IMG/VR virus record: IMGVR_UViG_3300047403_000111
Coordinates: 1 to 42,606 of that record
DNA: 42,606 bases
Reading direction: 5' to 3' (one strand)
From: a virus
Taxonomy: Duplodnaviria > Caudoviricetes
The notes beneath the pieces are model-generated. The model made no database searches and was not told the origin of the DNA. It saw only the letters and a program-made list of their open reading frames with translations. The translations under genes were made by a program, and so were the position numbers. Shown in pieces: positions 1-42,606 of the stretch. Within the stretch, counting starts at the first letter, position 1. Each line of letters opens with the position of its first letter.

Positions 1-1
1 T

Positions 2-727
2 TTTCCCGATGCCGACATCATCGTCGGTGGATTTCCCTGTCAAGACGTATCACGAGCCGGGAAGCGCGCCGGAATTACCGGCGAGCGTTCAGGACTCTAC
101 CGGGAATTGGTGCGAGCCATTCGCGTGGTTCGACCGAAATACGCGATCCTGGAGACCGTGGCAGCGTTGCTTGGAAACGGGATGGGAGACGTTCTCGGGG
201 ACCTGGCCGAGGGCGGGGATTGTGTTGAATGGGATTGCGTTCCGGCGTGCGCCCTCGGCGCCCCTCACCAGAGAGATAGGATATGGATTGTTGCCCACGC
301 CGATAGCGAACGACGCGGAGAAACGAGGCAATTTCGACATCGACCGAAGCAGGTGCCTAACGGGAGAATTGAGACGCATGACGCTTCCGGCGCCACGAGC
401 ATCGGATGCGAACAAGGGCGGACGCGGCGATTTCCTGACAGTTTTGCGGGGGTACGAGACGCGACACGCCGGGACATTACCGACGCCGACATCAAGGGAT
501 TGGCGGAACGGAAAGGCGAGTTTGGACACACACAACAGGAACAGCAGGCCGTTAAACGAGACACTCACTGGGATGTCTGGCAATCGCAGTGGCCAAGTGA
601 ACCCGCGCTTCTTGGAGTGGATGATGGGATATCCAATCGGGTGGACTGCGTGCGCGCCCTCGGAAACTCCTTTATCCCGCAAATTCCGGAAATGATTGGC
701 CGCGCCATCATGGAAGCCGCGCAATGA
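2..727 (+). CDS. C5 cytosine DNA methyltransferase, catalytic (alpha) frame, 5'-truncated by the window edge
   Basis: Frame open from nt 2 reads DIIVGGFPCQDVS (motif IV, PC), AILETV (motif VI, normally ENV), PHQRDRIWIVA (motif VIII) and RALGNS (motif X). No motif IX in this frame. Confidence 0.92.
   Translation, partial: FPDADIIVGGFPCQDVSRAGKRAGITGERSGLYRELVRAIRVVRPKYAILETVAALLGNGMGDVLGDLAEGGDCVEWDCVPACALGAPHQRDRIWIVAHADSERRGETRQFRHRPKQVPNGRIETHDASGATSIGCEQGRTRRFPDSFAGVRDATRRDITDADIKGLAERKGEFGHTQQEQQAVKRDTHWDVWQSQWPSEPALLGVDDGISNRVDCVRALGNSFIPQIPEMIGRAIMEAAQ
9..695 (+). CDS. Overprinted methyltransferase partner (beta-type) polypeptide carrying motif IX
   Basis: 228-aa ORF inside the MTase in the +1 frame. 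It has three LP(T/A)PxxxD repeats and C-terminal VNPRFLEWMMGYPIGWT resembling motif IX. The frame is open to the window edge, so the true start may be upstream. Confidence 0.7.
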   Translation: MPTSSSVDFPVKTYHEPGSAPELPASVQDSTGNWCEPFAWFDRNTRSWRPWQRCLETGWETFSGTWPRAGIVLNGIAFRRAPSAPLTREIGYGLLPTPIANDAEKRGNFDIDRSRCLTGELRRMTLPAPRASDANKGGRGDFLTVLRGYETRHAGTLPTPTSRDWRNGKASLDTHNRNSRPLNETLTGMSGNRSGQVNPRFLEWMMGYPIGWTACAPSETPLSRKFRK

Positions 728-882
728 CCCGCCGATACCCTGAACACGACTTCCAGGCGGCGGCGCACGTCTTTCTGTGCCGTGCGCTGCCCCAGGGATT
801 GCACTGGGGTACCGATCACGCCGGGGCACGATCTCCGGCGGCTGGCGCCAGGCTCAAGCGGCGCGGCATCGTCCCTGGAATC
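724..882 (+). repeat. Copy 1 of 159-nt end repeat (copy 2 at 42448-42606)
   Basis: First 140 nt identical; 5 mismatches in the last 19 nt. Confidence 0.97.
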
Positions 883-1206
883 CCGGATCATTTCACGCTG
901 TATCGTGGCACGCTGATCGCTTGGGAGTGGAAGGCGGGGAAGAACTCCACCACGGATTCGCAGCTCGGCTTTGGTGCGGATGTCGTGGGCGCCGGGGGGA
1001 ATTTCTTCGTGTGTCGGACGATCGAGGAAATCGAGGCTGCGCTTCGTAGCCTGGGGTTTTCGCTGCGTGCGTCTGCCGGCGGGATCGACGAAAAGTTAGC
1101 CGCGCGCGCTGCCGCCCCCCGCAAGCAAGCCAAACCGCGCGCTGAAAAACCGACCACATCCCAGGTGCGCCGGGTGGAACGTCTGCGTGGTCGCGTAATG
1201 TTTTGA
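724..1206 (+). CDS. VRR-NUC / PD-(D/E)XK family nuclease
   Basis: EHDFQ, GIPD, WEWKAGK and SQ motifs; ATGA overlap with the MTase stop. Confidence 0.8.
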   Translation: MTRRYPEHDFQAAAHVFLCRALPQGLHWGTDHAGARSPAAGARLKRRGIVPGIPDHFTLYRGTLIAWEWKAGKNSTTDSQLGFGADVVGAGGNFFVCRTIEEIEAALRSLGFSLRASAGGIDEKLAARAAAPRKQAKPRAEKPTTSQVRRVERLRGRVMF

Positions 1207-1235
1207 TTGCTTCAACCTAGGCCATAGGCGATAAT
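1207..1235 (+). promoter_or_regulatory. Sigma70-like promoter for the replication genes
   Basis: TTGCTT-N17-GATAAT; palindrome GGCGA-TAA-TCGCC (1227-1239) overlaps the -10. Confidence 0.55.
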
Positions 1236-1264
1236 CGCCGTGTGTGCTGCAATAGTGAGCGAGT

Positions 1265-1573
1265 GTGATGCAGATTTCGGTGACTGACTGGCGTGAAATG
1301 AAGCGCAATTCTCTGCGTGGGTTCGCCACCATCCGCGTCGGAGGTCTTATCATCAAGGACGTGGCCCTGCATACCAGCTTCGGCAAGCGGTGGGCGCAGC
1401 TCCCCGCCAAGCCGATCATTGATCGGGACGGCCACGCCAAGCGCGGCGAGAACGGCAAGGTCCAGTATGTGCCGGTGCTGGAATGGCGGAGCCGGGAGCT
1501 TTCCGACGATTTTTCCAATTCCGTGATCGAAGCGGTCGAGCGAGAGTATCCAGGCGCCACGGCGGCGGACTAA
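1265..1573 (+). CDS. SpoVG-like nucleic-acid-binding protein (possible SSB substitute)
   Basis: LRGFATIRV..LIIKDV..WAQLPAKP pattern resembles the SpoVG fold; directly upstream of the primase. Confidence 0.55.
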   Translation: MMQISVTDWREMKRNSLRGFATIRVGGLIIKDVALHTSFGKRWAQLPAKPIIDRDGHAKRGENGKVQYVPVLEWRSRELSDDFSNSVIEAVEREYPGATAAD

Positions 1574-1577
1574 TGCC

Positions 1578-3695
1578 ATGGACCCCGCGTCGGTTACGGC
1601 GCTCCGGGCGGAACTATGGCGGCGCGGCTGGCGCCCGTTGGCCGTGGTCAATCACGATGCCCAAGGGCCATCGCCCGGCAAGCGCCCCATTGGCAAAGAT
1701 TGGCGCGGCGCCGCCCTAGCGGACCCGCCATGGGCAGCCTGCCACCCAGCGGTTGACCACGCTCTAAACACCGGCATTCTGTGCGATGGTCTACGGGCGA
1801 TTGACCTGGATATTGAGGACCGGGGCATAGTCGATCGGTTGGTCACGCTGGCCGAGACAGTTCTTGGGTTAGCGCCGATGCGATACCGGGCCAACTCGCC
1901 GCGCTCCCTGTTGGTCTACCGTGCTGCGGAGGGCGCGCCAGAGAAGGAATCCATTGCCAGCGACGCCGGCAAGGTGGAGGTTCTCGGCGCGGGCCAGCAG
2001 TTTGTGGCGTTCGGTATGCACCATTCTGGCGCGGCTTTGGAGTGGACCACGTCGCTGGATGAAATCTCCTTCGCGGATGTTCCCGCCGTCACGCGGGAGC
2101 AAATCAGGGATTTCCTGACCTATGCTGCCCGGATCATCGGCGCCGCCCCACCAAAGGAACCCCCGCCGCCCCGCGCCGGGGACAACAGTGCGTCGGATTT
2201 TCTGTCCACCGCCAGGGCGATATCGGCCATCCCGAACGGTCCAACGATGGATTCCTGGGAGGCGTGGAACCGCGTCGGCATGGCGTTGTGGGCCGCCACG
2301 GAGGGTTCTGAGGCAGGGCGCACGCTGTGGCACGAGTGGAGCAAACAGCATCCGACCTACGACGCAGCGAACACGGACGCGCGGTGGGACGCCATCACCA
2401 GCAGCCCCCCATCGTCAATCGGTGCCGGCACGCTGTTCTACATGGCTCGCCAAGCCGCGTCGCCGCCGCCCGACGATCATGCATATGACGATGCCCCCAA
2501 GGCTGAAACACCTTCGCCGCGCCCCCCAGGATCGCCGCTGGGGCGGGCATTTGACGCGGCGAGGCTGGCAACGCTGGAACCCTACCAGTGGCTTTACGGA
2601 CGGTTTCTGTGTGCCGGCTATATGTCACTGCTTGGCGCTCCGTCCGGCGTTGGCAAGACCGCCTATCTCGTTCACGCCGCCGTGAGCCTGGCGCTAGGGC
2701 GGGATATCCTCGGCGAGGTAGTCGGCCCCCGCGTTCGGGTCTGGCTAATCAACGGGGAGGACGACACCGCGCATTTGGACAAGCTCGTTTGGGCCTGCTG
2801 CCTCTATCACCAGATCGATCCCGCCGAGTTGGAGGGCTGGCTCTGGCTTACCGGCGCCGAGGACGAGCATATTCTGGTGGCCACCCAAATCGAGGGCCGG
2901 CTTATTCGAACCCCCGTTTATGAGCGGGTCCAGGATTTCGTCGCTGCCAATGAAATCAAAGCCCTGTCGGTCGATCCGTTCGTGGATACCCACGGCCTGG
3001 AAGAAAACAACAACGAGCAGATGAACCATGCGGCCCGGGTCTGGTATGACCTGGCGCGGGAATTTCGCCTTGGCGTATTCGTCGCGCACCATTTCCGCAA
3101 GGGCGGCGTCTCCGGCGACCAGGACGCTTTCCGCGGCGCCGCCGCCCTGATCGGGAAATCCCGTATCGCTCGAACCCTTGGGGTCATGAGTGCCGAGGAT
3201 GCGTCCAAGCTGGGGGTATCTGAGGACGAGCGGAGATACTTCCTGCGGCTGGACAACGCCAAATCCAACCTCTCCGCCCCCGCGACATCCGCCCACTGGC
3301 TGCGCTTGGAAAGCGTTGACCTGCCCAATGGCGACAACATCCAGGCGCTGAAACGCTGGGAGCCGCCAGGCGTGATGGACGGCCTTACCTGGCCCCAGAT
3401 TTCCGCGATTCTGGCCGCCATCGAGCGCGGCCTGGGAGACGGGGAATACTACACCCTGGCCCGATCCGGCGCGTCCGCTACCCGCTGGGCTGGGCTGGCT
3501 TTCGTTGGAATTGCGGATCGTCAGCCCGGCCAGATCGTCAGTATTCTAGCCGCCTGGGAGAAGTCCGGGCTGCTCCAAACCGGCCAATATCACAGCCCGA
3601 GCCAAAGCAAATCGCGTGGATGCGTCCGTGTCAATCAGGAGAAATTATCAGAAATGAGACGCGAATATGAGCGCGCGCCGAGCGATGATTTTTAG
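1578..3695 (+). CDS. Primase-helicase: N-terminal prim-pol, PriCT-2, RecA-family (AAA_25/RepA-like) helicase
   Basis: GKRP..W, NTGIL..LRAIDLD (prim-pol); W..VGMAL..G..LW.EWS (PriCT-2); GAPSGVGKT Walker A, LSVDP Walker B, AHHFRK, FRGA. Confidence 0.9.
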   Translation: MDPASVTALRAELWRRGWRPLAVVNHDAQGPSPGKRPIGKDWRGAALADPPWAACHPAVDHALNTGILCDGLRAIDLDIEDRGIVDRLVTLAETVLGLAPMRYRANSPRSLLVYRAAEGAPEKESIASDAGKVEVLGAGQQFVAFGMHHSGAALEWTTSLDEISFADVPAVTREQIRDFLTYAARIIGAAPPKEPPPPRAGDNSASDFLSTARAISAIPNGPTMDSWEAWNRVGMALWAATEGSEAGRTLWHEWSKQHPTYDAANTDARWDAITSSPPSSIGAGTLFYMARQAASPPPDDHAYDDAPKAETPSPRPPGSPLGRAFDAARLATLEPYQWLYGRFLCAGYMSLLGAPSGVGKTAYLVHAAVSLALGRDILGEVVGPRVRVWLINGEDDTAHLDKLVWACCLYHQIDPAELEGWLWLTGAEDEHILVATQIEGRLIRTPVYERVQDFVAANEIKALSVDPFVDTHGLEENNNEQMNHAARVWYDLAREFRLGVFVAHHFRKGGVSGDQDAFRGAAALIGKSRIARTLGVMSAEDASKLGVSEDERRYFLRLDNAKSNLSAPATSAHWLRLESVDLPNGDNIQALKRWEPPGVMDGLTWPQISAILAAIERGLGDGEYYTLARSGASATRWAGLAFVGIADRQPGQIVSILAAWEKSGLLQTGQYHSPSQSKSRGCVRVNQEKLSEMRREYERAPSDDF

Positions 3696-3700
3696 CCTCG

Positions 3701-3888
3701 GAATGGCGGAGAATGGCGGGGAGAATGGCGGCGAATGGCGGATTTTTATCCGCCGCCATTCAAAAGTAGCTAGGTTAAAACCGAATGGCGGCGACCCCTC
3801 CATTGGTCCGCTGAATGGCGGACCCAATGGCGGGGATCGGCGGCCGATATTCGGTTTTACCCGCCACTAGCTACAGTCGGAATGGCGG
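3701..3888. repeat. Iteron-like (G)AATGGCGG cluster; probable replication origin
   Basis: Direct copies at 3701, 3711, 3723, 3733, 3783, 3813, 3825 (C variant) and 3880; one inverted copy at 3753-3761; immediately after the primase-helicase. Confidence 0.75.
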
Positions 3889-3908
3889 AATGAAAGGCCG
3901 GCTCACAA

Positions 3909-4112
3909 ATGCGACCGCCACAAAAGCCAAAGGACCCCGCGCCATGGCTGCTCATCGCGCTTTGGTCCTATGGAGCCTCGGTGAGGATCGCCCCAGACGG
4001 CGGCTTGAGGATTACCCCCCACGCATCCGGCAGGCGCATCCCTGCGGCCCTGCTGGCAGCGGCAAGGCGTCACGATGCGGCGCTGACGGAGTGGGTGGCG
4101 GAAAATGGGTGA
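3909..4112 (+). CDS. Small hypothetical protein (TubC N-terminal docking-like pattern)
   Basis: LL..L...G.SV....DGGLR.....IP..L...RH...L pattern typical of small primase-linked phage proteins. Confidence 0.45.
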   Translation: MRPPQKPKDPAPWLLIALWSYGASVRIAPDGGLRITPHASGRRIPAALLAAARRHDAALTEWVAENG

Positions 4113-4298
4113 AGGCCGGAATATAGGTGGGGGGCTACGCTATTCGGTTTTGCCCGCTACTAGGCACTGGCGGGGATAGCGGAACAGGAGGGGTGTTTCA
4201 GAGGATGAGACAATGCAACGGAGTAAATTGGGCGGAATTGCGGGGAATTTACTCCGGCAGGAATGCGGCGCCTACCATACCGACGCGCGCGCGGTCTA

Positions 4299-4478
4299 TC
4301 ACCTGGAGTTGTGCTGCGCATCCATCATCCGAAACAGCAGCGCGATCGGCCGAGGTATCCCAGCCTCGCCTCGCACCCACCGATTGACGGTGCGGAGGCC
4401 GACGCCGATGCGGCGCGCTGCCTGTGTCTGTGAGAGACCGAGGCGGGCGAGGATGGCGCGGAGTTCGGCGGGCGTCAT
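4299..4478 (-). CDS. XRE-family HTH protein, 59 aa (not in the ORF track)
   Basis: Hand translation: MTPAELRAILARLGLSQTQAARRIGVGLRTVNRWVRGEAGIPRPIALLFRMMDAQHNSR; ATGA overlap with the upstream gene. Confidence 0.85.
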   Translation of the reverse strand: MTPAELRAILARLGLSQTQAARRIGVGLRTVNRWVRGEAGIPRPIALLFRMMDAQHNSR

Positions 4479-4786
4479 GCGGCTTGCCCGTATCGCTTCG
4501 CGTAATGCGCCCGGCGAGCCAGGAGGGCGGCATGGACGGCCGGATAAAGGTCATGCGTTGGCAGAACGCGGATGCAATCCTTCTCGAAATAGTCCGTTTG
4601 CATGTCGGTGTTGTTTTCGATTTTGAATGCGCCGGCGATTTCCGGGCTGAAGCCACGATACCCACGAGCGCGAATTGTAATCGTGCCGGCCGGATAGCTC
4701 CGCAATGGGCAGTCATCGTAGTAGGCAAACTGTAATTTGCCGCCGTTGGCTTTGATTCCGTTGTAGAAGAATTTGAAGGTGGTCAT
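4475..4786 (-). CDS. Hypothetical early protein, 103 aa
   Basis: AGGAG RBS upstream; globular composition; coupled to the HTH gene. Confidence 0.8.
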   Translation of the reverse strand: MTTFKFFYNGIKANGGKLQFAYYDDCPLRSYPAGTITIRARGYRGFSPEIAGAFKIENNTDMQTDYFEKDCIRVLPTHDLYPAVHAALLARRAHYAKRYGQAA

Positions 4787-4811
4787 TGTCTGTCTCCTGT
4801 GTGCGGGGGGG

Positions 4812-5018
4812 TTAGGCGTATTCGCCTTCGTTGAAGGCGCAGTCGGTGATCTGCTTCAGCAACTCGGCGTAGCGGCCCAGCGTTCCGACATGGCCCCAAT
4901 TAATTTCGTCGGGCGCGTAGTCGAAGTGGTCATCGCTCAGGTTCTTCAGCCGGTCGATCATCGCGTCGATTTCGGCCTTGCGGGCGATGAAGGCTTCAAG
5001 TGCGCTTTTGCGATCCAT
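4812..5018 (-). CDS. Hypothetical early protein, 68 aa (MDRKSALEAFIARK..INWGHVG)
   Basis: AGGAG RBS before ATG 5018. The track's longer 5153 start adds a segment that may be a separate remnant. Confidence 0.8.
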   Translation of the reverse strand: MDRKSALEAFIARKAEIDAMIDRLKNLSDDHFDYAPDEINWGHVGTLGRYAELLKQITDCAFNEGEYA

Positions 5019-5167
5019 CTGTCTATCTCCTGTGTGCGGGGAGGGGTGCAAGTGCGGGTTAGCGTGCCTGGTGCTATGTTTCGTAAAGGCAGTTGCGTGG
5101 GTGAAAGATATGCCCGCGTTCATCAAACGGATCACACATTCATGGGTTTTCATAGGTATTCTCTTTC

Positions 5168-5434
5168 TTACAGAGTTTCGTCAGGAGAAGTATCGAAGGT
5201 GAAGATTGCTACGTTGCAGGCTAATACACCATACTTTCGTGCATCGTGATAGGTTTTGAAATATCCTTCTTCTTCTACATCAACGCACCAACATTTGCCA
5301 TATTCTTTTACCATATCTCTTTCAAATTCATTGAGCCTTTCAATGTCATCTTCATCTAATCCGCTGTCATCTCCATTGATTAGGGCCGAAGCCCAATGTT
5401 GCGGCAGTTCATAGGTAGTGAAAAGGTGTTTCAT
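5168..5434 (-). CDS. Acidic hypothetical early protein on an AT-rich patch
   Basis: GAAGGA RBS; LP.HWASALINGD.SGL motif; markedly lower GC than flanks. Confidence 0.8.
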   Translation of the reverse strand: MKHLFTTYELPQHWASALINGDDSGLDEDDIERLNEFERDMVKEYGKCWCVDVEEEGYFKTYHDARKYGVLACNVAIFTFDTSPDETL

Positions 5435-5475
5435 TGTTTGTTCCTTCAGTTACATCTTATTAATACGGTATTGAG

Positions 5476-5664
5476 TTACCGGCTTAATTTGACCGGCGAG
5501 TTGCTTTGTGCCATCCGAAGGTGGCGGTACTGGCCAGCGGCCCAGTTATCAATAAACCGGATTTCCTCATTGTAGGTTTCTGGGGTTATCCGGCCAGCCA
5601 GAAATGCGCGATCCAGACGATCGATTTTGATTTCGACGCGGCGTTCGATCTGTTCTTCATTCAT
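5476..5664 (-). CDS. Hypothetical early protein, 62 aa (MNEEQIERRVE..)
   Basis: GAGGA RBS before ATG 5664; first gene after the leftward promoter. Confidence 0.7.
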   Translation of the reverse strand: MNEEQIERRVEIKIDRLDRAFLAGRITPETYNEEIRFIDNWAAGQYRHLRMAQSNSPVKLSR

Positions 5665-5710
5665 TGGTCTGTGTCCTCTATTCCCTCGGCCTGATTGCCT
5701 CGGTGACGGC

Positions 5711-5739
5711 ACACTGCGCCAATCTGGCGTGGGTGTCAA
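5711..5739 (-). promoter_or_regulatory. Leftward early promoter with palindrome in the spacer
   Basis: TTGACA-N17-CAGTGT on the minus strand; CGCCA-ATC-TGGCG at 5717-5729. Confidence 0.55.
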
Positions 5740-5797
5740 GCGCTTTTTGTGAGTATTGTGAGATTTATTCGGGTTTATCCCGTCCGTGGCTAAACCG

Positions 5798-5826
5798 TTG
5801 CACCGGCTAGGCAGGCCCGGTATTAT
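5798..5826 (+). promoter_or_regulatory. Rightward sigma70-like promoter
   Basis: TTGCAC-N17-TATTAT. Confidence 0.55.
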
Positions 5827-5927
5827 CGGCCCGCAGGGGAGCTTTTTGAGGGCAGGCCCTGTGTCCGCCAGCGAGGCCGACCCCGACTGTGAATCGGGGT
5901 CGGTTCGGCGCGGGGCGCGTGATTTCG

Positions 5928-5956
5928 TTGCGCCGCCCCGCCAATCCCGCTATACC
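5928..5956 (+). promoter_or_regulatory. Second rightward sigma70-like promoter
   Basis: TTGCGC-N17-TATACC, followed by GGAGGT RBS (5965-5970). Confidence 0.5.
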
Positions 5957-5975
5957 TTCCGCCCGGAGGTGCCGA

Positions 5976-6455
5976 TTGCCCGATTGCCCGCTCCCCGTCG
6001 CCCCGGCCATGGCCGCCCGGCCCCAGCGCACAGTTCAATACCAGCAGCGCGTGAGCGCCACCCGCACGATTGCCGTGACCAGGACGGTTTACGCCGATGC
6101 CACGCTGGCCGACGCGCTCCATTATGCCGGTGTGCTTGACGAGCGGCAGCACACGGCGGCGTGTCGGCTTTACGGGCTACACCTGGCTGCAGGCCTGCTG
6201 CCTCGCCTCACGCCGCGTGTGGACGTGGTGCATGACGAAGCGGAGGAGGAGGCCGACGCATCCGAGGGCGTCCCCGATGGGGAGGCGCGATGGGTCTACC
6301 GCCAGCTACTCCGCGAGGTCGGGCCGGTCTACGGGCCAGCGCTCGACGCCCTGATGCTGGGCCGGCACGGCGGAATTGGGCGGTATACGGTGATCCAGGA
6401 CGCGCTCGACGCACTGGCGGATCGGTGGGGGATGGATGTCGCGCCTAGTCTGTAG
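5976..6455 (+). CDS. DUF6456-like late-gene regulator (Q/GafA-like position)
   Basis: L..AG.L...Q..AA.RL, Y..L...VGP and ALDALA..WG pattern; TTG start 5 nt after GGAGGT; upstream of the packaging genes. Confidence 0.6.
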   Translation: MPDCPLPVAPAMAARPQRTVQYQQRVSATRTIAVTRTVYADATLADALHYAGVLDERQHTAACRLYGLHLAAGLLPRLTPRVDVVHDEAEEEADASEGVPDGEARWVYRQLLREVGPVYGPALDALMLGRHGGIGRYTVIQDALDALADRWGMDVAPSL

Positions 6456-6678
6456 TGTTGGCATGGTCCTGTGGCTGGCCTGGGTGAGCGTCGCCCAGGC
6501 GCAATATCGACCGTTTGAGACGCGCGCCGAGGCACACCAGCGGCACAGTGCTGAGCGGTGGCAGCAATACGAGCATAGAGGCTACGAGGCTCCGCTCGGG
6601 GGCTATCGTGACCGGCTGGGCGACCCAGCGCCCTACGGGACGGAACAGCCGGGATGGGCCGTGCCGCCGTATCGGTGA
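6436..6678 (+). CDS. Small exported protein with Sec signal peptide
   Basis: MSRLVCSVGMVLWLAWVSVAQA|QY: hydrophobic core and AQA cleavage site. Confidence 0.6.
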   Translation: MSRLVCSVGMVLWLAWVSVAQAQYRPFETRAEAHQRHSAERWQQYEHRGYEAPLGGYRDRLGDPAPYGTEQPGWAVPPYR

Positions 6679-6697
6679 TGGCCGGAGCGGTTTTTTC

Positions 6698-6736
6698 TTG
6701 ACACACGCACCCAAAATCTGGGACATGTCACGTGAC
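6698..6736 (+). promoter_or_regulatory. Candidate late promoter
   Basis: TTGACA at 6698 after a T-tract; poor -10; perfect palindrome GTCACGTGAC at 6727-6736; precedes the packaging/structural operon. Confidence 0.35.
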
Positions 6737-6785
6737 GGGCGTAGTGTGTCCATTTTTCGGCGCCCAATTCCCAACAGGTGAGACG

Positions 6786-7040
6786 ATAGCCAAGCGCCCC
6801 AATGCCGTTGGCCGCCCTCCCACGTCCGGAACGCGGCACGGCAACGGGCGGGGCTGGGGCGGCCCGGCCAAAGGCGCATCCGTTGCGCCGGAGCCGATCA
6901 CATACGGCCCGCAGTTTACCACCGACCATCAGCCGCCACCGCCGCACGTGACGACCCGCCGCCGCCGCCGCCGTGCCCAGCGTTTGGATGCGCTGGCGGA
7001 CACGCTCCACCAGGTAATCCTAGGCCAGAGGAATGACTGA
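6786..7040 (+). CDS. Terminase small subunit-like, N-terminal part (possible ATA start; track start 6732)
   Basis: (M)AKRPNAVGRPP..GNGRGWGGPAKG..F..DHQP; AGGTGAG upstream of ATA 6786. Confidence 0.45.
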   Translation: MAKRPNAVGRPPTSGTRHGNGRGWGGPAKGASVAPEPITYGPQFTTDHQPPPPHVTTRRRRRRAQRLDALADTLHQVILGQRND

Positions 7041-7296
7041 CAAAGCCACCCGTCTTGAGCAGCACGAGATGCAGATGGACCACATGCACAAGGTCGCGCT
7101 CGGCCTGGTCGAGGCGCAGCCGGTGCAGGTGGCGGCGTTCCGCGAGTTCGGCAACCGCGTGCTCGGTATGCCGCGTGCCCGCACCGAGGTCACAGGGGCC
7201 GATGGTGCGCCGCTGACGCCCGAGGCCGATCCTGTAGAGATCGCGCGCCGCGTGGCGTTTTTGCTGGCGGCAGGCGCCGCGCACACCGAGAAGTAG
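7033..7296 (+). CDS. Terminase small subunit-like, C-terminal part
   Basis: RVLGMP..EVTGADGAPL..EIARRVAFLL, a typical TerS C-terminus; GAGGA upstream. Confidence 0.55.
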   Translation: MTDKATRLEQHEMQMDHMHKVALGLVEAQPVQVAAFREFGNRVLGMPRARTEVTGADGAPLTPEADPVEIARRVAFLLAAGAAHTEK

Positions 7297-7372
7297 CTAC
7301 CCCCGACAATCCAAGCCTCCCGCGCCGGATCACCGGCTGTTTCCTCACGCCTAGAGAAAGGACCACATCACG

Positions 7373-7822
7373 ATGTCTACCGAAGTATTCCATCCCCTGG
7401 TCGATCGTCGGATCGGCCTGACGCAAAAGGGAAATCTTGCCGGCAACGGCATCCAGATTACCCGCCCGTGCGTCGATGCGTCGATCACGGTCGGTGCCGA
7501 ATCCACCAACGTGCGCGCCATCACGATCCAGCTCAAGGACGCGAACGGCGATGACATCAACTATGCCGAGACGGTGGAAGTTATCGTATTCGGCGCCGCC
7601 GATATGCTGTCTTTCGCTTCGACTGGTGGCTCTACCGGCATCGCCATCGGCACGGACGGCGCGTTGCTGGACGTGGTGGCAAAGAAATACTTCCTGGCCA
7701 CGTCCGAAGTCGATGGCGATATTGACCTGACTTGGACGGACACCGGCACGGAGTCCGTGGCTCTCGGCGTGCGTTTGCCGAACGGTCGCGTGGTGGTGAC
7801 TGCCGCGTTTGCGAACGCGTAA
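7373..7822 (+). CDS. Putative virion structural protein, 149 aa
   Basis: AAAGGA RBS; beta-rich T/G/D/A composition. Confidence 0.7.
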   Translation: MSTEVFHPLVDRRIGLTQKGNLAGNGIQITRPCVDASITVGAESTNVRAITIQLKDANGDDINYAETVEVIVFGAADMLSFASTGGSTGIAIGTDGALLDVVAKKYFLATSEVDGDIDLTWTDTGTESVALGVRLPNGRVVVTAAFANA

Positions 7823-7846
7823 TAGCAACGCGCAGGGAGCCAACAC

Positions 7847-8206
7847 ATGGCAGTCACGTCGGTGCAGCTACTCGCCGATTGGAACGTGGAGCATCAACGC
7901 GTGTTGTGGGAAAACGTTCCCAACGGCAGCACGGGCGAGGCGGTTCAACTCGGGAGCTATCAGGATCGCAGCGTGCAAGTTACCGGCACGTTCGGCGCCG
8001 GTGGTTCGGTATCGATCCAGGGGTCCAACGATGGCGGGACCACGTGGGCGACGCTCAGCGATCCGCTGGGCAATGCGCTCACGTTCACGGCGGCGGGGTT
8101 GAAGCAGGTGTTGGAGCTAACCGACCGTGTGCGGTGTAGCGTCACCGCCGGCGATGGCACCACGTCGCTGGATATCCACATGTTCATGCGAAAGGACGCA
8201 AAATGA
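7847..8206 (+). CDS. Putative virion structural protein, 119 aa
   Basis: GGGAG RBS; SVQVTGTFG..V.IQGSNDG..W jelly-roll-like pattern. Confidence 0.7.
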   Translation: MAVTSVQLLADWNVEHQRVLWENVPNGSTGEAVQLGSYQDRSVQVTGTFGAGGSVSIQGSNDGGTTWATLSDPLGNALTFTAAGLKQVLELTDRVRCSVTAGDGTTSLDIHMFMRKDAK

Positions 8207-8727
8207 GCGGGACCGCGAAGACCCGCCGCGAGGCATTGGAGGCGTTCCGCTTGCGTGCGCGTCCTGTCCTAGAAGCAGTGCTGGATATGGCCCGCTCCCT
8301 CGACGATGTGGAATCCGTGGAACAGGCCACCCGTGAGGCGGAAAGCCGTCGCATTGTGGCTGACCAGGAAGCCGCCGCCGCGCGGGCCGAAATTACCAAA
8401 ATGCGCGAGGAAGCCGCCGCGAGGATGGCGAAAGAACAGGAAGAAATCGCAGCCGCAAAAACGGCTTTGAAATCTGACGTGGCCAGGATCAAGGACGATG
8501 CGGCGCGCAATGCACAGACTGTGCGGGAGCGTGCGCGGGTTGAGGCAGAGGAAATTCTTCACTCCGCCGGCGTGAAGCGCGACGAGATCATGATGGCCGT
8601 AGCGGCGTACCGCGCCGAGGCCGACACCGCTCGCGCGGAACTGTCCCGGCTGGCTGACGAACACGCGGATTTGATGGCGAAGATTGAGCAGGCGCGGGCG
8701 CTGGTGCGCGGCCTGGTGGGGGGCTGA
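8203..8727 (+). CDS. Coiled-coil protein, 174 aa
   Basis: A/E/R-rich heptads; AAAGGA RBS; ATGA coupling. Confidence 0.75.
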   Translation: MSGTAKTRREALEAFRLRARPVLEAVLDMARSLDDVESVEQATREAESRRIVADQEAAAARAEITKMREEAAARMAKEQEEIAAAKTALKSDVARIKDDAARNAQTVRERARVEAEEILHSAGVKRDEIMMAVAAYRAEADTARAELSRLADEHADLMAKIEQARALVRGLVGG

Positions 8728-9071
8728 TGCGCGCGGATATTGATGCTCAACGCGAGCGGTGGATCGCCGCGCACCCTGAAGATACTGACGGCACGGGGTA
8801 TTTGGTCGCAACGCTGGTAGTGATCGAGGAACTGCGCCAACGGTTCATTTCGGAAGGAAATGCGCCGGATGCGGACCGGACGCGCGAAATGCTGGCCGAT
8901 ACCCGCCCCGATGTTCTGGTCTTGGTGCGTAAGTGGTTTCGTGATCGTCGCCGGTTTGTTGAGGCCGATGATATCAGGTTTGTACTATTCGATCTCGGCA
9001 TTCTTGTTGAGGATGGGAAAGACGGCATCGGCACGTGGCGACGGATCAACTCAGGGATGGCGGTAGCATAA
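8727..9071 (+). CDS. Hypothetical protein, 114 aa
   Basis: TGATG coupling; fills the operon gap. Confidence 0.65.
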   Translation: MRADIDAQRERWIAAHPEDTDGTGYLVATLVVIEELRQRFISEGNAPDADRTREMLADTRPDVLVLVRKWFRDRRRFVEADDIRFVLFDLGILVEDGKDGIGTWRRINSGMAVA

Positions 9072-9072
9072 T

Positions 9073-9513
9073 ATGGCGACCTACAACAAATTCCAGGATT
9101 TCGTAGAGCAGCTTGCGAAGGGCGTGCATGTATTCGGCACGCACACGTTCAAGGTTGCGCTGACGAACACCGCTCCCGTGGCGACGCAGACCAGCCTGGA
9201 CACGGTGACGAACCATCCGGCGCCGGCTGCTGCAAACGGCTACACAGCGGGGGGCAATACGCTGAGCGTGACCATTTCGGAAACCACTGGCACCGCGACG
9301 ATCGTGGACGATGCCACGACGTTCACAGCGGCGGGCGGGAATCTCGGGCCGTTTCGCTATGCGATTCTCTACAATGACACCGCGACATCGCCGGCTGATG
9401 CGCTGGTGGCTTGGTGGGATTACGGTTCCAGCGTGACGCTAGCGACGGGCGAGACGTTCAAGGTGTCGTTTAACAACGACGATACGGACGGCACTATCTT
9501 CACGTTGGCCTAA
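9073..9513 (+). CDS. Putative virion/fibre-associated protein (MATYNKFQ.F family)
   Basis: FKVALTN, GYTAGG, GPFRYA.LYNDT, WDYGS.VTL..GETF pattern seen in phage structural genes. Confidence 0.7.
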   Translation: MATYNKFQDFVEQLAKGVHVFGTHTFKVALTNTAPVATQTSLDTVTNHPAPAAANGYTAGGNTLSVTISETTGTATIVDDATTFTAAGGNLGPFRYAILYNDTATSPADALVAWWDYGSSVTLATGETFKVSFNNDDTDGTIFTLA

Positions 9514-9514
9514 T

Positions 9515-9871
9515 ATGCCTTCGACGTGGATAACCACGGCGGTATCGGACATTCTGGCCACGCGCAAGGTGCGACTGCGTGACGGCTGGGAGTATGACTT
9601 TTCGGCGCTTCCCGGCTCAGGATTCGATGCAAGTCGGCTGGCACTGATAAATGCCGCGATCCAGGCGGCAGTAGATACGCGCATACCACTTTCCGACTTG
9701 CCGGAAACCGATCCTGATAAGCGGACCAATCCAAACCGCCCAACGCTCTATTGGTCAGACGCTTCTGGCAATCCGTCGCCGACAGGAGCCTATTTGTGCG
9801 CCCGGCATACTCGCGTCTGGCTGGAATGGGATGGCGCAAAGTTAATTCCGCACACTGAGGAGGTGCGGTAA
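9515..9871 (+). CDS. Hypothetical protein, 118 aa
   Basis: Tight operon packing; TAATG coupling to the next gene. Confidence 0.65.
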   Translation: MPSTWITTAVSDILATRKVRLRDGWEYDFSALPGSGFDASRLALINAAIQAAVDTRIPLSDLPETDPDKRTNPNRPTLYWSDASGNPSPTGAYLCARHTRVWLEWDGAKLIPHTEEVR

Positions 9872-11751
9872 TGGCGCTCACGTTGAATAATTTCTCTGGG
9901 TTTGAAACGCAGGGAAATGACGAACTATCTGTTGTCGTCGGAACTCTCAGCTACAGCACGAGTGTTAAGCGAAGCGGTGGGGCATCGCTTGTTTTGGATA
10001 GCGGCGAAAGAGCCGATATAGGATTTATCGTTACAGATGCCGGCGTTGGACATATATTTCGTTGGGCAGTTTATTTCTCGGGCACGGTAACGCCGACTAA
10101 TGCCACTGTTTTTTGCCGCACAAATTCTGCCAACCCACGGTTACGACTAAAAACAAACAGCGACCTCGAGGTGCTTAACGGCGCTGGGAGTGTTCTGCAC
10201 ACCCAGACGGCGCCATTTTCGGCTAATACTTGGTATGTGGTAGACCTATATATCGGGTCTTACAGCGCTACCACCGGTTCGGCTGAGGTGTTTATTGATG
10301 GGTCGTCGATTTATTCCGGGACAAATATCGACACGGGCGTAGGCGTGCCGACCACACTACGATGCGATAACACACCGACGACTGGTTCGTCTGGACTAAC
10401 CATTCACTTTGACGATTGCGCTATCCAGTCCGGTGCTACAGCTAGCACCGACAGATTGGCAACCGGGTTTGCGGTCAAGGGCTACAAGTCCAACGTTGCC
10501 AGCGGCACCGATAACGGCAGCGCGCTTGATACCGGCCAATGGTCGAACACTGGCGAAATCCCGTTCAGCGATACGAACCTTGCTACCTACTCGACAAACG
10601 GCAGGAACGGCTCGACTGACACCGACACGTCAACACCGAACACCGGCCCATCTGGTGATAGTGATATCACAGGTGCGACGATCAAAGGCGCCAAGTGGGT
10701 GATGCGCGCTGCGCGGACATCGGGCAGCGACTCGACACCGTTTCTTCGCTATGGCGACACGGCGGGGACGACGGATTCATCGGGATCGCTGTTGACCACT
10801 ACTGCCGCTGTTTATGAATTTCTTTCCGAAAGCACGAACGTTCCTTCGACCAGCGAATACTTCCGCATGGGGATGGGGAAAAATACTGGCGGGCGAAACG
10901 TCACGCTCTACGACGCGATGGGAATGCTGGCTTATGTGCCGGCAGTTGGTGGTTCTCCCTACACACTGGTCGCTGACAGCGGCTCCTACACGATAACCGG
11001 CGCGGCGGCTTCGCTCTACACTGGACGTAAGCTTGATGCCGCGTCCGGCTCCTACTCTGTGACTGGCGCCGATACTGGCATGTATGTCGGGCGCAAGTTG
11101 AGTGCCGATCCGGGGGCATATTCGATCACGGGCGCCGATGCCGGGCTGATTACTTCGCGCATTCTGAACGCCGAGGCCGGAAGCTATACGGTCACGGGCT
11201 TCGACGCGACGATGGGCCGGCTGTTCACGATGAATGCCGAGCCTGGAAGCTACGCGATCACGGGTGCGGATGCAGGGTTCGTTCGGTCGTATCTACTGCA
11301 AGCGGACGCAGGAGCCTACACGGTCACGGGTTCAGATGCCGGGCTGCTCTCGGCCAGGACGCTAAGCGCCGATGCAGGCTCGTATACGCTGACGGGCGCC
11401 GATGGCTCGCTTCGGCGCGGGTATCTACTGCAAACGGAGCCCGGTGCCTACGTGGTAGTGGGCGCCGCCGGCACGATGCAGGCGCATCGGATCATGGAGG
11501 CTGGGCCGGGATCGTATTCGATCACCGGGATCGCGGCGGAACTGATCTACACGCCAATCGGCGCATATGTGCTGGTCGCTGAGCCTGGGTCCTACACGGT
11601 CGGCGGCGCCAACGCGGCTTTGTTATCGGGCCGGATACTTCCCGCCGATGCAGGAGTGTATTCGATTTCTGGTATATCGGCAGAGCTGGTCTACACGGCA
11701 AACACGGCTAGGGATTACATAGTGTTCGCCCGCCACAGGGGGCGGCGTTGA
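9871..11751 (+). CDS. Fibre/adhesin-like protein: lectin-like N-terminal region plus 11 x 22-aa repeats
   Basis: GAGGAGG RBS; NTWY.V..EVFIDG..FDD (ConA/LamG-like); repeats L.A..GSY.ITG.DA.L. Confidence 0.7.
   Translation: MALTLNNFSGFETQGNDELSVVVGTLSYSTSVKRSGGASLVLDSGERADIGFIVTDAGVGHIFRWAVYFSGTVTPTNATVFCRTNSANPRLRLKTNSDLEVLNGAGSVLHTQTAPFSANTWYVVDLYIGSYSATTGSAEVFIDGSSIYSGTNIDTGVGVPTTLRCDNTPTTGSSGLTIHFDDCAIQSGATASTDRLATGFAVKGYKSNVASGTDNGSALDTGQWSNTGEIPFSDTNLATYSTNGRNGSTDTDTSTPNTGPSGDSDITGATIKGAKWVMRAARTSGSDSTPFLRYGDTAGTTDSSGSLLTTTAAVYEFLSESTNVPSTSEYFRMGMGKNTGGRNVTLYDAMGMLAYVPAVGGSPYTLVADSGSYTITGAAASLYTGRKLDAASGSYSVTGADTGMYVGRKLSADPGAYSITGADAGLITSRILNAEAGSYTVTGFDATMGRLFTMNAEPGSYAITGADAGFVRSYLLQADAGAYTVTGSDAGLLSARTLSADAGSYTLTGADGSLRRGYLLQTEPGAYVVVGAAGTMQAHRIMEAGPGSYSITGIAAELIYTPIGAYVLVAEPGSYTVGGANAALLSGRILPADAGVYSISGISAELVYTANTARDYIVFARHRGRR
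10960..11697 (+). repeat. Eleven tandem 66-nt (22-aa) coding repeats
   Basis: For example RKLDAASGSYSVTGADTGMYVG / RKLSADPGAYSITGADAGLITS / RILNAEAGSYTVTGFDATMGRL. Confidence 0.9.
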
Positions 11752-13301
11752 CGCTTCTCGATGATGTCCTCGCCAAGCTAGGCACGATGCCCGAGGACGC
11801 GCGCGAGCAAGTGGTGAAGGCAGCGCTTTCGGCGACGGCTGGCATGCGGTGGATACCGAACACTGGGCCACAGACTGAGGCGTATTTCCACCCGGCGGAT
11901 GTGCTGTTGTACGGCGGCCAAGCCGGAGGCGGTAAAAGTGAATTAGGTTTAGGTCTGGCGTTTACTGCGCATAAGCGCTCGTTAATCATGCGCCGTCGAT
12001 ATGTGAACCTTGGCGCGATGACTGATCGGGCCATTGAGATCAATGGCTCAAAGGATGGGTTTAACGGGTCGCCGCCGCCGAAACTTCGCACACCGGACGG
12101 GCGGCTGATCGAGTTTGGCGCAGCGCAGTATCCCGGCGATGAGCAGGGATGGCAGGGGCAGCCGCATGATTTGCTGGTGCTGGACGAAGCTACGCAGTTT
12201 CTTGAAAGCCAATGCCGGTTTTTAATTGGCTGGCTGCGGTCAACGGAACCTGGGCAGCGTGTGCGGGCGTTGTTGGGCACAAACCCGCCGGTTGATGCGT
12301 CGGGAGATTGGATCATTGGTATGTTCCGGCCGTGGCTGGATGTAACGCATCCGAAGCCAGCCAAACCCGGCGAATTGCGGTGGTTTGTGACTGCGCCTGA
12401 TGGGAGCGACCTGGAAGTAGACGGACGAACCCCGGTGCAGTTGCCTGGCGCCGATAAGCCGCTGATCCCAATGTCGCGTTCGTTCATTCCGGCTCGGCTG
12501 GCAGACAACCCCTATCTAATCAACACCGGATATCAAGCTAAACTGGATGGCCTGCCTGAACCGATCCGTTCGGCGGTGCGAGACGGCAATTTCATGGCCG
12601 CCAGAGCGGATGACGAATACCAGGTGATCCCGACGCGGTGGATCATCGATGCACAGGCCAGATGGCAGCCTGATGGCTGGAAACCGCATGCCATGACGGC
12701 ATGCGGTCTGGATATCGGCGCCGGCCGGGATGAAACCACGCTCGCGCTGCGATATGGTGGATGGTATGCGCCGGTTGAGGTGATCGCTGGGGATGCAGCG
12801 AAGGACCCGGCGCACGCAGCGGCACTGGTGGTGCGTCATCGGAAAGACGGTTGCCCCGTGGTGGTAGATGTCGGTGGCGGGTTCGGTGGCGCGTCCTTAG
12901 TGCTGTTCAAGGAGAACGGCATAGCGTGCCAGCAGTTCAATGGAGCGGCGGCTTCGAAATTGCGGACCAGGGATGGAACGCTTTCATTCGTGAACAAGCG
13001 CGCCGAGGCATGGTGGCGGTTTCGTGAAGAATTGGACCCTGGGCAAGAGGGTGGCTCTATGATTGCGTTGCCACCCGACCCAAAGTTGGCGTCCGATCTA
13101 TCATCGGCAACGTGGAAGTTGACCACACGCGGCATTCAGATTGAGAGCAAAGAGGAAATCCGCGCCCGGCTTGGTCGATCCCCCGATCGGGGCGATGCCG
13201 TGGTGATGGCGTTAAGCGAGGGGAATATAGCCGCCAGTCGGGCGTTGTCCCGGCAGGGTGGTTTTACCCCGAAAGTTGTGATGGGTGGCGCTGGTCGTTG
13301 A
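11748..13301 (+). CDS. terL: Terminase large subunit
   Basis: YGGQAGGGKS Walker A, LLVLDEA Walker B, GTNPP, DNPYL; nuclease GLDIG and SPDRGDA. Confidence 0.95.
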   Translation: MTLLDDVLAKLGTMPEDAREQVVKAALSATAGMRWIPNTGPQTEAYFHPADVLLYGGQAGGGKSELGLGLAFTAHKRSLIMRRRYVNLGAMTDRAIEINGSKDGFNGSPPPKLRTPDGRLIEFGAAQYPGDEQGWQGQPHDLLVLDEATQFLESQCRFLIGWLRSTEPGQRVRALLGTNPPVDASGDWIIGMFRPWLDVTHPKPAKPGELRWFVTAPDGSDLEVDGRTPVQLPGADKPLIPMSRSFIPARLADNPYLINTGYQAKLDGLPEPIRSAVRDGNFMAARADDEYQVIPTRWIIDAQARWQPDGWKPHAMTACGLDIGAGRDETTLALRYGGWYAPVEVIAGDAAKDPAHAAALVVRHRKDGCPVVVDVGGGFGGASLVLFKENGIACQQFNGAAASKLRTRDGTLSFVNKRAEAWWRFREELDPGQEGGSMIALPPDPKLASDLSSATWKLTTRGIQIESKEEIRARLGRSPDRGDAVVMALSEGNIAASRALSRQGGFTPKVVMGGAGR

Positions 13302-13318
13302 ATGGAAAGGAGATAGGG

Positions 13319-13528
13319 ATGGCTGCTATGTTTGGCGGGGGACCGTCATTGCCAAAGCCGAAGCCGCCGGCGCCGATGCCGGATTCGAGTAGCCCGGAAA
13401 TCATGGAAGCAGCGCGCCGGCGCCGTGCCGCGATGGCGGGAGTTGCCGGCCGTGCCGCGACCATCCTATCCGATGGCGGCGGCGGTAGCGGGTCCGATGA
13501 CAACTACACCCGTACCACGTTGGGATAA
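13319..13528 (+). CDS. Small virion protein (T7 gp7.3-like position)
   Basis: AAAGGAG RBS; Pro-rich N-terminus, GRAATILS, terminal TLG; directly before the portal. Confidence 0.7.
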   Translation: MAAMFGGGPSLPKPKPPAPMPDSSSPEIMEAARRRRAAMAGVAGRAATILSDGGGGSGSDDNYTRTTLG

Positions 13529-13531
13529 TTC

Positions 13532-15187
13532 ATGACCGCTCGTGCGCGGGAGGTTGCCGAGATCGGTGACCGCTTGTTTTCCCAACGACTGCCGGTGATG
13601 TCGCTATGGCAAGAGATTGCCATGCATTTCTACCCGGAGCGCGCGGATTTCACCGCGGCTCGCTCGCTCGGGGAGGAATTTGCGGCGCACCTCATGAGCG
13701 GCGCGCCCGTGCTTGCGCGTCGGGATTTGGCCGCGCAGTTTCAGGGTATGCTGCGGCCGCGTGGGAAGCCGTGGTTTTCCCTGGTCCCCGAGGATGAACG
13801 CGCGGTTGACAATCTGAACGTTCGCCGATGGGCTGAATACGCAACCGGCATCCAGCGCCGCGCGATGTATGACAGTGCCAGCCAGTTCGTGCGAGCGACG
13901 AAGGAGGGCGACAACGACTTCGCGGCGTTTGGCCAGGCGGTGCTGACGGTCGAACTTGATCTGGCGACAAACCGATTGCTTTACCGCTGCTGGCATCCGC
14001 GTGATGTGGCGTGGGCCGAAAACGACCGGGGCGAGATCGACTGTATTCACCGCAACTGGAAGGTGACGGTTCGGGATATGCTGCGTCGCTGGCCGGACAA
14101 GGCGGCTTCGGCCGTGCGCGAGGCAGCGAGTAAAGACCCGTTCAAGGAAATCGACTGCCGGCACGTCATCATGCCGGCCGATCAGTATGAGGGCGGGAAT
14201 TTTAAGAAAACCAATCGTCCGATGAAATACGTGTCCATCGTGATGGACCGCGAAAATGAGACGATTCTGAGCGAAGAACAGATCGAGGATCATCCCTACA
14301 TCATACCGCGTTGGCAGACGGTTTCGGGTTCGCAGTATGCCCATTCGCCTGCGACCGTGGTGGCTTTGGCTGATGCCCGTCTGCTGCAACGGATCACGTG
14401 GACGCTGCTTGAGGCTGGCGAGAAAGCTACCAACCCGCCGATGTTGGCGGTGAAGGAGGCCATCCGCTCCGATATCGCGCTCTACGCCGGCGGGATTACA
14501 TGGGCGGATGCGGAATACGACGAGCGGCTCGGTGAGGTGTTGCGCCCGCTCAGCATGGACGCGCGTGGCCTGACGTTCGGACTGGAAATGGTCCAGAAGC
14601 AAGAAGAAATGATTAAGGCAGCGTTCTACCTCAATCAGGTGAACCTGCCTCCGGTTGGCGCTGCGATGACGGCGACGGAAGTGCAGGCACGGATGCAGGA
14701 ATATATCCGCGCGGCATTGCCTTTGTTCGAGCCGATGGAAAGCGAATATAATGGCGGGTTGTGCGAAAAGACGTTCCAGAAGCTACTGCGCGCCAATGCG
14801 TTCGGACCGCCGTCGAGTTGGCCGCAAGAGGTGGCCGGTCTGGACATGAAATGGCAGTTTGACTCGCCGATCACGGCGGCGAACAAGCGCCAGGACGCGG
14901 TGACGTTCCAGGAAGCGGCGCAGCTTCTGTCTCTGGCGGCCGGCATTGATCCGTCTTTGAAATCCAAGGTCAACATCAAGACCGCGTTCCGCGATGCCTT
15001 GTTTGGGATCGGCGCAAAGGCGACGTGGATACGTTCGGACGAGGAAGCCGCCGAGATCGAAAACCAAGAGGCGCAGGCCGCCGAAGCGGCAAAGATGCTG
15101 GCCATGGTCGGTCAAGGCGCTGGCGTGGCTGAGCAGGTGGGCAAAGCCGGCGCGGCGCTGAACACCATGGCGGCCACGGCTGTATGA
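13532..15187 (+). CDS. Portal (head-tail connector, T7 gp8/BPP-1-like)
   Basis: 551 aa; WF.L, D..AFG, PYIIPRW..SG..Y..SP, NPP, MTATEV motifs. Confidence 0.93.
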   Translation: MTARAREVAEIGDRLFSQRLPVMSLWQEIAMHFYPERADFTAARSLGEEFAAHLMSGAPVLARRDLAAQFQGMLRPRGKPWFSLVPEDERAVDNLNVRRWAEYATGIQRRAMYDSASQFVRATKEGDNDFAAFGQAVLTVELDLATNRLLYRCWHPRDVAWAENDRGEIDCIHRNWKVTVRDMLRRWPDKAASAVREAASKDPFKEIDCRHVIMPADQYEGGNFKKTNRPMKYVSIVMDRENETILSEEQIEDHPYIIPRWQTVSGSQYAHSPATVVALADARLLQRITWTLLEAGEKATNPPMLAVKEAIRSDIALYAGGITWADAEYDERLGEVLRPLSMDARGLTFGLEMVQKQEEMIKAAFYLNQVNLPPVGAAMTATEVQARMQEYIRAALPLFEPMESEYNGGLCEKTFQKLLRANAFGPPSSWPQEVAGLDMKWQFDSPITAANKRQDAVTFQEAAQLLSLAAGIDPSLKSKVNIKTAFRDALFGIGAKATWIRSDEEAAEIENQEAQAAEAAKMLAMVGQGAGVAEQVGKAGAALNTMAATAV

Positions 15188-15489
15188 CCCAGCGGCGAAA
15201 TTCTGAGCCGTGGGCGCCTATCTCATGGTCCAAGGCTGACGCTCTGGCCATTAAAGCGTTGGCCGCTGGGAACGCCAGCGAGGCGCAGCAGAAGCGGGCG
15301 CTGGATTGGATACTGGAAGCTTGCGGCCTGCGTGATCTGTCCTTCCGGCCCGATAGCGACCGGGCGACGAGTTTCGCGGAGGGCAAGCGTTTCGTGGGTC
15401 TACAGATCGCCAAGATGATGCAAATGCCGGCAAGCATCGTCGATGCGGCGGATCGCCCTATGGCGAAGGCTAAGTCCGGCCCAACCTAG
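15184..15489 (+). CDS. Bbp19-like small protein between portal and scaffold
   Basis: SFRP...TSFAEGKRFVGLQI motif and synteny. Confidence 0.7.
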   Translation: MTQRRNSEPWAPISWSKADALAIKALAAGNASEAQQKRALDWILEACGLRDLSFRPDSDRATSFAEGKRFVGLQIAKMMQMPASIVDAADRPMAKAKSGPT

Positions 15490-15497
15490 AGGAATTT

Positions 15498-16475
15498 ATG
15501 TCAGACACCATCATCGAACCCACTGGCGGTAGCCAGGAGGGAACGCAGACGGCCACCCCGACACCGGCCCCGTCTGGATCGGATCAGACCGCCGCGCCAC
15601 CTTCAGGTGGCGCAAAGCCCACGGAGCCGGCAAAGCCAGTCGGTTCTGTTCTCACGGATGACGGCGCGGATCCGCCCGTTGCGGCGGCTGCTGATTGGCC
15701 GGCGGACTGGCGGGAGCGGATGGCCGGGGACGACAAGGCGTTTCTCAACACACTGAAACGTTATGCCTCTCCTTTGACCTACGCCAAGGCGGGGTTTGAG
15801 GCGCAGCAGAAGATCAGGTCCGGCGAGGCCAAAAAGCCCATTGGCCCAGATGCTTCGCCCGAAGAAATCGCCGCGTTCCGCAAGGAAAATGGCATTCCTG
15901 AAAGCCCGGCGGAATACAAGGTCGAACTGGCCGATGGCATGGTGCCAGGCGAGGCCGACAAGCCGCTTCTGGATGGGTTCAAGGAGTTTGCCCACGGCAA
16001 AAACTACACGCCGGCGCAACTGAACGATGTCCTGAACTGGTATTACAGCCAGCAGGACGCGATTTCGGCGCAACGGCTGGAAGCCGATTTGACGATCAAG
16101 ACTGCGACGGAGGAGGCGCTGCGGTCTGAGTGGGGCGCGGAATATCGTTCTAACGTCAATGCTATCAAGAACTATCTCTCAGGTCTGCCGCAAGGTGTAG
16201 GCGCCGCGATTGTCGAAGCTCGCGCACCGGACGGCACGCCTCTCGGAAATCATCCAGAGGTGGTCCGCTGGCTGGCAGCTGTTGCCCGTGACGCCATGCC
16301 AGGCGCCGGTCTAGTCCCTGCTGGGACATCCAACCCCAGCGCGGCCATTGAAACGGAAATCGAGACTATCCGCAGCCTAATGCAGGCCGGCGATCCGAAA
16401 TACTGGAAAGATGACAAAATGCAGGCGCGCTATCGTGAACTGATCAGCGCGCAGCAACGAGCTAGGGCGCGCTAA
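15498..16475 (+). CDS. Capsid scaffolding protein
   Basis: P/T/A-rich N-terminus, PESP.EY, L..EWG..Y, LGNHPEV; just before the capsid gene. Confidence 0.85.
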   Translation: MSDTIIEPTGGSQEGTQTATPTPAPSGSDQTAAPPSGGAKPTEPAKPVGSVLTDDGADPPVAAAADWPADWRERMAGDDKAFLNTLKRYASPLTYAKAGFEAQQKIRSGEAKKPIGPDASPEEIAAFRKENGIPESPAEYKVELADGMVPGEADKPLLDGFKEFAHGKNYTPAQLNDVLNWYYSQQDAISAQRLEADLTIKTATEEALRSEWGAEYRSNVNAIKNYLSGLPQGVGAAIVEARAPDGTPLGNHPEVVRWLAAVARDAMPGAGLVPAGTSNPSAAIETEIETIRSLMQAGDPKYWKDDKMQARYRELISAQQRARAR

Positions 16476-16678
16476 TCGCTTCGCCCTATACGTGCCTACC
16501 CCTCTGCCGTTCCCGACTATCCCGCGCAAGCGGCCTCGTGAACGGCGATCCAAACCCCTCACGCTCACTCAACGTCCCACCTCACGTCCGACAGGCCCCG
16601 CAAAGGCGGCAACCCCTGATCGGCTGACGGTGGCTACCCCGCGATGTGGCGCCCTTCAACCTTGAAAGGACCACACCA

Positions 16679-17518
16679 ATGGCTGAAAGTGCAGCCCAGA
16701 CGCAATACCGCGACGAGTTCATCGCGGGTTTCGAACTCAACCAGTCTCTCCTTCGCTCGGCCGTTACCACGGAAGCCACGATCAAGGGCAACACTGCGGT
16801 GTTCCTTGTCGCGGATTCCAACGGTGCCACCGCTGTCACGCGCGGTGTCAACGGCCTGATCCCGGCGCGGGCGGACAATCTGACGCAAAACTCCTGCACT
16901 CTGGCGGAATGGCATGACCTGGTGAAAAAGACCGGGTTCAACATCTTCCAGTCGCAGGGTGACCAGCGTCGGATCATGCAGATGACCTCCATGGGGGTGA
17001 TCAATCGCAAGATCGATTCCTCCATCCTGACGGAACTGAACACTGGCACCAACGATACGGGCACAGCTGCCACTGGCTCGCTGGCCTTGATCATGAAGGC
17101 TCGTGCGATCCTCGGCAACGCGGAAGTGCCCGTCGAGGAGGAGGATAATATGTTCTGCGTCGGGTCTCCGGCGTTGGAGGCGTATCTGATGCAAGTCAGT
17201 GCGTTTACCAGCGCGGATTTCGTGGAGATGCGGCCGTTCTCTGGTCCGGTCCGTCGGTTCCGCCGGTGGGCTGGGTGCAACTGGATTTTCCATCCGAATG
17301 TTCCCGGCGTGGGGACCTCGGCGGAAAAATGCTTCATGTTCCATCGCAACGCCATCGGCCATGCGGTGGATCGAAACGGTATCCAGTCGCCTGTCGGGTA
17401 TGACGAGGAGCAGGATTATTCCTACGCCCGTTGCACCGTCTACATGGGGTCGAAGCTGCTTCAGAACTCCGGCGTGGTTGTGATTAACCATGACGGCTCC
17501 GCCTATGTGGCGTCGTAA
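16679..17518 (+). CDS. Major capsid protein, 279 aa
   Basis: AAAGGA RBS before ATG 16679; Q..S.LR..VT, A.TR, INRKID..I, G..LLQ..GVV pattern; synteny. Confidence 0.9.
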   Translation: MAESAAQTQYRDEFIAGFELNQSLLRSAVTTEATIKGNTAVFLVADSNGATAVTRGVNGLIPARADNLTQNSCTLAEWHDLVKKTGFNIFQSQGDQRRIMQMTSMGVINRKIDSSILTELNTGTNDTGTAATGSLALIMKARAILGNAEVPVEEEDNMFCVGSPALEAYLMQVSAFTSADFVEMRPFSGPVRRFRRWAGCNWIFHPNVPGVGTSAEKCFMFHRNAIGHAVDRNGIQSPVGYDEEQDYSYARCTVYMGSKLLQNSGVVVINHDGSAYVAS

Positions 17519-17544
17519 CCCCTGAACGGAAAGGAGAACTGACG

Positions 17545-17823
17545 ATGGCTTACGCGACTTCCAACCCGCCCCGCCTCGTGTCGCAGCCGATTGCCGGCCT
17601 GCGACTGTGGCAATACTCCAGCGCCGACGCGGTTACGCTGGTTCGTGTGTCAGGGTATTTCACCGATGGGTGGGACCTGGGCATGCGCGCCGGCGATCTC
17701 GTCCACGTGCTGGACAACGACGCCTCGCCGATCACCGGCTCGCTTTGCTGGGTGACTTCGGCAACCTCGACGGCGGTTGACTTGTCGGATGGTGTCACCA
17801 TCACCGGCACGGATACCGATTGA
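17545..17823 (+). CDS. Putative capsid decoration/cement protein
   Basis: AAAGGAG RBS; 92 aa directly after the capsid gene; GYF.DG..LGM..GD.V. Confidence 0.65.
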   Translation: MAYATSNPPRLVSQPIAGLRLWQYSSADAVTLVRVSGYFTDGWDLGMRAGDLVHVLDNDASPITGSLCWVTSATSTAVDLSDGVTITGTDTD

Positions 17824-17829
17824 TGAACC

Positions 17830-17855
17830 GGGGCCGGGGGGTAACCTCCGGCCCC
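17830..17855 (+). other. GC-rich hairpin without U-tract (stabiliser or processing site)
   Basis: GGGGCCGGGGG-GTAA-CCTCCGGCCCC, 11-bp stem with GNRA loop. Confidence 0.6.
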
Positions 17856-17872
17856 ACAACCATGAGGATTCC

Positions 17873-18319
17873 ATGAAAAAGCTGCTTTCCAGCAGGTTCA
17901 AGCCGGCGGAGCTGGTGCGGATCATCTACGACGCCAAGCCGGAAGCCGGCACGGCGTTTGAAGATGTCCTGAAGCCGGAATACTGGGCGCACCTTGGCGA
18001 GACCGTGCGGCCAGGTGATCGCATCGAGGTTACGCCGGAGGATGGCGCCTATTTCGCGGAACTGCTCGTGCGTGACTGCGGACGATTGTGGGCCAAGGTC
18101 GAACTGCTGCGGAAGGTCGATTTTGTGGCGGTTGATCCGGCGGTGGAAACATCAACCATTGACCCGTCGCATACGGTGGAGTGGCGCGGCCCGAACGGGA
18201 AATTCGCGGTCCTGCGACATGGTCGCGCTGGCGGCAAGGAAGTCCTGCACTCTGGCTTTGAAACCCGCGAGGCCGCAAATGCGTGGCTGGGCGAGCATCT
18301 AAAAGCCTTGGCGGCATAG
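17873..18319 (+). CDS. Hypothetical protein, 148 aa
   Basis: GAGGA RBS before ATG 17873; within the virion operon. Confidence 0.75.
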   Translation: MKKLLSSRFKPAELVRIIYDAKPEAGTAFEDVLKPEYWAHLGETVRPGDRIEVTPEDGAYFAELLVRDCGRLWAKVELLRKVDFVAVDPAVETSTIDPSHTVEWRGPNGKFAVLRHGRAGGKEVLHSGFETREAANAWLGEHLKALAA

Positions 18320-18329
18320 GAGCCGATGA

Positions 18330-18959
18330 ATGGCGACTTCCAAGCTTGCGCTTTATAATGGCGCTATTCGGCTGATCGGAGAGCGCAAGCTTGCCTCTTT
18401 GACGGAGGCACGGGATTCGCGCCGGGCGTTGGATGAGGCGTACGACCATGTGCTGACATATTGCCTTGAGCAAGGGCAATGGAACTTCGCCATGAGATCG
18501 GTTGCTTTAACACCCGAACCTGCGATTGAGCCGGGGTTTGGCTATCTTGAGGCATTTGAAAAGCCCAGCGACTGGGTTCGGACATCGGCGCTTTGCACGG
18601 ATGAATATTTTCGCTCGCCGCTTCTTCAATATACGGATGAGGGCGGTTATTGGTATTCTGACCAGAGCGAGATATACGTCAGGTATATTTCCAACAGCAC
18701 TAGCTACGGAATGGATCTTTCCCGCTGGCCGGCGACATACACGGCATATGTCTATCACGCTTTGGCGGTCGATATTTGCGAGCGCGTGACACAGAACGCG
18801 AGCAAGCGTGAAGTTCTGAAACGGGATATGCGAAAAGCTCTTTCGGATGCCAGCGCAAAAGACGCAATGAACGAGGCGACCATGTTCCCGCCTACGGGTT
18901 CCTGGGTGCGCTCCCGTATGGGTAGCAGCATCACGGGCCGCCGCTACGACCGGGCCTAA
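18330..18959 (+). CDS. Tail tubular protein A / adaptor (T7 gp11-like)
   Basis: N.A...IGE, WNFA, F..PSD..R motifs; size and synteny. Confidence 0.85.
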   Translation: MATSKLALYNGAIRLIGERKLASLTEARDSRRALDEAYDHVLTYCLEQGQWNFAMRSVALTPEPAIEPGFGYLEAFEKPSDWVRTSALCTDEYFRSPLLQYTDEGGYWYSDQSEIYVRYISNSTSYGMDLSRWPATYTAYVYHALAVDICERVTQNASKREVLKRDMRKALSDASAKDAMNEATMFPPTGSWVRSRMGSSITGRRYDRA

Positions 18960-18961
18960 CG

Positions 18962-21688
18962 ATGGCCAAGACAAACGCCGTTCTGCATGCGTTCAATCGT
19001 GGCGAGGTGGGCGCGCAATCTCTGGCGCGCATTGACATCGACCGCATGCGGCTGTCGGCGGAAGAACAAGTCAACTGGCTCCCTCGGACGCTTGGGCCTA
19101 TGCGGTTGCGTCCTGGATTGGGGCATATTGCCGGGACGAAAAGCGACGCGTTTGCAGTTCTGATCCCGTTCATCTTTTCGGCGACGCAAACGGCGTTGCT
19201 GGAATGCACCGCTGGGTTCTTTCGCCCGCTGGTCGATGAGGCGCCGATCACACGGGCATCTGTATCAACCACCATCGCCAACGGGACATTCACATCTTCG
19301 GCAAGCTGGACGACGGGCGGAGACGCCGGCACAACGGCAACGTTTACCGGCCAGTTGACCATGACCGCGTTGCCGATATCGTCATCTGTCACGGTGACGC
19401 AGACGGTCACTGTGGCTGGTGGTGACCAGAACGTAGAGCATGCCGTTCGGGTGGTAGTCGCGCGTGGGCCTATCCGATTTCGGATTGGTTCGACCAGTGG
19501 CGGTGATGAACTGTTTTCGCAAACGGACTTAGGGCGGGGCGAGCATTCCCTGGCGTTTACGCCTACCAATGCTGATGTCTACATTCAGTTCGAGTGCTTG
19601 ACCTCTCGATCCGCAATAGTCACGTCGATTGCCATCGAGGCATCGGGGCAGGTTTCGTTCGCGGCGGACTGGACGGCGGCGCAGTTGCGGTTGTTGCGTT
19701 GGGCGCAGTCCGGTGATGTGGTGTTTCTGGCGGAAAACGCCTACCGGCAGCGGAAGATTGAGCGGCGGTCTACTCGGTCCTGGTCGCTAGTTTGGTATGA
19801 AACCAACGATGGCCCATTTCAGGCATACCCGAAAGACGACCGCATCAAGATGTGGTCGACTGTGGCGACGGGAAATGGTCTTCTGCGATCCTCGCGCGCC
19901 TATTTCGAATCCACCCATGTCGGCGCGCTGTTTCGGCTGTTCACGACCGGATACAATCTGCCGTTCGATATTTCGTCCGCCGATACGTTTTCCCCAGCCA
20001 TTCGCATCACTGGGGTGGGAACGTCCCGGCAGATTTCGATAACGCGTGCGGGCACGTGGGCGGGAACTCTGTATCTCCAGGAGTCCTATGATAGCGAGGA
20101 CGCCGGTTTCACGGATGTCGCCACGCATAGCTACACTGGAAACGGCACGACGACCTACACCAACTCGCAGGACAACGCGATTGTCTATCTGCGGATTGGC
20201 TTCAAAACGGGCACCTACACCAGCGGCACGGCGACGGTAACGCTGGCCTATGGCGCGTCCGGGTCCACTACGTCAGCGGGTAGCGCAACGGTTGCGAAAA
20301 AAAGCGCCGGCGGCCGTTCGGGAGTTTGCCGCGTCACGGCGGTGAATAGCGCAACTGAGTGCCAGATGGAGGTGTTGAAGATATTCTCTTCCGATGTGCC
20401 ATCTGAGAATTGGTATGAGGGGGAATGGTCCGATATATCCGGATGGCCATCAGCGGTCACGTTCCATGAGGGGCGGCTGTTCTGGGCCGGGAAAGATAGG
20501 ATCTGGGGATCGGTTTCAGACAACTATTACTCGTTTGACCCGACAATCGAAGGAGAGTCCGGGCCTATTCAGCGGTCTATCGGCTTCGGTCCGGTGCAGA
20601 TCATCAACTGGCTGTTGCCGATGTCCAGGCTGATGATCGGCGCCGAAAGCAGTGAGGTTGCGGTGCGATCTTCGTCTTTCGACGAACCGTTGACGCCGAC
20701 AAATTTTTCTCTGAAAGACATTTCCACCTATGGATCGGCTCGCGTCGGCGCGGTGAAGATCGACACACGCGGGACGTTCGTGGATCGGACCAAGCAGCGG
20801 CTTTTGGAGTTGGCCTATCAGATCGAGACAAACGATTATCGGGTTCGGGATTTGACGATCCTGCACCCTGATCTCAATCTGTCCAATCCGATTGTTCAGG
20901 TTGTGGTGCAGCGCCAGCCGGATACGCGCATACACTGTATTCGTGAGGATGGAACAGTGGCAGTTCTGGTCTATGAGCCGGCGGAGGAGGTCATCTGCTG
21001 GTGGAAGATCGAAACGGATGGTGTAATCGAAAGTGCTGCAATCCTGCCGGATGATGTCGAGGATGCCGTCTATTACACGGTCAAGCGGACGATTAACGGC
21101 GCCGAAAAGCGGTTCATCGAGAAGTTTGCCCGCGAGGACGAAGCCGCGTGCGTAAACCTCAACAAAAGCGCGGATTCCTTCATTGCCTATACTGGCGCCT
21201 CTACGGCAACCATCACCGGATTGAGCCATCTTGAAGGCGAGACCGTAGTCGCGTGGGGCGACGGTGCCGATCTCGGGACATTCACGGTGGCGAGTGGGCA
21301 AATCACACTGTCCTCGGCGGTGACAAATTGCGTGGTGGGCCTGACCTATCAAGCGCGGTTCAAGAGCACGAAGCTGGCCTATGCCGCCAGCATGGGCACG
21401 GCGCTGGTGCAGAAGAAGCGCGTTAACTATCTTGGCGTGGTGCTTCACGACACGCACAAGAACGGTCTGCAATATGGGCCGGACTACACCAATCTCGACG
21501 AATTGCCGCTAATTGAGGACGGTGTAGAGACGGACGCGGATGCGACGTGGGATCACTACGACAAGCCCGCGTTCGAATTCAACGGCTCGTGGGATACTGA
21601 CTCCCGCGTTTGCCTAGTGGCGAACGCTCCCCGGCCATGCACGATCCTGGGCGCCGTGATCGGCGTTGCGACACACGACAAGGCGTAA
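18962..21688 (+). CDS. Tail tubular protein B / nozzle (T7 gp12-like)
   Basis: FNRGEV, G...RPG, AQSGDV, GWPSAV.FHEGRL.WAG, HLEG.TV, VGL.Y. Confidence 0.9.
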   Translation: MAKTNAVLHAFNRGEVGAQSLARIDIDRMRLSAEEQVNWLPRTLGPMRLRPGLGHIAGTKSDAFAVLIPFIFSATQTALLECTAGFFRPLVDEAPITRASVSTTIANGTFTSSASWTTGGDAGTTATFTGQLTMTALPISSSVTVTQTVTVAGGDQNVEHAVRVVVARGPIRFRIGSTSGGDELFSQTDLGRGEHSLAFTPTNADVYIQFECLTSRSAIVTSIAIEASGQVSFAADWTAAQLRLLRWAQSGDVVFLAENAYRQRKIERRSTRSWSLVWYETNDGPFQAYPKDDRIKMWSTVATGNGLLRSSRAYFESTHVGALFRLFTTGYNLPFDISSADTFSPAIRITGVGTSRQISITRAGTWAGTLYLQESYDSEDAGFTDVATHSYTGNGTTTYTNSQDNAIVYLRIGFKTGTYTSGTATVTLAYGASGSTTSAGSATVAKKSAGGRSGVCRVTAVNSATECQMEVLKIFSSDVPSENWYEGEWSDISGWPSAVTFHEGRLFWAGKDRIWGSVSDNYYSFDPTIEGESGPIQRSIGFGPVQIINWLLPMSRLMIGAESSEVAVRSSSFDEPLTPTNFSLKDISTYGSARVGAVKIDTRGTFVDRTKQRLLELAYQIETNDYRVRDLTILHPDLNLSNPIVQVVVQRQPDTRIHCIREDGTVAVLVYEPAEEVICWWKIETDGVIESAAILPDDVEDAVYYTVKRTINGAEKRFIEKFAREDEAACVNLNKSADSFIAYTGASTATITGLSHLEGETVVAWGDGADLGTFTVASGQITLSSAVTNCVVGLTYQARFKSTKLAYAASMGTALVQKKRVNYLGVVLHDTHKNGLQYGPDYTNLDELPLIEDGVETDADATWDHYDKPAFEFNGSWDTDSRVCLVANAPRPCTILGAVIGVATHDKA

Positions 21689-21691
21689 TGC

Positions 21692-22054
21692 ATGCTTGAG
21701 GTGCGGCCCGCTCGGCTGGATGACTTTCTGGCGTTCGCCAGAAAGCAGCCGCCGGTCCGGGTAAAAGCATATGCAGCGGTTGAGGATGGTGAGGTCGTGG
21801 CCGTTGGCGGGATTGCGTTCTGTGGTGATGGCGTGTTCCAGGTGTTCTTCGATGTCAAAGACGCAGAGACCCGCCGGCGCTATCCCGTGACGTTGTGGAA
21901 AAACGCAGTTCGGTTGCTCCACAGTGCGCGATCGGATGGCATTCTGCGATTGGTCGCGTTCCCGCAAGAGGGAATTGAGGAAGCGGAACGGTTTTTGCGG
22001 AGGCTTGGCTTCGTGCCGAGTGACGATGCGTCTGGCGCTTTCGTTTGGGAATGA
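21692..22054 (+). CDS. GNAT-like protein (T7 gp13-like position)
   Basis: VRPAR.DD, VVAVGG, A.RFLRRLGF. Confidence 0.65.
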   Translation: MLEVRPARLDDFLAFARKQPPVRVKAYAAVEDGEVVAVGGIAFCGDGVFQVFFDVKDAETRRRYPVTLWKNAVRLLHSARSDGILRLVAFPQEGIEEAERFLRRLGFVPSDDASGAFVWE

Positions 22055-22064
22055 GGACACAATA

Positions 22065-22589
22065 GTGGCTTCTTTGGCTTTAATCAGCACCATTGCCTCG
22101 GCAGTTGGCACCGTCGTATCTGTGATTGGTTCCATCCAGCAGGGGCAGGCGCAGCAGGAGATGGCCAACTACCGGGCCAAGCTGGCGGAAATGCGCGGCA
22201 AGGAAGAGTTTGCGGCCGGCCAGCGGCGTATGATGCAGGAACGCCGCCGCAAAGAACTGGCTTTGTCCTCCTTGCAAGCACGCGCGGCGGCGAGTGGTGG
22301 CGATACGACGGATCCCACCGTGGTCAATCTTGGTGCTGGCCTTGAGCAAGAGGGCGAGTTCCGGGCGCTTACCGAGTTCTACAAAGGCGAGAATGCCAAA
22401 CGCGGATACCAGGATGCGGCGGCGGCGGCACGGTTTGAGGGAGAACAGGCAGCGTCCGCCTCGTTGTGGAAAGCCGGCGGCACGCTGCTGAGCGGAGTAG
22501 GGTCGTTTGCGAGCAATTACGATAAAGCCTTCGGTAGTGGAAATTACTACGCTACCGGAGACTCCGCCAAAATAGACTGGTATCGATAA
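22065..22589 (+). CDS. Internal virion/ejection protein (T7 gp14-like)
   Basis: GAGGA RBS before GTG 22065; hydrophobic N-terminus, Q/A-rich coil, AAASG, G-rich C-terminal helix. Confidence 0.8.
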   Translation: MASLALISTIASAVGTVVSVIGSIQQGQAQQEMANYRAKLAEMRGKEEFAAGQRRMMQERRRKELALSSLQARAAASGGDTTDPTVVNLGAGLEQEGEFRALTEFYKGENAKRGYQDAAAAARFEGEQAASASLWKAGGTLLSGVGSFASNYDKAFGSGNYYATGDSAKIDWYR

Positions 22590-22605
22590 CCACTAGGACA
22601 CGCCA

Positions 22606-25248
22606 TTGCCCAAACTCCCCGACTTCCAGGTTTTAGGCGGTTCGCAATCGTTCGAGTCCGGGCGGCCTATGCGTGGGATCGACGCGACTGCTGTTTCTAA
22701 TGCGATGGAGGGCTTTGGGGCGGCGCTTGTCGGGGTTGGTGATAAGTTTGGCAAGATCGCCGAGAGGCAGGAAGCGGAAGAACGCATTATGGCGTTCGCG
22801 CGTGCGGATGCGGACCTCGTGACGCGGCAACCGGAGTTTGAAGAACAGGTCAAGCGCAATCCGGATTATAATACGTGGGGAGATGCCTACAAAGCCAACG
22901 CCCCAGCATTGCTGCAGCAGTCCGCGCAACTGATCGAAAACCCCCGCCATCGTGAACTGTGGATGGCGCGTCGGCAGACGAATGTCGCCCAAGGCTTGGC
23001 GCGCATCGGCGAGGAAGCGCAGCGGCGCAATAAGGATCACTATCTCGCAGAAGCTGGCACGACGTTGGAAACCCTGGATCGCACGTTTCAGACTGCGACT
23101 GATGAAGCAACGCGCACTGAAACTGTGACGGCAGCTCAGAACATCATCCGCGACCTGGTGCTGCGCGGTGTGATCAAGGAATCTGTCGGCGCGGATATGG
23201 GCCGTCGCTGGGTTGAGGGCGCTTCTGTCGGGTCTCTGGCAACGCTACCGCCGGCGGAGCGGGTGGCGGTTCTGGGGGGGAATGTCACGGCATTACGACA
23301 AATGGAATCGGGTGGCATTCCCAGCAAAGTCAATCAACTTGGTTATGCTGGTTTGTATCAGTATGGTGCTCCGCGATTGGCTTATCTGGGAGTTTATCAG
23401 CCGGGAGTGCATGAGGACTTAGGCACCTGGTCTAAAACGCCAAGCACGACACCAGGAAAATGGTCTGGGACGCTCAATATCCCTGGATTCCCAGATGTCA
23501 AAACCATCAAGGATTTTCTTGCTACGCCGGCGGCACAAGAAGCTGTTTTTCAGCTCGACGACAAGAAAAAAGATCAGGAAATCCAGTCGGCTGGATTTGA
23601 CAAATATATCGGGCAGACAGTCGGCGGGGTCGTGATGACCCGCGAAAGTATTAAGAATATGATCCATCTCGGTGGCGTGGAAGGCACCCGTATCGCGTTG
23701 GAAAGCGACGGTAGAATTACTTCACGTGATTTGAACGGAAAATCCGTGATGGATTACGCTAGGCTGGGGCAAACATCCGGTCGAGCTGTTCAGTTGGCCG
23801 CGTTTCTTCCTCCCGACAAACGCGCCATCCTTTTGGATCGCGCCGAGGCGGAATATCGTGAGGAGCAGCGGCGTTTTAGCGCGGGAATGCAAAATGAACG
23901 CGCGCAAATCGGGCTACTCCGTAAGGACGACATCACTTCGATTGAAGCAACCGGCCAGGGTCTGGCGCCAGAGGTTTTGAACCGCGACCGCATTTTGGCG
24001 GTTTCGGGCGATATCGGCGCGCTGGATTGGGAAAATGATCGCGCACGGGCGCGGCGGGTTTTTGAGGTGGTGGATGGCGCTCGCACGATGCCTCGCCAAG
24101 CCATTGAGGCGCGGCTACAGGCGATTGAGCCACGTCCGGGCACGGAAGGCTATGCCGACGATCTGGCCGCCTACACGAAAGCCCAGCGCGCCGTGGCGAG
24201 CATCCTGGACGCCCGCGACAAGGACCCGGCCTTGGCAGCGGAGGCTATGCCGTTCGTGCAGTCAGCCAGGCAGTCGGCAGCCCAAGCGGCAGAACAGAAC
24301 CCCGCCAATGCGCCGGCTGGTGCGCAGTCTGTCATATCGGCACGGCTGGCCGCGCAGGAACAGATGATGATGCCGCCGGCCAAGCGTCGCGTGCTGTCCA
24401 ATGCGGAAGTCTCGGCGATGGCGTCCGAGATCACTGCTGGCCCAGCGGATGAAGTGAATGTGGCTGGCAAGCTGGATGCGTGGCAGAAAATCTATGGCCC
24501 GCACTGGCCGCGCGTGTATGGCGAGTTGGTGCAGCATGGGAAGATTCCAGGCCCCTACCAGGTCTTGGCATCCATGACGGAGCCATCGCAAATTCCCGCG
24601 CGGATCGCGTTGCAGCGGGGATTGACGATCATGGCGCAGAAAGGCGGCCTGCAACAAATGCGCGCCGCGCTCCCCGATAACACGTCCACCGATGCGGATA
24701 AGGCGATTGATAGTGCGTTGGGAGATTTCCGCGAGGTGGCCGGTGCGGTGCAAGCCGGACAGTTGTTCAACAGCGTGGAAACCGCCGCGCGTGTTCTGGC
24801 CTATCAAGACATCATGAACGGGGCATCGCCACGCACCGCCGGCAAGAACGCGGTTCATGCCATCCTTGACGCGCGGTGGGATTTCTCCGGCACGATCATG
24901 GCGCCAAAAGGTAAATTGCCTGATGTGATCAGGGCAACGCGAGAAATGACGTCAGCGTTGAAGCCAGAAGATTTGGCGCCGGGAGTGATGACGGCCATGT
25001 CATCGAATATGACAGCAGAACAGCGCCAGCAAGGGTGGCTGCGCGCCGCGCGGTCCGGGCGATGGGTGATGAATGACCGTTTGAATGGCGTGGTTCTCAT
25101 GGTCGTTATGCCGCCCTATGGGCAAAGGCCGGTGCAGCGCGTGGATGGTTCGCGAATCGAGGTGCTGTTTGACGACGTGAAGCCGCCGCCGGAGCGCCCT
25201 GGGTTTGGCATGTCCATCTTTGAAAACCTAGTCCCGGTCGCGCCATGA
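22606..25248 (+). CDS. Ejection protein with lysozyme-like (transglycosylase) domain
   Basis: ALRQMESGG..VNQLGYAGLYQYG catalytic-type motif inside an 880-aa helical protein. Confidence 0.8.
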   Translation: MPKLPDFQVLGGSQSFESGRPMRGIDATAVSNAMEGFGAALVGVGDKFGKIAERQEAEERIMAFARADADLVTRQPEFEEQVKRNPDYNTWGDAYKANAPALLQQSAQLIENPRHRELWMARRQTNVAQGLARIGEEAQRRNKDHYLAEAGTTLETLDRTFQTATDEATRTETVTAAQNIIRDLVLRGVIKESVGADMGRRWVEGASVGSLATLPPAERVAVLGGNVTALRQMESGGIPSKVNQLGYAGLYQYGAPRLAYLGVYQPGVHEDLGTWSKTPSTTPGKWSGTLNIPGFPDVKTIKDFLATPAAQEAVFQLDDKKKDQEIQSAGFDKYIGQTVGGVVMTRESIKNMIHLGGVEGTRIALESDGRITSRDLNGKSVMDYARLGQTSGRAVQLAAFLPPDKRAILLDRAEAEYREEQRRFSAGMQNERAQIGLLRKDDITSIEATGQGLAPEVLNRDRILAVSGDIGALDWENDRARARRVFEVVDGARTMPRQAIEARLQAIEPRPGTEGYADDLAAYTKAQRAVASILDARDKDPALAAEAMPFVQSARQSAAQAAEQNPANAPAGAQSVISARLAAQEQMMMPPAKRRVLSNAEVSAMASEITAGPADEVNVAGKLDAWQKIYGPHWPRVYGELVQHGKIPGPYQVLASMTEPSQIPARIALQRGLTIMAQKGGLQQMRAALPDNTSTDADKAIDSALGDFREVAGAVQAGQLFNSVETAARVLAYQDIMNGASPRTAGKNAVHAILDARWDFSGTIMAPKGKLPDVIRATREMTSALKPEDLAPGVMTAMSSNMTAEQRQQGWLRAARSGRWVMNDRLNGVVLMVVMPPYGQRPVQRVDGSRIEVLFDDVKPPPERPGFGMSIFENLVPVAP

Positions 25249-27038
25249 GTGAGTTTGTCAGCGGTTTCGCGATCACGGGCGCACCGCCACTGGATAATCC
25301 GGAACTGCGCGAGACGGGACTTGACCTTATCCCTGAACAAGCGGGCGCTGTTTTGGGAGAGACGTTCTCTCAAGCGATGCAGGATAACGTCCTGTCTCGC
25401 TTGTTCCAGGCCGGCCAGGATTTGGCGAGCTACGGTATCATCGCCACCCCGGATGGTGGTGTGTTGCTTCCTGAATCTGCCAGGCCGCCGATGCTTTCGC
25501 CCGAGGAAGCCAATAAGCGGTTCTCCCTGCCAGGCATGAAGCCGTTTACTTCGCCCACGCCGGAGCCGGTGGCGCAGTCGATCTTTGAAGCCAATCAGGA
25601 GCGCATCAACCGGCAATATATCATCGAACGTCGCGCCGAGGGATTGGCAACCAGCATGGCAGCGCGGTTCCTGACATCGGCAGCGGCTTCTGCTCTCGAT
25701 CCTGTGAACCTTGGCGCGTCGCTGATCCCGGTTGTCGGCCAAGCCAGAATGGCGGCGTGGCTTGCGGCGCAAGGGAGCGCAATGGGCCGGGCTGGTGTCC
25801 GGGCCGGCGTTGGTGCAGCGCAGGGCGCGGTTGGGGCGGCGCTGATTGAACCGTTCATCGCTATGGGCATGGAGCGGGACAGGAACGATTGGGAGATGTC
25901 CGGCGCCGCGCTGAATATCGCGCTTGGCGCGACGATCGGCGGTGTGCTCAACCCCGTGGTGGGGCGGTTTTCTCGGGCGGAGCGTGATTTTGCCCGCCCG
26001 CGCGTATCGCCGGAGGCCAATGAAGCCGCGATGGCGGAGGCGATCGTCGCTCATGCTCAGGGGCGGCCAGTCGCGGCGGCGCAAGTGTTGGAAGCAGTGG
26101 AGACTGCGCAGTTTGAAACAGTCGCTCGCGAACGGATTAGTTCCGTATCTCGTATGGAACAGGACACCGCTCGCGTATCTGAAATTAGAACCGTTGCCGA
26201 GGATGTTAGGCAAGCACTCCCGCCACGGGATCGTGGTCCTGCGCCTGTTTCGTTGCTGGAATTTATCGGATCTCGTGGAGGCGTTCAAGAACAGGGCGGC
26301 GATTTACGCGCGATTGGCGCTGATACCCATTTCGTTCCTGGGCAAGGGCGGATTGTCAGAAAATCCGGCATGACATTGGATTATGCCCGAGAAGCAGCAG
26401 AAGAAGCGGGGTATTTGCGCCCCAATAGCACTATTGCGGATTTTCTAGATGCTGTGGCAGATGAAGTGGCGGGACGGCGGGTTTTTTTGCCGCATGAGGT
26501 GGCTATTGCACATGAGCGGTGGCAAGCGAGATTGGCATATCGGGACCAGGAACGGTATTTTGATTTTCAGAATGAGATCAAGGAATTGGCGGATGATTAT
26601 GGTATTCGATTGACGGAAGCGGAAAAGCATCATGCCACAATCATGGCGCTAGATGGCGAACATCCTGACGCGGCCATTCGTCTTGCGGCGGTTGGTCGGG
26701 AAGTTCAATATTATGGGGAAGATTCTCCTCAGACTGCCGAACGCGCCGCCGTGGAAGTCGCCAACGCACCAGACCCGCATCTTGCCGCCAGCGCGACGGA
26801 ATCCTCGCGGTTGCGCCGGGAGGCTCCCGATCCCAAAGGCCGGGCCAATGAAGACTTGGCGCGCCTTGTCCGGGACACGGAGGCGTTGGACATGATTATT
26901 CAGACCGAACGTGAGGCCGGGCGGTTGAAGCCTGGATCGGAAAAGGACCTGGCCGATGCGTCCGCGCGCGCTCAGCTGGCTGAAAGCGACGCGCGGGCGT
27001 TAGACGCGGCGGGCATGTGCATGGCGGTAACACGGTAA
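25245..27038 (+). CDS. Ejection/internal virion protein, 597 aa
   Basis: LDPVNL..IP followed by G/A-rich hydrophobic helices; ATGA coupling. Confidence 0.75.
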   Translation: MSEFVSGFAITGAPPLDNPELRETGLDLIPEQAGAVLGETFSQAMQDNVLSRLFQAGQDLASYGIIATPDGGVLLPESARPPMLSPEEANKRFSLPGMKPFTSPTPEPVAQSIFEANQERINRQYIIERRAEGLATSMAARFLTSAAASALDPVNLGASLIPVVGQARMAAWLAAQGSAMGRAGVRAGVGAAQGAVGAALIEPFIAMGMERDRNDWEMSGAALNIALGATIGGVLNPVVGRFSRAERDFARPRVSPEANEAAMAEAIVAHAQGRPVAAAQVLEAVETAQFETVARERISSVSRMEQDTARVSEIRTVAEDVRQALPPRDRGPAPVSLLEFIGSRGGVQEQGGDLRAIGADTHFVPGQGRIVRKSGMTLDYAREAAEEAGYLRPNSTIADFLDAVADEVAGRRVFLPHEVAIAHERWQARLAYRDQERYFDFQNEIKELADDYGIRLTEAEKHHATIMALDGEHPDAAIRLAAVGREVQYYGEDSPQTAERAAVEVANAPDPHLAASATESSRLRREAPDPKGRANEDLARLVRDTEALDMIIQTEREAGRLKPGSEKDLADASARAQLAESDARALDAAGMCMAVTR

Positions 27039-29521
27039 TGGCAGCCAAGGATTGCATCGAGGCCATCATCAAAGCGTCTGGGCGCCCGATGACGATGGAC
27101 GAAGCCACGGACATATTCGAGGCGCTGGAAGCCCGTATTCGCCGCGAGGTGCGCGGTGGCATGACGCGATCGGAAGCCGCTCGCAAAGCCGGCCAGGAAA
27201 TGTCCGAGGAAGCCCGGATTGCGGCCGCGATGGAAAAGCGCACGGCTGCCATCAATGCAGTGCGATGGGAAGAACTGAGCACGCGGCATGTGGAGGGCCG
27301 CGAAGCTGATGCTCTGTCCGCCTTGACATCAGGATTCACCGGCCGCTATGGCCGCGATGCTGCGTTTCGCAATGCAGGCTATTCCGTGAGCGCGATGGCG
27401 ACGGCGGCGCAGGAACGTGCCATGGGCGGTCTGGCGGCAGATTTGCTACAAGCTGATCTGTTGAAGGCCGTAAAAGGACGCAGCCGAGCCTTTGAGCGCG
27501 ATATCATCCGCGAAATGGAAAGGCTTGATTTGCCCGATGCGTCGCCACCTACGGGCAACTCCCATGCCGTAGAAGTCGCCAAGATATTTAACAAGCATCT
27601 GGAAATGGCTCGGCTGGCACAAAATGAAGCGGGCGCCTGGATTGGCAAGCTGGATGGATACATCGGACGGCAGACGCATGATGCTTACAAGGTGGCGGCA
27701 TCTGGGTTCGACAAGTGGCGGGCGTTCATCGAGCCACGGTTGCATGAGCGGGTGTTTGCGGAGTTTGAAACACCGTCGGATGTCACGAAGTTCTTGCACG
27801 ACACGTGGCGCAATCTAGGGTCCGGTATTCACGATGCGCCAAACGCGGATTGGGCCGGGTATCAGGGTGTTGGCAGTCTCGCCAAGCGTGTGAGCCAGCA
27901 TCGGAAGCTGCACTTCAAAAACGCTGATGCCTGGCTGGAATATAACGAGCAGTTCGGCAAGGGCAGCGTGTTCGATGCGGTGATTCATTCCGTGACCCAG
28001 GGACACGTTAACGCGGCTTCCATGCGGATGCTCGGGCCGAACCCGCAAGCGATGTTTAAGCGGCTGGCCGATGAATGGGCGGAAACCGCCAAACAGCGTG
28101 GTGATCTGGCGCAGGCGGATCGCATCCGGCGGGATTTTGCCAGCAACACGGCGATCCTGGACCTCGCCATGGATCGGCCTATCGTGATCAAAAATACGAC
28201 GGGCGCAATGGTCATGCAGCTTCTGCGCAACGTCATGTCGTTTAAGTTGGGCGGTATGCTGATTTCCAGCTTCAACGATCTTTCCACGACAATGGCTAAT
28301 GCGCGGCATAGTGGGCAAAGTGCGTTCACGGGACTGTCAACCGCTATCCGTGGATTGATCCCAGGCGATACCCCGGAGGGGCGGGCGTTCGCGCATGAAG
28401 TTGGCTTCATGGTGGATGGGTTGCGGATGTCGCTGCGTAATCGATTTAATGCCATGGATGGTCCGGCGGGCAAGATGGCCGGAGCGGTCAATGTGTTCTA
28501 TCGATTGACCGGGCAAGGATACTGGACCGAGCATATCAAGTACGCGCGAGGGTTCTCTCTGATGCTGAGCGCCGGACATAATTCCGGCAAGGCGTTCGGC
28601 GACCTCGACCGGCTGCTGCAAACCACACTCCGTCGATATGGCATCGAAGCGGCGGAATGGGACGCAATCCGGCAAGCCTCGCAACGTGTTGTGGATAACA
28701 AGTCTGTCCTGGCGCCGGCAGATATCTTGCAGCTTTCGGATGAAGCTGTGGCGCCGCTAGCGATAGGCGTTCGCACCGCTGATGCCGTGCGCCGTGATCT
28801 GCATGATCGCTATTCCACATATATCATTGACCAGACCCGCGAGGCGTTGAGCGAACCAGATGCGCGGACACGTCATATCATGACGGGCGGGAGCTTGCCT
28901 GCTGGGTCATTTTGGGGGGAAACAGCGAGGGCAATATCACAATTCAAATCCTTCACCATCACCAATATGTTTCGCAACCTGTTCCGCGAGTTGTTCCGCG
29001 AGGGCGTGAATGTGCCGGGCGTGGCGGTGATGGTGGTGGGTGGCGCAATTCTTGGGCATATTTCCAACACGGTGGGCGACATTCTTGCCGGAAAAAATCC
29101 GCGCCCAGTCGAGGACGCGGGCGATATGTCCGCGCAGGTATTTCGTGCATTGGCGCGCGGCGGTGGTTTGGGGATTTATGGTGATTTTCTCTTCGGCGAG
29201 TTCAACAAATACGGCAGAACGGCTATGGAAACTGTCGCCGGCCCATTGATTAGCACTGGCGCCGAGGCGATTGCATTACTTAGCACTCTCCGCGAGGGCG
29301 AAGGCCAGCGCGCAGCAGCGGAAAGCGTCCGACTGATGAAACAACTCCCGCCGTTGTCGTTCTTCAATCTGTTCTACACCCGCATGGCGATGGATTACCT
29401 GATCTTTCACCGACTGCAAGAGTTCGTCAACCCCGGCTATTTGCGCCGGTTTGAGCGTAAAATGGAACGCGACACCGGCCAGACATATTGGCTGCCACCG
29501 TCCGCCGCTGTCGCGCCGTAA
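27038..29521 (+). CDS. Large ejection protein (T7 gp16 C-terminal-like), 827 aa
   Basis: DCIEAI start, R.LHFK..D.W.EY...FG, QFKSF, GGGLGIYGDFL; TAATG coupling. Confidence 0.8.
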   Translation: MAAKDCIEAIIKASGRPMTMDEATDIFEALEARIRREVRGGMTRSEAARKAGQEMSEEARIAAAMEKRTAAINAVRWEELSTRHVEGREADALSALTSGFTGRYGRDAAFRNAGYSVSAMATAAQERAMGGLAADLLQADLLKAVKGRSRAFERDIIREMERLDLPDASPPTGNSHAVEVAKIFNKHLEMARLAQNEAGAWIGKLDGYIGRQTHDAYKVAASGFDKWRAFIEPRLHERVFAEFETPSDVTKFLHDTWRNLGSGIHDAPNADWAGYQGVGSLAKRVSQHRKLHFKNADAWLEYNEQFGKGSVFDAVIHSVTQGHVNAASMRMLGPNPQAMFKRLADEWAETAKQRGDLAQADRIRRDFASNTAILDLAMDRPIVIKNTTGAMVMQLLRNVMSFKLGGMLISSFNDLSTTMANARHSGQSAFTGLSTAIRGLIPGDTPEGRAFAHEVGFMVDGLRMSLRNRFNAMDGPAGKMAGAVNVFYRLTGQGYWTEHIKYARGFSLMLSAGHNSGKAFGDLDRLLQTTLRRYGIEAAEWDAIRQASQRVVDNKSVLAPADILQLSDEAVAPLAIGVRTADAVRRDLHDRYSTYIIDQTREALSEPDARTRHIMTGGSLPAGSFWGETARAISQFKSFTITNMFRNLFRELFREGVNVPGVAVMVVGGAILGHISNTVGDILAGKNPRPVEDAGDMSAQVFRALARGGGLGIYGDFLFGEFNKYGRTAMETVAGPLISTGAEAIALLSTLREGEGQRAAAESVRLMKQLPPLSFFNLFYTRMAMDYLIFHRLQEFVNPGYLRRFERKMERDTGQTYWLPPSAAVAP

Positions 29522-29542
29522 TGGCCCGATCTATCCACTACC

Positions 29543-29568
29543 AAGCCGCCCTTCGGGGCGGCTTTTTT
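29543..29568 (+). terminator. Rho-independent terminator
   Basis: AAGCCGCCC-TTCG-GGGCGGCTT-TTTT. Confidence 0.9.
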
Positions 29569-29583
29569 CGTTGGAGCAACTGA

Positions 29584-31077
29584 ATGTCTGGAACGAAGAT
29601 TGACCGACTGAACGGCGTAACCGATGGGCTGGCGATCAAAGCCCCGTGCCGCGTGGCCACGACTGCCAATATCACATTGTCGGGTCTACAGACTATTGAT
29701 GGTGTAGCACTGGCGGCCAACGATCGTGTGCTTGTGAAAGACCAGACCACAACATCGGAAAACGGAATATACGCGGCATCAACCGGCCCGTGGACGCGAT
29801 CAACAGATTTCGACGGCGGCGGCGATATTGTCGAGGGAACGTTAGTTTTCATTACGTCTGGAACTTCCGCATCTGAGACTTTGTGGAGGGTGTCGACACC
29901 CAGTCCGGCAGTCGGTAGCGCTTTGGCCTTTTCCAATTCCTCTTTAACTACCATTTTCCTTCAGGACGGAACCGGCGCGACATCCCGAACTGTTCACAGT
30001 AAGCTTAAGGATTCCGTCTCTATTTCTGATTTTGGAGCGGTCGGAGATGGCACTACAAACGACACAACCGCTATTCAAAATGCCATCGCCTATGGACAGA
30101 GCAGTGGCAATGAGGTGTTTTTCCCGCCGGGAACGTATCTAGTCACGTCGCAGATTACGGTGCATCGACAGTCCGTCCGTGGCGCCCGTGCGACATTGAA
30201 GTTTTCCGGGCTCGGCGCCTCAACGGATTGTTTGGTGTTGCAAGGGTCATCGCGCAGTGAGCAACTCGTGTGGTCCGGAATAAACGTAGACGCCAACAGC
30301 ACAGGGCGTGATGCCATTGTGCTGTCTGGCGGGACTGTTTCTTCGACCTCGGCGGATTACCTCCGCTTGCAAGATGTGCATATTACCGGCGCCGTGCGAG
30401 ACGGAATACATATTGAGCCGGCGACAAATAACTGCTGGATCGAGGATTTTATCGCACGGGATGTTCGGATCACATCACCAGGAAGAAACGGGATTTTTGT
30501 TAAAATCCCCAACTACACGGCGGCGTTTTTGAATCAAAGCGCGTTTCATAATGTAGAAATCCGTGGCGCAGCCCTGACCACGGCAGGGTATGACGTATAC
30601 ATGGAATACGCCGGGAGCGCATCGGATCAAAAAATCAGCGAGCTCTTGTTCCAGGACTGCGAGTTTGACGCTGACGGTGGAACAAACCACGGGCAGGCGT
30701 CGTTCTATTTGGTCAAAACCGGAAGCGCCGGAAGTATCGATGGTCTGACGTTTATTTCCTGCACGTTCGAGGATGTCAGCGGGACGATTATCACGGGCTT
30801 CCCCCCGTGTCTGGTCGTCGCAGCGGGGACGACCGTTGGGTCCGTTACCCAAGTCGGCGGCATTATCGTTGGGTATGGGTATCTTGTGGATTACGATACC
30901 TTTGCGTCGCAAGTGTTTTCTCGATCACAGGGTGGGGACAGGGATTTGCATAGCATTTCTCTATCGGCAATCGGGTTTGCCGCAAGCTATGCGAATGACG
31001 CAGCGGCGGCGGCGGCGGGCGTTCCGATTGGTGGGCTGTATAGAAACGGCTCCGCTGTCAGTATCCGAGTAACATAA
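29584..31077 (+). CDS. Tailspike with pectate-lyase-like beta-helix (putative depolymerase)
   Basis: N-terminal anchor KAPCRVATTANITLSGLQTIDG; VSISDFGAVGDGTTNDTTAIQNAI..VFFPPGTY. Confidence 0.85.
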   Translation: MSGTKIDRLNGVTDGLAIKAPCRVATTANITLSGLQTIDGVALAANDRVLVKDQTTTSENGIYAASTGPWTRSTDFDGGGDIVEGTLVFITSGTSASETLWRVSTPSPAVGSALAFSNSSLTTIFLQDGTGATSRTVHSKLKDSVSISDFGAVGDGTTNDTTAIQNAIAYGQSSGNEVFFPPGTYLVTSQITVHRQSVRGARATLKFSGLGASTDCLVLQGSSRSEQLVWSGINVDANSTGRDAIVLSGGTVSSTSADYLRLQDVHITGAVRDGIHIEPATNNCWIEDFIARDVRITSPGRNGIFVKIPNYTAAFLNQSAFHNVEIRGAALTTAGYDVYMEYAGSASDQKISELLFQDCEFDADGGTNHGQASFYLVKTGSAGSIDGLTFISCTFEDVSGTIITGFPPCLVVAAGTTVGSVTQVGGIIVGYGYLVDYDTFASQVFSRSQGGDRDLHSISLSAIGFAASYANDAAAAAAGVPIGGLYRNGSAVSIRVT

Positions 31078-31098
31078 CGGCGTCTTCGGAGATTATAA

Positions 31099-32367
31099 AT
31101 GTCGGGCACAATTTTTGATCGTCTCCAAGGCGTGGCTTCTGGTATAGCCGTCAAAGCGCCATGTCGGGTGGCGACCACGGCAAACATAACACTATCAGGA
31201 TTGCAGACAATTGATGGCGTGACATTAGTAGAGGACGATCGGGTATTAGTAAAAGACCAGACCGACACCACCCAAAATGGTGTTTATAAAGCATCATCTG
31301 GGGCATGGACTCGGGCAACGGACTTCGATGGCACGACAGATATAGTGCAAGGAACCCAAGTATATGTAAACTTGGGCACTGTCGGAACCAATTCAACGTG
31401 GCGCGTTACGACGACATCTCCAGTTCCTGGTTCAGCGCTGGCGTTTTCGCGGCTTACGCCGGATTTGACTGGAACAGCGGTTACGACCAGCGGACTGACG
31501 CAAGCCACGTCCCGCATGTTGGGCCGCACCACAGCGGGCACCGGAGCTATTCAGGAAATCACAGTCGGCGCCGGGCTGACGTTTTCTTCCGGTTCGTTGT
31601 CGGCCAATGCCACGGGCGCGATTACGGGCAGCGGGCTGACGCAGGCAACGGCAAAGATGCTCGGCCGGTCTACCGCTGGAACCGGCGCCATCGAGGAAAT
31701 TACCGTTGGCTCCGGATTGTCTCTCTCCGCCGGAACGCTGACCGCAACGGGCAGTCCAAGCGGTTCGATCACCACCAGCGGCTACACGCAAACTACGGCG
31801 CGCCTGCTCGGGCGCACGACTGCGGCGACTGGCGCTATTGAGGAAATCACGGTCGGCGCCGGGCTGACGTTTTCCGGTGGCAGCCTGTCCTCGTCTGCGT
31901 CGTCCAGCGGCATCACCACCATCGCCAGCGGATCGCTTTCCGGCTCGGCGGTCACGATCACGAGCATCCCGGCGACGTATGCGTATTTGGTGTTGCAGAT
32001 TACGGGGGCGAGCTCAACAAACTCTGGCGCAATCCGAGTTCGTGTCAGCACGGATAATGGGTCATCTTATGACTCGACATCCGGAAATTATATCGACAAC
32101 TCAACCGGCGCAACGCTTTTGAATGATGGCTCATTGAACTTGGGCTCTGGTGACTCGATAACCTCGACAACCCGTTTGTCAGGGTATCAAAGTGGTCCTC
32201 ATACGGAATACAGAACCCGACTTTATTCTACTGACACCGTGAATTATCCAGAAGCCATGATTCATGGCACCTACATCGGCTCCACATCCGCCATCGACGC
32301 CCTGCAAATCTCCTGCTCCGCCGGCACGTTTGACGCCGGCACCTACGCTCTCTACGGCATCGCGTAA
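31099..32367 (+). CDS. Second tail fibre with paralogous anchor domain
   Basis: Same 117-aa N-terminal domain; three SG.TQ.T..LGR.TA.TGAI.EITVG.GL repeats; C-terminal GT..LYGI tip. Confidence 0.85.
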   Translation: MSGTIFDRLQGVASGIAVKAPCRVATTANITLSGLQTIDGVTLVEDDRVLVKDQTDTTQNGVYKASSGAWTRATDFDGTTDIVQGTQVYVNLGTVGTNSTWRVTTTSPVPGSALAFSRLTPDLTGTAVTTSGLTQATSRMLGRTTAGTGAIQEITVGAGLTFSSGSLSANATGAITGSGLTQATAKMLGRSTAGTGAIEEITVGSGLSLSAGTLTATGSPSGSITTSGYTQTTARLLGRTTAATGAIEEITVGAGLTFSGGSLSSSASSSGITTIASGSLSGSAVTITSIPATYAYLVLQITGASSTNSGAIRVRVSTDNGSSYDSTSGNYIDNSTGATLLNDGSLNLGSGDSITSTTRLSGYQSGPHTEYRTRLYSTDTVNYPEAMIHGTYIGSTSAIDALQISCSAGTFDAGTYALYGIA

Positions 32368-32393
32368 CAAATCACCAACCAAAGGAATCTACC

Positions 32394-32540
32394 ATGAAAC
32401 TCTACACTCTCTTGGTTCTCCTGTTCCTCGCCGCGTGTGGGCAAACCAATCCCGCGCCGCCGGACCGCTGCTGCGATTTCACGGACAATGCCTCCGTGGG
32501 CGCGGCAGAAGCGACCGATAGCACTGACGCGCCGAAATAA
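32394..32540 (+). CDS. Small lipoprotein, 48 aa (not in the ORF track)
   Basis: AAAGGA RBS; MKLYTLLVLLFLAA|CGQTNPAPPDRCCDF.. Confidence 0.75.
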   Translation: MKLYTLLVLLFLAACGQTNPAPPDRCCDFTDNASVGAAEATDSTDAPK

Positions 32541-32564
32541 CGACAGATTGACCGGGGATTAACG

Positions 32565-32852
32565 ATGGCGGCGCAGGATTCTGTTACCAAAATGGCGAAC
32601 ACAACCCGTCACGAGGACGATGAGGAGTTGCGCGTCATCTTTGAGCAAATCCGCGTCGCTCAATCAGCGGCGGCAGACGCGCACAAGCAAGCGGTTTGTG
32701 CGCTGCAAAAGCAGGCGTTGCACGAGGAAAAGTGCGACGGGCGCCAACAGGTGATACAGTTCCAGCTTCGGCTTATCACGTGGCTTTTGACGGCGGTTGC
32801 GTCGGCTCTCGGAACTGTTGGCATGACGCTGATCGTCCGGGCAATCAAATGA
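32565..32852 (+). CDS. Holin/antiholin-like protein (coil plus C-terminal TM)
   Basis: HEEKC..R followed by one hydrophobic helix; in the lysis region. Confidence 0.55.
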   Translation: MAAQDSVTKMANTTRHEDDEELRVIFEQIRVAQSAAADAHKQAVCALQKQALHEEKCDGRQQVIQFQLRLITWLLTAVASALGTVGMTLIVRAIK

Positions 32853-33016
32853 CCCGCGCGGCGCTTCTTCTGTCCCTGCTGACAGGATGCGCCGATCTGC
32901 ATTTCACGCTACCGTCTGGCGCGGCGCGTGAGCTATACCATGGCTGCGCCTACAAGGCCCCCGTCGATGCCTGTGCCGTGAAAGGCCCGATATTCCGCTA
33001 CCGTTGGAGGTTCTGA
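32849..33016 (+). CDS. Small lipoprotein, 55 aa
   Basis: MTRAALLLSLLTG|CADL..; ATGA coupling; ends FRYRWRF. Confidence 0.65.
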   Translation: MTRAALLLSLLTGCADLHFTLPSGAARELYHGCAYKAPVDACAVKGPIFRYRWRF

Positions 33017-33017
33017 T

Positions 33018-33203
33018 ATGAAAGGCTGGCGCACCGTCGCATGGAACGTCCTCGCGCTGCTGGCGTTCGCGGCGATCTTCCAGGACTGGATTATACCAGC
33101 CGAATACCGCGCCGACGCCATGGCTCTGCATGCGATGATCTTCGGCGCGGGGAATATCGGCCTGCGGGCCGTTACCACAACGCCGCTTGGCAAGAAGGAA
33201 TAG
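33018..33203 (+). CDS. Putative holin, 2 TM
   Basis: GGAGG RBS; MKGWRT..N.GLR.VTTTPLGKK pattern. Confidence 0.65.
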   Translation: MKGWRTVAWNVLALLAFAAIFQDWIIPAEYRADAMALHAMIFGAGNIGLRAVTTTPLGKKE

Positions 33204-33207
33204 ATCC

Positions 33208-33645
33208 ATGAAACATCCCGTCCTCCTCCTGCTCGCCGCTCTCGTCCTGCCCATCGCCGCCTGCGCTCCCCGCGTGGACGGCGCGCCCACGACTGAGCGC
33301 CGGCAGGTGGATATCCGCCGCGTCCAGGCCGCCGCGCAGATGGTCGCCACCACGCTGGCAACTGCCGGCGAAGCCGCGCTCACGATGTCGCGATGGTCCG
33401 AGGCGGAGAAGGCCGACATCCGCAAGGCTTTGGACGCTCTCACGATCGCCAACGAGGAAATCCAGAAGGCGGACGGCAATATCGACCTGCGCGGCGTGGC
33501 TGACAGCATGCTGACCGTTGCGGCCCGCCTGGTGCCGATGCTCGGCCTATCGGACGATGCCCGCATCCTGGCCACCACATCCATCGGCATCATGCGCGGC
33601 CTGCTGATCGCTATCCCCCGCCGTGACATCGCGCCAGCGGCATGA
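33208..33645 (+). CDS. Helical lipoprotein, 145 aa
   Basis: AAGGA RBS; MKHPVLLLLAALVLPIAA|C; hydrophobic C-terminal stretch. Confidence 0.7.
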   Translation: MKHPVLLLLAALVLPIAACAPRVDGAPTTERRQVDIRRVQAAAQMVATTLATAGEAALTMSRWSEAEKADIRKALDALTIANEEIQKADGNIDLRGVADSMLTVAARLVPMLGLSDDARILATTSIGIMRGLLIAIPRRDIAPAA

Positions 33646-34025
33646 AAACGCTGCTCCTCCGCATTGTGCTGGCGGTGCTGGGCCTGCTGAAACGCCGCGC
33701 CGAGGCGAAAGCCGCTCAGACTGCCGTGGAAGCCCACCGCGTCGAGGCGGTGCGGAAGGACGCGGCAATCCGTGAGACAGTGGCGGACATGGGCGACGGC
33801 GCGGCCAGGAAGGAACTCAGCCGGGACTGGAACCGCCTTGGCGTGTTGCTGTTCCTGGGACTATCTCTTTCCGCTTGCGCCACGCCGGCCCCCGTCATCG
33901 TAGACACGTCCTGCGATTGGGTCCGCCCGATCCTGGTGTCGGACGCGGACCAGATCACCGACGCAACGGCGCGGGACATTCTTGCGCACAACAAGTCATG
34001 GGCGCTACGGTGTCGGCGAAAATAG
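33642..34025 (+). CDS. Spanin: i-spanin-like segment fused in frame to an o-spanin lipoprotein
   Basis: N-terminal TM and coil ending ARKELSRDW, then LGVLLFLGLSLSA|C79 and VIVDTSCDWVRPI..ILAHN..W..C. Confidence 0.7.
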   Translation: MKTLLLRIVLAVLGLLKRRAEAKAAQTAVEAHRVEAVRKDAAIRETVADMGDGAARKELSRDWNRLGVLLFLGLSLSACATPAPVIVDTSCDWVRPILVSDADQITDATARDILAHNKSWALRCRRK

Positions 34026-34588
34026 GCGGGACCTGGTGCACGCCGCGCGCCACGCGGGAGAGGATATTCGAGTTGTTCAAGTCCGGCGCGACGGCGAGGC
34101 AGATTGCGGCCCGGCTGGAATTGCCGTGGTGCGAGGTGGTGCGGTCCATCCGCTCGGACCCGCGCTATCTGGCATACCGGCGGCTGCTACAGGACGGCAA
34201 CCCGCACGCGGCGGCCCATCGGTGGCGCAAGCGGGAGTGGCGCGCGCGGGCGCGGGCCGCGCTGGGGGCGTTGTGCGTGGCCCTGGTGGCGTTTCCCGCG
34301 CCGGCTGCTCCGCCATCGGGGGCAGACCCGAACAGCCCTACGGCGCGCTGGTATCGTAGCTTGCGCCAGCCAGGGACGGGCCTGGGATGCTGTGACCAGT
34401 CAGATTGCAGACAGACCCAGGCCCGCGAGATTGGCGGCGCGTGGGAGGCGCAAACTCCAGAAGGCGAATGGGTTCCGGTCCCGGCCAACCGCGTCATCAC
34501 CGATCAGACGCACCCCGCTGGTTCGGCTGTTCTGTGCTATATCGCTGGTCGAGTGTTGTGTTTTGTGCCGCCAGCGGCAGGGGGATGA
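33998..34588 (+). CDS. HTH domain + internal signal peptide + Cys-rich exported domain
   Basis: IFELFKSGATARQIAARLEL; RARAALGALCVALVAFPAPA; GCCDQSDC..AVLC..VLCFVPP. Start uncertain (33998 or 34010). Confidence 0.6.
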   Translation: MGATVSAKIGGTWCTPRATRERIFELFKSGATARQIAARLELPWCEVVRSIRSDPRYLAYRRLLQDGNPHAAAHRWRKREWRARARAALGALCVALVAFPAPAAPPSGADPNSPTARWYRSLRQPGTGLGCCDQSDCRQTQAREIGGAWEAQTPEGEWVPVPANRVITDQTHPAGSAVLCYIAGRVLCFVPPAAGG

Positions 34589-35016
34589 TGATGGAACTGG
34601 TATTGACCCGCGAACCCTCCGCCCACGGCGCGACATTTGGCGCCCTGACGGTCGATGGCGTGTTCGAGTGCTGGACGCTGGAAGACGAGACGCGCCCGCC
34701 TGGCGAAAAAATCCCAGGCCGCACGGCGATCCCGGCGGGGCGGTATCAGATCCGCCTGACGCACTCGCCACGGTTCCAGCGCGTCCTACCGCTCCTGCTG
34801 GAAGTGCCGAACTTCGAGGGCGTGCGCATCCATATCGGGAACACCACCAAGGACACGGAAGGCTGCATCCTGGTTGGCAACAAGCGCAGCAACCCGGACA
34901 GTGACCAGCCGGTGGTGTATCTATCGGCCCAGGCGTTCCATGAGTTGATGGAGCGTCTTTCGGCGGCGCATCGGGTGGACGAGGAGATTTGGATTACGGT
35001 TCAGGATGCCGAGTAA
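34585..35016 (+). CDS. DUF5675-family putative endolysin
   Basis: T.G.L, CWTLED, TAIPAGRY, SPRF, VPNFEGVRIH.GN..DTEGCILVG. Confidence 0.8.
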   Translation: MMMELVLTREPSAHGATFGALTVDGVFECWTLEDETRPPGEKIPGRTAIPAGRYQIRLTHSPRFQRVLPLLLEVPNFEGVRIHIGNTTKDTEGCILVGNKRSNPDSDQPVVYLSAQAFHELMERLSAAHRVDEEIWITVQDAE

Positions 35017-35067
35017 TCCGCTAGCGCCGCGTAGGCGGATCAACCTGAAATGCGCGGCATGGCCCCG

Positions 35068-36003
35068 TCATCCCTCACCGGCTGGCGGGGCTTTTTGCTG
35101 TTCTGGCTCAGCAGCAGCCCCGCCGTCATCGGCAGCCACCGCAAACCGCGCATAAGCCGCCCCCAGCATCTCGTTCAACTGAAGCTTGATCTCGAGTGGC
35201 GCATCGCGGAGAGCCTTGGCTACCAGCGGATCGTCGGCCACGTTCGCCACATCGTCGGTGCTGAAACATGCGGCCAGCTTGTCGCGGACAATCTCACGCA
35301 CAGTGCGCTTCGGCGGCGCGGTGTTGACGGGTTCGGGTGGGGATGCCGGGCGAACAACATCCCCACCCTGCGCGGCGTGGTCATCGGTCGGGGTGGGCAG
35401 ATGCCCCGCTTTCCCCACGCTCGCGGTCTCGGCTTTGGCGCAAAACGGCTCCGGCGTTACTGTAATCGTCGTGCCCTTGAAATTGTCCGCCGGAATGTCC
35501 TGTGCTTCCTCGGCGCTGATAAGCCCGCGCAGCGCGTCGGGAAAAGCATCACGCAATGCAAAGCCGCGCGCCCGCATCTGCATCATCCGCTTTGGATATT
35601 GCTGCCACGGGCCGGCCTTCCCCAGCAAACCCGCGCGCTTGGCGTCTTCCGCCGTGAATGTCACCGTGACCGGATGATCGCCTTTCCGGTGGACTTCGCA
35701 CACGGCGCGCATCTTGTCGCCCTCGCCGTCGCACGTTTCCTTGATGCCCCCCCATGCCGGATGCATCTTGCAAAGCGCCAACATGGCATCGCCCCAAAGG
35801 CTGGGACGGCCATTCACAACCGCAATATTCTGTAGCGCCTGCATCGGCGCGAGGCCGACTTCGCTGCCCATCTGCACTGCAAGCATCACGTCCTCGACCT
35901 TGCCGCGATAGGCAGCCGGCACCATGGACGATTTCGCGGCCATCTGGGCAAAAATCGAGAGTTGCTCAAAGTTCTGTGGGCGTAGGACGATATCGTTTGC
36001 CAT
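35068..36003 (-). CDS. RecT/Redbeta-like single-strand annealing protein
   Basis: G.EVGL.PMQALQNI.VVNGRP..W, A..AGL..K.GPW..YP.RM...RA..FA.RD.FPD.L.G. Confidence 0.85.
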   Translation of the reverse strand: MANDIVLRPQNFEQLSIFAQMAAKSSMVPAAYRGKVEDVMLAVQMGSEVGLAPMQALQNIAVVNGRPSLWGDAMLALCKMHPAWGGIKETCDGEGDKMRAVCEVHRKGDHPVTVTFTAEDAKRAGLLGKAGPWQQYPKRMMQMRARGFALRDAFPDALRGLISAEEAQDIPADNFKGTTITVTPEPFCAKAETASVGKAGHLPTPTDDHAAQGGDVVRPASPPEPVNTAPPKRTVREIVRDKLAACFSTDDVANVADDPLVAKALRDAPLEIKLQLNEMLGAAYARFAVAADDGGAAAEPEQQKAPPAGEG

Positions 36004-36004
36004 G

Positions 36005-36499
36005 TCATGCAGTCCTTATCTGGATCGTCGGGATTGAGTTCGTGAGTTCCGCGCCAGGCACCGATTCGCCGCGCTTCAACGCAGCCGCAATCGCCGTCTT
36101 ATCAGGCGTAATGACCGTGCGCGTCAGTTCGGACGGTATCGCAGCTTCATCGGTAATCAGCACGCGCGGCGGGTTGTTCTTCACGCTGGCGGTCAGGTCC
36201 GGCAGTTCAACACGCTTGCGGTCCATCGCGTCCATCGCGGCAAAGGCGGCGGCGCGGAGGTTCTCGGCACGCGCCTTGTAGCGGTCGGAACGGGTTTTGA
36301 TTTCGTCCGCCCGCTGGCGCGCAGCGTCTGCCATGTCGGCGGCTTCCACGGCGGCGCGGAGAACGCCGGAAAGCAGTGCGTCGATGTCTTCCGTCACTTG
36401 CTCCGGTTCATGGAGGACGCCATCTTCGTCTGGCTCTCCGGCCAGCGCGCGTTGCAGCGTCGCTATGGCGATGCCTAGTTGATAGGTGGGGGCGCTCAT
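36005..36499 (-). CDS. Siphovirus Gp157-family protein
   Basis: Coil then KNNPPRV.I.DE..IP..PDKTAI..ALK.G..VPGAEL. Confidence 0.85.
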   Translation of the reverse strand: MSAPTYQLGIAIATLQRALAGEPDEDGVLHEPEQVTEDIDALLSGVLRAAVEAADMADAARQRADEIKTRSDRYKARAENLRAAAFAAMDAMDRKRVELPDLTASVKNNPPRVLITDEAAIPSELTRTVITPDKTAIAAALKRGESVPGAELTNSIPTIQIRTA

Positions 36500-36801
36500 T
36501 CCACACCCGCCTTCTCCAGAACGGCGCGAAGTCTGGCCAGATCGCCGACTAGAGCATGCTTATCCTGGAAATATTCGGAAGCATATGCCGCCCATTCTTT
36601 CACGCAATCGATGGCGTCGCGCAAAGCCTCCACCAGATCTGGCGCCGCCGCGATCAGGCGGGCGTTGGCTACCATAAAAGTCAAATGATCCGGATCGTCG
36701 TAATCCCCTTCTATCTCCGCGATGATATTCCGGTGTTTGTCCACAACCGTGGTTTCACAAACACCCTGAACATGCCACGGCCCCGGCGTAAACTTGCTCA
36801 T
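36496..36801 (-). CDS. Phage hypothetical protein (TPGPW..ANARLIAAAPDL family)
   Basis: Hallmark motifs MSKFTPGPW and ANARLIAAAPDL. Confidence 0.85.
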   Translation of the reverse strand: MSKFTPGPWHVQGVCETTVVDKHRNIIAEIEGDYDDPDHLTFMVANARLIAAAPDLVEALRDAIDCVKEWAAYASEYFQDKHALVGDLARLRAVLEKAGVE

Positions 36802-37079
36802 TTCTTTTTCCCCTTTGCCTGTTCGATCGCGGCTCTGGCATCCTCAGTGATCGGCCCATCGCCCAGCTTTGCCACCAACGCCCGCAAGGCGTTGAACATC
36901 GCAGGTGCCGCCGAAATCATGTGCGCATCCCTCTTTTGATAAGAGCCGACAACCGTTACCACAATGCGGCGGAAATACCCCGGCTCATTCTCCAAGACGT
37001 TCATGCATGGGTGGATAACGCCGAACTTGTTTTTGTGCTTCCCCGGCTCGGCGATCCAGAGCTTTTCCCGTCTCATCAC
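36798..37079 (-). CDS. Phage hypothetical protein (DAH.I.AAP paralog)
   Basis: DAHMISAAPAM..AL..ARAAI.QAKG; coupled overlaps. Confidence 0.75.
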   Translation of the reverse strand: MMRREKLWIAEPGKHKNKFGVIHPCMNVLENEPGYFRRIVVTVVGSYQKRDAHMISAAPAMFNALRALVAKLGDGPITEDARAAIEQAKGKKK

Positions 37080-37162
37080 ACCGCCCCCACACCAACGACC
37101 AGCACAAGCGCCCCCGCAAGCAGTAGCGCCAGGCTGAGAATTTCAGTCACCAGTTCACGCAT
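37076..37162 (-). CDS. 28-aa single-TM peptide (not in the ORF track)
   Basis: MRELVTEILSLALLLAGALVLVVGVGAV; coupled to both neighbours. Confidence 0.6.
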   Translation of the reverse strand: MRELVTEILSLALLLAGALVLVVGVGAV

Positions 37163-37419
37163 CACACACCCCCCTGAATAATCGGCACGGACAGCCCGAG
37201 CCGGAGTTGCGCCGGCGAGAACCCCTCGCCAATCATCATCACGTCTGCCGCTTGTTCAAGGCTCTCTGCATCAACGGACAGGCGGATTGCCACGTCGGCG
37301 AGCAGGTCGGCGGTGTCCTCGGATGGCCCGCGCGCGCGCAGTCTGGTCACGGCGGAGAGAGCAGCGCGGATCGTGGCTGCGGCTTCGCGGAGAGCGATGG
37401 CTTCTGTGGCAGGGGTCAT
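37162..37419 (-). CDS. Hypothetical protein, 85 aa
   Basis: GGAGG RBS; ATGA coupling. Confidence 0.7.
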   Translation of the reverse strand: MTPATEAIALREAAATIRAALSAVTRLRARGPSEDTADLLADVAIRLSVDAESLEQAADVMMIGEGFSPAQLRLGLSVPIIQGGV

Positions 37420-37757
37420 ACGTTGTCCTCCCTGTAGTGCCGCTCCGCCGCGATGAGCACGTCTCTAGCCCAAGCGCGTGTCCGTAGATACTGGCGGATA
37501 TTCTGTGAGCGGCTCGCGGCGATAGCGACCATCGTAGACGGATCGGTTTGGTATCCGTGCGCTGCCGGGAAACGGTGGATTCCACACCAGCGCAGCGCGA
37601 TCTTGCGAGCGTTAACGACGGCCAACGCCGCCGACTTGGCAGCCTCCTGCCGGCGGAACGCCGCAATCACTGCCTCGTGCCGATCCCGCTCCGCCGCCAG
37701 AGCGGGGTTGAGGTAGTCTAACTCGCGCTCGGCCTGCCATTCTGTCCGGATACTCAT
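37416..37757 (-). CDS. Hypothetical protein, 113 aa; first gene of the leftward operon
   Basis: AAGGAG RBS before ATG 37757. Confidence 0.7.
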   Translation of the reverse strand: MSIRTEWQAERELDYLNPALAAERDRHEAVIAAFRRQEAAKSAALAVVNARKIALRWCGIHRFPAAHGYQTDPSTMVAIAASRSQNIRQYLRTRAWARDVLIAAERHYREDNV

Positions 37758-37780
37758 GCCTTCCTCCTTTGTGCCCTGGG

Positions 37781-37871
37781 ACGATGCCACCACATGCCCC
37801 GCCCGTCAATAACAAAATGTGCCCCGGCGCCACATTTCTTGTTGACACCCCCGCCGGCCGCGTGGCACCTT
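37781..37871. promoter_or_regulatory. Back-to-back divergent promoters with an imperfect palindrome
   Basis: Minus TTGACG-N17-CATCGT (37809-37781); plus TTGACA (37842)-N18-CACCTT; GTCAATAACAAAATGTG..CACATTTCTTGTTGAC. Confidence 0.65.
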
Positions 37872-37877
37872 TGCGGC

Positions 37878-38090
37878 ATGACAGACGCAGAGTTCATCCG
37901 CGCCCTTGGTGGCCCGAAAGCAGTTGCTGAGTTTCTGGGCGTGAAGCCATCCGCCGTGTCCATGTGGACGCAGCGGGGGATCGCCGCCGCCTACTACATC
38001 CCGCTGTGGCAGGAAGCGACGCGCCGGAATATGTCGTGGCGCCCGCCGAACGCGGAGGGACTGTCTGTTACTGAAGATGGTCGCGGCTGA
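37878..38090 (+). CDS. Cro/YdaS-like HTH regulator, probably leaderless
   Basis: I.ALGGPKAVAEFLGVKPSAVSMW..RGI; ATG sits at the predicted transcription start, with no RBS. Confidence 0.8.
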   Translation: MTDAEFIRALGGPKAVAEFLGVKPSAVSMWTQRGIAAAYYIPLWQEATRRNMSWRPPNAEGLSVTEDGRG

Positions 38091-38145
38091 TACTTGGTAA
38101 TACCAAGCGGTGGCCTGATATCAACACAACACAAGGACAAAAAAC

Positions 38146-38391
38146 GTGCGAGTGTTTACCATCAAAACCACGATTGTGGTGCCGGACGAACCGGAACAAG
38201 CGGCGACAGCCCTGGCGGCTTTCGTGGCGGTAAAAAATGCCTTGGCGGCCGCCGGTGCGGACGTGGCGATTACGGACAAAAATGTGCGGAAGCACAAGAA
38301 AACACCCGCGAAAAATCTGGCGGCACTACGTGCGAACGCGGCGAAAGCGCGCGCCGTGGCCGCGGCCAACCGCGCCGCGCGAGCCGCCTGA
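38146..38391 (+). CDS. Hypothetical protein with basic A/R/K-rich tail
   Basis: AAGGA RBS before GTG. Confidence 0.6.
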   Translation: MRVFTIKTTIVVPDEPEQAATALAAFVAVKNALAAAGADVAITDKNVRKHKKTPAKNLAALRANAAKARAVAAANRAARAA

Positions 38392-38400
38392 ACCGAGTTC

Positions 38401-38573
38401 GGCGCCGGGGTGGTAACTCCCCACCTGAGTGCCAGCGAGCGGGGCGCTGCGGCGCCGATCCCCGCACCTGGTCAACCCTGCGGGGTTGGCGCGTTTCCTC
38501 CCGAAGCCGGCAGCCTGCCGGACAACTCCCGCCGCCGGGCGGACCAACGAACCCCACCCGGCGGCGGCTTTTT
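38401..38573 (+). ncRNA. Candidate structured sRNA/attenuator with anti-SD core and terminator
   Basis: Hairpins 38401-38433 and 38452-38492, TTTCCTCCC at 38494-38502, 11-bp stem 38529-38567 plus T-tract. Confidence 0.45.
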
Positions 38574-38585
38574 GAAGGGTCAGGT

Positions 38586-39200
38586 ATGCCGACGTTCTGG
38601 ACCAGAGAGGAAGATGCCCAGCTAGAAGCCCTGTGGCTCAATGGATATCCAACGGCGGTTATCGCTGACATGCTGCCGGGCAGGAACAAAAACAAAATCA
38701 TCGGTCGCGCGCACCGTCTCGGCCTGCCATCCCGTCCATCGCCAGTCCATCAGCTTTACGGCCCGCCAACGTTGAAAACCCATCGGCAGCAGATCCGCGC
38801 TGCCCGCGTCTCCGCCGCCCGCGCTGCCCGTCAAGGGGAGGTCCCCATGCGCACGCTGCCGCCGCTGAAGTCCCTGGCCATGCCACTCAAGCTTCCGTCC
38901 GAACCGCCGCCGCGCGCCGCGAAATCCCGCCCAGTGCGGGTTGCGATGGGGGCACGATCGGCAATGGCAATCCCGATCCAGGTCGCGCCCGCGCCGGCAG
39001 TAAGCGTAAGCCCATGGAAGCATTGCCAATTTCCTCTCACGGATGGCAAGCCCTGGGTGTTTTGCGCGGAGAAGCCCGTGGTCCGCGCGGTCGATGGCAA
39101 GGTTATCTGCGCGGCGTATTGCGCGAAGCATTATCGAGTCTGCTACACGCCCATGAACAAAGAGCCGCGCGATTTGGCGCCGTGGGTGAGGGCGGCATGA
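38586..39200 (+). CDS. gcrA: GcrA-like cell-cycle regulator
   Basis: WT.E...L..LW..G.....IA..L..R..N.IIGRAHRLGL..RPSP; C-terminal CQFP..FC..YC.KH..CY. Confidence 0.85.
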   Translation: MPTFWTREEDAQLEALWLNGYPTAVIADMLPGRNKNKIIGRAHRLGLPSRPSPVHQLYGPPTLKTHRQQIRAARVSAARAARQGEVPMRTLPPLKSLAMPLKLPSEPPPRAAKSRPVRVAMGARSAMAIPIQVAPAPAVSVSPWKHCQFPLTDGKPWVFCAEKPVVRAVDGKVICAAYCAKHYRVCYTPMNKEPRDLAPWVRAA

Positions 39201-39364
39201 GCGCGGTTACGTTTGCCCTGGTGATCCTGCTGAACGGCGCACCCACGACGGTCTATTTCCCGTCCCGTGATCTGTGTGAGGCTGGCGCACGGGATCTGCT
39301 GGGGAAATTCCGGCCGTCCGGCCCGCACATCTGCATCCCAGTCACAGGAGCAGCAACGCGATGA
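39197..39364 (+). CDS. Small hypothetical protein, 55 aa
   Basis: MSAVTFALVILL..F.S..LCE..CIP; ATGA coupling. Confidence 0.6.
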   Translation: MSAVTFALVILLNGAPTTVYFPSRDLCEAGARDLLGKFRPSGPHICIPVTGAATR

Positions 39365-39468
39365 CCCCTCTGCATCACCGCTACACCGGCATCCCGCGTC
39401 TGCGCGATGTCCTGGTCTGGATTACTGTCGTGGGGTTTGTGTGGGCTATCGGGTGGTGGATGATATGA
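39361..39468 (+). CDS. 35-aa TM peptide (not in the ORF track)
   Basis: AGGAG RBS; MTPLHHRYTGIPRLRDVLVWITVVGFVWAIGWWMI; ATGA coupling on both sides. Confidence 0.55.
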   Translation: MTPLHHRYTGIPRLRDVLVWITVVGFVWAIGWWMI

Positions 39469-40838
39469 ACGACGAATATCTGAAATTCCTGGCGAGCAAA
39501 ACGCCTATTGCTCAATCAGTCGGGTTTGAGCCACGGCCGCCGAGCCAATGGTTGTTTGATTTTCAAAAGGCCGCCGTTGAAACGTGCATTCGTCGCGGAA
39601 GATCAGCACTGTTTCTGGATACTGGTCTTGGTAAGACATTGTGCGAGCTTGAATTTGCCGCGCAATGTGCCGCCTATTCCGATGGGCCGGCGCTAATCCT
39701 GACGCCGCTCGCTGTTGCACGTCAGATCGAGGCCGAGGCATTGCGGTTTGGGTATGCCGCGAAGGTTATTCGCGATCAATCGGAAGCATGGGGCCTGGTC
39801 AATATCTGCAACTATGACCGGCTGGATCGTCTCGATCCATCGTTCTATTCGTGCATCGTGCTGGATGAATCCTCGATCCTAAAGAATTTCACCGGCAAGA
39901 CAACGCGCGCGCTTATCGATGCGTTCAAGGATACTCCGTATCGTCTAGCCGCGACTGCCACGCCAGCGCCGAATGATTTCATCGAGTTTGGCACTCATTC
40001 CGAATTTCTCGGCATCATGCCGCAAGCTGACATGCTCATCCGGTGGTTTCTTAACGATACGGCGAACACGGGAACGTGGCGGCTAAAAGGGCACGCGGTT
40101 ACGCCTTTCTGGGACTGGATGGCGTCATGGGCGATCATGGCAGAAAGCCCGGAAGATTTGGGATTTGATGGGTCACGCTTTGTCTTGCCGGAAATGAAAG
40201 TCATCCGGCACCAGGCTATGGGTGATGTGCGCGCGCCCGCTGGTTCCCTGTTTATTGAGGACGTGTCCGCGACGAATATGCACGACCTAAAGAGGCAGAC
40301 GACATCCGTTCGATCGGACAAAGTAGCGGACTTGGTAAACTCCGAACCGGATCATTCGTGGGTTGTTTGGTGCGATACTGACTATGAATCGGATGCTCTG
40401 GCAAAAAGGCTACCAGATGCTGTAGAGGTTCGCGGGTCCCATCCCGTAGATAAAAAAGAGGCTGGGCTTGCTGCGTTTGCCTCTGGTGAAAAACGCATCA
40501 TTATTACCAAGCCAAGCGTTGCTGGAATGGGATTGAATTGGCAGCATGCCGACCGGATGGCATTCGTGGGTCGCACGTTTTCCTACGAAGCTTGGTATCA
40601 GGCTGTTCGCCGATGCTGGCGTTTCGGTCAGACTCGCCCCGTTCATGTGCATTTGATCGTTGCTGAGGGGGAAGATCAGATTGGGCGCGTAATTGAACGC
40701 AAGGCTGATGATCATGCGGCGATGAAGCAAGCAATGCGGGATGCTTCGCGCCGGAACATGGGGCGCGAAAGCGCGGTCAAAGTTCCATATAATCCAACAC
40801 ACGACGGGAGGCTGCCATCATGGATATTCGCTGCTTGA
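39465..40838 (+). CDS. SNF2-like SF2 helicase/ATPase
   Basis: DTGLGKT, VLDESS, TATPAPND, GMGLNWQ, QAVRRCWRFGQ. Confidence 0.9.
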   Translation: MNDEYLKFLASKTPIAQSVGFEPRPPSQWLFDFQKAAVETCIRRGRSALFLDTGLGKTLCELEFAAQCAAYSDGPALILTPLAVARQIEAEALRFGYAAKVIRDQSEAWGLVNICNYDRLDRLDPSFYSCIVLDESSILKNFTGKTTRALIDAFKDTPYRLAATATPAPNDFIEFGTHSEFLGIMPQADMLIRWFLNDTANTGTWRLKGHAVTPFWDWMASWAIMAESPEDLGFDGSRFVLPEMKVIRHQAMGDVRAPAGSLFIEDVSATNMHDLKRQTTSVRSDKVADLVNSEPDHSWVVWCDTDYESDALAKRLPDAVEVRGSHPVDKKEAGLAAFASGEKRIIITKPSVAGMGLNWQHADRMAFVGRTFSYEAWYQAVRRCWRFGQTRPVHVHLIVAEGEDQIGRVIERKADDHAAMKQAMRDASRRNMGRESAVKVPYNPTHDGRLPSWIFAA

Positions 40839-41713
40839 ACGACGCGCACGGCGAGGAATGGACGGCGTATCATGGTGATTGCGTCTCCGTGGTTGCGCAA
40901 TTGCCGGACAATTCCGTGGGTTTTTCAGTTTACTCGCCGCCGTTCTCTAACTTATTCGTCTACTCGGATAGCCTGGCGGACATGGGGAACAGCGCCAGCG
41001 ATGCGGAGTTCATGACGCAATATGGATTTTTGCTGCGTGATCTTGCGCGCGTCACGAAGCCGGGTAGGCTGTCTGCCGTTCATTGTTCCGATCTTCCCCT
41101 GACAAAATGGAAGGATGGCATGATCGGCATAAAGGATTTGTCCGGTGATATCATCCGCGCGCATCAAGACGCCGGATGGGTTCTTCATTCTCGAGTGACG
41201 ATCTGGAAATGTCCTGTGGTGGAAATGACCCGCACCAAGGCGCTCGGGTTGCTTTACAAGCAATTGCAAAAGGACAGCACGCGCAGCAGGCAGGGCATGG
41301 CGGATTATTTGCTCGTATTCCGTGCGCCGGGTGAAAACGAGGAACCGGTAGGACAGGACAGCAACAAGTTTCCTGTTGATCAATGGCAGCAATGGGCATC
41401 CCCCGTATGGATGGACATTCGCCAGACGAACACGCTTAACGCAACCGTAGTGCGCCAGGACGCTGACGAAAAACATCTATGCCCGCTGCAATTGGATCTG
41501 ATTGAGCGGTGCCTTGTTCTGTGGAGCAACCCCGGAGACATCGTGCTTTCCCCATTCATGGGGATCGGAAGCGAGGGCGTGATGTCTATTCGTAACAAGC
41601 GCAAATTTGTTGGCGTGGAACTGAAAGAGGCTTACTGGATGCAAGCGTGTAAGCATCTAACTGACGAGGAACGTCATGCGCCATCTCTGTTTGACGTGAT
41701 GGCAGCCGACTAA
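40820..41713 (+). CDS. N4-C/N6-A DNA methyltransferase (beta order)
   Basis: GDC..SVYSPPF (motif IV) precedes H.CP and VLSPFMGIGS (motif I). Confidence 0.9.
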   Translation: MDIRCLNDAHGEEWTAYHGDCVSVVAQLPDNSVGFSVYSPPFSNLFVYSDSLADMGNSASDAEFMTQYGFLLRDLARVTKPGRLSAVHCSDLPLTKWKDGMIGIKDLSGDIIRAHQDAGWVLHSRVTIWKCPVVEMTRTKALGLLYKQLQKDSTRSRQGMADYLLVFRAPGENEEPVGQDSNKFPVDQWQQWASPVWMDIRQTNTLNATVVRQDADEKHLCPLQLDLIERCLVLWSNPGDIVLSPFMGIGSEGVMSIRNKRKFVGVELKEAYWMQACKHLTDEERHAPSLFDVMAAD

Positions 41714-42042
41714 TGCCCGCCACGCACCACTGGACCGTCGCCGAGGACGCCACCATCACCAGCATGGCACGAGCCGGCCAGTCATGGACCAAAATTGCCG
41801 CTGCTCTCGGGGTGGCCAGGCAGACAGCGCGCACTCGCGGCGCCGCGCTAGGCGTGTATTCCGGCATCGCGCTGAGCGGTGCGGGAGAGGTGGCGCGCGC
41901 AAGGGCAGCCGCGCAGGTGATCGCGCGGGAGATTGAGATCGGCCGGACGGATGATCCGCTGCCACCTGGGCATCCGCGATCATGGTCCGACTGCCTGGGG
42001 ATGCGGGAGCCGTATCCGGTTGAATTGGTGATGACGCCATGA
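41713..42042 (+). CDS. Myb/GcrA-N-like HTH protein
   Basis: WTVAED..I......G.SW..IAAALG..R...R; C-terminal PLPPGHP.SW. Confidence 0.7.
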   Translation: MPATHHWTVAEDATITSMARAGQSWTKIAAALGVARQTARTRGAALGVYSGIALSGAGEVARARAAAQVIAREIEIGRTDDPLPPGHPRSWSDCLGMREPYPVELVMTP

Positions 42043-42254
42043 CCGCCGGCCCGGTAATCGGCGACGGCTTCCTCGCCCGCGTGCCGGATTCCGAACCGCC
42101 GGAATGGCGCGGGGAAACGACAGTGTGGAATTTTAGCTATCCGCTAATCGCGCATGTCGAGACCCGCGACGGGCGGAACGTGCTGGCGATCCGGGTGATA
42201 TCGCCGGCTGGCGTGGTGCCTGAGAGCGATAGGATTGAAGGAATAGACACATGA
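42039..42254 (+). CDS. Hypothetical protein, 71 aa
   Basis: ATGA coupling on both sides. Confidence 0.55.
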   Translation: MTAGPVIGDGFLARVPDSEPPEWRGETTVWNFSYPLIAHVETRDGRNVLAIRVISPAGVVPESDRIEGIDT

Positions 42255-42451
42255 CCGACACCCCCACCCCGGAACAACTCTCCATCATCGAGCGCCTACT
42301 CGACGCGCACGCCGCTGGCGAGGACGTAACAATTTGGGAGGATGAGTTTCTGACCGACCTGGGCGAGCGATATGAGAAATATGGTCTTGATCTGCGCGTC
42401 TCGGACCGCCAGTGGGAGAGCATCGAGAAGATGGCGGAGAAGTATTTATGA
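42251..42451 (+). CDS. Acidic hypothetical protein, 66 aa
   Basis: AAGGA RBS; WE.EF..DL..R....S..Q...I..M pattern. Confidence 0.7.
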   Translation: MTDTPTPEQLSIIERLLDAHAAGEDVTIWEDEFLTDLGERYEKYGLDLRVSDRQWESIEKMAEKYL

Positions 42452-42606
42452 CCCGCCGATACCCTGAACACGACTTCCAGGCGGCGGCGCACGTCTTTCT
42501 GTGCCGTGCGCTGCCCCAGGGATTGCACTGGGGTACCGATCACGCCGGGGCACGATCTCCGGCGGCTGGCGCCAGGCTCAAGCGGCGTGGCATCATTCCG
42601 GGCATC
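42448..42606 (+). repeat. Copy 2 of end repeat: 3'-truncated second allele of the VRR-NUC gene
   Basis: Encodes MTRRYPEH..RRGIIPGI versus RRGIVPGI in copy 1. Confidence 0.95.

Follow-up and report, generated by a model that had tools for sequence, protein, structure and literature searches.

Here, we found that two overlapping reading frames in a tailed phage genome are both open and both under selection, and we consider it likely, at a probability of about 0.78, that they encode two chains of a single orphan C5 methyltransferase whose target recognition resides on the second chain. The window, that is the whole stretch of 42,606 nucleotides analysed, carries the first chain (alpha), the likely catalytic half, in frame 2 and the second chain (beta) in the +1 frame relative to it. 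The number and type of the short modules in beta vary between relatives, the gene forms an accessory cassette, and the locus is one member of a large family. Beyond these observations, we infer translation of both frames, binding, activity, module specificity and an anti-restriction role. The two-chain reading had been proposed in an earlier note on this DNA and is backed here by stop-free +1 frames in homologues, by selection that switches between frames, by locked codons and by a co-fold of the two chains. The features are as follows:

2..727 (+): alpha chain frame, catalytic half; about 296 aa in full, with the 5' part outside the window
9..695 (+): beta chain ORF, +1 frame, 228 aa, with the ATG at 9 as candidate start; PHROG 1008
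29..43 (+): motif IV (GFPCQ, with the catalytic Cys), alpha frame; invariant in 108/108 loci
152..160 (+): motif VI, alpha frame, E-T-V versus E-N-V in the family (N in 108/108 loci)
192..242 (+): beta hairpin segment FSGTWPRAGIVLNGIAF, conserved; overlaps alpha motif VII, with predicted pairing to an alpha strand
257..286 (+): motif VIII (GAPHQRDRIW; HQRDRIW at about 266-286), alpha frame
291..383 (+): module 1 (cluster type 3), beta frame; the slot most variable among close relatives
384..476 (+): module 2 (cluster type 1), beta frame
477..596 (+): module 3 (cluster type 0), beta frame, running into motif IX
597..647 (+): motif IX-like helix VNPRFLEWMMGYPIGWT, beta frame; overlying alpha codons locked
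653..712 (+): motif X (RALGNS...; LGN at 659), alpha frame
724..882 (+): start of a downstream nuclease-like gene, whose ATGA overlaps the alpha stop; a second copy lies at the contig end
42445..42448 (+): site where the 889-nt methyltransferase cassette is inserted; the window end is the cassette-less allele

The motifs IV, VI, VIII and X that the earlier note had assigned to frame 2 are indeed all read within the open frame 2-727. Counting motif I from a loose end of the contig and motif VI as E-T-V, the C5 motifs I-VIII occur in order with the catalytic PC. The gene starts outside the window: 166 nt with motifs I-III are missing before position 1. As read from the loose end, this stretch starts with a GTG and motif I, which lie 55 codons ahead of position 2; the reading covers 30 of its 166 letters, and motif I is in the alpha frame if the other 136 hold no indel. 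The Pfam DNA_methylase family (PF00145) matches at 81 bits against a cut-off of 22, over alpha residues 1-117 only. Neither motif IX nor a conserved variable region is present in alpha, whose motif X is preceded by an unconserved, stop-free filler. Motifs IX and X are both present at the locus, X in frame 2 and the IX-like helix in the +1 frame, the latter identified not by a library match but by its position and by its place before motif X in a single-chain relative (L100) and in gp6 of mycobacteriophage Corndog.

No stop interrupts the +1 frame between 3 and 695, and the ORF described at 9-695 is open throughout its 228 aa. Motif IX, previously placed at 591-647, stands as a helix but not in its boundary: VNP...GWT spans 597-647, and a start at 591 adds two residues. 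Fifteen further beta residues follow the helix. The prediction that gene callers would miss one chain holds for the records of phages S-H1 and Che9d, which list alpha only, but not in general, as beta matches PHROG 1008 (E 3e-30) and has 199 homologues among called proteins. Both S-H1 (L194) and Che9d (L280) are cultured phages with the layout of the window, in which beta lies unannotated within an annotated methylase gene, and offer ready test systems.

Is an open +1 frame expected by chance? In synonymous-codon shuffles of the window's alpha, at most one stop, with the ORF's own stop inside the counted range, occurred in 1.4% of 2000 trials, and nulls based on GC3 left the frame open in 0-0.3%. 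The +1 frames of 13 other long genes of the window contain 2.3-5.4 stops per 100 codons, with a longest open run of 188 codons. We then turned to homologues, for which the earlier note had proposed that stop codons should be absent. Three scans gave 191 viral loci (192 with the window); 146 were parsed for motifs IV, VI and X, of which 124 are distinct by exact sequence, and the 46 unparsed loci were dropped. From motif IV + 60 nt to motif X - 30 nt, the +1 frame is stop-free in 121 of the 124 distinct loci and the +2 frame in none (14 vs 1060 stops), these being counts over related loci and hence non-independent events. The exceptions are L036 and L056, with one stop each, and the single-chain L100. 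Among loci found by the alpha query alone, the frame is open in 50 of 53, with 1.5 expected. Open +1 frames span loci of 41-69% G+C, and single-chain control methylases have none (0/10; 6-40 stops each). The layout also extends to cellular genomes: 80 loci from many phyla, collected with a beta profile, comprise 60 with the window layout, 2 and 4 with other splits, 4 apparently frameshifted and 10 unparsed. As to a start for beta, a +1 ATG before motif IV + 150 nt is absent in five of the 124 loci. Shine-Dalgarno-like matches precede the ATG in 98/222 cases in the open +1 frame versus 22/106 in the +2 frame, counts to which the Gly-rich motifs of alpha contribute such matches.

Along the gene, the wobble position changes from one frame to the other. 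Among nine close loci, it is the alpha third position that differs in motifs IV-V, VII-VIII and X, and the beta third position in the modules and motif IX. For motifs IV-V, the differences per site are 0.12/0.42/0.19, peaking at the alpha third position; for module type 1 they are 0.22/0.11/0.51, peaking at the beta third position, with an identity of 0.77 in beta and 0.43 in alpha. This beta pattern was seen in all nine module types tested, and over the modules alpha identity is 0.16-0.58 vs 0.56-0.86 for beta, which argues for selection on beta there. Synonymous codons of alpha vary freely in motifs I-V (108 loci). The suppression of synonymous change that the earlier note had suggested looking for was found over the hairpin, where alpha codons are locked (GCC in 74/75), and over motif IX (GGG in 103/103, CCC in 78/78 and GTG in 75/75). 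Thus, a beta frame with motif IX is nested inside alpha and is under selection, as in the M.EcoHK31I type of arrangement.

A co-fold of both chains, likewise suggested earlier, was run with the alpha of a relative (L003, 58% identical) as stand-in. It scored 0.84 with the window's beta, and the best of three controls 0.14; the mark for a pass is reached by 116/157 solved pairs and 2/215 mismatched pairs, and the runs had at least 59% contact agreement and a partner pLDDT of at least 54. In the confident contacts, beta 65-75 is predicted to run antiparallel to alpha 136-141, motif IX to pack on motif X, and beta 212-217 to lie on alpha 37-41, although one contact patch crosses DNA common to both frames. 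Among the modules, only the head of the last one (residue 157) is in confident contact. The pass may reflect likeness to solved methylases, as halves of split enzymes can. Beta alone folds poorly (pTM 0.39), with no Foldseek match at E 0.001 and a best VIA Z of 2.5. The L100 model leaves the modules unfolded (pLDDT under 50), and its alignment to M.HhaI covers only some 190 residues of the large domain. Library searches with beta gave no Pfam or NCBIfam family, its profiles found no C5 methylase in PDB or Pfam, and its PDB sequence search returned at most four unrelated weak matches.

The relatives redistribute the same parts in four split types and one single-chain form. In type A, that of the window, alpha holds I-VIII and X, and beta the hairpin, modules and IX. 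Alpha of type B (Corndog gp7/gp6, L083, L089, L110, L259 and L265) ends after VIII, and X is on beta. In type C, motif I is fused in frame to beta (41/123 homologous proteins, 22 of them with one junction); at the DNA level this covers L112 and L113 alone, and indel errors may account for some of the others. Type D (L241, L256, L258 and L273, all actinobacterial) has IX and X on alpha and keeps the hairpin and modules in the +1 frame. Finally, L100 has, in a single frame and in this order, I-VIII, the hairpin motif, four modules, IX, the pre-X segment of alpha and X, so that hairpin and modules occupy the place of the target-recognition region of C5 enzymes (region as given in the accessible part of PMC3404938). 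Across these forms, the constant cargo of the +1 chain is the hairpin together with the modules. In a quick tree of 93 cores (94 columns; 8/89 branches well supported), which cannot give the ancestral state, L100 and the other splits sit among type A rows. Motif I of L200 is located in alpha. In L112 (1078-2198), L113 (1108-2084), P0036, P0041 and P0052, motif I-II is fused to beta via a conserved G-I-x-A-L-N-x-L-L junction, and the catalytic frame would begin at the ATG of the W-P codons or by frameshift.

The three LP(T/A)PxxxD units reported for the window are present as LPTPIAND (291), LPAPRASD (384) and LPTPTSRD (477), with spacings of 93 and 93 nt. In a DNA alignment, only 25 of 100 columns are invariant among them, and a recent tandem duplication is therefore ruled out. 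As a property of the family, the exact 31-aa period did not survive: the median length of internal modules is 33 aa, with only 17/179 at 31 aa, so that the 93-nt period of the window is incidental. Variable repeat number, in turn, was confirmed. In the 115 of 124 loci that were parsed, one to six modules occur in 28, 26, 38, 16, 6 and 1 loci, with a pattern that over-splits at times. The 294 modules form 170 clusters, 22 of which have at least three members. The array of the window occurs in none of nine relatives at 74-85% core identity, whose first slot holds eight different module types and turns over fastest. The module types of the window turn up again in genes at 37-64% core identity, also in other slots, and certain types can be internal as well as last modules (type 1 is first in L047, type 4 stands alone in L164). 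Such a pattern is one of exchange rather than of simple expansion.

Do the modules recognise DNA? The proposal of expandable recognition modules stands as far as number and combinations vary; recognition itself is suggested by position and by a weak motif likeness. Tandem exchangeable units between VIII and IX, as in enzymes of the M.SPR type, were found, and in L100 they lie in frame between these motifs. A matrix of 283 module heads has its best site inside the variable region in 8/10 single-chain controls, often at the T-L site, a weak signal because this region makes up about half of each protein and none is significant alone (P 0.05-0.68). That each module reads one target of its own is close to an even bet. 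L016 (349-1809) carries an insert in the beta frame, across which alpha is open (431 codons counted); from its YVAGLLDGEG motif we take it to be a LAGLIDADG-like homing endonuclease segment. Streptococcus phage SpSL1 (L283:1001-2083) and Lactococcus phage D7893 (L285:1001-2227) encode single-chain methylases whose main frame includes three to four P-T-L-like units in tandem. In a C5 methylase of a Vibrio plasmid (L276:292-1419), X follows soon after VIII and a T-x-x-A-K-D site lies beyond X, which suggests a permuted recognition region.

The +1 frame could be a mere shadow of alpha in G+C-rich DNA, with alpha working alone or the gene decaying. The codon usage of alpha does itself lower the number of +1 stops (about three expected per locus), and the window allele departs from consensus at motif VI; however, the frame is open down to 41% G+C, the wobble moves to the beta third position, alpha codons are locked, and alpha is without motif IX and a conserved variable region, which makes this explanation very improbable. 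The two frames could also be joined by ribosomal frameshifting or slippage with no separate start for beta, a shift after III giving a product of I-III plus beta and two shifts a single chain. Motif I is already fused to beta in the type C proteins with their shared junction, five loci lack an early +1 ATG, and Cresawn et al. left a frameshift or hop possible for Corndog (as stated in the accessible part of PMC4351075). Against this, Shine-Dalgarno-like signals are enriched upstream of +1 ATGs, and an early shift still yields two chains. The selected hairpin overlaps motifs VII-VIII, and a single chain shifted after VIII would lack it, which favours two chains. We regard such a joining of the frames as improbable.

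A closer competitor accepts two chains with one specificity, where only the last module reads DNA and the upstream ones are a spare reservoir or linkers, which recombination would bring into the active slot. The single module in 28/115 parsed loci, the rapid turnover of the first slot and the confident contacts confined to the last module's head are what one would expect from it. On the other hand, selection acts at the protein level on the beta frame of internal module types 1, 3, 8, 10 and 11, types 1 and 4 occur both internally and last, and in Bacillus phage enzymes tandem recognition domains give several targets (PMC8936443, PMC12707154, in the accessible text), so that we judge it rather unlikely. 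Somewhat short of even odds, in turn, we place the broadest version of our own reading, a large phage family with the overprinted specificity subunit of a multispecific methyltransferase, in which a library of modules of about 33 aa, open in two frames, is shuffled between phages, each protecting one site, and I-III, IX and X are mobile between chains.

On the two-chain reading, alpha (I-VIII, stop-free filler and X) would bind SAM and catalyse, as its family motifs suggest. Both chains would be translated separately from one message, beta from its own ATG near motif IV, and then assemble. Beta is predicted to extend the alpha sheet by its hairpin and to place motif IX against motif X; it would thereby complete the fold and present one to six PT(P/L)-type modules that read DNA. 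Each module would be a target-recognition unit swapped between phages by recombination, and the whole cassette would move as well. Methylation of one or more sites would then likely protect the phage from host restriction.

M.EcoHK31I is part of a restriction-modification system, unlike the window gene, an accessory cassette of a phage for which no cognate nuclease was seen. According to the accessible parts of two reports (PMC2836561, PMC3404938), this E. coli enzyme (YGGCCR) has I-VIII and X on alpha and IX on a beta chain read in another frame inside alpha, and both chains are required; the nested layout invoked as precedent in the earlier note is thereby confirmed. Likewise, the window's beta lies wholly in another frame within alpha and carries IX, and alpha keeps X. 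In M.EcoHK31I, however, the recognition domain is on alpha (PMC2836561, PMC3404938, same parts), where the window's alpha has filler and its beta a module array. Another natural two-chain C5 methyltransferase, M.AquI, is split into I-VIII and IX-X (PMC3404938). This is the split of the Corndog-type relatives, while the window leaves X on alpha; M.AquI is not described as dual-coded in the accessible part of that article (PMC3404938).

For Corndog, a cluster O mycobacteriophage, Cresawn et al. reported coding potential in both frames of gp7/gp6 and similar arrangements in other phages, among them phiH (PMC4351075). In the accessible part of that paper, the choice between two products, a frameshift and a hop is undecided, no peptides were found for Corndog, and the modules are not described (PMC4351075). 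In our analysis gp6, read in the +1 frame across gp7, combines the FSGTWP..G.MRNG hairpin with a PTP module and IX, which places it in the same family; unlike the window, Corndog alpha ends after VIII and X is in the +1 frame.

Each recognition unit of the Bacillus multispecific enzymes contains a TL-type dipeptide. The window gene resembles them as an orphan phage gene with tandem exchangeable units and a conserved T-L-like dipeptide, named as such for M.HhaI (PMC2790894). M.SPR, M.phi3TI and M.H2I of Bacillus phages are orphan enzymes with tandem exchangeable units between VIII and IX (PMC8936443, PMC12707154, in the accessible text). These are single chains with proven specificities, whereas the units of the window are PTP-type, of about 33 aa, on an overprinted chain and of putative specificity; a single polypeptide of the M.SPR type is not what the window encodes, with modules and motifs IV-VIII in different frames. 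Orphan phage methylases have been reviewed as protection from host restriction (PMC12707154, in the part accessible). Taken together, the window enzyme is best read as an orphan methylase of two chains that resembles M.EcoHK31I in layout and the Bacillus multispecific enzymes in its module array. Our literature search, whose coverage was thin for subscription journals, primary papers of 1988-1996 and supplements, returned no description of the family-wide overlap or of the modules.

If this reading is true, only one half of the enzyme is described in thousands of annotations of phage methylases, and an annotated gene cloned after codon recoding would no longer give a working enzyme. These genes offer a long conserved same-strand overlap with selection alternating between frames, and a natural library of short candidate DNA-recognition modules. 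The question of Corndog gp6/gp7 becomes testable in the cultured phages Che9d, Corndog and S-H1, and an anti-restriction role could be examined by comparing the naturally occurring forms with and without the cassette.

The record is a 42.6-kb tailed phage with a terminase, a head-tail adaptor, tail proteins, a RecT-like protein and a second methyltransferase, and was found near-whole in two freshwater metagenome runs; the window itself may derive from either. The last 159 nt of the contig repeat 724-882 at 97%. In run X1, a 42,157-nt contig carries 889 letters between 42445 and 42448, and in run X2 a direct join (depth 22.4) coexists with a branch into the methyltransferase (depth 11.1); the genome is therefore circular, and the methyltransferase gene is an accessory cassette of 889 nt that part of the population lacks. 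The same data led us to reject a terminal repeat as explanation of the duplicated end. Stop-start overlaps are preserved on both sides of the cassette. The downstream nuclease-like gene was considered as a cognate restriction enzyme and rejected, since it is also in the cassette-less allele and its PHROG 93 match is weak. Between the X1 cassette contig and the window there are 12 differences immediately upstream of the cassette (42313-42397) and 5 immediately downstream (864-879), as expected if the cassette entered by recombination in the flanking genes.

Alleles also differ within the gene. Position 156 is C in the window, X2 and X4, giving E-T-V in alpha and R-P-W in beta, and A in X1 and X3, giving consensus residues in both frames; the exchange changes N/T in alpha motif VI and T/P in beta. 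The window's own allele, with its departure from consensus at motif VI, may be weak. A helicase-like gene followed by the second DNA methyltransferase (PHROG 67) lies at 39267-41713, so that the phage has a methylase even without the cassette. At 35068-36003 on the minus strand, a RecT-like single-strand annealing protein (PHROG 561) is encoded, a possible agent of module and cassette exchange.
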